Virus record (IMG/VR): IMGVR_UViG_3300032292_000698
Span: 1-64,000 of that record
Origin: a virus
Lineage: Duplodnaviria > Caudoviricetes
Reading direction: 5' to 3' (one strand)
DNA: 64,000 bases
Shown: one piece after another, positions 1 through 64,000 of the stretch
Position numbering within the stretch: position 1 is the stretch's first letter
Layout: the number at the start of each line of letters is the position of its first letter
Position numbers and translations under genes: made by a program
The notes under the pieces: model-generated
Told to the model about the DNA's origin: nothing
Database searches by the model: none
Seen by the model: only the letters and a program-made list of their open reading frames with translations

Positions 1-1
1 A

Positions 2-826
2 TTCTATACTTCTCCAGAAAATATGGAGAGAGAAATTCCAGCGGTGCAAGAGAACAAATTGACACAAGAAGAATTTGTTGAAAAAATTAAATTTGACGAA
101 TCGTTTGCAAATAGATGGGGTGAACTTGGTGAAGGAACTTATGGTGGAATGTGGAGAAATTTTCCATTTTATACACAAGACAATGAATTCGTTGGATCAT
201 CAACTGTGAAAGGTGTGTCTGCGGAATATTGGACTTTTGGACAAGTTGATCAACTACAAAAAGTAATTAACAAGCTAAAAACCAATCCAGATGATCGTCG
301 TATGATTGTCTCAGCATGGCATCCATACTGGGTAGATCATTGCGCATTGCCACCCTGTCATTGTCTTTTCCACTTTCATACAGAAGAGTTGACTTTGGAA
401 GAACGAATTGATATTTTACAGAAACAAGTTGGTCCTGTAAATCTTCCTAAATCTGAAATTTGGATCATTCAAAAACTGAATGAGGAGAATATTCCCCACC
501 GTCGTTTGAATTGTTTGCTCTACCAACGCAGCAATGATTTTTTCTTGGGCGTTCCTTTTAACATTGCCTCATATAGTTTGTTGACCGCAATGATTGCTCA
601 GGTTACTAATATGGTACCGGGAACATTCACTCATAGTCATGGTGATGCTCACGTTTACGTTAACCATTTGGATCAAATCAAACTACAAATGAGTCGTGAA
701 CCAAAAGCACTGCCTAGTTTGTGGTTGAATCCAGAGGTTAAATCATTGTTTGACTTCAAGTATGATGATATCAAATTCTTGAACTATGATCCCCATCCGG
801 CAATTAAAGCGGAGGTAGCAGTATGA
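2..826 (+). CDS. thyA: Thymidylate synthase (5'-truncated by window edge)
   Basis: Motifs DQLQKVINKLKTNPDDRRMIVSAW, catalytic ALPPCH, LYQRSND..LGVPFNIASY, GDAHVYVNH, C-terminal YDPHPAIKAEVAV. The frame is open back to position 2. Confidence 0.97.
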   Translation, partial: FYTSPENMEREIPAVQENKLTQEEFVEKIKFDESFANRWGELGEGTYGGMWRNFPFYTQDNEFVGSSTVKGVSAEYWTFGQVDQLQKVINKLKTNPDDRRMIVSAWHPYWVDHCALPPCHCLFHFHTEELTLEERIDILQKQVGPVNLPKSEIWIIQKLNEENIPHRRLNCLLYQRSNDFFLGVPFNIASYSLLTAMIAQVTNMVPGTFTHSHGDAHVYVNHLDQIKLQMSREPKALPSLWLNPEVKSLFDFKYDDIKFLNYDPHPAIKAEVAV

Positions 827-1089
827 CATTCGATGACGCAGTTGAAATATTTGGAGACGATCTAATGACAATGGATGGATTTGACGATTGCATAGTTGGT
901 ATTGCAACTGGCAAAGGTCGAGAATCTGTTATCATATATGATCGTGAGAAGGTCATTCACAAACTTATGAATGACGGTATGACTTACGAAGAAGCAGAAG
1001 AGTACCATGACTACAATCAAGCTGATGCGTGGGTTGGTGAGAAAACTCCAATGTTTCTCACTAAAATTGATCAGTTGATTTCTCTATGA
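823..1089 (+). CDS. Hypothetical phage protein (DGFDDCIVG...YDREK type)
   Basis: ATGA overlap with thyA; acidic 88-aa ORF resembling a common phage family. Confidence 0.75.
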   Translation: MTFDDAVEIFGDDLMTMDGFDDCIVGIATGKGRESVIIYDREKVIHKLMNDGMTYEEAEEYHDYNQADAWVGEKTPMFLTKIDQLISL

Positions 1090-1424
1090 AACTATTCTTG
1101 GGTGTTGTCATACTTACATTTGTATACATTATTGGGTGGCATCAACTATATGGTCAGTTTATTGACGAATGGTACAAAAAGTACCAATATTGGTTGGTAC
1201 TACTGAGTATACCCAGCACACTATTGTCAATTTACAGTGTACGACTTATCAGTGAATATTTTGACGGCAAAATGTGGCCCAACCGAATACTCACATTTAG
1301 TATAGGCATAGTTATGTTTACACTGTTAACGCAGATCTACTTCAATGAAAAATTGAATGCCAAAACGTTGGTTTTGATTGGATTGAGTGGACTGATTGTA
1401 GCATTACAAGTGCTTTGGAAATGA
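1086..1424 (+). CDS. Small multi-pass membrane protein (SMR/EamA-like topology)
   Basis: 112 aa with four hydrophobic segments; ATGA-coupled. Confidence 0.65.
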   Translation: MKLFLGVVILTFVYIIGWHQLYGQFIDEWYKKYQYWLVLLSIPSTLLSIYSVRLISEYFDGKMWPNRILTFSIGIVMFTLLTQIYFNEKLNAKTLVLIGLSGLIVALQVLWK

Positions 1425-1624
1425 ATTTTATGAACAATAATATAACCAAACTTAATAACGGAGACTTCAAAGTTGAACCCATGGAAAAGTGCATCGTATG
1501 CAATGTGGAAACCAACGTTCCTCAGTCTCTACACGTTGATTATCGTAACTATTACATTGATGGCGTTGGACAGTTGTGCCATGAATGCTTTTCTGAGATT
1601 GACGAACATTGTGAGTTGACATGA
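1421..1624 (+). CDS. Small zinc-binding hypothetical protein
   Basis: CIVC...LCHEC pairs; ATG at 1421 overlaps the upstream stop. Confidence 0.65.
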   Translation: MNFMNNNITKLNNGDFKVEPMEKCIVCNVETNVPQSLHVDYRNYYIDGVGQLCHECFSEIDEHCELT

Positions 1625-2298
1625 ATGTGTCTTTCGAGTATAGTCAACATATAGGAGATAAACAATCTGTGCCAAATTATACCAAAGTTCCTCTCACGTC
1701 GATCACCAGTCATACGAAGAAAGTGACTGAATTAGAGTTTTTGTTGGAAGTGTTGCCTAAATTGGATGAAAAAGGTCCATGGATTGCGGGTGGGTGTTTG
1801 CTGAGAACATATCTTGAACTTCCAATGTCAACCGACATCGATGTATTTTTTGCCAATATTGAGCAGAAAAATCACTATCTAAACGAACTTGTTAAAAGTA
1901 ATCAATTCAAAGTTATTTCAAGAGGAGAAGATACAAAGTGGGTACAAAACGTCATAATTGCATATAGAACACGATCTTACACTATTCAGTTGATTCACGG
2001 TCACTTTTTTAATAGTCCATGTAATCTATTGGATGATTTTGACATGAATATTTGTCAACTGGCATACGACGGAAAAAAGTTGTATGTTGCTGAGGATACG
2101 ATTGATGCAATCAAAAACCGTTATATAGCCGTTAACCACGTATCCAATCCTAGAAACTTCATGACAAGATGTATGAAGTATGCACGACTTGGATTTTCTA
2201 TGGACAGCGGTCAAATTAACAAGTTTTTTGACACAATCAAAGCCAATCCAAACTCAATTGTAAAAAAATCAACAGATTATGAAGAACTCGGAAAATAA
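1621..2298 (+). CDS. Nucleotidyltransferase (CCA/poly(A) polymerase head-like, Pol-beta fold)
   Basis: WIAGGCLLR...TDIDVFF (GG + DxD), LLDDFDMNICQLAYD, RCMKYARLGF. Confidence 0.8.
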   Translation: MNVSFEYSQHIGDKQSVPNYTKVPLTSITSHTKKVTELEFLLEVLPKLDEKGPWIAGGCLLRTYLELPMSTDIDVFFANIEQKNHYLNELVKSNQFKVISRGEDTKWVQNVIIAYRTRSYTIQLIHGHFFNSPCNLLDDFDMNICQLAYDGKKLYVAEDTIDAIKNRYIAVNHVSNPRNFMTRCMKYARLGFSMDSGQINKFFDTIKANPNSIVKKSTDYEELGK

Positions 2299-2407
2299 CA
2301 ATCAAGCAGGTAAAGGTGATTCACCTCGTCCAGTCAACAAATCTAAATGGGACAAAAATTATGATTCCATTGATTGGGGTCGTCCAAAGAAGGTGAAAAA
2401 GAAATGA
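2279..2407 (+). CDS. 42-aa basic microprotein missing from the ORF track (MKNSENNNQAGKGDSPRPVNKSKWDKNYDSIDWGRPKKVKKK)
   Basis: Translated by hand. It fills the gap, and its TGA overlaps the next ATG (ATGA at 2404-2407). Confidence 0.65.
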   Translation: MKNSENNNQAGKGDSPRPVNKSKWDKNYDSIDWGRPKKVKKK

Positions 2408-3069
2408 ACAAACACGTCATCATTGCTCACTACAATGAAGACTTAAATTGGGTAAAACATCTAAACGTTCCGTATACTGTTTTATCAAAAGAAGCACTGA
2501 AACTAAACGTAGGTCATGAAAGTTGGACCTACGTTTATTTCATTGTGCAGAATTACCACAGTCTTCCAGATAAAATGTTGTTTCTACACGGTCACGAAAC
2601 ATCATTTCATCAAACGCATCCATCTTGGTATATTGCAAACAATCTAAACTGGGATAAATTCAACTATATTAACGTTAACGATCATGCTTTTTGGGAAAAC
2701 GGTGAGATGCAGTGTATTTGGGAAGATGATTACGAAGACTGTGAAAACAATTACCGTCGTAGTTACGATTTGTGGTTGAAAAACAACTGGCAGGATATCT
2801 TTAATAACGAGTTAAAGTTACCTAAGAGTCTTTGGTTTCTTGGGTTTGGTCAGTTCATGGTATCAAAACACTTGGTATTACGTCATTCTATAGAGTTTTA
2901 CAAACGAATACTACGTTGGCTAGAAACCACGGATCTTGACAAACGACTATATGTGGGTGATCCAGACAAATTCAAACATTCTTATGCCAGTGCTAGAGTA
3001 TTTGAGTATCTTTGGCATTATATTTTCACTGGAAATCCCGTGGAACATTTGGAACACTATTTGTTGTAA
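2404..3069 (+). CDS. DUF3431-like putative glycosyltransferase-related protein
   Basis: VIIAHYNEDLNWV, GHESWTYVYFIVQNYHSLP, FLHGH, QFMVSK, VFEYLWHYIF. Confidence 0.75.
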   Translation: MNKHVIIAHYNEDLNWVKHLNVPYTVLSKEALKLNVGHESWTYVYFIVQNYHSLPDKMLFLHGHETSFHQTHPSWYIANNLNWDKFNYINVNDHAFWENGEMQCIWEDDYEDCENNYRRSYDLWLKNNWQDIFNNELKLPKSLWFLGFGQFMVSKHLVLRHSIEFYKRILRWLETTDLDKRLYVGDPDKFKHSYASARVFEYLWHYIFTGNPVEHLEHYLL

Positions 3070-3141
3070 CTTTGATGTTACAAGAGTGACAAAATAGTGA
3101 CTCAAAGATGTTAGTTAATTGGATTGTATACTTTAAGATGT

Positions 3142-3360
3142 ATGAATATCCAATGCTTATATTGTCATAAACCTACAGTCAAACGTGGTCATACAGTAAA
3201 AATGTGTTGCATTTGTGATGAAGATCACCGTTTTTTGAACATTGACGATATATTATCCGGATTTCATCACGATAAGGTATATTTATTAGAAAAGGTTGAG
3301 ATTACAAACGTTTATGACCAAAAAAACCACTTATACGCCAGTCTACTTGATGTCAGATGA
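3142..3360 (+). CDS. Small zinc-ribbon hypothetical protein
   Basis: CLYC...CCIC motifs; start codon uncertain. Confidence 0.5.
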   Translation: MNIQCLYCHKPTVKRGHTVKMCCICDEDHRFLNIDDILSGFHHDKVYLLEKVEITNVYDQKNHLYASLLDVR

Positions 3361-3931
3361 AGAAACTGATATCGATCAACAAAAACTCTCAAAAGATTCG
3401 GTAAGTATAAGTAGTAACCAAGTTTTTTTCTATGACGATGTAAGTCGTCAAACAATATATTCCCTCAATAGACAGTTAGACTCTACAGCTAAAGCAATAC
3501 AGTTGTTAAACATACATTATAACCTCCCAGTTTCCCCTGCAATCGATTTGTTTATCAATAGTGAAGGTGGAGAGGTATTTAGTGCTTTTAGCGCAGTTGA
3601 CCGTATTAAATCATCACCAGTACCCGTTCACACTTACGTTGAAGGTTTTTGTGCCAGTGCTGCAACATTGTTGAGCGTATGTGCCCATAAACGATACATT
3701 CGTAAAAATGGGTTTATGTTGATTCACCAAGTTCGCAGCGGACTCTGGGGATCATTTGCTGAGTTTCAAGATGAAATTCAAAATCTTGAATTGATCATGC
3801 GATACATCAAACAAATCTATCTGGAACATACCAACATTCCAGAAAGTGATTTGGTTGAAATACTCAAACATGACACGTATCTAAATGCTGAAGAATGTAT
3901 AAAATACGGGTTAGTTGACGAAATCGTATGA
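3314..3931 (+). CDS. clpP: ClpP-like serine protease (S14)
   Basis: FINSEGGEV, GFCASAATLL (Ser), MLIHQ (His), DTYLNAEECIKYGLVDEI (Asp). Start at 3314 or 3350. Confidence 0.9.
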   Translation: MTKKTTYTPVYLMSDEETDIDQQKLSKDSVSISSNQVFFYDDVSRQTIYSLNRQLDSTAKAIQLLNIHYNLPVSPAIDLFINSEGGEVFSAFSAVDRIKSSPVPVHTYVEGFCASAATLLSVCAHKRYIRKNGFMLIHQVRSGLWGSFAEFQDEIQNLELIMRYIKQIYLEHTNIPESDLVEILKHDTYLNAEECIKYGLVDEIV

Positions 3932-3943
3932 TATGTATCCAGC

Positions 3944-4261
3944 ATGTCAGGTGCTGGATATCTGTATATCATAACTAATCAAGCGTGGCAGGGATTTGTA
4001 AAAGTTGGTGTGACGTTGGATCTTAAAAAGAGACTTCAACAATACCAAACATCTTCACCATTTCGAGATTACAAGTTGGTGTATTCAATCCAACATCCAA
4101 AGTACCTTGAGGCGGAGAAACAAATCAAGGAAACAATGAAGCCATTTGCCAAATCAATCAAGAATGAGTGGTTTGAAGTGGATCTTCATATGGCAAAACC
4201 CCGATTGGATGAACAATTGGAGTTGTATGAAAACAATAAAAAAGGAATTGACTTATTTTAA
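3944..4261 (+). CDS. T5orf172-family GIY-YIG domain protein
   Basis: GYLYII...VKVGVT..LKKRLQQYQTSSP...EWF. Confidence 0.85.
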   Translation: MSGAGYLYIITNQAWQGFVKVGVTLDLKKRLQQYQTSSPFRDYKLVYSIQHPKYLEAEKQIKETMKPFAKSIKNEWFEVDLHMAKPRLDEQLELYENNKKGIDLF

Positions 4262-4275
4262 CCCTGTGATAGGAT
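4248..4275 (+). promoter_or_regulatory. Sigma70-type promoter for the HNH gene
   Basis: TTGACT-16nt-TAGGAT with TGn extension, ending 6 nt before ATG 4282. Confidence 0.55.
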
Positions 4276-4281
4276 GACGTT

Positions 4282-4926
4282 ATGAATGGAAGCGTTGTAA
4301 ATAAAGCTATCTGTCTGAACTTAAATGCAAACTGGCAACCCGTCGGATTCAAGACGGTCAAAGATGCTATTATCGACCTCTGCGGTAGTGATAACAACGG
4401 CAAACCTACTTCTTTGGCTCTTGACATCGACTATGAACTTGATGAACACGGTGATCCAATCATGAGTGAAGCCAAAAGCATGAATCCAGTCAGTTGGGCA
4501 GAATGGATGTTGCTTCCTATTCGTAGTTGGGACTTGACTATTTCAAGTGTCAATAGAATTTATCGTGTTCCCACTGTCATTATTGCTACCAACTATTCAA
4601 AGATGCCAGTGAAATACTTCAAGGGCAAGCCAAGTAAAGACGCAATCTACAACCGGGATAACGGCATTTGTCAATATTCTGGAAAAAAGGTGGATCGTCA
4701 CAGTGCAACTGTTGACCACATTGTTCCTCGTAGCAAAGGTGGTGCAGATAGTTGGACCAACTTGGTGTTGTGTTCAAAAGATATCAACAGCAAAAAGGGA
4801 AACAAAACCAACAGTGAAGCGGGATTGACTTTGTTGAAAGCTCCAATTGCGCCTCAGCCAATTCCGGTTTATGCTCTTATCAAAGAAGCAAAACACGAAG
4901 ATTGGAAACATTTTTTGATGAGTTGA
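4282..4926 (+). CDS. HNH endonuclease (McrA-like)
   Basis: IYNRDNGICQYSG...TVDHIVPRSKGG.DSWTNLVLC...NSKKGNK. Confidence 0.9.
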   Translation: MNGSVVNKAICLNLNANWQPVGFKTVKDAIIDLCGSDNNGKPTSLALDIDYELDEHGDPIMSEAKSMNPVSWAEWMLLPIRSWDLTISSVNRIYRVPTVIIATNYSKMPVKYFKGKPSKDAIYNRDNGICQYSGKKVDRHSATVDHIVPRSKGGADSWTNLVLCSKDINSKKGNKTNSEAGLTLLKAPIAPQPIPVYALIKEAKHEDWKHFLMS

Positions 4927-4949
4927 TACAAATTTAAAAAAACAAAAAG

Positions 4950-4983
4950 TCCAGATGATATTTATTTGTCATCTGGATTTTTT
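4950..4983 (+). terminator. Intrinsic-terminator-like hairpin, possibly bidirectional
   Basis: TCCAGATGA / TCATCTGGA 9-bp stem, 10-nt loop TATTTATTTG, followed by T6 and preceded by an A-rich run. Confidence 0.6.
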
Positions 4984-5148
4984 ATGCTCAAATCACAAAC
5001 AATTATAGTGGACAATACTGAACTTGAATTGACTAGTGACTTGATTGAACGATACAAACATACCACACGTAAGAAGAGAGTAACCAAACGTGGAATAGAA
5101 AAGTTCTATAATAAACTTATTGCATTCATGTTGTATAACGGTCAATAA
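4984..5148 (+). CDS. Small basic hypothetical protein
   Basis: ATG directly after the hairpin; MLKSQTIIVDNTELELT...RKKRVTKRG. Confidence 0.55.
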   Translation: MLKSQTIIVDNTELELTSDLIERYKHTTRKKRVTKRGIEKFYNKLIAFMLYNGQ

Positions 5149-6074
5149 AGTTCGTCAACATATCGTATACCCAAGAGAAACTCGTTTGTGTCTTTTATGG
5201 CATGAAACGCGAACAAATCCTTTTTGTGTACTGGAAACACTGACGCATTTCCTACATACGGATAAGCATAATTATCAGGAGTCCAACTGTGAGTGTCGGG
5301 ATAATCTGGATGTAAAGTAATTGAAATTGGGTTACGATAACTGTCCAATACATATTTTACACACTCTCCCAATGAAGTCCATACCATTGGACCGATGTAT
5401 TTATCATAACCATATAACCACATCAGTGCATTTGCTGCACCTTCATCTCCATACTGACACATTTCTAAATTTCCAAATTCATCACGTTTTACAAAAGCAT
5501 CAATGTATTCTTTGCTTTGAAGAAATGCAGTCCACGTTTTGATAAACGACAAACAGTTTCTATTAAAAAAGAAAAACCCCGCGTTCAACGATGGTACTGA
5601 TTGTAAGTTTCGTGATATACCCAAAATATTCAAGACTTTATCTAAAACCAAAGGTCTTCCTTCAATAAAATAATGATTTGGTGGATACTTACTCAACAAA
5701 GGATACGATGTACATTCACGTGACCATATATCAAACATCGAATCAATGTTTGGAGTGGGTAATACATCCGAATCCAAATATACAAATTCATCAAAGTCGG
5801 TTTTTTGAATTGCTAGTTGACATGCAATTGGTTTAAACGACATCAAATACATGTATCGTACACTTGTAGGTTTGTGCGGAGGAACATTAAAGTCGATTAC
5901 ATAATCAATCGACATTGGAATTGATACCAAACGTTTGTTGGTAAACTTTACAGTTCCTTCCGAGTAACACAAAACAATGTCATAGGCAGAATATCTCAAC
6001 AAATAATCTACCAGTATTTGGACCTTATCAATATAACTCTGTCCTACTGCAAATAACAGATATGCTCTTTTCAA
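5142..6074 (-). CDS. GT-A glycosyltransferase (GT8/GT71-like)
   Basis: FKP..., FVYLDSDV (DxD), LNAGFFFFN, GDEGAAN, AFH. Confidence 0.75.
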   Translation of the reverse strand: MKRAYLLFAVGQSYIDKVQILVDYLLRYSAYDIVLCYSEGTVKFTNKRLVSIPMSIDYVIDFNVPPHKPTSVRYMYLMSFKPIACQLAIQKTDFDEFVYLDSDVLPTPNIDSMFDIWSRECTSYPLLSKYPPNHYFIEGRPLVLDKVLNILGISRNLQSVPSLNAGFFFFNRNCLSFIKTWTAFLQSKEYIDAFVKRDEFGNLEMCQYGDEGAANALMWLYGYDKYIGPMVWTSLGECVKYVLDSYRNPISITLHPDYPDTHSWTPDNYAYPYVGNASVFPVHKKDLFAFHAIKDTNEFLLGIRYVDELY

Positions 6075-6075
6075 G

Positions 6076-6480
6076 TTACTTTATTCCTTTTCTAGTACGA
6101 TAATCGTCTAAAGCTGCTTGTAATGCTTCATGAGCAAGTACACTACAATGAATTTTAACAGGTGGAAGACCGCCAAGAGCATCAACAATGTTATCATTGT
6201 TGAAATTCTTTTCCAAGTCTGTTATTGATCGTCCTTTGATGAGTTCGGTGGCCATACTAGAAGCAGCAATAGCACTACCGCAGCCAAAAGTTTTAAATCT
6301 CGCGTCGGTAATTGTTCCAGATTGATCATCAATTTTTAGACTTATTTTCATGATATCACCACATGCAGCTGCACCAACTTCACCAACAGCATCTGCATTT
6401 TCAATGTCACCCATATTTCGTGGGTTCATGAAGTGATCCATTACGGTTTTGTTGTATAGTGTATAGGTTTCGTCATTCAT
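6076..6480 (-). CDS. iscU: Fe-S cluster scaffold IscU/NifU-N
   Basis: DHFMNPRNMG, ACGD, FKTFGCGSAIAASS, LPPVKIHCSVLA (three Cys plus LPPVK). Confidence 0.96.
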   Translation of the reverse strand: MNDETYTLYNKTVMDHFMNPRNMGDIENADAVGEVGAAACGDIMKISLKIDDQSGTITDARFKTFGCGSAIAASSMATELIKGRSITDLEKNFNNDNIVDALGGLPPVKIHCSVLAHEALQAALDDYRTRKGIK

Positions 6481-6487
6481 ATCAAGT

Positions 6488-6495
6488 TATAAATA
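6488..6495 (-). promoter_or_regulatory. TATTTATA motif (putative phage late/leaderless promoter)
   Basis: 7 nt upstream of the iscU ATG; the same motif recurs before at least 8 genes. Confidence 0.6.
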
Positions 6496-7734
6496 TTACC
6501 TGATTGATCTATTCAGAAAAGCCCGACATTGATCAGCATGATCATGAGACACCATCTTTTGAACCAATTCTTTGAAAGATGTCTGTGGAGTCCAGTTAAA
6601 GTCGTTACGGAACTCTGTACTATCGCCCAACAACAGTTCAACTTCAGCAGGACGATAGAAATTGCTGTTGATACTAATCAACACATGGTTGGTATTGTTA
6701 TCAATGTATTTCTCATTGATGTCAGTTCCTTCCCAACGACCATTAATACGTAAACAAGCGAATGCCAGTTCAATAAACTCTTTGATCGTATGAGTTTCGT
6801 TACTAGACAACACATATTCTTTCAAAGACTCAATTGCTTTTGGACTATAAACAGGAACACGATATAGTTCTGGATGCAATTCACTACGATAACGTTCTTG
6901 ATTCAACATCATCCAAACACATTGTACAAAGTCTTCACTGTCACTCCAGTCACGTTTTGCATAAATGTTACCCAACTCAATTGGAGTAGGAACCGTGTTC
7001 TGAGATATTTCATGTACAATTCTGGCAACTCCCTTTGAAATCTTTCGAGTCACAAACTCTTCACCACGCCGAGTTCCTTCATGGTTGAATAGCCAACTTT
7101 GAATTGCGTATAGGTTGTAACTGTCACGATATACCTTCACAATTTGACGAGCAGCGGCTTTACTAGCACCATATGGACTACGAGGTTTGAGAGGATGTGT
7201 TTCGTTTTGAGGAGAGTATGAAACATTACCAAACTCTTCGCTACTACCTGCATTGTAGAATCTACAGTTAGGACGATACAACCGAATAGCCTCCAGAATG
7301 TCTAAAACCGCTGTACAGTTGGTTTCCCATGTTTGTCTAGCAAAGTCCCAGCTGCTAGCAACAAAACTCTGGGCAGCGAAATTGATGAAGTAATCTGGTT
7401 TGATCTTTTCAATGATGGATGCAATGGAATGAGAATCAGTTAGATCAAAGTTTACCAAGAAGAATCGATCTGAACTAATGTGTGCTAAATTTTTGTGGTT
7501 ATAGACACTCAATCGACGTACACCACCAAATATGATTGCGTTGGTATGTGTGAGAAGATAGTCAACCATGTGACTACCGTCTTGTCCGGTGACTCCGGTA
7601 ATAATAACGATTTTGTAATCAAGATCTTGACGAAGTTTTTCGTCTCGTACTAACTTGGCATCAGATATACTCAAAATGTTTGCGTTATCGATTTTTTTAC
7701 CGAGCAATGTTTCACGAAGATTTTGTGTTAGCAT
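6496..7734 (-). CDS. gmd: GDP-mannose 4,6-dehydratase
   Basis: ITGVTGQDGS, AAQSFV, SSEEFG, PRSPYGASK, FNHEG.RRGEEFVTRKI, LGN..AKRDW, RPAEVELLLGD. Confidence 0.95.
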   Translation of the reverse strand: MLTQNLRETLLGKKIDNANILSISDAKLVRDEKLRQDLDYKIVIITGVTGQDGSHMVDYLLTHTNAIIFGGVRRLSVYNHKNLAHISSDRFFLVNFDLTDSHSIASIIEKIKPDYFINFAAQSFVASSWDFARQTWETNCTAVLDILEAIRLYRPNCRFYNAGSSEEFGNVSYSPQNETHPLKPRSPYGASKAAARQIVKVYRDSYNLYAIQSWLFNHEGTRRGEEFVTRKISKGVARIVHEISQNTVPTPIELGNIYAKRDWSDSEDFVQCVWMMLNQERYRSELHPELYRVPVYSPKAIESLKEYVLSSNETHTIKEFIELAFACLRINGRWEGTDINEKYIDNNTNHVLISINSNFYRPAEVELLLGDSTEFRNDFNWTPQTSFKELVQKMVSHDHADQCRAFLNRSIR

Positions 7735-7782
7735 ATTTAAAATAACCTATAAACTGTTCTTGATTCATATATATGAACGGTT

Positions 7783-8145
7783 ATGAAAGAAGATTTATTC
7801 TATTTGATACTCAGCGACAATAAGTTTAGTAACACCTTAATTAAACAATTTCCGGGGTTATATTCCTACATAACTTCATATCGTCAAAACGCTTCTGAAG
7901 AACATAACCAAGTTTGTAAAGATCAAATATTTAGGTTTTATGAATCGGATGAATATTTCAAGACGTTTGTATCAAACTATCTCAAAGAAAACCAAAACTC
8001 TCTACGAGTTGATGGTAGAGTGATCGAAGTAAAAAATAGAGAAGAATATCTTCGTTTGATACGAAAAGCAAAAGCTGAAAATTGGAAGTATGAAGGACTT
8101 AGTATTGTAGAGTCTAATGATAAAATCAAAGTCTACTTTTACTAA
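7783..8145 (+). CDS. Hypothetical protein
   Basis: 120-aa ORF filling the divergent gap. Confidence 0.7.
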   Translation: MKEDLFYLILSDNKFSNTLIKQFPGLYSYITSYRQNASEEHNQVCKDQIFRFYESDEYFKTFVSNYLKENQNSLRVDGRVIEVKNREEYLRLIRKAKAENWKYEGLSIVESNDKIKVYFY

Positions 8146-8615
8146 TCAAAGTCTTCGTCATCTTCATCATCAAGGTCTTCAACATCAGTTGGATTGTAAG
8201 TTTTGTTGAACTTTTGAAAGTCAGTATCTTTCAAACCAAGACCTTTGACCAACTGAATGATCAGCAAACAAGTTTCATCTTTGCTCAAATCTTTTTCCAA
8301 AATGGCCTGAAGCAGTACTGTTGTCATTAGAGTTATTTTGCGTTTTTCTTTTTCAGTTAACAATATGCTTGATGTTTTTGAATTGAGCGGTTTCTTGGAA
8401 TTTGTAATCAATCCGGGTATAGTATTATTGAACATCGCCAATTGAGTTTCTTTCAGAATCTCCTTTTTCAATTCCTCCTGAAACTTTTCAGAGTGTTCGT
8501 CAACAGTATCTAGTCGTTGTGACAACTTCTTGATTCGCGCTGAAGTGACCTTTTTCGCAATCGAAAAGTTGGACATTACACCATACTTAGCTAATAGATG
8601 ATCACATGTTTGCAT
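8142..8615 (-). CDS. Hypothetical protein with acidic tail
   Basis: 157-aa ORF preceded by TATTTATA (8621-8628). Confidence 0.7.
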   Translation of the reverse strand: MQTCDHLLAKYGVMSNFSIAKKVTSARIKKLSQRLDTVDEHSEKFQEELKKEILKETQLAMFNNTIPGLITNSKKPLNSKTSSILLTEKEKRKITLMTTVLLQAILEKDLSKDETCLLIIQLVKGLGLKDTDFQKFNKTYNPTDVEDLDDEDDEDFD

Positions 8616-8630
8616 ATGTGTATAAATATG

Positions 8631-9344
8631 TTAGAATCTGGCTACAAATAAATCTTTTGAACCCTGCATAACATCAGGATCAAACTGTTTCTGACCACGT
8701 TTGATAAATCCCTTTCCAGCAACAAACGTACAATTATAACATAACAATTTGACATTTTCCACTTTGTGGTTTTTGGGATTACCATCTTCAAAGTTTAACA
8801 ACAGAGGAATCTTTCCATCAACAACTCTACGTTCACGATAACCGCACATTTCACAACATGCGTCTTTTTTCTTAGACCGTATCAATTTATCCTTCAATCG
8901 ATATACCGGATAATCTGGGTGTTTTCCTTCCAAAATCTCACTCAATGGATATTTTCCAAATTCAGGATTAACATCTTTCTTAATCCCCCTGTTATATGGA
9001 TTCAATAAATTATGCATGTTGTACATACGTGCATACTTTCTATAGGTCAGATAGTTGACTCCCAACTTACGAGCAGCTTCTCTTGCACTTTTAGAAACGG
9101 CTTGGGCAGCCGCAATTTCTGATTGCAACAATGGTCTAGCACCATGTCCTCTTTTGAGTGTGACTTTGAGACTGGTTTGTTTGTCTCGTAGATGTGCAAT
9201 ATCCAACTTTTCTGCCACTTCACGTTGGATTTCTTCGGCAATTGATTCACCGAGTCCTTGAAGTTGTTTGATTTCTCGGACTTCTTGTTTTAACTTTTCA
9301 AGTTCAGACAAAAAGTTGGATGGTAAATTTTCTGGAATGTCCAT
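8631..9344 (-). CDS. HTH + zinc-finger/HNH-like protein
   Basis: SAREAARKLGVNYLTY (HTH); CCEMCG...LNFEDGNPKNHKVENVKLLCYNC (degenerate HNH). Likely start at 9344. Confidence 0.75.
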   Translation of the reverse strand: MDIPENLPSNFLSELEKLKQEVREIKQLQGLGESIAEEIQREVAEKLDIAHLRDKQTSLKVTLKRGHGARPLLQSEIAAAQAVSKSAREAARKLGVNYLTYRKYARMYNMHNLLNPYNRGIKKDVNPEFGKYPLSEILEGKHPDYPVYRLKDKLIRSKKKDACCEMCGYRERRVVDGKIPLLLNFEDGNPKNHKVENVKLLCYNCTFVAGKGFIKRGQKQFDPDVMQGSKDLFVARF

Positions 9345-9345
9345 A

Positions 9346-9657
9346 TCACTTTGATTTAATTGGTTCTTTTTGTAAATCAACTCCGGTATTCTTTATGAAG
9401 TTTGCACGTAGTATTTCAGCATACTTATGAAATCCAGCATTAACCATAACAATGTAACTATTGTATACATGATGTTTTGCACCTTTACGATCCAACGTTG
9501 CAAATAAACACGGTGGAATAGCAAAATTGCTTTGAGTTTTACATTTGTATTCTACAAGACGAGTACACGCTTCCATAAAAGGATCATCAAAAATATCTTC
9601 GATTTTAAACGTATACGATTCGTTTACCAATGTTACTACAATGTTAGTTTTTTTCAT
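9346..9657 (-). CDS. Hypothetical protein
   Basis: 103-aa ORF coupled to the helicase gene. Confidence 0.65.
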   Translation of the reverse strand: MKKTNIVVTLVNESYTFKIEDIFDDPFMEACTRLVEYKCKTQSNFAIPPCLFATLDRKGAKHHVYNSYIVMVNAGFHKYAEILRANFIKNTGVDLQKEPIKSK

Positions 9658-11263
9658 ACTTTAGATCACCGTCGTTCAATAAATCCATGTTTTTTAGTTT
9701 CTCGTTTACAGATGTACAAACCTTTTCTTCTACTGTCTTTGCAACAAATACAATCTTTTGAATACTCTTACTCTTTGCACTATCACGCCATACACGTCCA
9801 GTGGCTTGTCTCATTTGCACAGCAGAATAAGAAGGACTAATCAATGCCAATCTAGGATGTTTACCGTTCAAATCGTGTAATGACAATCCAGCACCACCAG
9901 CTGCAATATTGACCAGAATAATACGTTCTTTGTCTGCCTGAAACGCATCAATACTGTTTTGTCGATCAACATCTGATACAACACCATTAACAATACACTT
10001 GGTTCCAAGACGTTTAGATAGTGCATCAATTGTTTCTGTAAAATTCAAAAACAACACTACACTCATGTTGTTTTCCAATGCTTCTTCTACCATTTCCACA
10101 AACAATGGAACCTTCACCAGTTCCACCTTTTGTCTGGCTCTCAAAATAGCAGTCAATTCGCTTGCACTATCTAGTTTTTCCTTTTTGATCTTCTTCTTGA
10201 GTTTAGCAAGTTCCGCTTCCATTTCGTCATAAATGGAATTGATCTTATTTTGTGCTTCTTCTTCCATGTCATAACATTCGGCACTGATTTGACTTTCTGG
10301 AAAGTTTGGAATTGTATCTCTTGTAAGACGTGAACCCCGATTAACAAAAATATCTTTGTGAAGTTTCTTCAATACATCTTTGTTGTTGTTGAATTGAAGA
10401 CCAAATCGTCCTTTTGATACTCCATGAGCATACAACCACTGATAATACTGACGGTTGTTTTCAAACAGTTTTATTGCCATTCCCACCGTTTTTAGTTCAA
10501 GAGGATTTGTTGCGTTAGTAGCACTACAAAACAACATCTTGTATTTTTCTTTGAGTGCCAACAAACACACTTCACTGTTTTTGGTGTTGGCTCCTTTCAA
10601 CTTTTGACTTTCGTCCCAAATAATCAAAGTAGACTTGGGGATTTTCCATTTAAACTCTTCTTTGTGAGTTTTTCTGTTCTTCACATAAGATGCAATCAGA
10701 GAGTCACTACGTCCCATACGAAGAAGTTCATAGTTGATGATGCCGATCAAACGGCTTTTCATCTTGAAGTGGTTGAATATAACCCGTTTCCAGCTCTCCA
10801 TAACCGCTTTGGGACACACGATCAGAATGTCCATGTCCAATTCACGGGCAACACCGCATGCGACGTAGGTCTTACCGATGCCAACGTCACTGCCGTCAAT
10901 TCCACATCCCCATTTATTAATCACCGAACACAACTTAGCAACACTTTCAACCTGCCAAGGTCGTAGACCATCCGAATGTTTCATCACATGAGGTTTCAAC
11001 ACTACATCTTCTGATATCAGTTCCTTCTTATTGGCTTTAGATTTGCTAAATTGATCTTTGGTGGTTTGTGTCTCTATCAAATACCAATCGTTGTCTCGTT
11101 TGGAGACACTGTAACCTTTATCTTTGAGTTTGAAGTTGTTAGTCTTCCAATATACAAAGAAAGGATTACGATATTCAGTGGGTATAAGCCACTCTCGTCT
11201 CCACATTCCCTTTTCATCTGCCATTTGGTAGGGTTCACCCCACTGAATATCCAAATTGATCAT
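9644..11263 (-). CDS. SF2 (SNF2-like) helicase
   Basis: LRPWQ, DVGIGKT (Walker A), IWDESQ, SAT, AGGAGLSLH, QATGRVWR. Likely start at 11263. Confidence 0.9.
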   Translation of the reverse strand: MINLDIQWGEPYQMADEKGMWRREWLIPTEYRNPFFVYWKTNNFKLKDKGYSVSKRDNDWYLIETQTTKDQFSKSKANKKELISEDVVLKPHVMKHSDGLRPWQVESVAKLCSVINKWGCGIDGSDVGIGKTYVACGVARELDMDILIVCPKAVMESWKRVIFNHFKMKSRLIGIINYELLRMGRSDSLIASYVKNRKTHKEEFKWKIPKSTLIIWDESQKLKGANTKNSEVCLLALKEKYKMLFCSATNATNPLELKTVGMAIKLFENNRQYYQWLYAHGVSKGRFGLQFNNNKDVLKKLHKDIFVNRGSRLTRDTIPNFPESQISAECYDMEEEAQNKINSIYDEMEAELAKLKKKIKKEKLDSASELTAILRARQKVELVKVPLFVEMVEEALENNMSVVLFLNFTETIDALSKRLGTKCIVNGVVSDVDRQNSIDAFQADKERIILVNIAAGGAGLSLHDLNGKHPRLALISPSYSAVQMRQATGRVWRDSAKSKSIQKIVFVAKTVEEKVCTSVNEKLKNMDLLNDGDLKYEKN

Positions 11264-11264
11264 A

Positions 11265-11570
11265 TCAATGTCCCATTTCGTTAATATACTTGGCATGATG
11301 TGCCACTTCGTGTATATTACAACGGACGCATGAATTATTCTTAATTACACCAATTTCAACATATTCAGACATGGATTCGGTAAAGGTTCTTCCTAACGAA
11401 TCATCTACACCATAACCTAAATCAATCAAATTCTGCATGTACTGCTTTCGATTCATCTTGAACTTGTATTGTACAACACGTTCAAGAGTAGAAACTACTT
11501 CTTGTAGTGAATTGAAAATTGCAGGGTGATGACTAACTTGTTTATCGATAATATAATACTGTATGTTCAT
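11265..11570 (-). CDS. Hypothetical protein
   Basis: 101-aa ORF preceded by TATTTATT (11576-11583). Confidence 0.7.
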   Translation of the reverse strand: MNIQYYIIDKQVSHHPAIFNSLQEVVSTLERVVQYKFKMNRKQYMQNLIDLGYGVDDSLGRTFTESMSEYVEIGVIKNNSCVRCNIHEVAHHAKYINEMGH

Positions 11571-11660
11571 ATTTGAATAAATAACTATTCAAAATCAATG
11601 AACGTTATTTTAATTACACTCTATGAACATACTATAACCTATGTGTGTAACAGAATCAAT

Positions 11661-12617
11661 TTACTTTATCCATTTTTGTTCTTTTAGAATATCATCAATC
11701 AAATCCTTTTCTGCACTATCCATCTCTTTATCAAATCTCTTTAATATCTCATTTAACGGATACACTCTATCAGGAGATTCTTTTTGTTTTTCTTTTAATT
11801 CTTGAACCACATCAACAATTTTTACCAATGGTGATTTGTATTCATCAACCTTATCTTTTGATGCAAAATTTGCCATTTCAAACGCTTTGGGAGTCAATCC
11901 TTTAACTAATGCTAATATTGCTGATCCTAACATATTGAAAATGGAAAAAGCAGCACCAGCTGCTGGATGTACTGTGGCTAATACTCTTAATATAACGAAC
12001 ACCACAACAAATATGATAATGGCGGTCATTGCACTGACAAAGAATTTTTTCAATCCCCAAAAAACAGCGTTAAGACCAAACATGCCACTCATAGAATCAA
12101 GCGTGGCTTTATTTTGATCCGCTTCTTTTGCAATTTCTTTGGCTTTGTCTGTCATTTGCCAAAGTTGATCATCATATTGTGTTTTTAAATCTTCTTTTTG
12201 TTTTTGAAGATTTACAATTATACTATCTCTTTGTGATAACAACTCATCGCCTTTTTTACGTTCTTCTGTTAATGCAGAGTTTAATAGATCAACTGTGGCT
12301 TTAATTCGTTTGATTTCATCCAAATGCGGCGATCCTACGATTGAAACAACTCTTTCATTGAGATTTTTTGCTGTTTGTACTTGAATTGGCGGATTCGTTA
12401 CTTGGTTCAATGTATATTGAATTCCTTGTGATAACACCGATGCTTGTACACGTTTATTTTTCTCATTCTTTACAAGTTCATCATATGTTTCATCTACCTT
12501 TTTTTCTTGCTTTGCCACAGCATCTTGAGCTTCCGTAACTTGTTTAGACGGTTTTATTTTTGAAGAAAAACAACCAGTCAAAACTAATAAAAAAACTAAA
12601 GTAAGTACGTATCTCAT
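11661..12617 (-). CDS. Lipoprotein with long coiled coil and C-proximal transmembrane segments (spanin-like)
   Basis: Signal peptide with lipobox LTG-C16, about 160 aa helical region, TM FFVSAMTAIIIFVVVFVIL plus a second hydrophobic helix. Confidence 0.7.
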   Translation of the reverse strand: MRYVLTLVFLLVLTGCFSSKIKPSKQVTEAQDAVAKQEKKVDETYDELVKNEKNKRVQASVLSQGIQYTLNQVTNPPIQVQTAKNLNERVVSIVGSPHLDEIKRIKATVDLLNSALTEERKKGDELLSQRDSIIVNLQKQKEDLKTQYDDQLWQMTDKAKEIAKEADQNKATLDSMSGMFGLNAVFWGLKKFFVSAMTAIIIFVVVFVILRVLATVHPAAGAAFSIFNMLGSAILALVKGLTPKAFEMANFASKDKVDEYKSPLVKIVDVVQELKEKQKESPDRVYPLNEILKRFDKEMDSAEKDLIDDILKEQKWIK

Positions 12618-12652
12618 AATAGCAATAAATATGAGATTTTATAATTAAACAA

Positions 12653-12967
12653 TTATAAATTTCTTTCGGTTTGACCTCTAATAGTTTCAAAATATTGAAT
12701 CAAACGATTGACTACGTTTTCAGCAATATCGTCCAACCAATCGTTTGGATTAAATTCGGTAGTACTCAATCCTAAATGTACAGGTTTTAATTCACCTTTA
12801 TTAAACTCCTGTTTTAAAAAGTGAATTAGGTCAGCTTTTAATTGGTCTTTATGGTTAACTATAAAGACTTCACACAAACCAACTTCAGTTGGACCCTTAC
12901 CAAACCACTGACTCATGTCTTCGTCCAATTTTTCTATCTTGCTTAAAAGCTGTGATTCAAAGTCCAT
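12653..12967 (-). CDS. Hypothetical protein
   Basis: 104-aa ORF preceded by TATTTATT (12974-12981). Confidence 0.7.
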   Translation of the reverse strand: MDFESQLLSKIEKLDEDMSQWFGKGPTEVGLCEVFIVNHKDQLKADLIHFLKQEFNKGELKPVHLGLSTTEFNPNDWLDDIAENVVNRLIQYFETIRGQTERNL

Positions 12968-13030
12968 ACCACCAATAAATATACTTTAAAACATAGATAT
13001 ACCGTTTTTTATTATATTTATAGGTATTGT

Positions 13031-13429
13031 ATGCCACTATATCCGTTAAGCATTATATTTTCACAGCGAAATGCGTCAAATACCAGATTTGATGAAAAAT
13101 ATCTATCTGGTTCTAATATTTTGTTTGGTACCGATGCAAACGGTAATCTCACCGCAATTGATGCAAATAATATTCAAGTGGACGGCGCAGCCACTACCGG
13201 AAGTAATACCTTTTACGGTGATCAAATCATCAGTGGTAGTTTATACGCAACTGGTTCTGTTTCAGCACCAAGTGGATCGTTTATCTTCTTCCAGTTAAAC
13301 ACAACAGGGTCAGCTCCGAATACTCCGAGTGACCCTGGCTTAATAGGTGAAGTTAGATTAGATGACAACTACATTTATGTATACGTCCAAAATAGATGGA
13401 AACGTATTTCAGTAGCTATTTGGTCTTAA
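13031..13429 (+). CDS. Putative virion fibre/decoration protein
   Basis: TGSNTF.G.Q.ISGSL..TGS repeats and C-terminal G..GEVR.DDNYIYVY...WKR module; TATTTATA at 13015-13022. Confidence 0.65.
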   Translation: MPLYPLSIIFSQRNASNTRFDEKYLSGSNILFGTDANGNLTAIDANNIQVDGAATTGSNTFYGDQIISGSLYATGSVSAPSGSFIFFQLNTTGSAPNTPSDPGLIGEVRLDDNYIYVYVQNRWKRISVAIWS

Positions 13430-13710
13430 CCTTTCAGTATTTGTTTGATTTGAGGCGCCGTCACTTCATTGTGACTCAACACACCCAGTTTGCCCTTCAA
13501 CATTTGTAATGCTGCCTTTGGATTCATACGTCCACAATTGAATGCAAGTATACCATGGGCTTTACAGAAAGACTCCAATTCATCAATATCTGATTGAGGA
13601 AATTGTTGAACAGGAGGAAGAGTTGTATCCTCCCCCTGTTTCTTTCTACGAACCAACGATTGAAATATAGGATCGTTGACCGATGTTCCAATTTCAAGCG
13701 AGTTCATATA
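13426..13710 (-). CDS. Hypothetical protein
   Basis: About 94-97-aa ORF coupled to the upstream gene; start uncertain. Confidence 0.6.
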   Translation of the reverse strand, partial: YMNSLEIGTSVNDPIFQSLVRRKKQGEDTTLPPVQQFPQSDIDELESFCKAHGILAFNCGRMNPKAALQMLKGKLGVLSHNEVTAPQIKQILKG

Positions 13711-15475
13711 CTTCTTCAAGTTTCAAGAAACGGTGTTTGCCAAAATCAGTTACAACCTTTTTTGGGTCATACCAACTTGGAAGTTTTCCACCGCTTCTTT
13801 GTTGTTTTGTGAGATGTACATTCAAAAAGTGATTGGATCCTTTAGTGATGTCTTTTAAAGTTCCACTCTTTGCTTGTTGTACCAACTTTATAGCTTCTTT
13901 GTATTTAGAGTGATTCTTCTTGGAATCAATGAACTTTTTAATGTCATTAACATCCTTTTTATTTACCTTATTCCACCCACTAAACTGTTTTGGTTTGAGA
14001 CACTCCATTGCTGCATTACGTATATTGCCTTTTGCACGGTTCATGATGACGTTCAATACAGCATGCATGCCTTCACCCGCATTCTTTTCTCCACCAGCTT
14101 CATCTACAAGAGTGGCTGCAATAATATCTTCAACAGTATATCCGTATTGTTGTGAAGTTGCTGATACCGTTTGTGGTGAAACTGTTTTTTCTGGAGCAGC
14201 ATCCGCTTTGGGAGCACCCAACATAGATGTAGCAAGCGCAGTTGTTGCCAACGCTTGTTTCCAGTTTTTCCAAATTTCGTCCATTTGTTCTTCCGTTAGA
14301 TTTTCAGGTAACGCTATTCTGAAATCTTTTAGTCGTTTACGATCACTATCTATGACCAGCGCAATGTCTGGTCGATCATCTATGAACTTTTGAATTGCGT
14401 CAAGAGCTTTTTCTGAAATTTTTGGATAAATTCCTTCATGTCCATTTTTATAAAATCCACCACCCATGTCATATTGATCAGGAACACTATCCACAACAAT
14501 TCCGTTAGGTAGTCTTGAAATTTTAATGTATCCCTTCATGAATGCAGACTTCATGGGACTATCATCCACCATTTGAATATTTCTCTTCAAACGATTGTCA
14601 AGAACCCATTTTTTGTGATTTTTGTTTGCGTTAATGATTTCACCATCTGGAGATATCCAATATGAAGCACGATCTTCAGTCTCCATATCTTTTGGTTTTG
14701 GATTGTCTACAGTAGATCTAAATCCCATTGCTTGTGTTCTACGACGTTCTGGGTCATAAAAGTCATCACCTTCATCCAATTTTCTACCTTCTGGACCAAA
14801 ATGATCCAAATGGTGATATACATCATCAAGATATTCACCTGCTAAATTCAACTTGGCTTTAACCCAATCTTCTAATTTAGTCTCAGGTTTCAACATGGTT
14901 TGAAGTTCTTTGGCATCATTGTTGAGTTGTTTCAACGCACCCATAGCCATGTAACTATTACCAATATCCTCAATCAACGCTTCAACTAGATCTTTCAGTA
15001 CATCATTGTACAGTTCCACTTCACTCACAGAACTACTCTTGGTACGTTTTCCGGCCTGTCTAGCTCTACGACCTGCACAATGTGCTCGTTGACTAAATCC
15101 TTTTGGATGCGAACAATCAATACCCTGTTTGTATTTTCTACTCCACTTTTCGTTGATTTGATCTTCGGGAGTTCCAGCTTCTTTTTCGTCACGGTAAAAC
15201 TTCAAATAATCACGAACTGTGGCAACATAATCACATGCATGATTGAGTTTTGCTTCCACCCAATCCTCAAGATCCTCAGATGGATTAAACATTTTCTGTA
15301 GAGCTTCACTATACTTGATAAGTTTAGTTACATCACTCATAGCCATTTCAGCATTTTCAACCTGAACTTTCAATTTACCCACATGATGTTTTACATCGGT
15401 ATTGACAGGGTGGTCTGGATCTCCAAATCCTGTAGACATCGAGCGTTCCCATTGATCTTTAGTTAATTCATTCAT
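13694..15475 (-). CDS. Modular protein with C-terminal SleB/Hydrolase_2 cell-wall hydrolase
   Basis: IAATLVDEAGGE...GMHAVLNVIMNR...PKQFSGWN...DITKGSNHF...PSW...GKHRF; two LEDWV.AKL modules; Cys/His module KWSRKYKQGIDCSHPKGFSQRAHC. Confidence 0.85.
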   Translation of the reverse strand: MNELTKDQWERSMSTGFGDPDHPVNTDVKHHVGKLKVQVENAEMAMSDVTKLIKYSEALQKMFNPSEDLEDWVEAKLNHACDYVATVRDYLKFYRDEKEAGTPEDQINEKWSRKYKQGIDCSHPKGFSQRAHCAGRRARQAGKRTKSSSVSEVELYNDVLKDLVEALIEDIGNSYMAMGALKQLNNDAKELQTMLKPETKLEDWVKAKLNLAGEYLDDVYHHLDHFGPEGRKLDEGDDFYDPERRRTQAMGFRSTVDNPKPKDMETEDRASYWISPDGEIINANKNHKKWVLDNRLKRNIQMVDDSPMKSAFMKGYIKISRLPNGIVVDSVPDQYDMGGGFYKNGHEGIYPKISEKALDAIQKFIDDRPDIALVIDSDRKRLKDFRIALPENLTEEQMDEIWKNWKQALATTALATSMLGAPKADAAPEKTVSPQTVSATSQQYGYTVEDIIAATLVDEAGGEKNAGEGMHAVLNVIMNRAKGNIRNAAMECLKPKQFSGWNKVNKKDVNDIKKFIDSKKNHSKYKEAIKLVQQAKSGTLKDITKGSNHFLNVHLTKQQRSGGKLPSWYDPKKVVTDFGKHRFLKLEEVYELA

Positions 15476-16554
15476 AGTTCAGATAAATATTGTTTTACAG
15501 ACGCAACAACTTCTTCTTCTGGAGTGTTATCCAAGTTGTCACCATACTTCTTGTTCAAAAAGTCTTTAACTTGTCCTATAACCTTGCCTGGCTTCAAATT
15601 GAAGGTGTTTATGAGCCAGTCACCGGTATACTTGTCGGTCTTGATAACGTCGGCATCCAACTTTTGTTTTTCTTGTTCCACCTTTTCATACAATGATGGA
15701 AACAACGTCTTGAAAAAGTAATCATCATCCTGTACGGTACGACGTTGACCACTCAACATCAATTGATCACGAATGTATTGAGCAGACTTACGTTCAGCAC
15801 GCATCTTCTTTCGATCACCACGATTCAATTCACCTGCAATTTGACGCACGTCAAACAATGGAGATGTCTTGATATACTCAACGATATCGTCTTCGCTCTT
15901 GATGTTTGAGAAGTTGGTGTCAACTTTACGAAATCCAAGGATCTTTTGAGCTTCACGCAAATTCTTGGTGATCAAGATATCACGGTTTTGACCTTTTTTA
16001 TCAACAAATATCTTGAAGAATCCTTCGCTGCCGTATTTGAATTCCAATTTACGAGCAATTACACCTACGATTCCTGAAAAGTCGTTGTATGCAAGATAAT
16101 CCTGTTTGTTACGAGCATCTTCTTCGTCTTTAGCAACGATAAAATCGATATGAACGTGTTTATCCAACTTATCTGGGGTGTACAAAATGGAAAAAATGTT
16201 ACCGTTGGTAGTAGCAAACTTCTGATTTGGTTGGTAAACCAGTCCATTTGATGTTGCAACTGGTTGGGATGATGTGTTTGATGTGACATTATTACCCAAT
16301 GTGTTCAAAACAATATCACGGGTGGATTGTCCCATAGGAGGTACAACCACGATGTCAATATCACCGTGATCCATACGACTCGACAACTTGGTGGTGTTAT
16401 TGAAGCTAGAAAACTTCTTGGCAAGTTTCTTTTTCAACTCACCAAATACACCATGCATTTCTTCGGTAGTGACTCTGTTGGACAATGATCCAAACAGTTT
16501 CTTACTATTTTCCTCCGAAATGATTTGTTTGACAATCTCACTTAGTTTGATCAT
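15472..16554 (-). CDS. Pol-beta/PolX-fold nucleotidyltransferase-like protein
   Basis: DHGDIDIVV, VHIDFI, ARKLEFKYGSEG (PolX-like), C-terminal TGDWLI..FNLKPGKVIG (CCA-enzyme tail-like). Confidence 0.7.
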   Translation of the reverse strand: MIKLSEIVKQIISEENSKKLFGSLSNRVTTEEMHGVFGELKKKLAKKFSSFNNTTKLSSRMDHGDIDIVVVPPMGQSTRDIVLNTLGNNVTSNTSSQPVATSNGLVYQPNQKFATTNGNIFSILYTPDKLDKHVHIDFIVAKDEEDARNKQDYLAYNDFSGIVGVIARKLEFKYGSEGFFKIFVDKKGQNRDILITKNLREAQKILGFRKVDTNFSNIKSEDDIVEYIKTSPLFDVRQIAGELNRGDRKKMRAERKSAQYIRDQLMLSGQRRTVQDDDYFFKTLFPSLYEKVEQEKQKLDADVIKTDKYTGDWLINTFNLKPGKVIGQVKDFLNKKYGDNLDNTPEEEVVASVKQYLSEL

Positions 16555-17462
16555 GTATCTTTCAATATGTCGTTAAGTATATCAGTTAACCTGATAGAAG
16601 TTGGTTTGTCAACTGATTCATTCTTTTTCTTTTGCCAAGAAACTGGACTTGGACCTTTTTTCTTACTGGTTCCCGTTTTATTACATTGTGATGGTGTTGG
16701 ACGGCATGCTGGATACTTGGCTCTTTTCTCACCAGATTGACGACCACACGATTTACATTTCTTCGTTCCTGTCTTTGGATCTTTACGACATGTATTACAG
16801 TCAACCCATCCCTTTCCACCTTTACCTCCACGACGTGCAAACCATCCATGTAGACCTTGTTTCTTTTCTTTACTAAAGTCTTTTTTCTCTTCTAACTCAA
16901 CAGATTCTTCTTTTTTCTTCCAAATTTTACCTCTTCTGCATTGAACTATTGCACCCGATTTGTAAGCAGAGGTTTTTGAACCATACACACTATCTGCTTT
17001 TTTATGACATCTATCTTTCTTCTTTTTAAGTTCATCTAAAGATGGTTCGTCAATATCAAGTTCAACTGCTGCTGTTGGTCCCACTGGATCACTGTCCTTT
17101 ACCTTACCTTGAGGAGTTTTATTCATTGATCCCACCACATTATTTCCGGGTGTACAGGATACAGTGTTTCCAAGACGAGCTTTATCATTGAAACTCTGTT
17201 TTGGATCACCAAAGCCAGAGTTGGCTTGTGGTTGAAACTCTTTGGCAAGTCCAGCAGCCACCAACTTGGTATAATATTCTGGATCTTCGGTCAAATGATC
17301 CAATGCAATTTCGGTTGCAATCTTTTCATTGTTGGTATGTTCCATTTCTATTTGAACACCTATTGCAAGTTGTGAAGGATTGACAGTAGAAGGTGCAGTC
17401 GCATCACCAACTCCACCTTTTAGTTGTCCATCTTCGTTGATAAAAAAGTCTTTATACTTCAT
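16551..17462 (-). CDS. Modular phage protein (DUF5661-like module plus Cys/Lys-rich modules)
   Basis: GVQIEMEHT...IATEIALDHLTEDPEYYTKL; DRCHKKA..SAYKSGAIVQCR; GLHGWF..GWVDC..YPACRP. Confidence 0.7.
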   Translation of the reverse strand: MKYKDFFINEDGQLKGGVGDATAPSTVNPSQLAIGVQIEMEHTNNEKIATEIALDHLTEDPEYYTKLVAAGLAKEFQPQANSGFGDPKQSFNDKARLGNTVSCTPGNNVVGSMNKTPQGKVKDSDPVGPTAAVELDIDEPSLDELKKKKDRCHKKADSVYGSKTSAYKSGAIVQCRRGKIWKKKEESVELEEKKDFSKEKKQGLHGWFARRGGKGGKGWVDCNTCRKDPKTGTKKCKSCGRQSGEKRAKYPACRPTPSQCNKTGTSKKKGPSPVSWQKKKNESVDKPTSIRLTDILNDILKDT

Positions 17463-17656
17463 GGTCTGTTGTTACTCTTGTGTTTATGTTGTGAAGCTTC
17501 TTTTTCTGCTTGTTGCATTTTACTGTAACCATTAGAAGGATATGCATAATCGATTTGCCATCTACGACCTTTCATCGCTGGATGACCAATCAATGGATCT
17601 TGAATTTTCTTCTGTGATCCAATAATATACCAATCTCCCGGTGGTTTAGAATCCAT
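17459..17656 (-). CDS. Hypothetical protein
   Basis: 65-aa ORF overlapping both neighbours in a coupled manner. Confidence 0.55.
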   Translation of the reverse strand: MDSKPPGDWYIIGSQKKIQDPLIGHPAMKGRRWQIDYAYPSNGYSKMQQAEKEASQHKHKSNNRP

Positions 17657-19535
17657 AATTGCGTCTCTTTTTCTTTTCTTCCCACTTTTCGTCCATCAAT
17701 TTCTTGATTGCTTCAAAGTTGCCATATTTTTGTTCAACACGTTCACGTGTTTTGGATTCATTGGCCATATCACGTATGATATTTCCAATCTTTTCCTTTT
17801 GAGTTTCGTTCATTGGTTGTTCTTTTTGTTTTTCTTCCGCAATCTGATCAATTCCGTCAATAATAAAGTTAGAAACCTTACTAATAATCCTTTGATTCTT
17901 AATTACTGTGTCTTTGTCTGCTCTCCACAATGCAAGATATGTCGCACTATGTTTTACTGGCAAATCATAATTTCTTAAAACTGTATAGGCTACTGCTTCT
18001 GCTTGAAGTTCTGCCTGTTCACGGAGGATCAACGACCACCAGCTGGAGCTGGAATTTGACGCTTCTGCTTGAAGTTCTGCCTGTTCACGGGTTAACTTTG
18101 ATGTATATTCATCACCAAAAAATACCGAACTGTCTTTAAAATGAAGCAGTGAATGTGCAATTTCGTGAATCAACGTAGACAAACGATTCAATCCAGAAAC
18201 ATTGCTTGTCAAGTTAATATGGTCACCTCTTGCCCATCCCATTTCTCCACCTTTTGCGTCACTATGAGTAACCTTGATGCCTTTATCTTTACAGAACTCT
18301 AAAACATACTCATAAATTCTGTCAGCAGTTTCACTTGGAGTATTAGGATCGTGCCATTCAGGACTTTGAGGCGTAATACCTTTTTCAGCAGCATTTGTAT
18401 CAGCAATATCAAATACTGGAACTGCTCTAAAATACATTCTGGTTCTATCCGTTACTTCCTTACCTTCGGATCCATCATCATTTGGTTTTAGTTCTTCCTC
18501 TTTTTTAGTAATCGGAGCATAAATCCAAATAGCCTTGGCTCCTTTATTTACAGATACACCCATCTTTTTCCACGCACTAAATCCAGCAACATAGGTTGCT
18601 TTTGGGTTTTGAATGAAAATCAATATGCTGTTATTAAAACTATATTTTCTAAATCTCTTCTTGAAGTTAAGATATTCAGCAACTTTTCCACTTGTTGCCT
18701 CACCTTGTACGGCATCAGCCAATTCTTTGATAAAGTTATCAATCTTGATAGCTAACTCTTGGTTTCTACTGATCTTTGAATCATCTGCAACAAACGAAGG
18801 CAAGTCTTCGATCTTTTGAATCAAATCTTCCAGTGTCGAATTACCACCAGTTGGTTCGATCCACGTATTTTTACGACCGTCCCATTTAAAGCCAGAATTG
18901 ATATTACGAATCACAGAAGTAGCAATACCAAACTTATCTAGTCCAATTGTCCATGCAGTAATAGCAGGATCCCATCTGAATCCGTTGGCTTTCAACGCAT
19001 CCTTGTTACGATATGTTTCATTACCGGCTTCCTTTGGATTCTCAAGTGTTGATACTACAACGATTGAATCATCTTTACGACGAAGGTCTAACTTTTCGTT
19101 TAGATCCTCTTCTTCAAGCAAAAGTGGTTCATATGACTCGTTCATCATATCAGGAGTCATACCCAACATACCTAAATCACGATAGTAACGTGGATTTTCC
19201 TTTAGATTTTGAACAACGGTTTCTTTTGCAACCATTCGATTCTTGTAAATCTGTTTCTTGAGTTCATACTCCATTCCCTGACGAATATCGTCTGGAGTGA
19301 CCTTCATTTTAACTACATCGACATCTTTTTTGTATTGTTCAGGATCGATCTTGGACTTGATATCTTGATCAACCGGAGGAACAATATTGACGTTAGAACT
19401 GTCGGCGGGAAACGATCCGGGGTTCTGAGTCACATCTGGTGATGCATATGTACCAGATTGACCCGAAATTGATGGTTGTCCACCAATTGGAATCTGACTC
19501 ATGTTATATTCTTTGAAGAAGTCTTTGTATGTCAT
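17646..19535 (-). CDS. Modular protein with ArdC-like N-terminal ssDNA-binding domain and zincin (HExxH) metallopeptidase domain
   Basis: FRKYSFNNSILIFIQNPKATYVAGFSAWKKMG.SVNKGAKAIWIYAP...FRAVPVFDIADT; TLIHEIAHSLLH...ELQAEAVAY...HSATYLALW. Carries a 22-aa in-frame insertion. Confidence 0.88.
   Translation of the reverse strand: MTYKDFFKEYNMSQIPIGGQPSISGQSGTYASPDVTQNPGSFPADSSNVNIVPPVDQDIKSKIDPEQYKKDVDVVKMKVTPDDIRQGMEYELKKQIYKNRMVAKETVVQNLKENPRYYRDLGMLGMTPDMMNESYEPLLLEEEDLNEKLDLRRKDDSIVVVSTLENPKEAGNETYRNKDALKANGFRWDPAITAWTIGLDKFGIATSVIRNINSGFKWDGRKNTWIEPTGGNSTLEDLIQKIEDLPSFVADDSKISRNQELAIKIDNFIKELADAVQGEATSGKVAEYLNFKKRFRKYSFNNSILIFIQNPKATYVAGFSAWKKMGVSVNKGAKAIWIYAPITKKEEELKPNDDGSEGKEVTDRTRMYFRAVPVFDIADTNAAEKGITPQSPEWHDPNTPSETADRIYEYVLEFCKDKGIKVTHSDAKGGEMGWARGDHINLTSNVSGLNRLSTLIHEIAHSLLHFKDSSVFFGDEYTSKLTREQAELQAEASNSSSSWWSLILREQAELQAEAVAYTVLRNYDLPVKHSATYLALWRADKDTVIKNQRIISKVSNFIIDGIDQIAEEKQKEQPMNETQKEKIGNIIRDMANESKTRERVEQKYGNFEAIKKLMDEKWEEKKKRRNYGF
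17995..18090. repeat. Perfect 30-bp direct repeat flanking a unique 36-bp insert (CRISPR-unit geometry)
   Basis: GCTTCTGCTTGAAGTTCTGCCTGTTCACGG at 17995-18024 and 18061-18090; insert AGGATCAACGACCACCAGCTGGAGCTGGAATTTGAC at 18025-18060. Confidence 0.97.
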
Positions 19536-19539
19536 AACC

Positions 19540-19547
19540 TATAAATA
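19540..19547 (-). promoter_or_regulatory. TATTTATA motif heading the 13.7-19.5 kb gene block
   Basis: TATTTATA-ggtt-ATG on the minus strand. Confidence 0.6.
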
Positions 19548-19598
19548 TATATGAAAACCACAACTCTTTGGTTTTTTATCGTCCATATATATTAAGAT

Positions 19599-20258
19599 AT
19601 GAATGTAGTTTTGTCTTTATGTGAAAAATCCAGATCACCATATCCAAAGCGTAAATGTTTTGAAAATTTGTGTTCTGTATTCAAAGATCATTCAATTTAT
19701 GTCTTGGGTGATGATTTAGACACTAATCTAATATCGTTTGTAACGTCCTTTAACGTAACACTAGATAATAAAGTACGTGGTAAAGATCAATACATGCGTG
19801 ATAAGTTTGAGTTTTGTATCAACAACTTTTCTCCGGAAGATATTGTATATATGGTTGAAGACGATTATATGCACTATTCTGGCTCTGACGTATTAATACA
19901 AGAAGGATTACAACATGCAGATTATGTTACATTATACGATCATCCTGACAAGTATTCATCGTTTCCACACCCAAATCCAGAGTTAACGGATCTTGGAGAA
20001 AAAACCGTAGTGTTTTTAACAGAACATTCACATTGGAAGTATACAAACTCAACCACCGGTACATTTGCGTTTAAAAAACAAACATTGATTGAAGACTATG
20101 ACATTTGGATGAATCAAGTCGTCAATAATATTTGGTTCTACGATTATCAAGGATTTATTGATGTACGTAAAAACAATAGAAAAGTTGCATCTTGTATACC
20201 CGGACGTAGTTCACATATGTATCCAGAATTGTGTCACAGTCCGTTTTTCAAACCTTAG
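19599..20258 (+). CDS. GT-A glycosyltransferase-like protein
   Basis: VYMVEDDYMH, YVTLYDHPDKY, STTGTFA, IPGRSSH. Confidence 0.7.
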   Translation: MNVVLSLCEKSRSPYPKRKCFENLCSVFKDHSIYVLGDDLDTNLISFVTSFNVTLDNKVRGKDQYMRDKFEFCINNFSPEDIVYMVEDDYMHYSGSDVLIQEGLQHADYVTLYDHPDKYSSFPHPNPELTDLGEKTVVFLTEHSHWKYTNSTTGTFAFKKQTLIEDYDIWMNQVVNNIWFYDYQGFIDVRKNNRKVASCIPGRSSHMYPELCHSPFFKP

Positions 20259-20913
20259 TTAAATCACACAAATACTGCATCTTCACATCATCAACTATGT
20301 AATGATACGTTATTGCTTTTTTAATCAACGGTTCATCGTGGTTATATTTTTCAGGAGTATTGCTATAAAAGTAAACGCAATTTACGATTGGTATCTTTTT
20401 ATGATATGCGTTTAATCCTACATTTACATCACCAAACCGCGGCTTATAATCTATAAACTTACCACTGGTTTTTAAAAGTTGTGTACTTATACAAAACCCA
20501 GATCCTCCACTTGGATAATCGAGGTCACGAGGTATTCCCGGCTTATCAAAAATTGGATTGGTTGAGTGGTTTTGATAGTTAACCAAGTTTCCATAAATAC
20601 AGTTATGATTGAAATAATCAACTTCTTCATACAATCGATTGACATTTACAAACGTATCATCATCGCAAAATAAGATCCAATCGTATGAATCCAAAATTGT
20701 AGAATACGACTCTCGAATAGTATTAATAACGTTTACTTGTTTTTCATCAGTATCAAAATAATCTGAGGAGTCTGAAACTTTTATTACACTATTTTGTTCG
20801 TCTGTATGATCGGAGTAGAACACGGTTCGTATATTTTTTCCCCATGTATTTCTAACACGTTGAATTCTTTCGCCGTATTTTACCGTAGTCATTATAAAAG
20901 AAATGATTTTCAT
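20248..20913 (-). CDS. Fringe/GT31-like glycosyltransferase
   Basis: TWGK, YDWILFCDDDTFVNV, YPSGGSGFCIS, DVNVG, AITYHYI. Confidence 0.82.
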   Translation of the reverse strand: MKIISFIMTTVKYGERIQRVRNTWGKNIRTVFYSDHTDEQNSVIKVSDSSDYFDTDEKQVNVINTIRESYSTILDSYDWILFCDDDTFVNVNRLYEEVDYFNHNCIYGNLVNYQNHSTNPIFDKPGIPRDLDYPSGGSGFCISTQLLKTSGKFIDYKPRFGDVNVGLNAYHKKIPIVNCVYFYSNTPEKYNHDEPLIKKAITYHYIVDDVKMQYLCDLTKV

Positions 20914-21548
20914 AAGAATTTTTTGCTTCTGGGATCGTTTACGATAGCGTCGTAACGATTTGTATTTTTTTGATTGATATATGCATTAGCATAATGTACT
21001 AATAATGATGTATCATAGCCAGTCATACCGTATCTTGATTCAACTAAACTCATTACTGTGGGTTTAAAACATCTATCCATAACAGTAAGATCAGATATGT
21101 GATATCTGATTTGGTCAGTACCAATAAAATCAATTGTAGGATCAAATTTGTATGTCATTATAGTGTTGATGACATCTTTATAAAATGTATTTGGTCCACT
21201 TATTGTGGACCCTCCCATTGAGCCAGTCAAAGACACATGTTCATTTTTGTAATCAATAGGTTCAAATCCATAATTGATGACATCAAAATCGGTAATCCAA
21301 CCAGATTTGTCATACATGGTCAACCATCGCACAAAACATGCAACTTCATAATTTTTATGGTTTACTGTGGGGAATGTCTCACACACATTACAGAATTTAT
21401 CGTATTCCTCGTACTTTTTTGCATCATCCAAAGTTAATACAATAGGATTCCACCCGTAAAATTTCCAACTACGCTTCCAAACATCTAATAACCAAACATT
21501 AGCTTCGTCGTTTTCCTTTAATTGTTGATAGTAGGTGTAAATGTTCAT
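20910..21548 (-). CDS. Glycosyltransferase-like protein
   Basis: WKRSW..YGWNP, CFVRW, ITDFDVINY (DxD), LVHY. Confidence 0.6.
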   Translation of the reverse strand: MNIYTYYQQLKENDEANVWLLDVWKRSWKFYGWNPIVLTLDDAKKYEEYDKFCNVCETFPTVNHKNYEVACFVRWLTMYDKSGWITDFDVINYGFEPIDYKNEHVSLTGSMGGSTISGPNTFYKDVINTIMTYKFDPTIDFIGTDQIRYHISDLTVMDRCFKPTVMSLVESRYGMTGYDTSLLVHYANAYINQKNTNRYDAIVNDPRSKKFL

Positions 21549-24500
21549 TGGTACTTATTCTGATGTATAACTACTTTCATTCCAGAATTTAACATATAAT
21601 CACGTTGTTTTTGAGTATAAAAATACTCACCACATCCAGAATATGACGATGGAAGCCATCCAACATGATCAAATGATTTTTCTTTCAAGTCCTCGACAAT
21701 ACGAATTCCCAACTGAAGATCCCATGGTCCAGTTTGATCCACGTGAGAGGATTTATCAACAATTTTAGAGTTCAATTCCAAGTCAAAATACTTGAGAGTT
21801 TTTTTCACATCATAAAATGTAAGAGCACCATTTGTATACAAACATGGAGGGCCAATATGTTCAACCACCATGTGCAGTTTACATTCTTTTGAGTAATGAT
21901 ATCTATAGTCTAAACTACCCATGTAAATGTTTCCACATGTTTCAAATGGATGTTTAAACACCGGAGTTCCAGTTACTATCGGTTCTTTTTTCCAAGACAA
22001 ATGTTCTTGCCAAAGTGTATCATACCAATAGTCTTTTCCAACTTTACAATCCCACTCATATCCAAAGAAGTAATCCAAATTCATATCTCTGGCTATTTTT
22101 AAACCGTCCATAAACGCCCAGTAAGAGTATTTGTCAGATACAGACCATATACTCTTGGTCATCTTTGGTATTGAAGGTGTGCGTATAAACTTAACCCGAT
22201 ACTTGTTTGGTATTTCTAAATTTGAATCTGAATAAACAATGATATCAGTGTTGTTTTTAGATAAATGAAAATCTCTTAAGTTGTCTAAACACTTTAAGTG
22301 TTTCGATTCTAATACAGGCAAATACAATAGTATTGCACTCTTCAAACTACGTTTAATATACGTATGTTTGAGAGACGAATACAAATTGATAAACCGATTG
22401 TTGGTTGTTAAATCTTCCACGGTTGCACTTGTATTGTGTGCAACACATGATGTACATTTAACTGGTGTAACAAAACAAACGTCGTTTACGTTTTGTGTAA
22501 AATATAGCCAAATGAAAAGGTCGTTTCCAACAACAAATGTTGGCTTGGTATAATAGTTTTTATCAGATCCGTGTGTGGCTTCCCAATTGGTTAAACATTC
22601 GATGAGTTTATGAGTAGGAAACACCCCGTGTATAGGAGAAATGGTAAGAGGGTACTGATCAATCAATTCACGTACAAACTTAACAGATACAATACGTCGA
22701 TCTCCTCCCAATTTAACCGTATTATCACCAATAACTCGGTTAGTCTTGTAATCTACAACATTTCCATCCCAAATACCAAATGCGTAATCATCATTTAGAT
22801 ACTGCAACTCATTGGAGATTGACGGTAACATCAAATCATCATCATGCAATATGACAGACCACTTTGTAGTAACAGCTTTAACGCCTTCCAACCAACATTG
22901 GTTGTTGTTAAGATCTTCTGTAATAATTGTGACACGATGTTTAGAACGTAGTTCTTCTCCCCACTTTACGTAATCTGCATCGTTACCAGATATTACAATC
23001 GACACGTTTTTAATACCGGATTCAACTATTGATTGGTATGCGGTCTTTCCAAAATTAACACGACTACCATGACATGTTAATACTACTGTTACATCATCTA
23101 ATGCATGTAAATTACCCACAACCGAATTGTGTTTATAATACTCGTTTGTATTAACTGTTAATACATCATTCTTAAGAATAACATTCTCTTTACGTTTCAA
23201 ATCCCGAACCATTTCAATCGGTTGAGTGTACAATTGATCATTTTTGTAAAATGAAAACTCCGAGACGGACAACGACAATTTACGTACATCACCTTTAAAT
23301 TCAGATGGTTGATAATAGTCACTGTGTATTTTAATTGCAACAACGTCAGTCAAAGGAACGTTAACACTAATAACGTCATCAACCTCATACACTTTATCAG
23401 ATACCGTTTCATATGTGGGATTTTGTTCTGTCTTTGTTCTTACAACAATGTTTTTCTTAGTAAATTGATTTTTTGATGTAATGACCATTCTATCAAACTT
23501 CTGATCATTTCTTACCATCAAATTTGCCATGGGTCCACACCACTTAAAATAATTGGTGTCATTTTTCTCTACATCATACCAACCACCATCAAAAAAGATC
23601 ACGTTTGAATCCAAAATTACGCTGGGATTGTCATCAGTAACTTTCATTTTGTTGAAGATTCCCAACGAAAATTCAACGGCCTGATCAATATTACCATGCG
23701 CCCATAATTGATTGTTCAAGTCCATTCCAAACTGAAGATCATCTTGAGCCTGAAATAGTTCATAGTTTACAAAATAAATGTTAGAAAAGTTCTTCAGATA
23801 TTCTTTTTGAGCACCATATGATGTAATAACAACAGGTCTCTTGTATTTTGCCGCAATCAATGGTCCCAAACCAATTCCTTCAGATTTGGTCAATGAAAGA
23901 TATATGTCTCCAGATGCATGTATCTTAAAAATTTCATCGCTGGAAAGATGTGACCAAATGTAATAAACTGAAGGACAGTTGGGATATTTACTAACAATTT
24001 CTTGGATACGTGTCTTACATACATTTATATCATTCTCGGAATATCCGTTATAGTATGTCTTGACAATCAAAGATACGTTTTCATTATTTTGAAACGCCTT
24101 ACAAAACGTTTCAATTGTTTCTGTTATACCTTTACGTTGAGTCCATTGTCCAATCGTATAATAGTTGATTGTCTCTGACAAATTGCTTACTTTGCCAAAA
24201 CATAAAGCAGCGTTCTTAACAAACTCTATAGATTCAGATCTTTCTGGCAAAACTGGAATAATAGGATCATATATCAATGTATAAATGTCTTTGGTGACTC
24301 CACATTCGATGAATGTACTTTGATTCCACTCGGAACACACAATTACTGCATCACAGTACTTATTTAACTGATCTACGTATTCTGGTTTAATGTAATTCGA
24401 ATCCCACAATGAAAATGCGTATATTTTCTGTTTGTCTGTCCTGTTTTTGATAAAATCAATACATACACTTTCAATTACAAATGGAGGTAAATTGATGACA

Positions 24501-24808
24501 TAACATGTTGCATCTTTATCATCAAATTGTTGTTGATGAACACTTTTATAAATAACGTCATCTGGATCACGACCGTTGTACGCTAAGTAGTTGACTTTAT
24601 AACCTTTGTTACGAAGGTTAATTATAGTTTCTTTAGTTAGAATTGAATAACCATACGTTCCTGCAACCCCAACGAATATAATTCTATCTTTTTTGGTAAA
24701 TGGCAATAGATTTGAATCAACATCCTCGGTCTCTTTTACGATAGATATTTCTTTTTTTGTTAATCGGTCTACTAATGTTGGCAAAAGACTGAACTGATCT
24801 TTATTCAT
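21545..24808 (-). CDS. Multidomain glycosyltransferase (GT4 + beta-rich linker + GT2-like + further GT-A-like domain)
   Basis: GTYGYS, GQWTQRKG, SEGIGLGPLIA (GT-B); GWYDVE..FKW (accessory domain); ILHDDD (GT-A); YFFGYEWDC. Confidence 0.82.
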   Translation of the reverse strand: MNKDQFSLLPTLVDRLTKKEISIVKETEDVDSNLLPFTKKDRIIFVGVAGTYGYSILTKETIINLRNKGYKVNYLAYNGRDPDDVIYKSVHQQQFDDKDATCYVINLPPFVIESVCIDFIKNRTDKQKIYAFSLWDSNYIKPEYVDQLNKYCDAVIVCSEWNQSTFIECGVTKDIYTLIYDPIIPVLPERSESIEFVKNAALCFGKVSNLSETINYYTIGQWTQRKGITETIETFCKAFQNNENVSLIVKTYYNGYSENDINVCKTRIQEIVSKYPNCPSVYYIWSHLSSDEIFKIHASGDIYLSLTKSEGIGLGPLIAAKYKRPVVITSYGAQKEYLKNFSNIYFVNYELFQAQDDLQFGMDLNNQLWAHGNIDQAVEFSLGIFNKMKVTDDNPSVILDSNVIFFDGGWYDVEKNDTNYFKWCGPMANLMVRNDQKFDRMVITSKNQFTKKNIVVRTKTEQNPTYETVSDKVYEVDDVISVNVPLTDVVAIKIHSDYYQPSEFKGDVRKLSLSVSEFSFYKNDQLYTQPIEMVRDLKRKENVILKNDVLTVNTNEYYKHNSVVGNLHALDDVTVVLTCHGSRVNFGKTAYQSIVESGIKNVSIVISGNDADYVKWGEELRSKHRVTIITEDLNNNQCWLEGVKAVTTKWSVILHDDDLMLPSISNELQYLNDDYAFGIWDGNVVDYKTNRVIGDNTVKLGGDRRIVSVKFVRELIDQYPLTISPIHGVFPTHKLIECLTNWEATHGSDKNYYTKPTFVVGNDLFIWLYFTQNVNDVCFVTPVKCTSCVAHNTSATVEDLTTNNRFINLYSSLKHTYIKRSLKSAILLYLPVLESKHLKCLDNLRDFHLSKNNTDIIVYSDSNLEIPNKYRVKFIRTPSIPKMTKSIWSVSDKYSYWAFMDGLKIARDMNLDYFFGYEWDCKVGKDYWYDTLWQEHLSWKKEPIVTGTPVFKHPFETCGNIYMGSLDYRYHYSKECKLHMVVEHIGPPCLYTNGALTFYDVKKTLKYFDLELNSKIVDKSSHVDQTGPWDLQLGIRIVEDLKEKSFDHVGWLPSSYSGCGEYFYTQKQRDYMLNSGMKVVIHQNKYQ

Positions 24809-25392
24809 ATTCTGAGTTTAATGTCCATTTTACTAGCACTATTTGATAATACAACACCAAACTTATAAATTAATGAACATAGAAGACGTGTGACACTATT
24901 GATATGAGTATAAAAATGTCTGTATAAAAAACTGTCATGAAATTTCTTTAGTTTTTTAAGTCTTTCTATAAATTCTGCATCATCCTTTTTTCGTTGAACA
25001 TTATCATACGCTTCAAACCTGTTTAATGTTATACGTTCAACGTGCCCTGAACTTAAATAAACATTGTAACTGATTGCATAGTCATAATCGGTGTCATCTG
25101 ATTGAATGTAGTCATACATTTCAATACATCTGGTGATGTTTGTAGGCTCAGTCCACTCTTTGACCTTTTCCATACGTCCGAATCTTCCAAAAAAAGATTT
25201 ATCGTTGGAATCACCTTCAATATGTTTCAACTCTGTTTGAACAATCAGTAAATTATTGTTTTCATCAATAATATAATTGTCCAGTGCACAGTCAAAGTCC
25301 TTTGTTTGAAAAGAAGAAGATCCAGAATATCCTTTTGGATCATCTGGCATAGGAAGAGAAACCTTACACAGTATTGTATCAAACATTCCCAT
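24805..25392 (-). CDS. Conserved phage hypothetical protein (MGMFD...FQTKDFDC type)
   Basis: MGMFDTI...FQTKDFDCALDNYII signature. Confidence 0.7.
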   Translation of the reverse strand: MGMFDTILCKVSLPMPDDPKGYSGSSSFQTKDFDCALDNYIIDENNNLLIVQTELKHIEGDSNDKSFFGRFGRMEKVKEWTEPTNITRCIEMYDYIQSDDTDYDYAISYNVYLSSGHVERITLNRFEAYDNVQRKKDDAEFIERLKKLKKFHDSFLYRHFYTHINSVTRLLCSLIYKFGVVLSNSASKMDIKLRI

Positions 25393-25395
25393 AGT

Positions 25396-25590
25396 TTAAC
25401 CCTGTGGATACTTCACTTCATACTGAATTTCTGGATATTTTCCCATGAAAATCCTAAATTGCGGCATTTCGAGTGTCGGATGATAATTGGCTTGAATGAT
25501 AATCTTGTTTGAATTTTCATTTTCATAGTTTGCATACTTGAACCACTCCTTGCTGGCCCAATTATCCCAAACCTCTTTCAGAATTTTCAT
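25396..25590 (-). CDS. Small hypothetical protein, paralog of 25984-26172
   Basis: Shares W-F/Y...IIxANYxP pattern with 25984-26172. Confidence 0.55.
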   Translation of the reverse strand: MKILKEVWDNWASKEWFKYANYENENSNKIIIQANYHPTLEMPQFRIFMGKYPEIQYEVKYPQG

Positions 25591-25591
25591 T

Positions 25592-25966
25592 TTATTTGTC
25601 ATATTGTGTTTTTGTTTCTACCATTGAAGTGTTAAAAAACTTAGTCTGTAGATCGTATTTAGCTTTAAATCTACACAAATTGGTTTCATCAATGCTTTTT
25701 CCAACAGAAATCTCGTTACTTGCGCGTATAATATCCACCAACTGAAAGGTTTTTACATTTTCCATTAACAGTTGGTGGTATTCTTCGGAGTTTAGTATTT
25801 CATGAACACGGTCTATACCGATTTGCTGTACCAATTCAGTATATAAAACGTTGTAACCTTGTTCACTACGTTGTTTTTTATCAGGATCAATACATTGCGT
25901 CATCTTGACTTCAAAGATACTCAAGATATCAAACGCATAACCTTCATCGACACTGATTGTAACCAT
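25592..25966 (-). CDS. Small helical protein (DUF6165-like), often seen near glycosylation genes
   Basis: ISVDEGYAFDILSIFEVK...N..RF..K...ETK. Confidence 0.6.
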   Translation of the reverse strand: MVTISVDEGYAFDILSIFEVKMTQCIDPDKKQRSEQGYNVLYTELVQQIGIDRVHEILNSEEYHQLLMENVKTFQLVDIIRASNEISVGKSIDETNLCRFKAKYDLQTKFFNTSMVETKTQYDK

Positions 25967-25983
25967 ATTTGTCCGTATACATA

Positions 25984-26172
25984 TTATGTACCCAACGGAC
26001 GAATACTTATTTTAATTTTGTTTGACTTAGCAAAGTCATAGACCTTACCGTCCTCAGTATACGGATAGTAATTGGCATAAATAATAAACTCACGTTTGTT
26101 TATGCCGTTTTCTAACCTGTTATACCAAGGACGTTTTCCGTATTTGTCTTCTATAAGCTTAATAAGTTTCAT
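25984..26172 (-). CDS. Small hypothetical protein
   Basis: MKLIKLIED...PWY...FIIYANYYP; ATGA-coupled to the clamp loader gene. Confidence 0.55.
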   Translation of the reverse strand: MKLIKLIEDKYGKRPWYNRLENGINKREFIIYANYYPYTEDGKVYDFAKSNKIKISIRPLGT

Positions 26173-27137
26173 TTGCGTAGATCAGTTAGCAACTTACTGA
26201 TACAAGCCATCAAAGCGATTTCCTTCAACGGAGGTATCAACAAACTACACTGATACATATATTCGGCAATAACAATTGTAGCGATTGCTTGTTTGCCATT
26301 AGCAAATTCATCAACCTTCTGATACAATACGGCAAAGTAATCATCATAGGTCTTGATCTTCTGATCAGCGAGAAACTGACGAATTTCATTGAAAGCGGCA
26401 GGCTTACCAATTCCATTCTTGATCATATCTACCAACTTCTGATGCGTATCAGTCTTCAACGACGATTCCTTGTTAATCGTCAACTTACCCTCATGTGTGG
26501 ACTGTTGTGCCACATTGATAATCTTGCGAATATCCGGATAATAATTGTTAACGATATAAGCCAGATCATCATTCTGGTACTGAACATTCTCTGTCTTGAG
26601 AATCTTTGTCAAATGAACCGCAACCGAAACCTTGGTCATCGGAGCGATCTCAAATGTCATACAACGTGAAACAATCGGCAGAATCATCTTCTCATGATAG
26701 TTACACGTCAGAATAAACCTCGTAGACATACTGAACGTCTCCATAAGATTACGAAGAGCAGCCTGAGCTTCAGGTGACATATAATCACACTCATCAAGAA
26801 TGATAACCTTCAGCGGTTTGATTCCAACACACGAAGCAAAACTCTTGATCTTGGTTCGAACGTTGTCAACCTTGTTTTCATCAGAAGCGTTGATATACAA
26901 CACATCACAATTGATCTGTTTGGTCAACAACTTAGCAAGAGTAGTCTTGCCAGTACCAGCACCACCATACAACATCAAATGTGGGATGTTCTGTTGATCA
27001 ATGTAAGCCTTGATCGTAGTAATGATGTTTTCATTGCCGATATAGTTTTCAAGAGTTGTGGGTCGATACTTCTCAACCCACAAACTATGAACCTTTTTAT
27101 CGTCAGTATGACTAACCTCTTCAAAAAAGGCATCCAT
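26169..27137 (-). CDS. Clamp loader ATPase subunit (gp44/RFC-like)
   Basis: LWVEKYRP, GGAGTGKTT, INASDE, ILDECD, QAALRNLME, SRC. Confidence 0.95.
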   Translation of the reverse strand: MDAFFEEVSHTDDKKVHSLWVEKYRPTTLENYIGNENIITTIKAYIDQQNIPHLMLYGGAGTGKTTLAKLLTKQINCDVLYINASDENKVDNVRTKIKSFASCVGIKPLKVIILDECDYMSPEAQAALRNLMETFSMSTRFILTCNYHEKMILPIVSRCMTFEIAPMTKVSVAVHLTKILKTENVQYQNDDLAYIVNNYYPDIRKIINVAQQSTHEGKLTINKESSLKTDTHQKLVDMIKNGIGKPAAFNEIRQFLADQKIKTYDDYFAVLYQKVDEFANGKQAIATIVIAEYMYQCSLLIPPLKEIALMACISKLLTDLRK

Positions 27138-27142
27138 AATAA

Positions 27143-27886
27143 TTAGTCGTTAGCTTGAACCGGACCAAAGTGATACACCGAATTAAACGTATCAGTATTG
27201 AAAGAAACTGAAGCAAGTCCTGCCTCAGACACCTTCAACACAGCATTCTCACACTCACTGTTAGCATCCAACACCGCCTTGAAGAAGTCAGCGTTGAAAT
27301 TCAACGGCTTCTCCAACTTGGGAGTACCACTCTTGATCGGAACATCCAACGTAACACGGTTGCTGTTGATCGAAGCATAGCCAATAACCAACTGTACCTT
27401 CTTGGTCTTCTTGTTCATCAACAGAGTGAACTTGGTTTCCTCAGACAAAGCATCCTTGGCACTACGATACTTTGCAATGAAGTCCTCAGTCAGATCAATC
27501 TCAAAATGATACGGAGGTTCAGTCTTGAGACGTGAAGACTTAGGAATAACCGTCAGTTCAGCCGTCATAAACTGAATTTCAGAAGTTCCGTCAGCGAAAG
27601 TCAACGACGTAACACGTCCGTCATTTTCGTTAACGTTAACAGTGATGTCATTGCCCAACGCCTTCAACATCTTTTGAAGCTTGTCGGTATCATACACACC
27701 GATTTCCAAATTCGTGGTGAGGTCGGAGAAATCCTTCCAAAACACGTCATACACCAAACTCTTATCGTTTGTGATTGCACTCACACCAAGTTGCTTATCC
27801 TTAACGGAAACGGTCCACTTGACTGCGGTGACTTCTCCATTCAGAGAATACTTACTAATGAATTTTTGTAGATTTGTCTTTGTCAT
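27143..27886 (-). CDS. Sliding clamp (gp45/PCNA-like)
   Basis: 247 aa, IGVYDTDKLQKML, FNADFFKAVLDAN...LKVSEAGLASVSF; directly upstream of the clamp loader. Confidence 0.8.
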   Translation of the reverse strand: MTKTNLQKFISKYSLNGEVTAVKWTVSVKDKQLGVSAITNDKSLVYDVFWKDFSDLTTNLEIGVYDTDKLQKMLKALGNDITVNVNENDGRVTSLTFADGTSEIQFMTAELTVIPKSSRLKTEPPYHFEIDLTEDFIAKYRSAKDALSEETKFTLLMNKKTKKVQLVIGYASINSNRVTLDVPIKSGTPKLEKPLNFNADFFKAVLDANSECENAVLKVSEAGLASVSFNTDTFNSVYHFGPVQAND

Positions 27887-27907
27887 AACTTTTTAATTGT
27901 TCCTCAT

Positions 27908-27936
27908 ACTATAGTCTAACTGATTTGATTTGTCCA
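27908..27936 (-). promoter_or_regulatory. Sigma70-type promoter for clamp and clamp loader
   Basis: TGGACA-17nt-TATAGT on the minus strand. Confidence 0.6.
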
Positions 27937-27937
27937 T

Positions 27938-28399
27938 TTAATTTATCCAATATTCGTTCTCAAACTGTTCAGGAAATTCTTTCACAAAATCCGTACATAT
28001 CGCATGGCACTTGGTAAGATCTCCCACCCACCCCTTTTCTGGCAAAACACACACACTTTCAGGATACAGCTGTTTGCCCGGATAGGTCCAAATGTACTGT
28101 TTGCTGGTCAATACCCAATCTTCGGTGGTATGCCAAAATACGTTAACTGAATAATCTTGTACCAACATATGAAATGCATCTCCATTTTTTGCATGAAGCC
28201 AAAACTTACGATTGGTTAGAAAATCATACTTGATATCATATACAGGACCATCATGTCCTAAATACCATTTGTGATCAACATACCATACGTCAATTTCAAC
28301 GTCATGTCCAGCACGTTCGGCAAGTTTAACGTAATCCGGATGGTTTTCTCTTTCGGGAGTTGGTCCGCTTAAATTACCTCGGTGTGCTATTAACTTCAT
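27938..28399 (-). CDS. Short GDPD/PI-PLC-like phosphodiesterase
   Basis: IAHRGN, EN, VEIDVW, LGHD, WLHAKN, ICTD. Confidence 0.8.
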   Translation of the reverse strand: MKLIAHRGNLSGPTPERENHPDYVKLAERAGHDVEIDVWYVDHKWYLGHDGPVYDIKYDFLTNRKFWLHAKNGDAFHMLVQDYSVNVFWHTTEDWVLTSKQYIWTYPGKQLYPESVCVLPEKGWVGDLTKCHAICTDFVKEFPEQFENEYWIN

Positions 28400-29753
28400 A
28401 GTTTTTCAAAAAGTGTTCCAAGTCTTCTGGTGTTCCAAGTCCCCACATCTTTTCGATGTTGAATGTACGAATACGTTTACCGTCAGCAATTGCTTCATTA
28501 AACACCGGACAAACATAAAACTCATTGTTTACACGAATGTTCTTAGCAATCATCTGTTCAGCATACTTTACATAGTCACTACCACGTCTCCAATAGTATA
28601 TGCCTACCGTCGCCACGTCACTTATAGGACGCTTTTCTGCAACTTCGGTCACATATCCAAGTTGGTCGAGTTTTGCATAACTCCACTTGGGATGCGTAGA
28701 CTTGAACGTAAGAATGTTACCATCCAAATCAGAGGTTGTCGAGGTATAAATAAACTCCTCATTGTTCCATTCAACAAACTGATCACTGTTGGCAATAATC
28801 AACGGTTCATCTTTGTCAATGTATTGTTTAGCCAATAATGTGGTACAAGCAGCACCTTCAGTGATTCCTTCCACCTGAACAATTTCGTTGTTTGGACAAA
28901 AGTTGTTGAGGGTATCTTTGAGATTGTACTTTTCAAAATGACTCTTTTGAACGATAAAGATATACTTGGCTTCTACATTCAAGTTATCCACTACCCACTG
29001 AATCATCGGCTTTCCACGAACATCAATCAAAGGCTTTGGAAATGTATATCCAGCCTTTTCAAATCTACTACCTGCTCCTGCCATCGGTATTAAAACATTC
29101 ATTGTTCCTCCTTGCCATTTGGGCCTTTTAACATTTTTGTTGATACAGTCAATGTGTTCCATGATTCTTTCATAGGTTACATCATGTGGATTGTTGACTC
29201 CAAGTAAATACGCACCACTGTTGTTTGCAGCATTACGTCCAATAACACTATCTTCAACGATCAACGTTTCTTTGGGTGTAACACCAGACTCAATCATCGC
29301 CCTCAAATAAATCTCAGGATGTGGTTTTGGATATTTTACATCCTCATTTGATAAGTAAAAATCAACATACTCCAAAAATCCCAGTTTCAAAAGCGTAATC
29401 TTAACACTGTCACGAATGCTATTACTAGCAACCGCAATTTGACACTTTTGTCTCAACTTTCTGAGAACTTCAATTAGTCGAACATCTGGTTGTAACTCTC
29501 TTAACATCTGAGAAGTATACAGTTGTTTACGCATCCATATACTTTCAAACTCCATTCCACTCAGTCCCTTTTCTCTACCAAGTATGTCCAACTTCTTGTA
29601 TGTACTCAAACCATCGTATTTGGAAAGATGTTCATCATATGAAATCTCATACTTGGAGTCAACATCCCGTAATGATTTATTCAAAGCATCATAATGCAAT
29701 TTCTTAGTTTCAACCAATACTCCATCCAAATCAAATACGATCAGTTTAATCAT
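28374..29753 (-). CDS. HAD phosphatase fused to sugar nucleotidyltransferase-like domain
   Basis: FDLDGVL, KPHPEIY, VEDS..G (HAD); LIPMAGAGSRF..AGY.FPKPLI, EGAACT, ANSDQ, GLGTPEDL. Confidence 0.88.
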   Translation of the reverse strand: MIKLIVFDLDGVLVETKKLHYDALNKSLRDVDSKYEISYDEHLSKYDGLSTYKKLDILGREKGLSGMEFESIWMRKQLYTSQMLRELQPDVRLIEVLRKLRQKCQIAVASNSIRDSVKITLLKLGFLEYVDFYLSNEDVKYPKPHPEIYLRAMIESGVTPKETLIVEDSVIGRNAANNSGAYLLGVNNPHDVTYERIMEHIDCINKNVKRPKWQGGTMNVLIPMAGAGSRFEKAGYTFPKPLIDVRGKPMIQWVVDNLNVEAKYIFIVQKSHFEKYNLKDTLNNFCPNNEIVQVEGITEGAACTTLLAKQYIDKDEPLIIANSDQFVEWNNEEFIYTSTTSDLDGNILTFKSTHPKWSYAKLDQLGYVTEVAEKRPISDVATVGIYYWRRGSDYVKYAEQMIAKNIRVNNEFYVCPVFNEAIADGKRIRTFNIEKMWGLGTPEDLEHFLKNYEVNSTPR

Positions 29754-30553
29754 ACACATTTCTCAATCTTAAAGTCGGCATATTTGCATCCAAAGTAATC
29801 ATAGATATATTCAAAATACAAATATTTGAATACACCCTCTGGCATACGTTTAGGCATAACTAATATTGAGTTTGGAAGTAAAGTTTTTATATTGTACAAT
29901 TCAAACTGACGTTTAAATAAAAGATGTGAAATGCAATTATTACAATCAATACACAGCTTAATAATATCGTCATACACTTTACAGTACACATAAAACGGAT
30001 CGTGTTTAGCAATACAGAAATTGTCATCAATCCATCCATTTCCACAGCCATATATTTTTCCGTCAATATGAACAACATGATCAACGTGAGTAATAATGTT
30101 GTTGTCTGTCAAACAATACAAATGATCCGGATCAAATGGTCTGTGAAGACCTACATCAGGACGAAGACGTATATAATAATCATACTTCGTATTGTTCTGC
30201 TGTTCATATTCTTTGACTATACTAAACAGTCTATTCAATTTATATAGCCAATACAGTGTGTTGGACACTTTATTGTCTTGTGTATGTTGATACGTTTGAA
30301 CCAACTGTTGATGTTCTCTGAAGTTTTTTATCAGTCCACTTGTATATGGTGTAAAACTTTCAACGTCTATAACCTTCCAATACTCAAGATACGCGTTGAT
30401 GCATGGATCTGTTGTATATTCTTTCCAGAATGATCCAAACATATCAACTTGATGGCCCGCCGATTTGAGAGGGCCAATCAAGTTCTCCAGATTCAAATCG
30501 ACAACTCTGTCAAACAAATCTGTTCTACCCGACATCAATATAGCGATCTTCAT
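29750..30553 (-). CDS. Putative glycan-biosynthesis protein
   Basis: MKIAILMSG, YDYYIRLRPD, DDNF. Confidence 0.6.
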   Translation of the reverse strand: MKIAILMSGRTDLFDRVVDLNLENLIGPLKSAGHQVDMFGSFWKEYTTDPCINAYLEYWKVIDVESFTPYTSGLIKNFREHQQLVQTYQHTQDNKVSNTLYWLYKLNRLFSIVKEYEQQNNTKYDYYIRLRPDVGLHRPFDPDHLYCLTDNNIITHVDHVVHIDGKIYGCGNGWIDDNFCIAKHDPFYVYCKVYDDIIKLCIDCNNCISHLLFKRQFELYNIKTLLPNSILVMPKRMPEGVFKYLYFEYIYDYFGCKYADFKIEKCV

Positions 30554-30555
30554 AA

Positions 30556-33099
30556 TTAGAATTCAAAAAAGTTTGCTGCAGCTTCCCAATTTTCATTGGG
30601 ATAATCCCACTTCAACACGTTGTAGAACTCCATCAACTTGCTCTTGAGTTCCTGTTCATACATTGCATCTCTGTCAATATACTTCTCAATAAAGTCCAAA
30701 ATAGGTTGTGGATCTGTTCCGTCAGCCTTCATAGCCATACACTCCACTCCAAACTCATTTTGTTTTACATAAACCCACTTGATCTTTTGTCCGTGAAATA
30801 TTGGCGGAATAATCTTTGTGAGACCATACTTTTCCAATAGATCGTTGTAAATCAAAGCAGCTTTCACCTGAGCAGGAGTTCCACTGATAATTTGAAACGG
30901 CTGTCTCCCCTTCGGATTGTAATCCTTCTTCTTATCCAGACTCTTGAACTTCACACTGGTATTCTTAGCAAGTTCAATGATGGTATACTCTTTCATTTTG
31001 GATTTGAAATCCAAAATCTTCTTATTGATGGTTTGTTCATCCACGTTCTTCAGAAAGTCAATCAGAATTTCTTTCATGAACACACGGAACTTGGCAGGAA
31101 ACGAAGTTCGTACAACGTCAATTCCCTTGACTTCCAATTCGTCACATTCCACACCACCCTTGTTGATGATGAACTGACAATACCGTTTCTTTGCCAACCA
31201 GAAAGATGACTTGGAAATCACTTCTTGTTTTGCATCAAATCGATGGTTCTTGACATTAAACAAACGAAGTGCCATCACATCAAACATCTTGTTGACATAG
31301 TTTTGAGCTTCACCTGTTACTTTCAGAATAGCTTCAGTCATTTGCTTTTCATCATTCATATCAATGTCGGGCATCGTTTTCTTGATGATTGGCAAAGCAC
31401 TAGCAAAACATGAATCGGTATCAACGTAGATTACATAATCCTCTCCTTTAGCATCTTCGCCAAGAACGTTTCTGTAATATTGATTGATCGCCATGTTTGC
31501 TGTCTTAATGATACTGACACCACTCAAGGTTACAGCTTCAGCGTTGTCCTTATCATAAAACCGAAACACTGGCAGACCCAAACAACCGTAAATGGAGTTG
31601 AGCAAAATCTTTTGCACCTTCTGACGTTGATCGTAGAACTCATACATTTCCCAATTCTTTTCTTCAGCATACTTACTGGCCATCTTACGCATTTCTTTGC
31701 GTTGATTGAACCACTTAATCAAAATGCTTGGAATTGTACCTTCTTGTCCCGTTTCTTTTGGCAAACGATACACAGCACCATTACTAGCAACACTCAGATT
31801 ATTCTGAATCAACATGTCACTGAACTCTTTGGCACTATACTTTTGACCACTCAAGATCACTTCACTCAATTTTCCCCGAACAAAGTCTTCAGCATTCCAG
31901 TTTTCAACCTTAGCTATCTTGGTCTCAGGGCTGATGTTAAGGCTGATGATGATATTCGGATACATTGATGTGAGGTCCAAATCAAACACCCAGTTATACC
32001 TGCCAGGAACAGGATCTTTAACAAACGCACCTTCAAATCCCTCTTCTCCTTCTTCAAGTCGTTGTTCATATTCTTCTCGTCCTTCCACTGGTTTATTTGG
32101 AGCAACACGTCCCTGACGACGCAAATACATCAAAATTGCACCTTCAAGATAACGTGATGAAGTTCCAAATTGTTCATATCCAACGTGTCCGGTATGACAA
32201 ATACGACGAGCCAGATCAATGAATTGTAACTTTTTATCCAAAGCCACAACGATCTTAACGTCGTTCAAGTTGTAATCAATGTACTTCTTGATGTCGTCCC
32301 TGTACAAGTCATTCAAACTTCCGGTATAACTGATCTTTTCGATATTGACCACCTTTTTACCGATAGCACCTAGAGTGTAACTTGGTTCATTCTTACCACT
32401 GAACTTCTGATACAAAGTCAGATAGTCCATACAAGATACACCAGCCACAACCATACGTTTGGAATACGTATTGTAATAACACTCCTGAATGGGACTCAAC
32501 CGTTTGGCAAAGTGAACACCCATCACTCGTTTGATACGATTATACAAATACGGCACGTCGAATCCGTCAATGTTCCATCCTGTAATGATCGTAGGTTGAA
32601 TTTCTTCCCACTTGTTCATGAAATGACTAATCAACGACTCTTCGTTATCATAACTCAGAATTGTAGTTTCTTCAGTCTCACTGTCTTGAAGTTTACCTTC
32701 TTTGTCCAAGATAAAGGCGGTATACTTCTTCGTCACAGAATCATACAAAGCAATAGCAGTAAGTTCCTTGTCTCCTTCTTCCACAACGGGAAATCCACCT
32801 TCGGAACTCACCTCAATATCGAAAAAGACAACACGATGTCCCTTGGAAGGTTCATCACTATCCTCATAAGCATCAATCAAGACACGTGTTTCAGAAGGAA
32901 CATCTCCTTCAAAAACAGACGGATCATTTCGATTGAACATGGTGACCTTTTCAAGTTCATCACCATACACTGAACGATACCGTCCTCCGGGTTTCTTACG
33001 ATACGCATACTTTGGCATGGGAAACTTGACATAACCCTTTTCGTCATCCCACAAATGCACTTCATCAGTCTTTTTGTCGATATAAATGTTCTGATACAT
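30556..33099 (-). CDS. Family B DNA polymerase (gp43-like)
   Basis: ExoI FDIEV, ExoII GWNIDGFD, ExoIII YNLND; DLTSMYP, KILLNSIYG, YVDTDS, KKRY. No intein seen. Confidence 0.97.
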   Translation of the reverse strand: MYQNIYIDKKTDEVHLWDDEKGYVKFPMPKYAYRKKPGGRYRSVYGDELEKVTMFNRNDPSVFEGDVPSETRVLIDAYEDSDEPSKGHRVVFFDIEVSSEGGFPVVEEGDKELTAIALYDSVTKKYTAFILDKEGKLQDSETEETTILSYDNEESLISHFMNKWEEIQPTIITGWNIDGFDVPYLYNRIKRVMGVHFAKRLSPIQECYYNTYSKRMVVAGVSCMDYLTLYQKFSGKNEPSYTLGAIGKKVVNIEKISYTGSLNDLYRDDIKKYIDYNLNDVKIVVALDKKLQFIDLARRICHTGHVGYEQFGTSSRYLEGAILMYLRRQGRVAPNKPVEGREEYEQRLEEGEEGFEGAFVKDPVPGRYNWVFDLDLTSMYPNIIISLNISPETKIAKVENWNAEDFVRGKLSEVILSGQKYSAKEFSDMLIQNNLSVASNGAVYRLPKETGQEGTIPSILIKWFNQRKEMRKMASKYAEEKNWEMYEFYDQRQKVQKILLNSIYGCLGLPVFRFYDKDNAEAVTLSGVSIIKTANMAINQYYRNVLGEDAKGEDYVIYVDTDSCFASALPIIKKTMPDIDMNDEKQMTEAILKVTGEAQNYVNKMFDVMALRLFNVKNHRFDAKQEVISKSSFWLAKKRYCQFIINKGGVECDELEVKGIDVVRTSFPAKFRVFMKEILIDFLKNVDEQTINKKILDFKSKMKEYTIIELAKNTSVKFKSLDKKKDYNPKGRQPFQIISGTPAQVKAALIYNDLLEKYGLTKIIPPIFHGQKIKWVYVKQNEFGVECMAMKADGTDPQPILDFIEKYIDRDAMYEQELKSKLMEFYNVLKWDYPNENWEAAANFFEF

Positions 33100-33102
33100 A
33101 AC

Positions 33103-33333
33103 TTATTGAATTTCCAACTTTGCTTTTAGACTATCATAGATAGGACGATGTTCGTCTTTGATGTTGTCTTTTAACTGCCCGATTCTATGTACAAGCCAAC
33201 CATGTTTGATAGAAGGAAAAATTGCTGGTTCCATTTCAATACCAACGATGGCAGGTTTATAGACTTTGTTGATCATAAACCATAACATGGCAGTTTCATC
33301 CTCAGTTAGAGAATGTAATTGTTCTAATCTCAT
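33103..33333 (-). CDS. Hypothetical protein
   Basis: 76-aa ORF in the operon upstream of the polymerase. Confidence 0.6.
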   Translation of the reverse strand: MRLEQLHSLTEDETAMLWFMINKVYKPAIVGIEMEPAIFPSIKHGWLVHRIGQLKDNIKDEHRPIYDSLKAKLEIQ

Positions 33334-33364
33334 TTTATAACCTTAATTGATGAGTGACAAAATG

Positions 33365-34120
33365 TCAATCTATTCTAACGCCCCGAACTGTTTTGTCAAT
33401 TATACAAAATCGAACATGTTTGGCATCTTCATCTACGGCGTTTACACCCAATAGATATGACTCACCGTCTCCCTTAGCAGTTTCTTTAATTGAGAAAATG
33501 TTTCCACGTCGCATGGTATCAACACCACGTCCCTGAAATTTAGGAGCAGGAACAATCACCACAGTTTGATTGGCTTTTACGTTTTCTTTGCGTTTTGAAG
33601 AGTTATCCAAGATTACAGCAGAACCGTCAAGAACAATCACCACCGTGGTACGATCATCAGCCTGAATGACAAATTTACCTTTGGACAAAATAATTGATGC
33701 CAAAGACGTATTGATTGTGGCAATAGATGACGTATCACCGCCCTGATTAGAGTATACATCCAACTCGCCAGATATCAACGAAATTGATTTTGTATACGTT
33801 GAATACTTGGTTTTTGTTGGCAGTTCGTTTAGGTTATCAAACGTTTGATCAAAGTTGTCAACGGTCAAATGTGCAGTTTCTTTAACGTTGACATACACAT
33901 CATTGGAAAATGCTACGGTGACTTCCGAGTTGGTTGATGTTTTGAATGCATAATTGTTTCCATTAACGGTATATGTTTGTCCAATTGTAGGGGCGTTGGT
34001 TGACAACACGTTATTTTTCACATTTTCCAAAACTACTTCACCTGATGATTTTTGAATGTAGAATACGCCATTAGCGTAAACTGAGAAAGTGAACAACAGT
34101 GAGATTAATATATTCTTCAT
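33365..34120 (-). CDS. Secreted FecR-domain-like protein
   Basis: Signal peptide ending SVYA; T..NSEVTVAFSN, ISLISGEL, INTSLASI..KGKFVI, VIVLDGSA. Confidence 0.65.
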   Translation of the reverse strand: MKNILISLLFTFSVYANGVFYIQKSSGEVVLENVKNNVLSTNAPTIGQTYTVNGNNYAFKTSTNSEVTVAFSNDVYVNVKETAHLTVDNFDQTFDNLNELPTKTKYSTYTKSISLISGELDVYSNQGGDTSSIATINTSLASIILSKGKFVIQADDRTTVVIVLDGSAVILDNSSKRKENVKANQTVVIVPAPKFQGRGVDTMRRGNIFSIKETAKGDGESYLLGVNAVDEDAKHVRFCIIDKTVRGVRID

Positions 34121-34171
34121 ACGTTTATAAGATGTAGACTTTTGGGATTGAGTCTGATACTCTATATAAGT

Positions 34172-35080
34172 ATGTCTGATATTAAAGAAGAAAAAAACAA
34201 AAAGACGGTCAGCTTTTCACAATATTCTGGATGGTTCAAGTGTCCCCACAGTTGGTACCTCAATTATTTGAAAGGTTTGCGTACTTATGAAGCCAGTCTA
34301 AATACCTGTTTTGGTACTGCCATTCACAATACGATTCAAGATTATATTAAGTCACTTTACACTGAGGGTCCAGAAGTTGCAGATGAAATGGATCTTGTTA
34401 AGAAGTTTCGTGAGGACTTTAACAAGATTTTAGCTGAAGAAAAACACACCATCAAAGAACCATTCACTGACGATGATGTCACTGGATTTCTGTTTGACGG
34501 CGAAGATATTCTAAAAACCTTCAGTAATTCTGCCAATCGAATCAAGTATTTTCCAAGCAGAAAGTATGAATTTATCGGAGTTGAACTTCCCTTGGATGTT
34601 CCGATCAAAAACAACGTGCGGTTCATTGCGTATGTTGATTTGATTCTACGTGATAGGACCAACGGTAAATACAAGATTTGGGATTTCAAGACCAGTGCAA
34701 TGGGTTGGAACAAGTATCAACTTGCAGATGAAAGTAAATACGCACAGTTGTTGCTGTACAAGGCATTTTACGCAAAGCAATTTAATGTTCCTCTTGAGTC
34801 GATTGATGTTGAGTTCTTCATTTTGAAGCGTAAACTGTATGAGAACGTGGCTTTCCCACAAAGCCGTATTCAGATTTTTGAACCGTCTCATACCAAGAGT
34901 TACGTTTCCAAGTCGTTGGTTACATTTACATCGTTCATTGATGAATGTTTTACTCCAGAAGGAACTTACAAGGAAGATGGTTATTATCCAAAAGTTCCCG
35001 GTAAAGCCAAAAAGAATTGTAAGTATTGTACTCATTACAAAACCAATTGTGATGGCAAAGAAACTAAAGACGATAATTAA
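34172..35080 (+). CDS. PD-(D/E)XK nuclease, Cas4/AddB-like with four-Cys Fe-S staple
   Basis: SFSQY...KCP, FGTAIH, VE, YVDLI, IWDFKTS, QLLLY, C-terminal CKYC.....C. Confidence 0.88.
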   Translation: MSDIKEEKNKKTVSFSQYSGWFKCPHSWYLNYLKGLRTYEASLNTCFGTAIHNTIQDYIKSLYTEGPEVADEMDLVKKFREDFNKILAEEKHTIKEPFTDDDVTGFLFDGEDILKTFSNSANRIKYFPSRKYEFIGVELPLDVPIKNNVRFIAYVDLILRDRTNGKYKIWDFKTSAMGWNKYQLADESKYAQLLLYKAFYAKQFNVPLESIDVEFFILKRKLYENVAFPQSRIQIFEPSHTKSYVSKSLVTFTSFIDECFTPEGTYKEDGYYPKVPGKAKKNCKYCTHYKTNCDGKETKDDN

Positions 35081-35094
35081 AAATAAGACGCTCG

Positions 35095-35108
35095 TATATG
35101 CGCATATA
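35095..35108. promoter_or_regulatory. 14-bp palindrome, possible operator
   Basis: TATATGCGCATATA, 22 nt upstream of the RHH gene. Confidence 0.4.
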
Positions 35109-35130
35109 TGTATATTCAAATATACAAGTT

Positions 35131-35358
35131 ATGTCTAAATCATTTACGAGCGTCAAGGTTGACAAGGACGTATACGAACAATTCAAACAAAGTTGCATCA
35201 ACCGCAAATTTCACCTACAGGATTTGGTAAATAGATCGTTATATTTGTTTATGAACGATTCTGAATTTAGAGATACAGTGTACAATTACAATGTGCCTGT
35301 ATTGTCAAAGGAAAGTCAAGAAACCGTTTTACCAAGTCTTCAACAAACTCAACAATAA
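35131..35358 (+). CDS. Ribbon-helix-helix-like DNA-binding protein
   Basis: FTSVKVDKDVYEQFKQ.C...LQDLVNRSLYLF. Confidence 0.7.
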   Translation: MSKSFTSVKVDKDVYEQFKQSCINRKFHLQDLVNRSLYLFMNDSEFRDTVYNYNVPVLSKESQETVLPSLQQTQQ

Positions 35359-35361
35359 GTT

Positions 35362-35913
35362 ATGGCAAAAAAGAAAATTCTATTGCTCAGCGATGATCTG
35401 AGAATGCATAGTGGCGTCTCTACAATGAGTCGTGAATTAGTTATGGGAACCATTCATCATTATGATTGGGTTCAAATTGCAGGAGCTATTAACCATCCTG
35501 ATAAAGGAAAGGTTATTAACATGTCTGATGAAGTCCAAAAAGGAACAGGTGTCAAAGATGCATACGTGGTTCTATATCCCACTGCTGGATATGGTAGCGA
35601 TGACATTTTGTACGCTGTTATGGCACGTGAAAATCCAGATGTCATAATGCACTTCACCGATCCTCGTTATTGGACATGGTTATATGCTATTGAACGTGAA
35701 CTTCGTAAGAAGATTCCCATTACATACCTAAACATCTGGGACGATCTACCATATCCAATGTGGAACAAACCTTTCTATGAAAGTTGTGACGCTTTGTTTA
35801 GTATCAGCAAACAAACCTATAACATCAACAAATGGGTACTAGGACCAGAAAATTGTACTTCAATTGACGGTGACTTTGATAAAGATGGAAATGTAGTAAA
35901 GGAGAACGTATAA
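35362..35913 (+). CDS. GT4 glycosyltransferase, N-terminal domain only
   Basis: KILLLSDDLRMHSGVSTMSRE, PDVIMHFTDPR, IWDDLPYP, SISKQT. Confidence 0.82.
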   Translation: MAKKKILLLSDDLRMHSGVSTMSRELVMGTIHHYDWVQIAGAINHPDKGKVINMSDEVQKGTGVKDAYVVLYPTAGYGSDDILYAVMARENPDVIMHFTDPRYWTWLYAIERELRKKIPITYLNIWDDLPYPMWNKPFYESCDALFSISKQTYNINKWVLGPENCTSIDGDFDKDGNVVKENV

Positions 35914-35914
35914 T

Positions 35915-36886
35915 ATGCCAATTAAAGGAAAAACACTATTGCACTATGTACCTCATGGAATTAACCAAGAAGTATTTCGTCCATTTGATAAAACAGAAAA
36001 AAATCTAGTAGAAGGAAAGAAGAGATTTTTTAACGGAGCAACATACGACTATTCAATCTTTTTCAATAGTCGTAACGTCAAACGTAAACAAGTTTCTAAC
36101 GTACTTTTGGCATTCCGAATCTTTTGTGACAGTTTGTCACCAGAAGAAGCTAAAAGGGTATGTTTGATTCTTCATACAGAAGCAGTTGGTCAAAACGGAC
36201 ACGGTACAGATCTTCCCGCTGTAAAAGAAGCTATTTGTAAAAACTATACAGTGTTCTTTTCACAAAAGAAAATCACACCGGGAGAAATGAACTTGATGTA
36301 CAATCTATCGGATGTAACCATCAATGTTTCAAGCAACGAAGGTTTTGGACTCAGTGTTGGAGAATCAATTATGGCTGGAACTCCAATTATTGTAAATGTA
36401 ACCGGTGGTTTGCAAGATCAAATCGGTCAAGTGGATGACAACGGCAATCCCGTGGAATTCACCAAAGAATTTGGAACCAATAACATCGGTAAGTATAAAA
36501 ACCACGGTGTATGGGCAAAACCAGTTTGGCCAAAAGTGTTAGATACACACGGAAGCAATCAAACGCCATACATCTTTGATGATATGACTGATGCACGTGA
36601 CATTGCAGAAGCAATGATGTATTGGTACTTGATTCCTGACGAAGAACGTACTCGTCGTGGCGAAGTTGGTCGTAACTGGGCAATAAATGAAGGCGGTATC
36701 AACGCTAACAACATGTGTAATCAATTCATTACAGCTATGGATTATACTCTAAACAATTTCACTCCAAGTGAACCGTTTAGTATTCATACAACTGATGAAT
36801 TCGTTGGACAATCTCTACCAGATAATTGCATGGGTGTTGATTTTGGAAAAGTCGATATTGAAAAAGTTAAAAAGGAAATTCTATGA
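35915..36886 (+). CDS. GT4 glycosyltransferase, C-terminal domain only
   Basis: YVPHGIN, SRNVKRK, SNEGFGLSVGESIMAGTPII...TGGLQDQ; own SD AAGGAG. Confidence 0.85.
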   Translation: MPIKGKTLLHYVPHGINQEVFRPFDKTEKNLVEGKKRFFNGATYDYSIFFNSRNVKRKQVSNVLLAFRIFCDSLSPEEAKRVCLILHTEAVGQNGHGTDLPAVKEAICKNYTVFFSQKKITPGEMNLMYNLSDVTINVSSNEGFGLSVGESIMAGTPIIVNVTGGLQDQIGQVDDNGNPVEFTKEFGTNNIGKYKNHGVWAKPVWPKVLDTHGSNQTPYIFDDMTDARDIAEAMMYWYLIPDEERTRRGEVGRNWAINEGGINANNMCNQFITAMDYTLNNFTPSEPFSIHTTDEFVGQSLPDNCMGVDFGKVDIEKVKKEIL

Positions 36887-37572
36887 AGATTCAAGTATTA
36901 AAGAATGAAACATATCAGTCTGAAGACAATCTACCCAAGAAAGGCTCTGACAGAGCTACAGGATTTGATGTAGTTGTTACAAGTTCCCATGAAATCGTTG
37001 GTGAACTGTATGAGAATGGGTCATACAAACGTATTGACTACATTCAATACAAAACCAATCTTAAGTTGGCAGTTCAAAAAGATCGTCAATTTAGTAACTT
37101 TGGTTACACCGATTTGGACTATGACATTCTAGCATTTCCTCGTAGTAGTGTCAGTAAATACAATCTGGTGTTAGCCAATTGTATTGGATTGATTGACGCA
37201 GATTATCGTGGTGAAGTATTGCTTCGTTTCAAGTATATTTGGCAACCAGAAGATTATAGAATTAGAACTGATAATCTATTGGAAGGACATGTTAACTTTA
37301 ATAAACTCTATAATAAGGGTGATAAGGTTTGTCAACTCAAGGTTACTAAAGTTGAAAACGTTGAATTTATTTTGGTAGATGAACTAGATGCTACTAATAG
37401 AGGCGACGGTGGTTTTGGAAGCACAGATGTTCCTAAACTATCTTCACAACCACAATCTTCTGGTAAATCAATTGAAGATCTAATTAAACAAAAGGAAGGC
37501 GCATTTCAAGCTACTACTTTAAAGTATTCGGAAATTATCAAAGAAAGAGACAACAAAATTTTTGGAAACTAA
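36883..37572 (+). CDS. dut: Trimeric dUTPase
   Basis: ATGFD, PRSS, GLIDADYRGE, GDKVCQL, RGDGGFGST. Confidence 0.93.
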   Translation: MKIQVLKNETYQSEDNLPKKGSDRATGFDVVVTSSHEIVGELYENGSYKRIDYIQYKTNLKLAVQKDRQFSNFGYTDLDYDILAFPRSSVSKYNLVLANCIGLIDADYRGEVLLRFKYIWQPEDYRIRTDNLLEGHVNFNKLYNKGDKVCQLKVTKVENVEFILVDELDATNRGDGGFGSTDVPKLSSQPQSSGKSIEDLIKQKEGAFQATTLKYSEIIKERDNKIFGN

Positions 37573-37573
37573 T

Positions 37574-38890
37574 ATGAATAAACCGTTATGTGTTATACAA
37601 GCTCCCGTGTTCAGTCGTAGTGGATATGGTGATTGGTCGAGAGAAGTAGCTAAGAGTGTTCTTAGATACGGAAAATATGATTTGAAGATTGCTACAACCA
37701 AGTGGGGAAACAATCCGATCAAACGTTTTCAAGACGATCTTGATTTCAATGATCCTCTAAATCTTGCTCTTTTTGACAAGATGTTGAAGGAACCACTCAA
37801 TCGTCAACCCGACCTATTCATTCAAATTTCAATTCCCAATGAGTTCAAACCCATTGGCAAATATAACATTGGTATGACAGCCGGTATTGAAACTACCGCT
37901 GCTGCCGGTGAATGGATTGAGGGATTGAACAAAATGGATATGAATGTTGTTACGTCACGGCATTCCAAGAAGGTATTTGATGATGCAGACTACACCAAGG
38001 AATTTCAAGATGGAAGCGGTCGTAAAGAACAACTTCGCAGTACAAAACCTATGGAGGTATGTTTCTGGGGAGCAAATACCGATATTTACAAGATCACCGA
38101 TCAAAAGGTTGACTCTGTTGAAAAGGTTATGAGTACCATTCCAGAACAATACGCATTTTTGTTTGTTGGTCAATGGACCCACGATCATCCATTCTTTGAC
38201 AGAAAAGACATAGGCAACCTTATTAAGACGTTCTTGAATGCATTTAAAGATCGTCCTAACAAGCCTTGTTTGATTCTCAAGACAAGTGGTACCAACTATT
38301 CTAAGATGGATAAAGACGCAATCTTGAAAAAGATTCGTATCGTTGAATCACAAGTTCAAGGCGATCTTCCCAAGATTTATCTGATTCACGGAGAACTCAA
38401 TGACGTTGAAATGAACGCACTATTCAACCATGAAAAGGTCAAGTGTCATATCAGTTTCACCCACGGTGAAGGATTTGGTCATCCTCTTCTGTTGGCATCA
38501 CTTAGTGGAAAACCATTGCTTGTATCTGATTGGAGTGGTCATTTGGACTTTTTGTCAACCAACAAAGATTGTTTATTGCCAGGACGTGTTGAACCAATTC
38601 CTGCTGGATCTGCAAATCAGTGGTTGATCAAAGAATCTGCGTGGTTCAATGTATCATATAGTTTGGCAGAAGAACGTATGAAACAGTATTACTTTAGCAT
38701 GAGTCAACGTATCAAAGACAATGCGGTTACACTTGCTAATCACAACGCTGAACACTTTTCTACACAGTCAATGGATAAAACTTTGCAAGCAATTTTTGAA
38801 AAGTATGTTCCAGAGTTTGCTGTAGAACAAAAGATTGTTATTCCACAACTAAAAATGAATGTTCCGTCAGTTCCTAAAGTTGTTGTATGA
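37574..38890 (+). CDS. GT4 glycosyltransferase
   Basis: SRSGYG, TAGIET, FLFVGQW, RKDI, THGEGFGHPLLLA, WSGHLDF. Confidence 0.88.
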   Translation: MNKPLCVIQAPVFSRSGYGDWSREVAKSVLRYGKYDLKIATTKWGNNPIKRFQDDLDFNDPLNLALFDKMLKEPLNRQPDLFIQISIPNEFKPIGKYNIGMTAGIETTAAAGEWIEGLNKMDMNVVTSRHSKKVFDDADYTKEFQDGSGRKEQLRSTKPMEVCFWGANTDIYKITDQKVDSVEKVMSTIPEQYAFLFVGQWTHDHPFFDRKDIGNLIKTFLNAFKDRPNKPCLILKTSGTNYSKMDKDAILKKIRIVESQVQGDLPKIYLIHGELNDVEMNALFNHEKVKCHISFTHGEGFGHPLLLASLSGKPLLVSDWSGHLDFLSTNKDCLLPGRVEPIPAGSANQWLIKESAWFNVSYSLAEERMKQYYFSMSQRIKDNAVTLANHNAEHFSTQSMDKTLQAIFEKYVPEFAVEQKIVIPQLKMNVPSVPKVVV

Positions 38891-39537
38891 AACCATTCAT
38901 TTCATATTTGGTAACATGTCATAATGAGGGTGTGCAATTGCGCACCCTTTTATCTCTTCTTCTGAAGTACTCAGAAGGAAATCAAATCGTGGTATTGGAT
39001 GATTATTCTACAGATCCAATTACTTTAGAAGTATTACACGAATATCAATCAGTTGTTGGTGTTAAATTGGTTGCACACCATCTCAATAAGGACTATGGTA
39101 CACATAAAACCTATGGCACACAACAGTGTGATGGTGAATATGTGTTTCAAATTGACGCAGATGAATTACCCAGCGAGGTTTTGCTGGTTAATTTGTATGC
39201 ATTGTTGCAATCTAATCCATCATGTGAAATGTTTTGGGTTCCACGTGTAAACAACTTCATTGGTGTTACGCCAGAAGATATCAAAAATTACGGATGGCAT
39301 ACAAATGAAAAGGGCCATATCATGTGGCCCGACTATCAGTCACGCATATACAAGAATTTTCCACAGATCAAATGGGATCGTAAACTTCACGAAACCATTG
39401 TGGGATTCAAAGAGTATGCTCGTATTCCAGCTATAGAAGAGTTGTCGTTGTATCATACAAAGACTATTGAAAAACAACGTAACGACAATACAAGATATAT
39501 GAAAGAATTCTCCCACGAAGATAATTATCGAAAGTAA
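38887..39537 (+). CDS. GT2 glycosyltransferase
   Basis: VTCHNE, VVLDD.S, QIDADE, WPDYQ.R, LHE. Confidence 0.88.
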   Translation: MKPFISYLVTCHNEGVQLRTLLSLLLKYSEGNQIVVLDDYSTDPITLEVLHEYQSVVGVKLVAHHLNKDYGTHKTYGTQQCDGEYVFQIDADELPSEVLLVNLYALLQSNPSCEMFWVPRVNNFIGVTPEDIKNYGWHTNEKGHIMWPDYQSRIYKNFPQIKWDRKLHETIVGFKEYARIPAIEELSLYHTKTIEKQRNDNTRYMKEFSHEDNYRK

Positions 39538-39540
39538 TTT

Positions 39541-40257
39541 ATGGTAAAGACTCCAGTATATTGTTTATATTCTTCTCAGATGAAGACGATATTTGAGAAT
39601 CACTTTTATCCATCATTCATGCGGTTCAATAGTGATGACTTTGAATTGACTGTGTTTCATGTTGATGTAGACGGTAATGGAGATTTTGATTCAAATGGAT
39701 ATATGAAATGTATGCATCATAAAACCGCCATGATGCTCAAAACCATTAAAGAAAATCTAGGTACACACATTGTTTGGACAGATATTGATATTCGATTTCT
39801 ATCAAAAATTGATCTGACTTCGTATACCGGTAACTTCACTGTATTAAAAGAACATTATGATGTATCGAATCAATATATTAATCCGGCATTTTGCAGAATT
39901 CAATGTAATGATATTATGGTGGATTTTTTTGAAAAGTTGTTGGACAGTTGTAAGAAGCATGATGTACATGACATGGACATCATGAACTATTTCAAAGACA
40001 CCATTCCTCCAATTCAAATTGATGTATTTGATTTTAGATACATCCAATACACATCGTTACCACACAAAACCACGACGGTTACATGTGATATATGTAAAAA
40101 CAATACAACGTGTTATAACTGTTTACATCAGTTGGTAGACATTGATTGTATAAATAAAGACAATACTATCTTATTTCATGCGAATTGTACCGTGGCAAAC
40201 AATCGTAGTACCAGTATGGGGCTCAAATTAGAACAACTAGATTATCTTGTTAAATGA
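39541..40257 (+). CDS. Nucleotide-diphospho-sugar transferase (GT77-like)
   Basis: K..., IVWTDIDI, INPAF, HDMDIMN, LFHANC. Confidence 0.7.
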   Translation: MVKTPVYCLYSSQMKTIFENHFYPSFMRFNSDDFELTVFHVDVDGNGDFDSNGYMKCMHHKTAMMLKTIKENLGTHIVWTDIDIRFLSKIDLTSYTGNFTVLKEHYDVSNQYINPAFCRIQCNDIMVDFFEKLLDSCKKHDVHDMDIMNYFKDTIPPIQIDVFDFRYIQYTSLPHKTTTVTCDICKNNTTCYNCLHQLVDIDCINKDNTILFHANCTVANNRSTSMGLKLEQLDYLVK

Positions 40258-41066
40258 TCACAATTACAATAGGAACAAATGGCAGATTTGGAAATCAAAT
40301 GTTTCAATATGCATCTTTGATGGGTATCGCAGATAAACAAAACTGTTTGTATGGTATCAATTATAAATTTGGTTCGGGACATACATGGAACGAATTTCCA
40401 GATGACCGAGAATTGAACCTATACACTTTGGTATTACCCAAAGCATTTCATTTGTCAGCGTTACACTGTGAAGAAAAGTATAACGTAATCAATGAATATA
40501 GTCACTTTCATTTCAATCCAGAGTTCTTTAATACTGGTGATGATGTTCATCTACACGGTTATTTTCAGACCGAAAAGTATTTCAAACATATTGAATCCAA
40601 AGTTCGATCCGAATTCACTTTCAAAAAAGAAATTGTTGACGCAGCCAAAGATTACTTAAAAGACAAACAGTTTAACGAAACTGTGGCACTACACGTTCGA
40701 CGGGGTGACTATCTACAATTAGCACATCATGGAGCGTGTGATTTATCATATTATATCAAAGCACTAGAACATTTTACCGATAAACAGTACAATTTTGTTA
40801 TAATGACAGACGATATTGAATGGGCAAAATCTACATTTGTCGGATCTGATAATTTCTTTATTTCAGAAACACACAACCAGTTTGTTGATATGTGTATCAT
40901 GACTCTATGTAATCATAATATCATTGCGAATAGCACATTTAGTTGGTGGGGTGCTTGGTTAAATACGTCACCAAACAAAAAGGTTATTGCACCTTCACGT
41001 TGGTTTGGTCCGGGTGTGCCTTTAAACACAAAAGATTTATACTTGTCCGATTGGATTATTATATGA
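40254..41066 (+). CDS. Alpha-1,2-fucosyltransferase (GT11)
   Basis: GRFGNQMFQYA, GYFQTEKYF, LHVRRGDY, TDDIEW, IIANSTFSWWGAWL, VIAPSRWF. Confidence 0.93.
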   Translation: MITITIGTNGRFGNQMFQYASLMGIADKQNCLYGINYKFGSGHTWNEFPDDRELNLYTLVLPKAFHLSALHCEEKYNVINEYSHFHFNPEFFNTGDDVHLHGYFQTEKYFKHIESKVRSEFTFKKEIVDAAKDYLKDKQFNETVALHVRRGDYLQLAHHGACDLSYYIKALEHFTDKQYNFVIMTDDIEWAKSTFVGSDNFFISETHNQFVDMCIMTLCNHNIIANSTFSWWGAWLNTSPNKKVIAPSRWFGPGVPLNTKDLYLSDWIII

Positions 41067-41896
41067 AAATTCCACAAGAGATACAATTAATTCGAAAAGC
41101 AGAAACCATCACTGATGGTTTGATTCCTTTGCACGATTGTACTTTTATCATTCCTGTACGTATTGAAAGTGAAGATCGCCGTAAAAACTTCACAATTGTG
41201 TATGACTATTTGAGTCGTAACTTTGAAACAAACATTATTATATACGAATGTTCCAAAGAAAAAACTGCAATTGACTTGATTCGAAATGATGTTACTTACG
41301 TCTTTGATAAACAAACAGAAACTTCAACTTTTCATAGAACCAAGTATCTTAACCGAATGTTGAGTCTTGTTAATACTGCGGTTACCGTAAATTATGATAT
41401 TGATGTGGTTCTTCCTATAGAATCATATCTGATGGCATACAAAAAGATTGTACGTCAAGATTATGATTTGGTCTATCCATTTGCTATTGGAAAATATCAA
41501 AAGAAAGTAAATGAATCTGGAAGAAAGAAGTTATTGGATAAGTCATCTGTTGTAGAATTAACTCCCCAAGATTATTCGGATTGTCAATGTGAATACGGTC
41601 ATTGTCAGTTCTTCAATACGCAATCATATAAAACCTACGGATGGGAAAACGAACATTTTGTTTCATATGGACCAGAAGACCGTGAACGATATGAACGGTT
41701 CAAAAAACTTGAAAGAAATGTGACACATTTGGAAAAGGGATATGTATATCATATAGAACACAGTCGTGGTACCGACTCAAATGAGAAAAATCCATTCTTT
41801 GAACACAATAACTCTTTGTATAAAAAACTAGGCTCCATGAACAAAGACGAGTTAACAAACTACTATAAAGAAATCGACTACATACAATCTTACTAA
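41063..41896 (+). CDS. GT7C/GT2-like galactosyltransferase
   Basis: FIIPVR...RRKN, NYDIDV, GWENEHFVSYGPEDRE, YHIEH. Confidence 0.8.
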   Translation: MKIPQEIQLIRKAETITDGLIPLHDCTFIIPVRIESEDRRKNFTIVYDYLSRNFETNIIIYECSKEKTAIDLIRNDVTYVFDKQTETSTFHRTKYLNRMLSLVNTAVTVNYDIDVVLPIESYLMAYKKIVRQDYDLVYPFAIGKYQKKVNESGRKKLLDKSSVVELTPQDYSDCQCEYGHCQFFNTQSYKTYGWENEHFVSYGPEDRERYERFKKLERNVTHLEKGYVYHIEHSRGTDSNEKNPFFEHNNSLYKKLGSMNKDELTNYYKEIDYIQSY

Positions 41897-41899
41897 TTT

Positions 41900-42607
41900 A
41901 TGAAAATTGCCGTTATATCAATCGCCACAAACAAATATAAAGACTTTTTACGTCCGTTTGTCGAATCAGTTAAAACGCATTTTATTCCCAATGTACAAAA
42001 AGACTTTTATCTATTCACCGATGAAAGTCTTGATTGGTTTGATTCATCAGTAAAGTGGCATAAAATCGAACATCAACCATGGCCCTATATCACATTAAAA
42101 CGGTTTGAGTTTATATCCACATGTCTTGACCAACTCAAAGAATACGATTACGTGTTCTATTTTGACAGCGATATGGAATTTGTAGACACGTTGACATCAT
42201 TTGATATCGGCAACAAAAAGTATTATGCGGTTTGTCATCCTTCGGTGGTAAACAATCTTAATTTCTGGCCCGTTGAAACCAATTCAGAATCTACTGCATA
42301 TATCCAAAATCGTAATCGGTGTGTATATGTTCAAGGATGCGTTTGGGGCAGTCGTGGAGCCAATATTGAAACGATGGTCAATACCATGAAAAACAATATC
42401 AATACAGACTTGTCAAAAAACCTTATTGCAATTTGGCATGATGAATCACACTTGAATAAGTTTATGGTAGATAACGTAAAGGACGCTATCATTTTGAGTC
42501 CAAGTATGGCATATCCCGAACATTGGAACTTGCCAATTAACAAACTTGTTATTCACAAAGATAAAAACATGGTTGATTATCCACGATTCAAAGGAGCTAC
42601 ACCGTAA
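41900..42607 (+). CDS. GT6 alpha-1,3-Gal/GalNAc transferase (ABO-like)
   Basis: IATNKY, FTD, WPYITLKRF, YFDSD, HP, WHDESHLNKF, LSPSMAYP. Confidence 0.9.
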   Translation: MKIAVISIATNKYKDFLRPFVESVKTHFIPNVQKDFYLFTDESLDWFDSSVKWHKIEHQPWPYITLKRFEFISTCLDQLKEYDYVFYFDSDMEFVDTLTSFDIGNKKYYAVCHPSVVNNLNFWPVETNSESTAYIQNRNRCVYVQGCVWGSRGANIETMVNTMKNNINTDLSKNLIAIWHDESHLNKFMVDNVKDAIILSPSMAYPEHWNLPINKLVIHKDKNMVDYPRFKGATP

Positions 42608-43569
42608 TGAAAATTGTTATTTGGGGACATCCACTATATTCACATACCCACTCTTATGTTCACTCGTCTTATTACAAGGCTGCAAAATCAATGGGACACG
42701 AAGTTTATTGGTTTCACGATCAAGACTACCCAAAAGACTTTGACTATTCCAACACCACGTTTATTACTGAGGGATTTGCAGACGTAAACATTCCATTAAA
42801 TTCATCCAGCACATACTTTGTGATGTATTGTCCCTCTCCAAAAAAGTATTTGGATGCAGGAGTTAAACGGTATATTGACGTGCGATGTGTTGCAAAAGAT
42901 CATCATGATCACATACACTCTTATTCAGTAGACAAAACAACCACTCAAAAAGTTGGACCTTCGTGTTATTTTGTTCCAAAAACAAATAACAAAGTTCATG
43001 TTAAAAACAATTATATCGATTATACCATAGACGATTTTGATAAATTCTATTTGAGTTGGGCAACCAATCTACTTCCATCAGAATTCAACATGGAAGACGT
43101 ATATCTCAAACGAGAAAACGCAATCTATTTCTGTGGCAGTCTTTCCGGTTCAGGTATTTGTGAGAATCTGAGTAATTGGCTACCGTTTATAAACGAATGC
43201 AAAAAACATGGTATTGCATTTTATCATAACGATCCGTGGAAAAATCCTTTATCAGATGATAAAGTCAAAGAGTTGGTTCAAAAATCAATTTTGGGCATTG
43301 ATATACGTGGACCAGAACATGCAAAAACCGGCATCATAACGTGTCGAATATTCAAAAATATCAGTTATGGACATCTTGGATTGACCAACTCAGAGGAAAT
43401 TTACAAAGAGATGGATGGAAACTGCATATACAATCCAAATCCTCAAGAACTATTTCGTCTAGGAATGGAAAAACGTACCGATTATGAAACTATCAAAAAA
43501 TCGATGTTATACGTAAAAGAAAATCATACCTATATCAACAGAATCACAAGCATGTTTTCAATTTTATAA
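42607..43569 (+). CDS. GT-B glycosyltransferase (CgeB-like)
   Basis: HTHSYVH, FCGS, CRIFKNISYG, HTYINRI. Confidence 0.7.
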   Translation: MKIVIWGHPLYSHTHSYVHSSYYKAAKSMGHEVYWFHDQDYPKDFDYSNTTFITEGFADVNIPLNSSSTYFVMYCPSPKKYLDAGVKRYIDVRCVAKDHHDHIHSYSVDKTTTQKVGPSCYFVPKTNNKVHVKNNYIDYTIDDFDKFYLSWATNLLPSEFNMEDVYLKRENAIYFCGSLSGSGICENLSNWLPFINECKKHGIAFYHNDPWKNPLSDDKVKELVQKSILGIDIRGPEHAKTGIITCRIFKNISYGHLGLTNSEEIYKEMDGNCIYNPNPQELFRLGMEKRTDYETIKKSMLYVKENHTYINRITSMFSIL

Positions 43570-43572
43570 TTT

Positions 43573-44178
43573 ATGTTTAGATCAGACGCATATCAAGATC
43601 AATTTGTATACAAACTTCTCAACCAAAAACGTCACGGATATTTCGTAGATATTGGAAGTTGTGGTGCAATCAACTCAAACAACTCATACTTTTTCGAATC
43701 TCTTGGATGGCGAGGAATATGCGTTGAAATTGATAAAGGTTACGCACCAAGTTATTCGGAACGTAGGTGTACGTTTATAAACCAAAACGCACTTACAGTT
43801 GACTACACTAACGTTCTTGAAAATGATAATGCTCCATTGTTTATAGACTATCTCTCGGTTGATATTGATGAACTGAGCATTGATGCCATTAAGTTATTGC
43901 CACACGATAAATACAAGTTTGGAGTGATTACAATAGAACACGATGGTTATATCTATGGCAATCGTTATAGGCAACCGCAACGTGAGTTTTTAAAGTCACT
44001 TGGTTATCATCTATTGGGTTCAGATGTACGTGTTCCTGATAGACATTTTAGATCTTTAAGCACTCTCAATCATTTGGATAACAACGGATTTGAAGATTGG
44101 TGGGTTCATCCATCTTTGCAAAAGAATCATTATATGTTTAATCACATCTATCCTGAAGATTTAATTGCGCAACTATGA
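43573..44178 (+). CDS. FkbM-family methyltransferase
   Basis: GYFVDIGS, NNSYFFE.LGWRGICVE, IDYLSVDID, ITIEH, FEDWWV. Confidence 0.85.
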   Translation: MFRSDAYQDQFVYKLLNQKRHGYFVDIGSCGAINSNNSYFFESLGWRGICVEIDKGYAPSYSERRCTFINQNALTVDYTNVLENDNAPLFIDYLSVDIDELSIDAIKLLPHDKYKFGVITIEHDGYIYGNRYRQPQREFLKSLGYHLLGSDVRVPDRHFRSLSTLNHLDNNGFEDWWVHPSLQKNHYMFNHIYPEDLIAQL

Positions 44179-45113
44179 CAGTCTTTCTGGTAAATCATAA
44201 AGTCAAAAATTGTGGAGTATACCAGTATGGAAAACGTGTTGCGTCTATTCTAACCAAGTCAAAAAACTTGTTGGTTCATTATCTCGAAATGGACGACAGC
44301 AACGATTTTCTAACACAAGTAAACATTCACAATCCATCTGTTATTGTTTACAATCATTTGACAGGAACAATGCCTTGGGTAGATACAACTTTTGTTAATC
44401 AACTTCGTCAACGAGGAATTAAACAAGGAACTATCGTACACAACGTAGCATACTCCACATTTTTCGATTTTTATTTACATCAGGATCCAAATTACAACGT
44501 TCACCAAAACAATTACAAGTTGTTACGTCCATTGTTTGAATATAACAAACCTATCACAGTATCTCCCCACAAAATAAAGATTGGATCTTTTGGGTTTGGA
44601 TTTGCATCAAAACAATATGAACAGTTGTGTGCGTGTGTACGTGATAACTTTTTACGAACAGACGTTCCCGTTGAATTGAGACTACATCTGACGCATTCAC
44701 ATTTTTGTGAAAATTCAAGAGACATTGAAAGTATAAAATACAACGCATCAAGAATACTTAACAATCCAAATATCAACTTGGTAATCACAACCGATTTTAT
44801 CAGTGATGAAGACCTGTTGGATTTTCTGGCAGGCAATGATCTCAATATCTTCTTTTATCAAAAGTATAGTGGGTATAACGGTATATCATCATCAATCGAT
44901 TATGCGTTGTCGGTTAAACGTCCTATCGCAATATGTAGAAGCAATATGTTTTCACACATTTGGAATACAACACCGTCAATTTGTGTTGAAGATGTATCAT
45001 TAAATGAAATCATCAATGTGGGGATTAGACCGTTGGAACAATATTACAATAGTTGGTCCCACGACAAATTTATTGAACTATTTGAAAATAACATTAAAGA
45101 CGTTACAAAATGA
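44175..45113 (+). CDS. GT-B glycosyltransferase-like protein
   Basis: CGVYQYG, IGSFGF...KQYE, NDLNIFFY, GISSSIDYALSVKRPI. Confidence 0.7.
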   Translation: MTVFLVNHKVKNCGVYQYGKRVASILTKSKNLLVHYLEMDDSNDFLTQVNIHNPSVIVYNHLTGTMPWVDTTFVNQLRQRGIKQGTIVHNVAYSTFFDFYLHQDPNYNVHQNNYKLLRPLFEYNKPITVSPHKIKIGSFGFGFASKQYEQLCACVRDNFLRTDVPVELRLHLTHSHFCENSRDIESIKYNASRILNNPNINLVITTDFISDEDLLDFLAGNDLNIFFYQKYSGYNGISSSIDYALSVKRPIAICRSNMFSHIWNTTPSICVEDVSLNEIINVGIRPLEQYYNSWSHDKFIELFENNIKDVTK

Positions 45114-45859
45114 ACAAGCTCGGAGTATTGGTTACATGTTACAATGAAGTTTCAGCAGTAGAATATTCGTTAAGTATATTTAGACAAATTTATCCAGATG
45201 TCAAAATCTATCTTACAACTGAAAGTCAAGCGGATTACAGTAGACTATTGAAACTAAACAATATCAGCATCAATCATGTTGCTGATACAATGTATTTTAT
45301 ACGTCACATCACTGATCAAAACTTCAGAGAACCACACTTTCAAAACAAAATGATCGTGGCTACCAATGCGTTCTTAAACAGAGTTGTACATGCTATTGAA
45401 TATTGTCAAAGTGAATACTTGTTATTGATGGATCCAGATACATTGGTAAGAGGTCCACTTACCATTCCAGATGGTGTTAAATTGTTGGGTACACGTATCA
45501 ATCAAGGATTGCCAACGGAGTTGAGAAACATTTTATCACAAATTCCGGGTGCTATTGATATTGATTGTTGGGGAGCAACACCTGCAATTATTCATAATCA
45601 AACGTTTTTGAAATCCTACAAATATGTAACAGAACAAGATCCTATGTTTTTGTCAAGAATAGCACAAACATTTTATGCTATTTTTGCACACGACGTGATT
45701 CTTCCAGTATTATTTGCGTTACAAGGAGAAAAGGAAACGTTTAATCCAGATATAATAGAGTGTCATCGGCAATGGTATTGGCATATGACACAACATCCAT
45801 TGGTGCATCAATTTAAATATTTATATGACAACAATCGTAACAGCCTTATACAACATTAA
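45110..45859 (+). CDS. GT2-like glycosyltransferase
   Basis: VTCYNE, LLMDPD, LVHQFK. Confidence 0.65.
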   Translation: MNKLGVLVTCYNEVSAVEYSLSIFRQIYPDVKIYLTTESQADYSRLLKLNNISINHVADTMYFIRHITDQNFREPHFQNKMIVATNAFLNRVVHAIEYCQSEYLLLMDPDTLVRGPLTIPDGVKLLGTRINQGLPTELRNILSQIPGAIDIDCWGATPAIIHNQTFLKSYKYVTEQDPMFLSRIAQTFYAIFAHDVILPVLFALQGEKETFNPDIIECHRQWYWHMTQHPLVHQFKYLYDNNRNSLIQH

Positions 45860-46574
45860 CCGGGAACGAGAAGGCGACGGAAGACCTTTTCATGATTATT
45901 TGAAGTGGTTACCCGAAACTTTATCTTTATCATGCAACTATGTTATTTACACAGAAAGTGGCGTTGTTCCATACGTTCCAAATCAACCAAACATTAAAGT
46001 AGTTGTAACTCCCCCTGAAGAAATACCATTATATCACAAACGAGGACACATTCAAAGCATTCTGAGTGACAGAACATATCTTTCACAGATTAAACATCCA
46101 ACCAGAGTGGAATGTGTACTTCCAATGTATACCGTCATTCAGTATTCAAAATTTGAGTGGTTGAAACGTACCATCAAAGAAAATCCATTTGGATCATCAT
46201 ACTTTTTCTGGATGGACGCTGGTTGTAGTAGATTCTTTGATGGACTATCTAAGTCATTTCCGAATCACAATAACCTTCCTCCAAAGTTTCTAATTCAGGG
46301 AAACGTGAATACCAACCGTATTCCTATAGATGAAAATTATAAGTGGATGTCAGATTGTGTTCTTGTAGGTACATTTTTTGGCGGACCAACTGAGTATGTA
46401 ACAAAAGTGTCAGATTTGACTCTAAAGTTCTTACAAGAAGAAATGTTGGATAAGAACATGATCAATAATGAACAGATTGCACTTGCGTTTATATGTAAAC
46501 GTGAACCGTCGTTATTCAATATTTATATAAAGTTGAACGGACAACATCTTCCGGTTTTAAAGATATTAGAATAA
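45825..46574 (+). CDS. HtrL/YibB (WlaTC)-family glycosyltransferase
   Basis: TIVTALYNI, YSKFEWL...ENPFGSSYFFWMDAG, GTFFGG, NNEQI. Confidence 0.85.
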   Translation: MTTIVTALYNINREREGDGRPFHDYLKWLPETLSLSCNYVIYTESGVVPYVPNQPNIKVVVTPPEEIPLYHKRGHIQSILSDRTYLSQIKHPTRVECVLPMYTVIQYSKFEWLKRTIKENPFGSSYFFWMDAGCSRFFDGLSKSFPNHNNLPPKFLIQGNVNTNRIPIDENYKWMSDCVLVGTFFGGPTEYVTKVSDLTLKFLQEEMLDKNMINNEQIALAFICKREPSLFNIYIKLNGQHLPVLKILE

Positions 46575-46575
46575 T

Positions 46576-47205
46576 ATGAACACCTCTTATTTTGGCGATC
46601 AAAACATTGACGAAACTATCAGAAATAGATATTTTCCAGACTTTTCATACAAAGGAACCATTGTAGAAGTGGGAGGTGCAACCCCAGAGTATCTTTCGAT
46701 GTCTCGTCATTTCAAGTTGAACGGATGGAGAGCTATTGTGATTGAACCAAATCCTACGTTTTGTGAAGAACACCGTAAAATCGGCAATGAAATATATGAA
46801 CTAGCGTGTTCAGACAAAGATGAAGATAACGTAGATTTTGTCGTTGTTCATGCTAATTCGGGAAAGGTTACAGATCATTCATTTTCTTCATTGAAAGTTA
46901 AAGATTCATATCGTCAAATTGCAAACAACTGGGTAGACAGGTTAAAACATACAATGATCAAGGTCAATGTTAGAAAACTTGATACTATAATAAAAGATTA
47001 CCAAATTGAAAACATAGATATATTGTCAGTGGATGTCGAAGGTTGGGAGTTGGAAGTCATGAAAGGATTGTCTCTAATTAATCCCAAAGTCGTCATCTTG
47101 GAAAATCTATTTAAAGAAGAATCATATCGTCAATACATGATCGAACGCGGTTATAAATTTATCGAAAAGATCTGGGATAACGATATCTACGAAAAAGAGT
47201 TATGA
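46576..47205 (+). CDS. FkbM-family methyltransferase
   Basis: IVEVGG, GWRAIVIEPNP, VRKLDTI, IDILSVDVEGWELEVMKG. Confidence 0.88.
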   Translation: MNTSYFGDQNIDETIRNRYFPDFSYKGTIVEVGGATPEYLSMSRHFKLNGWRAIVIEPNPTFCEEHRKIGNEIYELACSDKDEDNVDFVVVHANSGKVTDHSFSSLKVKDSYRQIANNWVDRLKHTMIKVNVRKLDTIIKDYQIENIDILSVDVEGWELEVMKGLSLINPKVVILENLFKEESYRQYMIERGYKFIEKIWDNDIYEKEL

Positions 47206-48152
47206 AAATTTCAATCATCGGACCAGGCATCATGCCAATTCCACCCAAAGGTTGGGGTGCTGTAGAATCTCTCATTTGGGACTATAACATCGAACTCAAG
47301 AATTTAGGCCACGATGTACAAATCGTCAATACACAGAACCAACAAGAAATTGTCAATCAAGTCAATTCTTTTAACCCCGATTTTGTTCATCTACAATATG
47401 ATGATTTGTACAATGTGATGCCTTATATTAACTGTAAACACAAGGCTGCAACAACACATTACGGTTATCTTGAACAACCACATCGTTATGGCGGATACGG
47501 TAGAGTGTTTTCAGCATTCCTTCAAGGCGATTTCAACATCATTTGTTTATCAGAAGGAATCAAAAAAGTATATAAGCACTACGGCGTCAATGAAAATAGA
47601 CTATATGTGGTTGGCAATGGTGCAAGAAAAGATCTGTTTAGATACACTGATGCTGCCCCAACCAAACAGGACAAAAGCGTATATCTAGCAAAAATCACTG
47701 ACAGAAAACGTCAATGGTTGTATCAAAATATCAATGATATCGATTTCGTTGGCAACAAAGATGACATTAGATTCAATTTTAATCGAAGTAACTATCTTGG
47801 TGAGTGGGATAAAGACACGTTGTATCACAACCTCACAGATTATGCCAATTTGGTTTTGTTGAGTGATGGTGAAGCAGATCCACTTGTTACCAAAGAAGCT
47901 CTTATTGCGGGTCTTGGTGTTGTTGTTTCAGAGTGTTCTACTGCAAACTTGGATTTATCCAAGCCGTTTATTAACGTGATACCCGAAGACAAAATCTATG
48001 ATTTGAACTTTGTTCGTGGAGTTATCGAAACAAACAAACAAGAATCGTTGAAACGTCGTAATGAGATTAGAGAGTACGGAATTCAAAACTTTGCATGGGA
48101 AAACGTAGTGCAAAAATACATGAATGTTGTAAATCAAATTATTTCAAAATAA
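47202..48152 (+). CDS. GT4 glycosyltransferase
   Basis: PIPPKGWGAVE, LAKITDRKRQ, SDGEADPLVTKEALIAG. Confidence 0.85.
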   Translation: MKISIIGPGIMPIPPKGWGAVESLIWDYNIELKNLGHDVQIVNTQNQQEIVNQVNSFNPDFVHLQYDDLYNVMPYINCKHKAATTHYGYLEQPHRYGGYGRVFSAFLQGDFNIICLSEGIKKVYKHYGVNENRLYVVGNGARKDLFRYTDAAPTKQDKSVYLAKITDRKRQWLYQNINDIDFVGNKDDIRFNFNRSNYLGEWDKDTLYHNLTDYANLVLLSDGEADPLVTKEALIAGLGVVVSECSTANLDLSKPFINVIPEDKIYDLNFVRGVIETNKQESLKRRNEIREYGIQNFAWENVVQKYMNVVNQIISK

Positions 48153-48155
48153 GTT

Positions 48156-49244
48156 ATGTACGATTATGTTATTGTTGGCAGCGGCATGTTTGGATCAGTT
48201 TGTGCACACGAACTAACTAAAAAAGGAAACAAATGTTTGGTTTTGGAAAAACGTAACCATATTGGTGGCAATTGTTATACTGAAAATAAAGATGGTATCA
48301 ACATTCACAAATATGGTGCTCATATTTTCCACACATCCAATAAAGAAATTTGGGATTACATTAATCAGTTCGCCCAATTCAACAACTACGTTAACAGAGT
48401 TAAGGTAAACTACAAAGATGTCTTATACTCATTTCCTATTAACTTGTTTACACTACATCAACTTTATGGTGTAACTACTCCTGAACAAGCTAAACAAAAG
48501 TTGGAAGAAGTACGTGTAAAGAATGACAATCCAAACAATTTGGAAGAGTGGATAATTTCACAGGTTGGTGTAGACATTTATGTCAAATTCATCAAAGGAT
48601 ACACCACCAAACAATGGGGACGACATCCTATGGATCTACCCGCATCCATAATTAAACGTCTTCCAATTCGATTCAATCACGACGATAACTACTACAACGA
48701 TCCCTATCAAGGCATTCCTATCGGTGGATATACCCAGATATTTGAAAAAATGTTGAATGGTATTGAAGTCAAACTCAACACCGACTATTTGGCAAATCGA
48801 AATGAATTTAATAAACTGGCGACAAAAAAAGTTATTTACACTGGTCCAATTGATGCTTTTTACAATTACGCATATGGTCAGTTAAACTATCGAAGTCTGA
48901 AATTCGAAACCGAACGTGTAGAAGTTCCAGATTATCAAGGAAACGCAGTAATCAATTATACTGAAACGTATATTCCCTACACTCGTATTTTGGAACACAA
49001 ACATTTTGACTACGTTGATACTCCATATACCTACATTACAAAAGAATATCCAAGAGAATATGGAGAAGGTATGGAATCATATTATCCAATTAACGATAAA
49101 GTAAACACTCCTACCTACGACAAATATAAAGCATTGACAGACTCAGAGACCAAATATATCTTTGGCGGTAGATTGGCTGAATATCGTTATTACGACATGC
49201 ATCAAGTCATCGGATCTGCTCTTCACACCTGTAAAAAACTATGA
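48156..49244 (+). CDS. glf: UDP-galactopyranose mutase
   Basis: IVGSGMFG, EKRNHIGGNCY, HKYGAHIFHT, YTTKQWG, YQGIP.GGY, YYP, GRLAEYRYYDMHQ. Confidence 0.97.
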   Translation: MYDYVIVGSGMFGSVCAHELTKKGNKCLVLEKRNHIGGNCYTENKDGINIHKYGAHIFHTSNKEIWDYINQFAQFNNYVNRVKVNYKDVLYSFPINLFTLHQLYGVTTPEQAKQKLEEVRVKNDNPNNLEEWIISQVGVDIYVKFIKGYTTKQWGRHPMDLPASIIKRLPIRFNHDDNYYNDPYQGIPIGGYTQIFEKMLNGIEVKLNTDYLANRNEFNKLATKKVIYTGPIDAFYNYAYGQLNYRSLKFETERVEVPDYQGNAVINYTETYIPYTRILEHKHFDYVDTPYTYITKEYPREYGEGMESYYPINDKVNTPTYDKYKALTDSETKYIFGGRLAEYRYYDMHQVIGSALHTCKKL

Positions 49245-50146
49245 AAGTACAAATTGTTACACATCTGTTGCCTCATGAACTTGACGAATTTGAACGTCAA
49301 TTGACTGTATTGAGTCAAGAAATCATCGGAGAAACTGAAGTCACTTTGGATGTAACATTAAACCTCAATACGGTTGACTGGGATAAAACTCAGATTCCAA
49401 AAAACTTCTTCGTGGATAAGTTTGAGGCATTAACTCAGTACGTCACTAAAACATCATGGGCAAGAAACCATATTTTTGACGTTGATGATCATGGAACGTG
49501 TCGAGGAATCAACGACAAACGTCGTAACAGCATTAGAAAGTATGCAGATCAAGTGGACGCATTCATTTACCTTGATTCTGATTTGGTGTTTCCGTCTGGC
49601 ATTTTAGCATATTCAATTCATTGTGCACAACAAATCAAGAATGACTATTATATTGTTTCTCCTCAGATAACCAAAATCTGGGATCAAACGTGGGATCATT
49701 TGGTCAACCATCAATTTGTCAACAACAAATACGGCAGTGAAAAGATAATCAATCCGTATTTTGAAGTCAACCGTAAATCATACGTCGATAGTGTTAATCT
49801 AATCAAATGTAATCCTATCAAGTTTGGTGGTGGTTGGTTCAATATGATCAGTTCTAATCTTCTTAAGTTCACCGACATTCCTGATGTACTCGGACCATAT
49901 GGTGTTGACGACACCTTCGTCATGTTTGCTGCTCAAATAATGAAACTTAATGGCGTAAAACTAGAACAATATTTGATGGAGAACATCATCGTCGCTGAAA
50001 ACTATTCTTTGAGACACAATCCGTACAAAAACTATGTGACTTACTTTGAAGATCGAAACAACTTCAAGAGTAAGGCCGAGGCAGCGTTGGGCGATTGCCT
50101 AAGAGACTTTGTTAACAAAAACCAATACTCATTCAAACAACTATGA
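49241..50146 (+). CDS. GT-A glycosyltransferase-like protein
   Basis: FIYLDSDL, KFGGGWF, GPYGVDDTF. Confidence 0.7.
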   Translation: MKVQIVTHLLPHELDEFERQLTVLSQEIIGETEVTLDVTLNLNTVDWDKTQIPKNFFVDKFEALTQYVTKTSWARNHIFDVDDHGTCRGINDKRRNSIRKYADQVDAFIYLDSDLVFPSGILAYSIHCAQQIKNDYYIVSPQITKIWDQTWDHLVNHQFVNNKYGSEKIINPYFEVNRKSYVDSVNLIKCNPIKFGGGWFNMISSNLLKFTDIPDVLGPYGVDDTFVMFAAQIMKLNGVKLEQYLMENIIVAENYSLRHNPYKNYVTYFEDRNNFKSKAEAALGDCLRDFVNKNQYSFKQL

Positions 50147-50487
50147 TAGACCTTTTAAACACGATTTGCGCAGGAGTCATCATGTTGATTGTATGGTTTC
50201 ATACTGAAGCATTTATTGAATACAGCAAGTTGTTTGGACTTGCCAGATTATTCAAAATTGATGAATTTGAAAAGGCATACGACAACGACTTTACACTAGA
50301 GTATTTGTTGTGGATAAAATCGACACATCCAAACTTTTTTACACGACTGATAAACTGTCCATGGTGTATTGGTTTTTGGCTTACAGTATTAAATTGTTTA
50401 TTTTTCTCTACAATTTATCTATTTCCAGTAATTTACGTGTTGACAATTGTTATATATCTAATAATCGTTAACAAATTTTTGAAGTAA
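50143..50487 (+). CDS. Small membrane protein (DUF1360-like)
   Basis: Hydrophobic segments and LINCPWCIGFW motif. Confidence 0.65.
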   Translation: MIDLLNTICAGVIMLIVWFHTEAFIEYSKLFGLARLFKIDEFEKAYDNDFTLEYLLWIKSTHPNFFTRLINCPWCIGFWLTVLNCLFFSTIYLFPVIYVLTIVIYLIIVNKFLK

Positions 50488-50490
50488 ATT

Positions 50491-50787
50491 ATGACCTTGG
50501 TCCAGAATTTCAGTGAGTTTTACAACATACTCAAAACGCATGCAAATATTCCCAACAGTGTTCCTGCATTAAGAGAATATGTGTTGTTGGTAGAATCTTT
50601 CAAATCCACATGCAGTTGTAACCGAGGTGGTGAAAAACAAAGACTAAAAAACGAATGTGAAAACCGTTATCGACTACTTGTAACAAACGAAGTTGCTAAC
50701 AACATCAATTTGTTTCATAGTTCGTTGGGTGCCAATCACATTCGTTTTGTTTATAACAACGCTCTTATCAAAGAATTTAGTCTCTAA
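50491..50787 (+). CDS. Hypothetical protein
   Basis: 98-aa ORF with CSC motif. Confidence 0.6.
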
Positions 50788-52111
50788 ACACGTAACCATC
50801 ACGTGTTAGTATAATTCTTGGATCTTCTCTCAAAGCATTTCTATAAGGGGTAAACGATATTTGTCGTCCCCAATTCAAATAATCCAAAATGTCCCGTTTG
50901 GAAACATAGTGCTTTTCTTTGATGTAATTCACAATATCGGTATAAGCCTTACTGCGTTTTACTGTTTCATATTCATCCAGAATATTCCAATTGTTAAACC
51001 ACGAATTAACAGTGTTTGCCCACTTCAAATTGTTCGTGATCTTCTTCATTAGTGCCAAATTGTCAGTCTTAAAGGACTTGTTATCCAAAGCAGCTTCCAA
51101 CTTGTTCAAAAACTCAGCCTCATTTTCATAAAACAATGGATAATCATGTCCAACCATTTCAGGATAACACAACTTATTGGGAAGTAAATATGGCAACCCA
51201 CGACTCAATCCATCGGTAACTGAAATAGACCAAGCAGAATAGGTCTGGAAGTATCCTACACCCACATGCATCTGTTTAATGAAGTCATAATAACGATCAC
51301 GATCCAGTTCAACTTTCTTGATATATGGACGACACTCTTCTGCCAAAGTAACGTAGACAGTAAAGTCCTGACGCTTCTCATACAGTTTGTCCATAACCTT
51401 TAGAAATTCATTCCAACCAGTATATTCGTTGGGACGATGATTGAAGAAAATAGACTTGTTGATCAATCCAATACCTTCAAAATCAGTATCAGTTCCCAAA
51501 TAATGAGGTTGAATGATTTGATTGAGCTTCTTGACCACCGAGATATTGAAATGTTCAGCAGCACGTTCCAATACCAGAGTCTTTAGCCACTGTGAATTGA
51601 CTCCACATTGTTCCATTTCAAGCGTACCAAGAACGTTCATATCAAACACATTCTTAGCGTATCCGGTATTTTCTTTCACCTCATACCAATGACAATATCC
51701 AACAATCTTTGGCTTGATACCAGCATTGTTGAAAATGTAGTTAGATAGTTGAAGAGTTTGTTCTGGTAGATGTGAGTAGATTACATCATAATCTTTGTTA
51801 TATAGATCAAGTATATTTGCAACTTTATCCACATCAAAATGAACTCGCATTGAATTCGGATAAGTAGGGAACTGATAGTGTAACTGTTCTGTATTTTCAT
51901 ACTGTAGACTTTTTACGTGGCGTGGTGTAACAATAGACCAAAAAATATCATCACGTACTTCATTTAAACTACGAATGATATTGGCAAGAACCACCACATA
52001 AGAGTCCTTTTCAAGGTTATCCGAGTAAGTAATGTTTGGCCAAACTAAAACTTTGTGTTTATATTCCTTGTATTGATTTTCCCAAACCGGTTCGAAAAAT
52101 TTATTTATCAT
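50777..52111 (-). CDS. GT-B glycosyltransferase with C-terminal winged-helix-like tail
   Basis: [43 protein letters not shown]; tail [22 protein letters not shown]. Confidence 0.75.
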
Positions 52112-53067
52112 AGATAACTAACTATAGTGTCATTGAGAGCATCAGTAAAGTTATAATATTTGATCTTACCAAACTTTTGTTCGTAATCAAACGTTTCAAT
52201 AGAATATCTGAAATCATGCCCTTTTCTGTCATCAACATGTTCAAACCATTCCCAATCAAGTCTCTGATTCGTAATGTTTTCGTATGTAGCCGCAATAAGA
52301 TACATCAACTGTATGTTTGATATTTCATTATTTCCGCCAATCAAATATTGATTACCTATATCACCACGTTCCAATACATCCCAAACGCAGTTAACGTGAT
52401 CCTTTACATAAATCCAATCACGAACATTTTCTCCATTTCCATAGATCGGAATTGGTTCTTTATTCTTCAACTTACGAATGCAAGTTGGAATGAACTTCTC
52501 AACATGTTGTCGAGGACCAAAGTTATTGCTACAATTAGTGACAATTGCAGGTAGTTTGTAGGTCTTGAAGTAGCTACGGACCAACAGGTCACTTGCAGCC
52601 TTTGTGGCTGCATATGGACTGTTTGGCTTGTAAGGCGTATCAATGTTGAACGATGTTTCCTTTGCATTCAATGAACCATACACTTCATCGGTTGAAATGT
52701 GAATAAACTTTTCAACCTTACCATAATCGTAGATAGCTTTAATCAAATTATAGGTACCCATAATGTTGGTCATAACAAACGGATCTGGACTATAAATTGA
52801 ATTGTCTACGTGAGTTTCTGCTGCAAAATTAACAACGTGGGTGATTTCAAACTTGTTCAATGTTTGCCACAATATGACACCATCATTGATATCAGCGACA
52901 TAATGCTTATACCTTGGATCCGTATTGAATCGTAGATCCTTGTTAGCCGCATATGTCAACTTATCAACATTAATGATGACTTTAACATCGGGATCACTGA
53001 GCAACTTTTCTATAAAGTGTGAACCAATAAATCCACAACCACCTGTAACCATTATATTTTTACTCAT
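52108..53067 (-). CDS. rfbB: dTDP-glucose 4,6-dehydratase
   Basis: [66 protein letters not shown]. Confidence 0.95.
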
Positions 53068-54335
53068 ACAATTTCAAATTTTGGACACGGAACAATAAAA
53101 TGACCACCCGCCATCAAATATGGTGCTTCACGACGTTTGAATTCATCAATAAAATGCCAAGGCAAAATCAAAAGATAATCAGGATTGGCCTTTCTCATTT
53201 CAGCTTCAGAATAAATTGGAATGTCGGTTCCAACAGTCCTCAATCCAAACTTATATGGACTACGTTCTGCTGCACCATCAATCAAAGATTTGTCCAGTCC
53301 AAAATACTGCAATAGAGTATTACCCTTGGTAGAAGCACCATATACCCAAATCTTCTTACCACGTTCCTTCTCTTGTTTAATGAAACTATAAGTCTTCAAC
53401 TTCAACTCTTGAAGTTTGTGATAGAACTCCATGTAAAACTCAATAGTGTTTGCACCAATCTTGTTTTCATACTCCAAGATAGAGTTTACACGATATTGAG
53501 CAACATCACGATATGGTGCAGTGGCGAAAGAAGTGACCTTTGCGATATCTTTCTGTAGATAGACTCTGAATGATCCGCCATTGACATCGTTCAACTCACA
53601 ATCAACAATCTTGAACTTTGCCTTTTCAGCAACGTGCTTGAAGGAATGTAGAGAATAGTACATCAAGTGTTCATGACAAATGTTGTCGAATGCCATCTGT
53701 TGAATCATCAATGGAGTGTAACTCATTTGAACCACAAACATTCCTTCATCGTTCAATACTTGATACACTTCATTCAAGAACGCAACGGGGTCAGGCAGGT
53801 CATAGAACATCGCAATACACGTAATTACGTCACACTTACGTCCCTTGAAAATACTACGGTCAAATGCGTCCTTTGAGAAGTAGTCCTGAATCACTTGATC
53901 AGCGAACTTGACACTCTCCTTGGTGTATGAATCATCAGCAGGATCAATTCCCAACCTAGCATATGGTGTAGGAACATAACTCAACAACGTTCCATCATTA
54001 CATGCGATATCAAGCCACAGAGGTGTGTCAGACGGTGTATGTACATTTACACAACTATCCACCACGTTCTTCAGTTGGTTACGCATAGTTTGATTGGTAC
54101 CGGAACGATACCAATATTGACCGTACATTTTGCTTGGGTCAGCACCTTGTTCCAATTGAACCAACTTTGATGTGGGTGAATACATCAACTTCATTTCAGA
54201 CTTGTAGTCATTAGAAGGTTGCTTTTTGACAAAATTTGAAATAAACAAATTACCCAAGGTGAATAGTGGCACCAAAGGATCATTTGCTACCCGACAAACA
54301 GAAACTTTTTCAGTATATTTCATTGTGATTTCCAA
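53064..54335 (-). CDS. NDP-hexose C-methyltransferase
   Basis: YWYRSG, LDIACNDGTLL, FDNICHEHL.YYS, VNGGSFR, YGASTKGNTLL, LILPWHF. Confidence 0.9.
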   Translation of the reverse strand: MEITMKYTEKVSVCRVANDPLVPLFTLGNLFISNFVKKQPSNDYKSEMKLMYSPTSKLVQLEQGADPSKMYGQYWYRSGTNQTMRNQLKNVVDSCVNVHTPSDTPLWLDIACNDGTLLSYVPTPYARLGIDPADDSYTKESVKFADQVIQDYFSKDAFDRSIFKGRKCDVITCIAMFYDLPDPVAFLNEVYQVLNDEGMFVVQMSYTPLMIQQMAFDNICHEHLMYYSLHSFKHVAEKAKFKIVDCELNDVNGGSFRVYLQKDIAKVTSFATAPYRDVAQYRVNSILEYENKIGANTIEFYMEFYHKLQELKLKTYSFIKQEKERGKKIWVYGASTKGNTLLQYFGLDKSLIDGAAERSPYKFGLRTVGTDIPIYSEAEMRKANPDYLLILPWHFIDEFKRREAPYLMAGGHFIVPCPKFEIV

Positions 54336-55189
54336 TTATTTAAACAGTAATCCAGAGCTTCATCCACAGTTCTCATTTTGATTCCGGTTGACAACAATCG
54401 TTGATTGCTCATAACACAGTTAGAACGTGGAGTTTTTGCGGCTGTGGTATAAAACGATTCTTCGTTATCAAAAAATTCAAAGATCTTATCTTTAGCGATA
54501 GTCTTTTGCATCATTTCAATAACTTGTTTTGTGGTTACAAAACCAGTATTAGTAACATTGTAAATACCATATGGTACTTGACGAGTAATAGTTTCAATAC
54601 AAGCACTAACAAACTCTTGTTTATTAGATATAGAATTTTCTGCATCCAATAGTTTTTTATAATTCAACATTTTGGACAGATAATTTCTAGGATTATCTAC
54701 ATCTTCAAATGGTATTCTCAATCTCCAGATATAGTGTTCAGGAGCATTTTTGATGATAATGTTCTCAGCCATAGCTTTAGTTCCACTGTAAAAGCTACAG
54801 TTGTTTTGTTCAAAACTAAAGTTAGGCGGATCCAATTCGGTAAACGGAGAACCATCACTACGTCGTCCTGTATAAATACATCCACTGGATACATGTGCAA
54901 ACGTAATGTTATTGTTTCCACAAAACTGTGACACCATTTGTGGTAATACCACGTTTCCATAAATGGTATTATGTTTGTCAAATTCACACGCATCCACGTT
55001 TGGCTTACCTGTATACCCAGCACAATTGACAATGGTGGTCAACTTTAACGTTTTGTGCAATAGTTCCAACTGTGAATATGTAATTTCCTTGGAAGGAACA
55101 AGACATGGACGCACGACATGTCCTTTTTGGAATAGTTGTTTGTAAAACTCTTTACCGATATAACCGGTAGAACCTAATAGTAAAATCAT
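54320..55189 (-). CDS. RmlD-fold NDP-4-keto-6-deoxyglucose reductase (NRS/ER-type epimerase-reductase)
   Basis: LLGSTGYIG, CAGYTGKPNVDACE, SSGCIY, PNF, SFYSGTKAMAE, LRIP, GIYNVTN.G, PRSNC. Confidence 0.85.
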   Translation of the reverse strand: MILLLGSTGYIGKEFYKQLFQKGHVVRPCLVPSKEITYSQLELLHKTLKLTTIVNCAGYTGKPNVDACEFDKHNTIYGNVVLPQMVSQFCGNNNITFAHVSSGCIYTGRRSDGSPFTELDPPNFSFEQNNCSFYSGTKAMAENIIIKNAPEHYIWRLRIPFEDVDNPRNYLSKMLNYKKLLDAENSISNKQEFVSACIETITRQVPYGIYNVTNTGFVTTKQVIEMMQKTIAKDKIFEFFDNEESFYTTAAKTPRSNCVMSNQRLLSTGIKMRTVDEALDYCLNNWKSQ

Positions 55190-55195
55190 AACCGA

Positions 55196-56047
55196 TCATA
55201 TATATGATTGGATAGACTCCAAATAATTTCTATATTCCGACTTTGGTGTCTTTTCCATTAATTTAATAAACTGTTTTTTATCAATAAACCCCTGATTTAA
55301 ACAGTCTTCTTCAATACATGCAATCTTACATCCTTGACGTTCCTGAACGGTTTGTATGTAATTACTTGCCTGAGATAAAGTTGTTGGTGATCCCGCATCT
55401 AACCACACAGTTCCTTTTGGCATTTTTATCACATTCAAATTACCCTCTTCCATATATCTACGGTTGATATCTGTGATTTCATATTCACCACGCTTGGAAG
55501 GTTTCAATACTCTAGCATATTCAATCACGTTCTTGTCGTAGAAATATAGGCCAGGAATCGCATATTTGCTTTTAGGCATCGTTGGCTTCTCTTCAATAGA
55601 CAACGCCTTACCGTTGGAATCAAAATCAACTACACCATATTCTTGAGGGTTGTTGACTTTGTAAGCAAAAACAACTGCACCAGTGAAATCAACCTTCATA
55701 CGGTTGAATCCGTGAAACACGTTGTCACCTAAAATCAAACAAACACTATCATTGCCGATAAAGTCTTCAGCGATCAAAAAAGATTGTGCAATACCATCTG
55801 GTTTGGGTTGTACTTTATAGGTAAAATTCAACCCCAAACGTTCACCATCACCAAATAACTTTTGATACAACGGAAGAAAATCATATGATGATATGATGCA
55901 AATGTCTTTGATTCCGCAAGAAATCAATGTTGATAGTGGATAATAAATCATCGGCTTATCAAATATTGGCAACAATTGTTTGTTAACAACTGTTGTCAAC
56001 GGATATAACCTAGATCCAGTTCCACCAGATAAAATGATTCCTTTCAT
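55196..56047 (-). CDS. rfbA: Glucose-1-phosphate thymidylyltransferase
   Basis: GIILSGGTGSRLYPLT..VNKQLLP..DKPMIYYPL, LILGDN, IEEKP, PSKRGEYEITD, WLDAG. Confidence 0.96.
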   Translation of the reverse strand: MKGIILSGGTGSRLYPLTTVVNKQLLPIFDKPMIYYPLSTLISCGIKDICIISSYDFLPLYQKLFGDGERLGLNFTYKVQPKPDGIAQSFLIAEDFIGNDSVCLILGDNVFHGFNRMKVDFTGAVVFAYKVNNPQEYGVVDFDSNGKALSIEEKPTMPKSKYAIPGLYFYDKNVIEYARVLKPSKRGEYEITDINRRYMEEGNLNVIKMPKGTVWLDAGSPTTLSQASNYIQTVQERQGCKIACIEEDCLNQGFIDKKQFIKLMEKTPKSEYRNYLESIQSYI

Positions 56048-56703
56048 AGGTTTGCACGTTTGTAAATTTCTCTTACTGCGTCATTCAAATACTCTTCTTT
56101 GAGAATTTCTTCGTAAGTTTTACCTTCGGTGCTAACGTGTTTCCATTCCAAACAATAATCAGCAGCAGCCTTCACCTTGGGGTCATTCCACCGTTCATGA
56201 TCGTTTGCTGGTTCGATATAGACTTTGACGTTCTTGTCGTATTCTGGCCGTACTCTGCGTTCATGTGGAGGAAATCCATACGTGTACTTGGAAACGTGAA
56301 TCAAGGAGCCATTCAATTCGTTCTGAATCCAGTGTACTTCATCCTTGGGATAGAAGTTATATCGGATATCAGTGATGAAGATGATGTCAGAATCATCCGA
56401 TTCCATCTGACGTTGTAACTTTTCAGTCCAATATCTTCCTTCGGTTTGTTTGCGTTTTACGTCACCATACCACACAAGCATATCTCGAAAGACTTTCTTG
56501 TCTTCTGAGTTTTCAGTGAACACATCCAGTCCCAACTTATCTTGAATGAATTCTTTACAGTCATTCTTGAGATTGTAAGCCAAAGCGTATGAACTACACT
56601 TGTAGCCATATTCTTCAGTCAAAATCTTTTTTGAAATGTCACAAAATAAGTTCTTTCCAGATCGTGCAACTCCAGAGATACCAATATAACGTTTAGTTTT
56701 CAT
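56044..56703 (-). CDS. Deoxynucleoside monophosphate kinase
   Basis: IGISGVARSGK, ALA..LK, R.MLVWYG..KR, YW, ITDIRY. Confidence 0.82.
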   Translation of the reverse strand: MKTKRYIGISGVARSGKNLFCDISKKILTEEYGYKCSSYALAYNLKNDCKEFIQDKLGLDVFTENSEDKKVFRDMLVWYGDVKRKQTEGRYWTEKLQRQMESDDSDIIFITDIRYNFYPKDEVHWIQNELNGSLIHVSKYTYGFPPHERRVRPEYDKNVKVYIEPANDHERWNDPKVKAAADYCLEWKHVSTEGKTYEEILKEEYLNDAVREIYKRANL

Positions 56704-57211
56704 TATCCATTAACTTTTCTACTTCTTTTTCTGTCAAACCGTATGCCTTGCATATATTGATCATCTCATTCAAACCAGCGTCTGTCTGAATTAAAATTTC
56801 AGCATATTCTTCAGCTTCAGATGACGAACATTCAAACCATCGTGCCAGTAGTTGATAAAATTCATCTGGAAATCTATTCTTACCAGCTTTGATGTATTTG
56901 TTAAACTGATTGGTTTTAGGAATCGCTGATATGAGCAACGTATAAAAGTTCTTGGATGGTATAGTATCCTGATACTTTGAGATATACGACAATGTATCTA
57001 GGTTGGCTCTATCCATTGATAGAAACTTCAATATCATTACATGAGCAAAACTCTTTTTGTCAGCTTCGCTTAACGTATCAAAGTATTTTGGATTTTGTAC
57101 ACCTTTGATTTGATTCACATGATCGAACAATCCAACTGCTTTTACAGCAGGTTCATTCGATTCTTCTGAGACCTTTTTTGACTTCTTGGGAGATGATTTT
57201 TTTGTCGCCAT
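56693..57211 (-). CDS. Clamp loader small subunit (gp62-like)
   Basis: LFDHVNQI...F...MILKFLSM...Q...FY.LLISAIPK...KYIK. Confidence 0.75.
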   Translation of the reverse strand: MATKKSSPKKSKKVSEESNEPAVKAVGLFDHVNQIKGVQNPKYFDTLSEADKKSFAHVMILKFLSMDRANLDTLSYISKYQDTIPSKNFYTLLISAIPKTNQFNKYIKAGKNRFPDEFYQLLARWFECSSSEAEEYAEILIQTDAGLNEMINICKAYGLTEKEVEKLMDNEN

Positions 57212-57464
57212 GATTTTTGTCTACCACCATTTTTAGTGATTTGATATCAGACGATAACACCTTCTGGTTGGTTAGTAAAGTTGTTATAGTCCGATTCATG
57301 TCGGTGGTATTTTCATCAACTATTTGTTTGTTATTGAGTAATGCCTTGTGAACCAGATATAAGTAAAATACCACTAGGACCAATCCCAGTGGTATCGTAA
57401 TCGGAAACTTATAGGTTAACAAAGACAATACTACCATTATGGCTAGTAGAATCTTGTGTATCAT
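57153..57464 (-). CDS. Small membrane protein with two TM segments and a coiled-coil tail
   Basis: Two N-terminal hydrophobic helices. Confidence 0.6.
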   Translation of the reverse strand: MIHKILLAIMVVLSLLTYKFPITIPLGLVLVVFYLYLVHKALLNNKQIVDENTTDMNRTITTLLTNQKVLSSDIKSLKMVVDKNHGDKKIISQEVKKGLRRIE

Positions 57465-57466
57465 AA

Positions 57467-57604
57467 TTACTCTTCTTCATTCATCTCTTGCAACTTGTTC
57501 TTGTTGAACTTTGAAGGTTTACTCTTTCCTTCAAGCCTATTAAGCTTATTGTTACGCTTAGGACGCTTGAAGTTGTCATCGTTACGCCTATAAGTCTTAC
57601 CCAT
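57467..57604 (-). CDS. 45-aa basic microprotein missing from the ORF track (MGKTYRRNDDNFKRPKRNNKLNRLEGKSKPSKFNKNKLQEMNEEE)
   Basis: Translated by hand; fills the gap between same-strand genes. Confidence 0.6.
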   Translation of the reverse strand: MGKTYRRNDDNFKRPKRNNKLNRLEGKSKPSKFNKNKLQEMNEEE

Positions 57605-57628
57605 ACTCTATTGTCTTGTTAGTTGTTT

Positions 57629-57859
57629 TTACTTAGTACGACGAGAACGAGTACCAGCGAGGGTACGGCTCTTGTCAAGAACCTCACGAAGGGCACGAAT
57701 CTGACGACCGTTGAGATCCAATCGGGTCTTACCGACTTGGACAGTCAAACGGGTCGCACGATGAGCACCGTTGGTTGGTCCCGCAATATAAGTATTGATT
57801 GCGGAGGTCTTGCGTTGAACAAAATACGTCTTGCGACGTGAATCATTGATGATCTTCAT
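57629..57859 (-). CDS. Small, highly basic, putative nucleic-acid-binding protein
   Basis: 76 aa, Arg-rich, CGT/ACC-biased codons; upstream TTTACA-16-TATGAT promoter-like element. Confidence 0.65.
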   Translation of the reverse strand: MKIINDSRRKTYFVQRKTSAINTYIAGPTNGAHRATRLTVQVGKTRLDLNGRQIRALREVLDKSRTLAGTRSRRTK

Positions 57860-57951
57860 AACTTATTTTTATTTCTTTGTTTCTGTTAGTTTTTTTACTA
57901 ACGTGATATAATCATATCATACTTACTCTGTTTGTAAACCGAATTCTTTTT

Positions 57952-58878
57952 TTATTTGAACTCGTTTTGAAATTTTTCGATTGCGTAATCTTTGGCTTTA
58001 AACTCCATTTCCAGATCCAACGAACCATCGTAGTTACGATACTCAGCCGGAAACTCACGAACATAACCGCCATGTGACCGAGGATTCTTTTCGTTGGGGT
58101 CATTGTCACTAAAGTGAAACAGTGGCACAAAATTTGACCATGTACTAACAGCCATTTTCAAAGCTTCCTCAGCTGTTTGACGACCGGGATTGCAACGAAA
58201 ATGAAGATTGTCATAGGTGATAGGAATTCCAGTCTGTTGATACACGTGTTCATACAACTGTTCAACATTCCAACTGTTAGGCTTGTCTTCATTCTCCAAG
58301 ACCAGTCTACTCTTCACCGAGTCATCAAGATCGTTGTATACGTCAATAAAGCGTTTTGCAATATCCTTTAGATCAGCACCCTTGAAACAGTTCATGTGAA
58401 TGTTGATGGGAGCTTCATACGAACGTGGAAGTTGAAGATAATCCATCATTTTGCCGTGAGCATGAAGTTCGATGATCGACTTAGCCACAGTTTGAACGTT
58501 TGCACTAGCAGGTACAACAAATTGATCAGGGTGAGTGCTACAACGAATGTTGTTTTTCCGAATCACTTCAGCAGCAATATCAAACTCTTGTTTGATCAAA
58601 TTGAAGTTGTAGGTGTTTTCAATAACCAGATTAGCTTCTGGAAGAGTTTCCAACGGCATCATACCGCTGCTGACACGATAGTTCCACTTACGAGATGCAC
58701 AAAACTCAAGAGTCTTACGAGTTACAACCACGTTGTTGAGAGTACGATCAGCAACAATTCGTTCAGCATTGCTACGCTCCAACTGAAGAAACCGAGTTTT
58801 GGTCATGGTTGACGCTTGAATTCCTTGTTCTTGAAGTTGAAGAGAGATACAACACAGACTGTAACGATGTTTACGCAT
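57952..58878 (-). CDS. uvsE: UV-damage endonuclease
   Basis: YRVSSGMMP, RCSTHPDQFVV, INIH, RLVLENEDK, ITYDNLH, LFHFS, RSH, MEFKAKD. Start reassigned to ATG 58878. Confidence 0.93.
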   Translation of the reverse strand: MRKHRYSLCCISLQLQEQGIQASTMTKTRFLQLERSNAERIVADRTLNNVVVTRKTLEFCASRKWNYRVSSGMMPLETLPEANLVIENTYNFNLIKQEFDIAAEVIRKNNIRCSTHPDQFVVPASANVQTVAKSIIELHAHGKMMDYLQLPRSYEAPINIHMNCFKGADLKDIAKRFIDVYNDLDDSVKSRLVLENEDKPNSWNVEQLYEHVYQQTGIPITYDNLHFRCNPGRQTAEEALKMAVSTWSNFVPLFHFSDNDPNEKNPRSHGGYVREFPAEYRNYDGSLDLEMEFKAKDYAIEKFQNEFK

Positions 58879-58883
58879 AAAAA

Positions 58884-58913
58884 GACTGTACCATGTGGGT
58901 ACAGTCATGTAAA
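58884..58913 (-). promoter_or_regulatory. uvsE promoter overlapped by a 9-bp inverted repeat
   Basis: TTTACA-17nt-TACAGT; GACTGTACC-n5-GGTACAGTC at 58884-58906. Confidence 0.6.
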
Positions 58914-58921
58914 GACTTTTT

Positions 58922-59113
58922 TTAAGAAAATTTGGTCAACTCGCCACGTTTCCAACGATCACCATCGTACACATAAATGTAATTCTCACAAATGATAATC
59001 TGTCCAACAATTCCTGAAGTTATTGGTGTTGGTTCACACGCAACAGAATTATCTACAATCAATGTAGTAACTGTTGCTGTGCCTGCTATAGCTTCATCGT
59101 AAGTGGTTGGCAT
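58922..59113 (-). CDS. Stand-alone copy of the NYIYVY..WKR module
   Basis: Paralog of the C-terminus of 59116-59739. Confidence 0.7.
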   Translation of the reverse strand: MPTTYDEAIAGTATVTTLIVDNSVACEPTPITSGIVGQIIICENYIYVYDGDRWKRGELTKFS

Positions 59114-59115
59114 AA

Positions 59116-59739
59116 TCAGTAATATACAGAAAGTTCAGAACGTTTCCATTCAACTCCGTCGTAAATGTAAAGATAATTATCACACACTAACACTTGTCCA
59201 AAAGTACCTGCGCCCGTAGGAGGACATGGAGTTTCACTGTCAACAATTAGGGTTGTAACGGTTAACGTGCCAACTATAATGTCTCCCAAGTCGTATGGCG
59301 TTGGCGTTGGAGTTGGTGTTACATACGGAGTTGGAGTAGGAAAAATATATGTTACTATCGGAGTATTACATGGCAAAGCCGGTGTAATTTCACAAATTGT
59401 ACAAATTTCACTTTGTAAACCTCTGTTTTGCCACTTTGTACCGGGACTTTCGTCCATTTTAACCCAAGTAACATTTTTATTGATACCGCCACTCAAAGCT
59501 GGATTTGAACACAATCTTTGAATGCTGTTATTTACATAGTTGATTGTGGTAAATGAAGATTCATTCGGATATTTGTATGAAAATATATTACCACGTTTTT
59601 GTAAAATGGTTCCCACCGGTCCAGTAAACAGGCTATTTGGGGAATTATCTACATACGTTGACGAACTGTACAATTTCTGTACAGTTATCAATCGATCAAT
59701 AAATGTAGTAAAGCGGTTATATGAAATAAAGTCTAGCAC
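59116..59739 (-). CDS. Putative virion protein with Pro/Thr-rich linker and C-terminal NYLYIY..WKR module
   Basis: PTPTPYVTPTPTPTP; GTG start; TATTTATA at 59763-59770. Confidence 0.65.
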   Translation of the reverse strand: MLDFISYNRFTTFIDRLITVQKLYSSSTYVDNSPNSLFTGPVGTILQKRGNIFSYKYPNESSFTTINYVNNSIQRLCSNPALSGGINKNVTWVKMDESPGTKWQNRGLQSEICTICEITPALPCNTPIVTYIFPTPTPYVTPTPTPTPYDLGDIIVGTLTVTTLIVDSETPCPPTGAGTFGQVLVCDNYLYIYDGVEWKRSELSVYY

Positions 59740-59775
59740 AAATAGTCCTATTTATCGTGCTATATAAATATGATG

Positions 59776-60957
59776 TCACCGTCCAACTTCTTTAAAAAAG
59801 TGTTCTTTCGCCGTGACATACGACATATCAATCATGCTATTGTAGTACAAAACATCGTTTTTCAAATTGTTTTCACTCTTCAACTTCAAATATCTATCCT
59901 TGGCTTTGGGTCTCCACCAGTCTAAAATAGCCTTGGTATCGTCCTTAAACAATGGTTTCATCACCAATTTATCCTCAGAAATCTTGTTTTGCAAGAATTC
60001 CTTGGTATTTTCATAAAAACAACTGTAATAAACACCCCGTTCATACCCATGAACGTATTCTTGAGTCTTTAATTTCAATTCTTGAAAGATCATACTAATA
60101 ACTCTTTGTTTTGCACCAGTAACAGGACCAGAAATATTGTCCTTTTGAGTCATTTTCTTGTCGTATTCTCCCTTTTTGTGTTCCTTAATCCAGTCATGCC
60201 ATGCTTCATACACAATATCGTCTGGCTTAATAGGAATCTTACCAGCACTGGTTCCACACTTATGCCACCACTTCAAACTGTTATACATACTGTAACTACC
60301 ATAAAGACTTGTAGTAGTCATTCCTACCAAGGTTTGATCATACAGTTTCTTCCAAACATCACGTACTACTGATGATGTCACCAAACAAGCAACCAATTTT
60401 CCACCCAAAAAGTTAAATCCAAAGGGTTGCGTACTCATAATACAACTTCCGATTGCACTATGTACCAACTTACGATCATCCAACTTATTCTCAGCAGTCC
60501 ATCCTACGTACTTGTCTCGGTCATTGATCGTAATCACGTCACTTGATACAGAAACCGCTCCTAGGTACCGTGGGCGTTCTTCATTGCCATCTGTAATCAG
60601 AAACTTCAAAAACCTTCCCGGTGTCTGACTAAATTCCATGGTATGGCAAAACAACCGCAACATCAACCAATCCAATTCTTGTTGTTCGGTAGTTACATGA
60701 ACCATGGTAGGATTCATTTCATCCAACTGTTTCAATGTAAGAGCTTCATCATTAATATCCTTGGGTTTCCAAATTTTGCATTTTACGTCATCTGATCTAC
60801 TAGCGTAGCTCTGATATTGTTTGACTTCTTCCCACTTTTTATAGAATGTAGCTTCTTCCACACTCATGGACTTTAACGCATTCATGTTATCTATGAACTT
60901 CTTTTTTTCAAGTTCATAGTTAAACTCAATGCCTTCCATATCAAAAAAATTAGTCAT
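59776..60957 (-). CDS. DUF4338/Druantia DruA-like protein
   Basis: PGRFLKFLI, YLGAVSVSSDV..RD.YVGW, QPFGFNFLGGKLVA, TTTSLYG, G.SAG. Confidence 0.78.
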   Translation of the reverse strand: MTNFFDMEGIEFNYELEKKKFIDNMNALKSMSVEEATFYKKWEEVKQYQSYASRSDDVKCKIWKPKDINDEALTLKQLDEMNPTMVHVTTEQQELDWLMLRLFCHTMEFSQTPGRFLKFLITDGNEERPRYLGAVSVSSDVITINDRDKYVGWTAENKLDDRKLVHSAIGSCIMSTQPFGFNFLGGKLVACLVTSSVVRDVWKKLYDQTLVGMTTTSLYGSYSMYNSLKWWHKCGTSAGKIPIKPDDIVYEAWHDWIKEHKKGEYDKKMTQKDNISGPVTGAKQRVISMIFQELKLKTQEYVHGYERGVYYSCFYENTKEFLQNKISEDKLVMKPLFKDDTKAILDWWRPKAKDRYLKLKSENNLKNDVLYYNSMIDMSYVTAKEHFFKEVGR

Positions 60958-61223
60958 TCTGTTTTAGGTTTATTTCTCTCTAAGAAATCTACAGTACGAA
61001 TACGCTTAAAGTCAAACTTAATCGAATCAGACCTTATATCTATATTCTTTATTTCACAGTAAGTCAAAATACAATCCTTTGGCAGTTTTGTTACTGCTAA
61101 CTTAACTTCTCGTTCTTCACCAATAGAAAGAGGAGAGTCTAATTCTTTTAGACTCTCCCCATCGTACAAAAAGTACGCGTCACCCTTCGCCAATTGAAAA
61201 TAATAATAGTGCTTTCTCTTCAT
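60954..61223 (-). CDS. Hypothetical protein
   Basis: 89-aa ORF, ATGA-coupled to the DruA-like gene. Confidence 0.6.
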   Translation of the reverse strand: MKRKHYYYFQLAKGDAYFLYDGESLKELDSPLSIGEEREVKLAVTKLPKDCILTYCEIKNIDIRSDSIKFDFKRIRTVDFLERNKPKTE

Positions 61224-61277
61224 AGTATTGAGTTATTCACTCATATACATAGAACAGAAAACACTATCTTGGTTATT

Positions 61278-61694
61278 TTAAACAGTCTCAGGAACCTGTC
61301 CCTCAACCTTGGCAATCACCGGCTCTGACACTACAGACTCTTCAGTTTCAACCGTATTGGCTGCCACACTCACAACATTAACCATGTTGGGAATATTCTC
61401 ATCAACAATAACTCCAGCATTACGAGCTGCCTCAACGGTGGCTTGTGAAACAGGAGCATTGGCAAACACCAACTTGGGACGGCCCTTAACACCCTTGAGA
61501 GTACCCAACTTCACCACTTGCTTCTCTTCGATAGCGTTGGTAAGACGCACACGAAGCGTAATCAAAATAAAGTGTTGGTTGTGATCCCACAGACTGGGAA
61601 TGTTAGGATGGGACTCACAGGTCTCCATCGTGTAAAAACCAGTAGGCCAGTAAACGGTCAATCCGGTCTTGTTCTGTCGATTAGTCTTTTTCAT
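61278..61694 (-). CDS. Putative winged-helix DNA-binding protein
   Basis: ITLRVRL...VVKLG...GRPKLVF. Confidence 0.55.
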   Translation of the reverse strand: MKKTNRQNKTGLTVYWPTGFYTMETCESHPNIPSLWDHNQHFILITLRVRLTNAIEEKQVVKLGTLKGVKGRPKLVFANAPVSQATVEAARNAGVIVDENIPNMVNVVSVAANTVETEESVVSEPVIAKVEGQVPETV

Positions 61695-61720
61695 ATTTTA
61701 TATTATCCTTTCTTATTTGT

Positions 61721-63769
61721 TTAGATTTTACTTGTACTGCTCAAAAACATATCATTCAAAGTCTTAGCCACACTCACAATGTTGGTCACATCAATATAAC
61801 GAGCATCTTGACCATACATCGTTTTGAAATGTGGCTGTGACTGTGCATTTTCGTTTCGGTTTCCAATGTAATACGATAGAACGGTATATCCCTTCTTTCG
61901 GATTTCATTAACCTGTTTACGGGTATGATTCGCTCCATTCTGGTAACTGTAGTGAATGTATGCACCGTTCTTATGATAACTGTAGCAAGGTTCACCATCA
62001 GAAAAGTTCACAAAGTAACAATCCTCGTTTTCTTCCTTATCACGCAACATATCCATGATAGCTTCAAAACACAATCCCTCAGGAGTGCTTCCATTAGCAA
62101 CCAAATACGGAAACATATTACGAACCTTGGCAAATGAGTCTTTCGTAGAATCATACACCATAGCAATATACGGAAGTGAATTACCCCTACTAGTAGCACG
62201 AATACTCACACTCACTTTCAGATTGTTAATCATTGAAGCAGCCTTACAAATGGCGGTTGCAGCAGTAATAGTCTTTCGCCACTTATCACCAACCATACTA
62301 GAACTAGCATCAATACTGAGATGAAGATAAGCATGCTTGTATTGATCAACCTCGTTACGATAAAACACGTTCTCATTAGAGATACCAAGTTCAGCCAATA
62401 CACGTCGATCAATCTTACCCATTGACTTTCTCATGTACTTAGTAACATTCACTTCACTACGAACACTCAGACGTTTACCCAACAGATTGCCAAGTTGAAT
62501 ACCACGATTCACTGCGGCAAGAGTATCAGGATCAGGATTTCCGGCCAAATCAAAACGTGAACACGGAAACTGATCAGACATAAGAAGTTCCTTGGTAAGG
62601 TTCTTCACAACCACACACTCAACACCAGAAGTGATCGGAGAACTGTCGTCCATCTTGGTTCCAACATTGACAATCGTCACTCCAGCCTTTTCAAGATCAC
62701 CCAAAATCTTGGCTTCACGAGCAGTAACCTTACGTTTCTTGATTTGACCAAGAATAAACGCCTTTTGTTTGTTCAAAGCCTTATCAATCAAATTACGTTT
62801 GGATTTAGAAACGCCAGACTCTTCGTTTTTCTTTTTGGTAGTCTCTTCATTTGACTGTGCAGCACTAGAATTGCTACAGGTAGATTCAACACCACCGAAA
62901 ACGTTACTTGCACTGGAACCAGACACATCAGAACCACTATCAGAACCACTATCAGTGCCATCAACTATCACAATGATACTTGAACCAGATTGTTCTGAAC
63001 CAGCATTTTCTTCTTTCTGTTGATCTTGTGTGTCAACATTGGCATAAATGATCTTACACACTTCTACTGCCACGTCAAAACGATCTTTGGTAGTGGTAAG
63101 ACGACCAATATTCTTGAGATCAAGAACATTAGCAATATCACGAAAACCAGGCAAAGCATCCAGATCGGTGTTACGATTGACGATATTGATCAAACGAGCA
63201 TCATAAGATTGAATAGTCTTACTACGATACAGTTCGGACTTCAACATCGAATCAACGTGTTTACTGTGGAAATACTTTTCATACAGAGCCAGATAATATC
63301 CACGATAACCGGGAGCGGTTTGATAAACATAGTTATCAATAAACCGATCCTCGACAACGTTGTGAACATTCTTCAAGAATTCCACCACTTCCATCTTGGA
63401 AAATCCCTTGGGTCCAGCGATATCGTACAACTCACGGGGAACATTCTGCCAAATATCTGTGACAACACGGAAATCAGTCAAGGCAACATGTGATCCCTCA
63501 TGGAGGGCCAGACCCACCATCGTATCAAAATCTTCAGGATTCTCAATGTCAGCGGACAAATAGACCGTTTTACCATCGGTCATATTTGCATCAGCGTCGT
63601 TGTAAATAACAGGAATAGACTTTCCAGTAAGGATGTTAACAAAATTGGAAATAGCTCTCCGGGTCATATTCATACGAATAAGACGAGCAGTATCATCCTG
63701 ACTTTCAAACTCTTCAAAGTCGAAGTCATCCATCCAAAAATCAGAATGTATTGTAGAGTTGTTCTTCAT
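61721..63769 (-). CDS. Metallopeptidase-like + vWA domain protein (MoxR partner)
   Basis: TDGKTVYL, GLALHEGSH, NVVEDRFID; Ser-rich linker; MIDAS SIDASSSM, GSTPEG, NFSDGEP. Confidence 0.88.
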   Translation of the reverse strand: MKNNSTIHSDFWMDDFDFEEFESQDDTARLIRMNMTRRAISNFVNILTGKSIPVIYNDADANMTDGKTVYLSADIENPEDFDTMVGLALHEGSHVALTDFRVVTDIWQNVPRELYDIAGPKGFSKMEVVEFLKNVHNVVEDRFIDNYVYQTAPGYRGYYLALYEKYFHSKHVDSMLKSELYRSKTIQSYDARLINIVNRNTDLDALPGFRDIANVLDLKNIGRLTTTKDRFDVAVEVCKIIYANVDTQDQQKEENAGSEQSGSSIIVIVDGTDSGSDSGSDVSGSSASNVFGGVESTCSNSSAAQSNEETTKKKNEESGVSKSKRNLIDKALNKQKAFILGQIKKRKVTAREAKILGDLEKAGVTIVNVGTKMDDSSPITSGVECVVVKNLTKELLMSDQFPCSRFDLAGNPDPDTLAAVNRGIQLGNLLGKRLSVRSEVNVTKYMRKSMGKIDRRVLAELGISNENVFYRNEVDQYKHAYLHLSIDASSSMVGDKWRKTITAATAICKAASMINNLKVSVSIRATSRGNSLPYIAMVYDSTKDSFAKVRNMFPYLVANGSTPEGLCFEAIMDMLRDKEENEDCYFVNFSDGEPCYSYHKNGAYIHYSYQNGANHTRKQVNEIRKKGYTVLSYYIGNRNENAQSQPHFKTMYGQDARYIDVTNIVSVAKTLNDMFLSSTSKI

Positions 63770-63778
63770 AGTGTTAAC

Positions 63779-63807
63779 ATCCTACTGGATTGTTATAACT
63801 TTGTCAA
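63779..63807 (-). promoter_or_regulatory. Sigma70-type promoter
   Basis: TTGACA-17nt-TAGGAT, 9 nt before ATG 63769. Confidence 0.7.
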
Positions 63808-63816
63808 CCACTTTTT

Positions 63817-63999
63817 TTAGAAAGGCGGCTGAGTCTTCACAAACGGATCGTTCATCAACGGATCTTCAGTGGCTTCACTCGGAATATACTTTTGAACAAC
63901 CTGCTTAACGTAGGTACGTTCACTCTCAATGCCACCGTCGTTTGAAAACTCAGGATAAATGGCAGCTTCAGCAATCTCACGAAGACTGAATCCATCTTT
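63817..63999 (-). CDS. C-terminal end of a probable MoxR-type AAA+ ATPase (truncated by window edge)
   Basis: Hand translation KDGFSLREIAEAAIYPEFSNDGGIESERTYVKQVVQKYIP...PPF*; directly upstream of the vWA gene. Confidence 0.65.
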   Translation of the reverse strand, partial: KDGFSLREIAEAAIYPEFSNDGGIESERTYVKQVVQKYIPSEATEDPLMNDPFVKTQPPF

Positions 64000-64000
64000 G

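Follow-up and report, generated by a model that had tools for sequence, protein, structure and literature searches.

The locus described here raises one question: by what route did a 36-nt sequence come to lie, in frame, between two exact copies of a 30-nt segment of a conserved phage gene? The gene is part of a 64,000-nt stretch of phage DNA (hereafter the window), for which the first-pass annotation had offered two readings. In the first, the 36-mer was a captured spacer and the 30-mer the target-site duplication of an off-target integration of Cas1-Cas2 type; in the second, the 36-mer was taken for a CRISPR repeat and the 30-mer for a spacer matching the phage. We find that the insertion of this 66-bp unit is genuine, recent and still segregating in a wild phage population, and that off-target Cas1-Cas2-type integration with a 30/36 geometry is its best explanation, an attribution that we hold with even confidence. 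The fuller history, which we offer somewhat more tentatively, is that a host CRISPR integrase misfired into an infecting and probably jumbo phage, placing a foreign spacer and a repeat-length duplication, with the frame kept, within the putative catalytic domain of an ArdC-like protein, and that the phage outlived the event and its altered allele is now at large in lakes.

The anatomy of the unit can be read directly from the DNA (Table 1). The direct repeat, GCTTCTGCTTGAAGTTCTGCCTGTTCACGG, is exact, with a start-to-start spacing of 66 nt and sharp edges, the preceding base being T at copy 1 and C at copy 2 and the following base A and G, respectively. The enclosed 36-mer is single-copy in the window even with up to 3 mismatches allowed. 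Apart from a 17-nt tandem at position 62927, the window has no other exact direct repeat of at least 14 nt within 200 nt, and none of 30 Markov shuffles of the window yielded a repeat longer than 14 nt. Coordinates, flanking bases and the window-wide search all bear out the first-pass description of a sharp-edged exact duplication around a unique insert, and a recount returned the same GC contents (16/30 for the repeat, 19/36 for the insert). Translation across the unit likewise agrees with what had been proposed: the gene reads ...KLT REQAELQAEA SNSSSSWWSLIL REQAELQAEA VAYTVL..., so that 22 residues are added in frame and the start of the 'glutamate helix', the ExxAE helix of the annotation, occurs twice. 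Direct reading of the junctions shows blunt joints at which the ends of the insert share no microhomology with the native flanks, and the 36-mer carries no terminal inverted repeats. Two simple origins were set aside. Known target duplications of transposons are 15 bp or less, and this together with the absence of terminal inverted repeats in the insert speaks against a transposon footprint; a tandem duplication of 66 bp that later diverged was rejected because the 36-mer is unlike the adjacent native sequence.

Table 1. Positions in the window of the repeat-insert unit, the gene that carries it and the recognizable parts of its product.
Feature	Coordinates	Strand	Description
30-nt duplication, copy 1	17995-18024		Putative target-site duplication; downstream copy on the gene strand, encoding REQAELQAEA followed by VAYTVL
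Unique insert	18025-18060		36 nt; gene frame (minus strand) SNSSSSWWSLIL; plus strand open and coding-like, RINDHQLELEFD
30-nt duplication, copy 2	18061-18090		Upstream copy on the gene strand; canonical 30-residue distance from HExxH retained
Gene P0001, carrying the insertion	17646-19535	-	629 aa; ArdC-N and putative C-terminal HExxH gluzincin (M78/IrrE-like) domain
ArdC-N (PF08401), ssDNA-binding-type domain	18411-18761	-	Residues 259-375; profile match
HEIAH, HExxH metal-binding/catalytic motif	18153-18167	-	Residues 457-461

The gene had been called ArdC-like with a zincin domain, and the two parts of that assignment differ in strength. The ArdC-N domain is clear (PF08401, E 1.5e-11, 45 bits vs a cut-off of 22.6), whereas the match to the M78 zincin family (PF06114) reaches 21.3 bits, just below the Pfam cut-off of 22; searches of PDB sequences with the protein returned no useful match. 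Across 26 diverse homologues, residues H457, E458 and H461 are invariant, as are the HEIAH and E-L-Q-A-E motifs, and among 127 homologues the HExxH motif and the glutamate helix are separated by 25-36 aa. The predicted arrangement resembles that of ArdC from plasmid R388 (PMC7213743), in which ArdC-N precedes an HExxH gluzincin domain and the glutamate helix lies further downstream, although the phage protein has about 250 additional conserved residues at its N-terminus. The phage protein is a candidate ArdC-like anti-restriction protein. Since the 66 bp preserve the frame, the insert is free of stops and the glutamate helix would be rebuilt, the protein probably tolerates the addition; the downstream copy would restore an intact helix, and the 22 extra residues would be accommodated as an enlarged loop, letting the allele persist.

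Comparison with relatives defines the ancestral state of the site. Insert-free homologues have a length of 607 aa, and the unit is missing from all 12 close homologues and from each of the 127 homologues, with a gap boundary of a clean 66 nt. In a further lake metagenome (run X3), a contig passes exactly from position 17994 to 18061, and its 30-mer is identical to that of the window. The expectation that related genes would lack the 22 residues is therefore confirmed by both homologue sets, and the converse possibility, that the 36-mer is a conserved coding segment, is contradicted by its absence from all homologues. Both 30-mer copies carry two synonymous variants that are specific to this lineage, which indicates that the duplication arose within it. 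A second allele at the insertion site, defined as the duplicated core with a gap of 30-60 nt, was not found in IMG/VR. The annotation had also suggested a scan for other 28-37-bp duplications around unique inserts; in 738 kb of the lineage, this was the sole clean duplication-insert unit and the sole 30/36 scar, and the one further candidate proved to be a 51-nt tandem array and not a repeat-insert-repeat unit. These data also bear on the idea that the locus is the remnant of a site-specific element, in which a shared 30-bp att core gave rise to attL and attR and the interior was later lost save for 36 bp. Integrated elements are flanked by direct repeats of 15-60 bp, a range that includes the repeat seen here. 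This history nonetheless requires two rare steps, with a deletion that spared both cores and the open frame; relatives showed neither an integrase nor an element that carries this core, and the 36-mer lacks terminal inverted repeats. We consider it very improbable.

That the unit is not an assembly loop is established by contigs from separate samples and studies. In each of two samples of one study (runs X1 and X2), independently built k = 31 contigs contain a closed 96-nt repeat-insert-repeat unit that overlaps the flank contigs by exactly 30 nt; in a different study (run X4), a 151-nt contig spanning positions 17992-18142 is identical to the window, insert included; and 4 contigs, of ENA and JGI origin, are on record as carrying the 629-aa protein, one of them a 121-kb scaffold. 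The depth of the unit amounts to 57% and 87% of that of its flanks, ratios that suggest the insertion is polymorphic. The Logan contigs used here were built with k = 31, and the repeat, at 30 nt, equals k-1, so these contigs alone cannot place flank, repeat and insert on a single molecule. This coincidence of lengths leaves room for a chimeric assembly or sequencing product, and the 36/30 sizes would also suit a repeat and spacer of type II or VI-B arrays, brought in by recombination with a host array or by an assembly that looped through one. Yet in X1 and X2 the 36-mer is bounded solely by the 30-mer, in a closed unit with depth below that of its flanks, whereas a true array would branch into other spacers and show a higher repeat depth. 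The unit recurs in the contig of the different study and in the multiply recorded protein; the 36-mer is missing from viral, genome and metagenome collections and matches no Rfam CRISPR-DR family at E values up to 10; and recombination with an array would not yield a repeat between two identical spacers. The hairpin on which the annotation had partly based this reading does exist, as CCAGC/GCTGG, but it is not significant against shuffled sequences (z = -1.6 and -1.9, with about 5% of shuffles folding equally well). We therefore reject the view of the 36-mer as a CRISPR repeat and regard it, together with the artefact explanations, as barely credible.

The composition of the 36-mer sets it apart from the gene in which it lies. 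Its GC counts by codon-position class are 8/1/10 of 12, a spread reached by only 0.1% of shuffles, and the insert is coding-like in its 3-periodicity and high GC3. The gene itself has a GC3 of 0.30, and no 12-codon window of it attains 10/12, so the insert looks foreign relative to the phage. This periodicity test supports the earlier remark that the plus-strand frame resembles GC-richer coding DNA. A search for the donor was made at several levels. Within the window, the longest match to the insert is 11 nt, typical of shuffles, and five related phage records (35-49% complete, 674 kb in all) contain no match of at least 25/36; the 36-mer is thus not found elsewhere in the window or in these relatives. 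The exact 36-mer is absent from IMG/VR viral contigs, and its 28-mer core from JGI metagenome contigs and from 185,579 species genomes. Three 20-mers compared with viral contigs gave four matches of 20-21 nt in contigs of 57-67% GC, all judged to be due to chance, and codon-degenerate patterns of the two open frame classes returned nothing above chance. The best blastn match among phage and plasmid records, to a Pseudomonas megaplasmid (27/29 nt, E 0.03), was likewise judged a chance hit. The database searches proposed in the annotation thus yielded neither an array containing the 36-mer nor a protein-coding source for it.

These results weigh on a template-switching origin of the MMBIR/FoSTeS type, in which the polymerase would have left its template after the 30-mer, copied 36 nt elsewhere and returned upstream of the 30-mer. 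The source would be a part of the phage genome (probably about 300 kb) beyond the sampled sequence, or other DNA in the cell. With 64 kb of the phage in the window and related records that are 35-49% complete, an internal source is conceivable. Neither junction, however, shows microhomology, no template rises above chance in the window or appears in the 674 kb of relatives, and the insert's GC3 of 10/12 is at odds with that of the gene. We rate this process as improbable.

Off-target integration by Cas1-Cas2, to which we now return, would account for the anatomy in three steps. The integrase would make one join on each strand of the phage DNA, the two staggered by 30 bp; a foreign duplex, blunt and 36 bp long, would be ligated between them; and gap filling would then double the 30-bp target. 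To our knowledge, Cas1-Cas2 is the sole enzyme class that leaves a target duplication of 24-48 bp around an insert of 30-40 bp, and it is for this reason that off-target ('non-canonical') spacer integration by the adaptation machinery of a host, during an infection that the phage survived, appears to be the most likely history. The duplication of 30 nt falls within the length range of CRISPR repeats (about 24-48 bp), and a 30-bp repeat with a 36-bp spacer is the ruler of type I-B/III-associated arrays. By geometry alone, the mechanism of the annotation's first reading is the best-fitting one, but the searches turned up neither a donor of the protospacer nor a Cas1 to accompany it, no CRISPR array with 30-nt repeats could be tied to the phage, and five related phage records (35-49% complete) contain neither Cas1 nor Cas4. 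The scar was also picked from a scan of many windows, in which rare events whose sizes match those of CRISPR units by chance are expected to surface.

The most serious competitor is a break repair without Cas proteins, in which two nicks about 30 nt apart would leave long 5' overhangs that are filled in, with a stray 36-bp fragment end-joined between them as 'filler DNA'. The end product would be the same; blunt joints without microhomology suit the ligation of filled-in ends; and no Cas1 or host array is tied to the event, which is a single one in 738 kb. Against this, we know of no bacterial or phage process that combines 30-nt staggered breaks with the capture of a spacer-length fragment, and bacteria rarely capture fragments during end joining. 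Lengths of 30 and 36 moreover coincide exactly with the rulers of CRISPR repeats and spacers (PMC6698737). On balance, repair of this kind seems unlikely, though it deserves serious consideration. The locus resembles filler DNA and templated insertions (MMBIR/FoSTeS, end joining) in that short unrelated DNA was put in at a break, and differs from them in the exact 30-bp duplication around the insert and in that no local template or microhomology was found.

Off-target integration as such is already known, both in vitro and from Escherichia coli over-producing Cas1-Cas2, and the scar described here is a single, unproven instance. The Pyrococcus furiosus enzyme inserts 37-bp spacers at non-CRISPR sites in vitro, in pairs of events that lie 30-31 bp from each other on the two strands, with joints that prefer G, then C (PMC6698737); the 5' bases of the segment duplicated here are G and C. 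In that study, an archaeal enzyme acted on plasmids, at off-target sites resembling the CRISPR repeat. A closer parallel is non-canonical integration, or 'neo-CRISPR' formation, in vivo (Nivala, Shipman & Church 2018; Nat Microbiol 3:310). As described in PMC6698737, PMC7054753, PMC11788318 and bioRxiv 10.1101/148544, a repeat-length duplication of a non-CRISPR target surrounded one spacer-length insert in the E. coli genome on over-production of type I-E Cas1-Cas2, and circumstantial cases were given for two other species. The present case differs in affecting a coding gene of a wild phage, in its 30/36 geometry and in being natural and polymorphic; its integrase, host and donor are putative. 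In the literature searched, no description of off-target spacer integration in a wild phage genome was found.

Virus-borne mini-CRISPR arrays and solitary repeat units have reportedly been described by Medvedeva et al. in 2019 and by Faure et al. in 2019. The present locus shares with the mini-arrays a repeat-spacer-repeat unit within a viral genome. In mini-arrays, however, the repeats match host CRISPR repeats and the units are intergenic, with processing presumably left to the Cas proteins of the host, whereas the 'repeat' here is the phage's own conserved coding sequence and has no significant structure. If the Cas1-Cas2 reading is true, the locus would be a natural record of the CRISPR adaptation machinery writing DNA into a virus and not into an array, and this machinery would mutate phage genomes in nature and supply phage genes with a new source of in-frame insertions. 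Phages could by the same route gain a repeat-spacer-repeat seed, a possible origin of virus-borne mini-arrays. Should that reading fail, the unit would be a harmless, if unusual, repair scar in an accessory gene.

Such a scar, if made by Cas1-Cas2, would further serve as a host-linking marker, because the length of the duplication reports the repeat length of the host. Other clues to the host were sought in the window, which has no tRNAs and whose RmlA look-alikes are from mixed taxa. The source is a freshwater phage, probably a jumbo phage with a genome of probably about 300 kb, and the PolB of the nearest cultured phage is just 45% identical to its own.

The exact 30-nt direct repeat, sharp edges and unique 36-nt segment described by the first-pass annotation are borne out by direct reading of the window (table). 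Because the bases preceding and trailing each copy differ, the repeat edges are sharp, and a search allowing 3 mismatches recovered no second copy of the 36-mer in the 64-kb window. Except for a 17-nt short in-gene tandem (ATCAGAACCACTATCAG), a scripted scan of the window detected no further exact direct repeats of at least 14 nt lying at most 200 nt apart, and in Markov shuffles (n = 30) the longest local direct repeat never exceeded 14 nt. The in-frame addition to the ArdC-like protein P0001 reads REQAELQAEA-SNSSSSWWSLIL, placed ahead of a second REQAELQAEA.

Coordinates of the features discussed; positions refer to the window unless residues or a related IMG/VR contig (L026, L033, L045) are named
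Feature	Position	Strand	Basis or remark
30-nt repeat, copy 1	17995-18024		direct reading
36-nt insert	18025-18060		direct reading; unique in window
30-nt repeat, copy 2	18061-18090		direct reading
Unit-bearing ORF, P0001 (629 aa)	17646-19535	minus	ORF reading
ArdC-N domain of P0001	residues 259-375		Pfam, E 1.5e-11
DUF5661 gene	16551-17462	minus	
PF07486 protein (593 aa)	13694-15475	minus	
Family-B DNA polymerase	30556-33099	minus	
17-nt exact repeat	62927-62955		12-nt spacing; sole other exact local repeat
Gly-X-Y arrays	L026 1-2000; L033 1-1000 and 13400-15500; L045 9580-10000		
51-nt tandem array	L026 10979-11262		same array in L034

Logan contigs of four sequencing runs (X1-X4), aligned over the region, show the unit to be a genuine allele rather than an assembly loop. 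X1 and X2, two samples from a single study that is possibly the source, each yield three contigs, one stopping at 18024, one comprising the 96-nt repeat-insert-repeat and one beginning at 18061. This break is the pattern expected of a 30-nt repeat in a graph of k = 31, which we take to be the Logan setting and with which the observed 30-nt overlaps agree; on either side, then, the 36-mer connects to nothing but the 30-mer. Run X4, from a different study, supplies a 151-nt contig (17992-18142) that matches the window identically through the entire unit, alongside a divergent strain lacking the 66 nt. ENA and JGI sources together record the 629-aa protein on four contigs (longest scaffold, 121,194 bp). 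Depth over the unit was 23.8 vs ~41.7 in the flanks for X1 and 18.6 vs ~21.5 for X2, from which roughly 57% and 87% of genomes, respectively, would carry the insert; these values are drawn from depth alone, because a k = 31 graph cannot directly show an empty allele with an identical 30-mer. In X3, two contigs jump from 17994 to 18061, and one of these, bearing the window's exact 30-mer, shows this lineage's empty site. IMG/VR yielded no second allele at the insertion site.

That homologues lack the 22 residues was also correctly anticipated: the nearest relatives of P0001 are 607 aa long, 12 aligned homologues show a clean 22-residue gap, and the gap is exactly 66 nt in DNA, with the non-insert allele seen most often being 98.85% identical over 1,824 nt. 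Two synonymous variants are common to both 30-mer copies and absent from these relatives; this places the duplication inside the lineage, with no later divergence between its copies. Their identity, together with the presence of the allele in more than one study, points to an insertion that is recent and at least tolerated. Identical 30-bp direct repeats with 36 bp between them tend to undergo precise deletion, so empty alleles co-occurring with the insert may be either ancestral or revertant.

Pfam also places an M78/IrrE-like zincin match in P0001 slightly under cut-off, and 26 homologues only ~40-47% identical all conserve the HEIAH motif (457-461) and the downstream E-L-Q-A-E without change. 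In ArdC of plasmid R388, the metal is bound by both HExxH histidines and by a glutamate on the subsequent "glutamate helix" (PMC7213743). The duplicated 30-mer would, by analogy, encode the beginning of such a helix. The E[LIVM]Q[AS]E motif is single and lies 25-36 residues from HExxH in 127 homologues; P0001 alone has two copies, 30 and 52 residues away. Since the downstream copy runs into the native VAYTVL..., an intact helix would be rebuilt behind a loop 22 residues larger, making tolerance of the insert by P0001 plausible. Across relatives, the ArdC-like protein hardly varies in its first ~130 residues, and its N-terminus is near-identical to that of the DUF5661 product (MTYKDFF... vs MKYKDFF...). 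The same minus-strand block encodes a protein whose C-terminal part is a cell-wall hydrolase domain (PF07486), an arrangement consistent with a set of virion-delivered early-acting proteins.

The unit is best explained by off-target spacer integration, with a captured 36-nt spacer, a 30-nt target duplication and the 30/36 ruler of type I-B/III-associated arrays, a reading to which we give about an even chance. We prefer it because Cas1-Cas2 is the known maker of such duplications, because paired off-target events are on record, and because of the G/C at the joints. Cas1-Cas2 leaves a 24-48-bp duplication around a blunt 30-40-bp insert; the target duplications of transposases and casposases are, to our knowledge, at most 15 bp. 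With Pyrococcus furiosus Cas1-Cas2, 37-bp spacers enter non-CRISPR plasmid sites by paired integrations into opposite strands, 30-31 bp apart, and the joints favour G, then C (PMC6698737); the 5' base of the duplicated phage segment is G on one strand and C on its complement. In Escherichia coli, Nivala et al. (2018) are cited as having shown off-target integration in vivo. Production of the insert by polymerase template switching is disfavoured because neither junction has microhomology with the native sequence adjoining the 30-mer, and a tandem duplication that later diverged is excluded by a 36-mer unlike its neighbours. Neither a donor of the 36-mer, a host nor a matching array was found, and Cas1 was absent from five related phage records (35-49% complete). 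A proposed scan for further duplications flanking unique inserts returned this one clean unit in 738 kb.

The first-pass annotation had alternatively cast the 36-mer as a CRISPR repeat and the 30-mer as its spacer. We reject this reading: the 36-mer is single-copy and bounded by two identical 30-mers instead of varied spacers, and the X1 and X2 contigs show neither the branching to other spacers nor the higher repeat depth of an array. Array recombination at the spacer would be expected to leave spacer, repeat and a different spacer. The 36-mer matches no Rfam CRISPR family, and its 5-bp hairpin is equalled or beaten by 5% of shuffles. In anatomy the unit resembles a "neo-CRISPR" seed; it is not a CRISPR array, since the "repeat" consists of unstructured, conserved coding sequence of the phage. 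As off-target integration is already known, the unit would be a natural further example, unusual in that its target is a wild phage gene and the allele appears to be segregating; our literature search found no published description of such integration in a phage genome.

The insert was not templated locally: no stretch of it longer than 11 nt recurs in the window, a length typical of its shuffles too. Searches with all or part of the 36-mer in IMG/VR, 185,579 species genomes (one each), JGI metagenomes, and phage and plasmid records gave nothing or chance matches, codon-degenerate scans were empty, and the five related phage records (674 kb) hold no match of at least 25/36. Composition lends support to the earlier suspicion that the plus strand resembles coding DNA from a GC-richer source. 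GC per position class is 8, 1 and 10 of 12, a three-base periodicity reached by 0.1% of shuffles, and the insert read in its plus-strand frame (RINDHQLELEFD) shows GC1 > GC2 and a high GC3, as coding DNA usually does; the unit-bearing gene has a GC3 of 0.30, with no 12-codon stretch above 8/12. The insert thus resembles a fragment of protein-coding sequence belonging to GC-richer DNA, a likeness that is suggestive only.

Since related IMG/VR contigs (L017-L025, G001-G005) reach only 35-49% CheckV completeness at 109-172 kb, this lineage probably consists of jumbo phages with genomes of about 300 kb or larger, and the 121-kb source scaffold would be a fragment of such a genome. Microcystis phage Mel-JY01 (190 kb) has a family-B DNA polymerase 45% identical to the one encoded here, and those of all other cultured phages are <30% identical, leaving Mel-JY01 as the sole cultured relative and giving a weak hint of a cyanobacterial host. 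An AT-rich 51-nt array in a related contig (~5 copies, 72% matches) was rejected as a second repeat-gap-repeat unit, being an ordinary tandem repeat. Collagen-like Gly-X-Y coding arrays (GGTACATCG units), very long and highly repetitive, also occur at the ends of relatives' contigs and probably limit how far the lineage can be assembled.

What the first reader, a model, noticed from the sequence alone, without database searches (positions are those of the whole stretch)
17995..18090. One CRISPR-sized unit (30-bp duplication plus 36-bp insert) written in frame into an ArdC-like/zincin gene
Seen: an exact 30-bp repeat (17995-18024, 18061-18090) with sharp edges on both sides flanks a unique 36-mer. 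The net +66 bp keeps the frame, giving REQAELQAEA-SNSSSSWWSLIL-REQAELQAEA. It duplicates the ExxAE helix that normally supplies the third zinc ligand after HExxH. Simple slippage would not add 36 unrelated bases. Two readings are possible. (A) The 36-mer is a captured spacer and the 30-mer is the target-site duplication of an off-target Cas1-Cas2-type integration (type I-B-like 30/36 sizes). On the + strand it reads as open, C/G-ending codons (ATC AAC GAC CAC CAG CTG GAG CTG = RINDHQLELEFD), like a fragment of a GC-richer gene. (B) The 36-mer is a CRISPR repeat and the 30-mer is a spacer matching this phage (type II/VI-B 36/30 sizes). It has a CCAGC-TGGA-GCTGG hairpin followed by an 8-nt tail AATTTGAC, and its reverse complement runs GTC...CT. 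It could have entered by recombination of a repeat-spacer unit at the protospacer, or by an assembly loop through the host array. Either reading links the phage to a host CRISPR system. If real, it is a route for CRISPR machinery to edit phage genes, or for a phage to gain a solitary repeat. Caveat: insert GC (19/36) is no higher than the repeat itself (16/30).
Basis: partly seen in the sequence, partly recalled or inferred. Interest (0 to 1): 0.88.

Follow-up and report, generated by a model that had tools for sequence, protein, structure and literature searches.

The report
Bacterial gene scrap inside lake phage
A large uncultured lake phage carries a real, recent 36-base piece of a Verrucomicrobia pilus gene inside one of its own genes, flanked by a 30-base duplication; this looks like a CRISPR spacer-inserting enzyme hitting the phage by mistake, and it points to the phage's probable host.

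Summary
Confirmed: an exact 30-bp duplication flanks a unique 36-mer, adding 22 residues in frame to an ArdC-like gene of a large freshwater phage. Two source-study runs hold the unit as one unbranched contig at about 57% and 87% of flank depth. All close relatives checked have the empty site, ten with the identical 30-mer. The 36-mer is not a CRISPR repeat. It is exactly 12 codons of pilB from freshwater Limisphaerales (Verrucomicrobiota): 34/36 to the closest homolog, every mismatch synonymous, homology ending at the insert edges. Reading A (captured gene fragment) is supported; reading B is rejected. Best mechanism (about 0.55): off-target Cas1-Cas2 integration of host DNA into the phage during infection. 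Not proven: arrays in the donor's genus have 36-37-bp repeats rather than 30, no canonical PAM flanks the donor, and no Cas1 was found in partial phage relatives. The unit lies in a roughly 185-bp recombination patch shared with a sister lineage. The scan has reported similar scars on other DNA, including phages. What this case adds is a bacterial chromosomal donor that names a probable host for an uncultured phage.

The parts
17995..18024 (.). Copy 1 of the 30-bp target duplication. On the - strand (gene sense) it is the downstream copy, joined to the native C-terminal half of the helix carrying the conserved Glu after HExxH.
   Evidence: the AF2 model uses this copy as the high-confidence core helix
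18025..18060 (-). 36-bp insert: 12 codons of a Limisphaerales pilB gene (MshEN domain, about residues 121-132), donor sense strand on the - strand. It may be 37 bp with a 29-bp duplication, because the closest donors have C at -1.
   Evidence: 32/36 to L008, 34/36 to L083, all mismatches synonymous third positions; a blind BLAST of the window recovers 18026-18060 in G001, G015 and G071
18061..18090 (.). Copy 2 of the 30-bp duplication (upstream copy in gene sense)
   Evidence: identical single empty site in L216-L225
17646..19535 (-). ArdC-like protein gene (ArdcN domain plus HExxH...E metallopeptidase domain); 629 aa with the insert, 607 aa without
17979..18228 (.). Recombination patch, about 185 bp without the insert, shared with a sister lineage that is about 92% identical over the gene; it encloses the insertion on both sides
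   Evidence: 17 of 21 SNPs against the common allele fall here (binomial P 5e-14); nearly identical to the P0012 lineage

Best explanation
Inside a Limisphaerales (Verrucomicrobiota) cell infected by this large lytic phage, a spacer-sized piece of the host pilB gene was integrated into the phage DNA instead of a CRISPR array. Both 3' ends were joined to opposite strands about 30 bp apart and gap filling duplicated the target, which is the Cas1-Cas2 full-site reaction at an off-target site. The 66-bp gain happened to keep the frame and leaves one intact copy of the catalytic helix, so it was probably tolerated and reached high frequency in one phage population. Shown: the unit, the empty ancestral site, the donor gene family. 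Inferred: that the donor is the host, that Cas1-Cas2 did it, and that the protein still works.
For: Donor is a chromosomal pilB in a pilT-pilB-pilC operon: 34/36 nt, all mismatches synonymous, chance E about 2e-6 in 1e12 bases. Homology stops at the insert edges with at most 1 nt shared with the target, so there is no microhomology. The empty site with the identical 30-mer exists in 10 contigs, and all 132 other homologous proteins examined lack the extra residues. Both lengths are in the CRISPR range, and 36-37 bp is a usual spacer length in this family's arrays. Five of 13 genomes of the donor's genus encode Cas2 and the same five encode Cas1; 30 of 81 in the family have Cas1. Off-target full-site integration with repeat-length spacing and G/C borders is shown in vitro for P. 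furiosus Cas1-Cas2 (PMC6698737), and the target here starts with G on one strand and C on the other. Off-target integration in vivo is reported for E. coli (Nivala 2018, as cited in PMC7054753 and bioRxiv 10.1101/148544).
Against: Repeats found beside Cas1 in the donor's genus are 36-37 bp, and 29 bp with 32-bp spacers elsewhere in the family; none gives 30/36. A pattern search for 29-30-bp GTT...TGAAAY arrays in 301 genomes of the order gave only scattered chance-level hits. The two GTDB genomes closest to the donor lack Cas1 and Cas2 matches (incomplete MAGs). Donor flanks read ACC/ACG on one side and AGC/GGC on the other, not the TTN/TTC, CCN or AAG PAMs listed in PMC8482600. The target resembles the family's repeats only weakly: 5 terminal bases match a I-G-like repeat end, which 3.6% of random 30-mers also reach. 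It is a single event, with no second scar in the window or 757 kb of relatives. No spacer from 161 family spacers matches the phage, so the host link rests on the insert alone.
Confidence: 0.55

Rival explanations
1. Non-CRISPR break repair: a staggered break or two overlapping phage DNA ends were ligated across a degradation fragment of host DNA during recombination-driven phage replication, and the CRISPR-like sizes are coincidence helped by selection for a short in-frame gain.
For: The duplication length matches no array seen in the donor's genus, and no PAM is found. The site lies in a recent recombination patch. The phage encodes an HNH nuclease, a PD-(D/E)XK nuclease and UvdE.
Against: Both flanks and both copies belong to the same sister-lineage patch, so the unit is not at the crossover between two genomes. 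There is no junction microhomology. End joining gives no reason for both lengths to fall in the 28-40-bp range (inference).
Confidence: 0.3
2. A phage-encoded integrase (Cas1-like, or a CRISPR adaptation module in the unseen part of this or a co-infecting phage genome) with a 30/36 ruler wrote host DNA into the phage.
For: It would explain the mismatch with host arrays. Only 121 kb of the source contig is known, and relatives are 14-49% complete by CheckV.
Against: No Cas1 in 11 partial relatives, and no CRISPR-like array or second scar in 757 kb of them.
Confidence: 0.1
3. One reading: the 36-mer is a CRISPR repeat and the 30-mer a spacer, joined by recombination or by an assembly loop; or the unit is a chimera.
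For: 30 bp equals k-1 for k=31 graphs, and the 36-mer folds into a modest hairpin (z -1.6 and -1.9).
Against: The 36-mer is pilB coding DNA, single copy wherever found. The loop record is unbranched and at 57-87% of phage depth in two samples. Other assemblies give the same 629-aa product.
Confidence: 0.03

Closest known systems
Off-target (non-canonical) spacer integration by Cas1-Cas2, 'neo-CRISPR' units (Nivala, Shipman and Church 2018, not held, read only through PMC7054753 and bioRxiv 10.1101/148544; in vitro P. furiosus, PMC6698737)
   Same: Spacer-sized foreign DNA between exact direct copies of a non-CRISPR target of repeat-like length; no junction homology; G/C target borders; empty ancestral site.
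   Different: Natural rather than induced by overexpression; the target is a large lytic phage genome and the donor a bacterial chromosomal gene; the duplication length matches no array found in the donor's genus; no PAM found.
Type I-B-like 30-bp repeat duplication (Haloarcula hispanica, PMC4872114; P. furiosus 30-bp repeats with 37-bp spacers, PMC6698737)
   Same: 30/36 or 29/37 geometry; the H. hispanica paper shows that ruler motifs set the duplication size, giving 29-33 bp when disturbed.
   Different: No such array found in the donor's family or in 301 genomes of its order; donor flanks do not fit the listed I-B PAMs.
ArdC antirestriction proteins of plasmid R388 (PDB 6i89, 6sna) and of huge phages (bioRxiv 10.1101/2025.02.27.640493)
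   Same: ArdcN domain plus HExxH metalloprotease domain; Foldseek E 1.3e-7.
   Different: Long extra N-terminal region, low TM-score (0.27), function untested; this allele has a 22-residue insertion.

Membership tests
Off-target Cas1-Cas2 spacer integration | Exact target-site duplication with an empty ancestral site | tested here: met
   Identical single 30-mer in L216-L225; skip of 66 bp in run X4
Off-target Cas1-Cas2 spacer integration | Insert is foreign DNA of spacer length with no junction homology | tested here: met
   36 (or 37) bp of pilB, at most 1 nt shared with the target; family spacers span 31-41 bp
Off-target Cas1-Cas2 spacer integration | Duplication length equals the repeat length of a CRISPR system in the same cell | tested here: not met
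   Genus arrays have 36-37-bp repeats; family also 29/32; no 30/36. The exact donor genome was not available.
Off-target Cas1-Cas2 spacer integration | cas1 and cas2 present in the donor cell or the phage | tested here: inconclusive
   5 of 13 genus genomes have both; the two closest MAGs and 11 partial phage relatives have no Cas1
Off-target Cas1-Cas2 spacer integration | Subtype PAM beside the protospacer in the donor | tested here: inconclusive
   Flanks ACC/ACG and AGC/GGC in homologs fit no listed I-B, I-C, I-G or I-E PAM (ACC is listed for I-F, whose sizes differ); exact donor unknown; type III needs no PAM
Off-target Cas1-Cas2 spacer integration | Target resembles the leader-repeat sequence | tested here: inconclusive
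   5-nt end match to a I-G-like repeat (3.6% of random 30-mers); best identity 14/30 is background
CRISPR repeat (type II or VI-B, solitary repeat unit) | 36-mer occurs as a tandem repeat in arrays and is not coding DNA | tested here: not met
   No hit in viral or metagenome collections; genome hits are single-copy coding DNA
ArdC-like antirestriction protein | ArdcN domain plus HExxH...E metalloprotease domain | tested here: met
   Pfam ArdcN E 1.5e-11; invariant H, E, H and downstream E; Foldseek to 6i89
ArdC-like antirestriction protein | ssDNA binding and antirestriction activity | not testable with these tools
   Needs biochemistry

The most novel reading that the evidence does not exclude
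A CRISPR adaptation integrase with a 30/36 ruler, not yet seen in Limisphaerales and possibly phage-borne, writes fragments of the host chromosome into lytic phage genomes in nature. The edits can reach high frequency and move between phage lineages by recombination, so such scars are both a source of protein insertions and a general 'reverse spacer' tag for assigning hosts to uncultured phages.
Probability: 0.25. Interest if true: 0.82.

Novelty: new variant of a known kind. Interest (0 to 1): 0.6.

Why it matters
Phage hosts are usually assigned from phage DNA stored in host arrays. Here the direction is reversed: host DNA sits in the phage and points to a freshwater Limisphaerales lineage for a widespread phage whose closest record among annotated phage genomes has only 45% polymerase identity. 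If Cas1-Cas2 is responsible, off-target adaptation is a real mutagen of wild lytic phages and not only a laboratory effect, and mining phage genomes for such scars becomes a testable host-prediction method. The mismatch between the 30-bp duplication and the 36-37-bp repeats of the donor's genus raises a concrete question about how the ruler behaves at off-target sites.

Tried and rejected
Exact 36-mer in viral contigs and a 26-mer in JGI metagenome contigs: no hit. The exact donor (36/36) was not found: nothing within 3 mismatches in 401 genomes of the order, degenerate metagenome scan best 32/36, best overall 34/36. The other three 22-mer hits (L007, L009, L010) do not extend and are treated as chance. 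Template switching within the phage is rejected: best self-match 21/36 in the window and 23/36 in 1.2 Mb of phage loci. Cas1 in phage relatives: none, but all are partial. The loose pattern search for 30-bp arrays returned only chance hits and covers only GTT...TGAAAY-type repeats. Independent host evidence failed: family spacers against the phage, window 1-40000 against 81 family genomes (only the conserved iscU-like gene, weak gene matches and the insert itself), and the IscU homolog search gave no usable taxonomy. No whole genome is held for the window, and no raw reads were offered. The Nivala 2018 paper is not held. Three literature searches found no report of a natural host-to-phage case, which is weak evidence because most subscription papers are not searched. 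The AF2 model is biased by an alignment that places homologs on the second copy, and no empty-allele control was folded.

Full report
Observation. The sequence shows an exact 30-bp direct repeat at 17995-18024 and 18061-18090 around a unique 36-mer, with mismatching bases just outside both copies. It lies in ORF 17646-19535(-), 629 aa, with an ArdcN domain and an HExxH metallopeptidase-like domain; a predicted model matches R388 ArdC. The window is part of a large phage (family B polymerase, clamp-loader-like ATPase, thymidylate synthase, many glycan genes), 36.6% GC. It comes from a 121-kb contig and is found in many lake metagenomes. Related contigs are 14-49% complete by CheckV.

Is it real? 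Because 30 equals k-1 for k=31 graphs, an assembly loop was a serious worry. In runs X1 and X2 the repeat-insert-repeat unit is one unbranched 96-nt contig at depth 23.8 and 18.6, against flanks near 42 and 21. A CRISPR repeat shared by other spacers, or an abundant donor genome, would branch this record. The depth ratio is 0.57 in X1 (Poisson P 0.002 if fixed) and 0.87 in X2 (compatible with fixed), so the allele is common and probably polymorphic; this rests on contig depth only. The exact 629-aa product was read on 4 JGI/ENA contigs. These may all be the same samples, and no raw reads could be laid. Runs from two other studies show the empty site, as do six IMG/VR relatives, 16 close relatives, most 97-99.5% identical over the aligned blocks, and all 132 other homologous proteins examined. 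Ten contigs of one sister lineage carry the identical 30-mer once. The insertion is therefore recent and strain-specific.

What the insert is. A 22-mer scan of GTDB genomes gave four hits. One, in a freshwater Verrucomicrobiota MAG, extends to 32/36 with all four mismatches at third codon positions (P 0.005 for that pattern alone). On the - strand the insert is exactly 12 codons, VKFQLQLVVVDP, in the MshEN domain of PilB, in a pilT-pilB-pilC operon. Homologs fetched afterwards, without selection on the DNA, improved the match to 33/36 and 34/36, again with synonymous differences only, and every insert base is present in at least one homolog with the same peptide. The chance expectation for 34/36 in 1e12 bases is about 2e-6. 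The identical peptide is confined to four related 90% clusters among the PilB proteins listed, one member being named a Limisphaerales bacterium. A blind BLAST of 20 kb of the window against 81 family genomes returned the insert interval. Similarity ends at the insert edges. The closest donors have C at -1, matching the last base of the duplication, so a 37+29 split is also possible. The exact donor was not found. Reading B is thus rejected and reading A supported, in a different frame from the one proposed.

How it most likely arose. A foreign spacer-sized fragment between exact copies of a roughly 30-bp target, without junction homology, is the product expected from a Cas1-Cas2 full-site reaction at a non-CRISPR site. 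P. furiosus Cas1-Cas2 makes paired off-target attacks 30-31 bp apart with G/C border preference (PMC6698737), and off-target events occur in E. coli (Nivala 2018, cited in PMC7054753). The donor's genus has the machinery in 5 of 13 genomes. I infer that the event took place in an infected Limisphaerales cell, where host fragments and many phage genome copies coexist. Against this: arrays beside Cas1 in the genus have 36-37-bp repeats (spacers about 33-40 bp), the family adds 29/32, and none is 30/36; no 30-bp GTT...TGAAAY array stood out in 301 genomes of the order; donor flanks fit no matching PAM in PMC8482600; target-repeat likeness is marginal; no Cas1 lies in 11 partial phage relatives. 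Ruler motifs can shift duplication length by a few bases (29-33 bp for a 30-bp repeat, PMC4872114), but a 6-7-bp shift is not documented in what I read. I put Cas1-Cas2 of the host cell at 0.55, non-CRISPR end joining at 0.30, a phage-borne integrase at 0.10 and an artefact or reading B at 0.03.

Context. Against the commonest empty allele, 17 of 21 differences in the gene fall in a 185-bp tract that spans the target. The tract is nearly identical to a sister lineage that differs at about 150 positions over the whole gene. The unit thus sits inside a recombination patch, with patch sequence on both sides, so it is not the crossover itself. Whether the insert arrived with the patch or later cannot be told.

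Effect on the protein. The spacing from HExxH to the conserved Glu is 28-31 residues in nearly all homologs and reaches 37 in one. AlphaFold2 keeps the fold (mean pLDDT 85, pTM 0.78), using the second copy with its native continuation as the confident core helix and placing the first copy plus insert as a low-confidence extra helix. The alignment biases this result, and activity is untested. ArdC genes are reported in about 100 huge phages (bioRxiv 10.1101/2025.02.27.640493).

Comparison and verdict. It works like off-target spacer integration, but membership is not established because the repeat-length test was not met on the genomes available. The scan has noted similar scars in other genomes, including two phages with phage-derived inserts and a prophage (unchecked notes, not counted as support). 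I found no paper on a natural host-to-lytic-phage case. What this case adds is a well-identified bacterial chromosomal donor inside a large phage, a high population frequency, and an unusual 30/36 geometry. It is a single scar rather than a working system, and the host link has no independent confirmation. Novelty: new variant of a known kind. Interest 0.6.

Noticed in passing
window 17979-18228: Recombination patch of about 185 bp shared with a sister lineage encloses the insertion; 16 of its 17 differences from the common allele are synonymous.
   Followed up: partly
window 12633-12972: A 104-aa ORF (12653-12967, -) absent from most close relatives, whose flanks overlap by about 10 bp at the empty site; some relatives carry a different 188-aa gene there.
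   Followed up: no
window 6076-6480 (-): Phage-encoded IscU/NifU-type Fe-S scaffold gene, conserved across this phage group.
   Followed up: partly
window 59776-60957 (-), 57952-58908 (-), 34142-35080 (+), 4282-4926 (+): DruA-like gene, UvdE endonuclease, PD-(D/E)XK nuclease and HNH endonuclease.
   Followed up: no
window 19599-24808 versus L209-L214: The glycosyltransferase-like block next to the ArdC-like gene is replaced by a different set in otherwise 97-98% identical relatives.
   Followed up: no
L115:4696-4775: 23-bp AT-rich duplication around a 34-bp AT-rich stretch in a related phage; probably low-complexity chance, but CRISPR-like in spacing.
   Followed up: no
L114, L124, L137: Very long 9-bp-unit Gly-rich repeat genes (collagen-like or Ser/Thr fibres) in related phages.
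   Followed up: no
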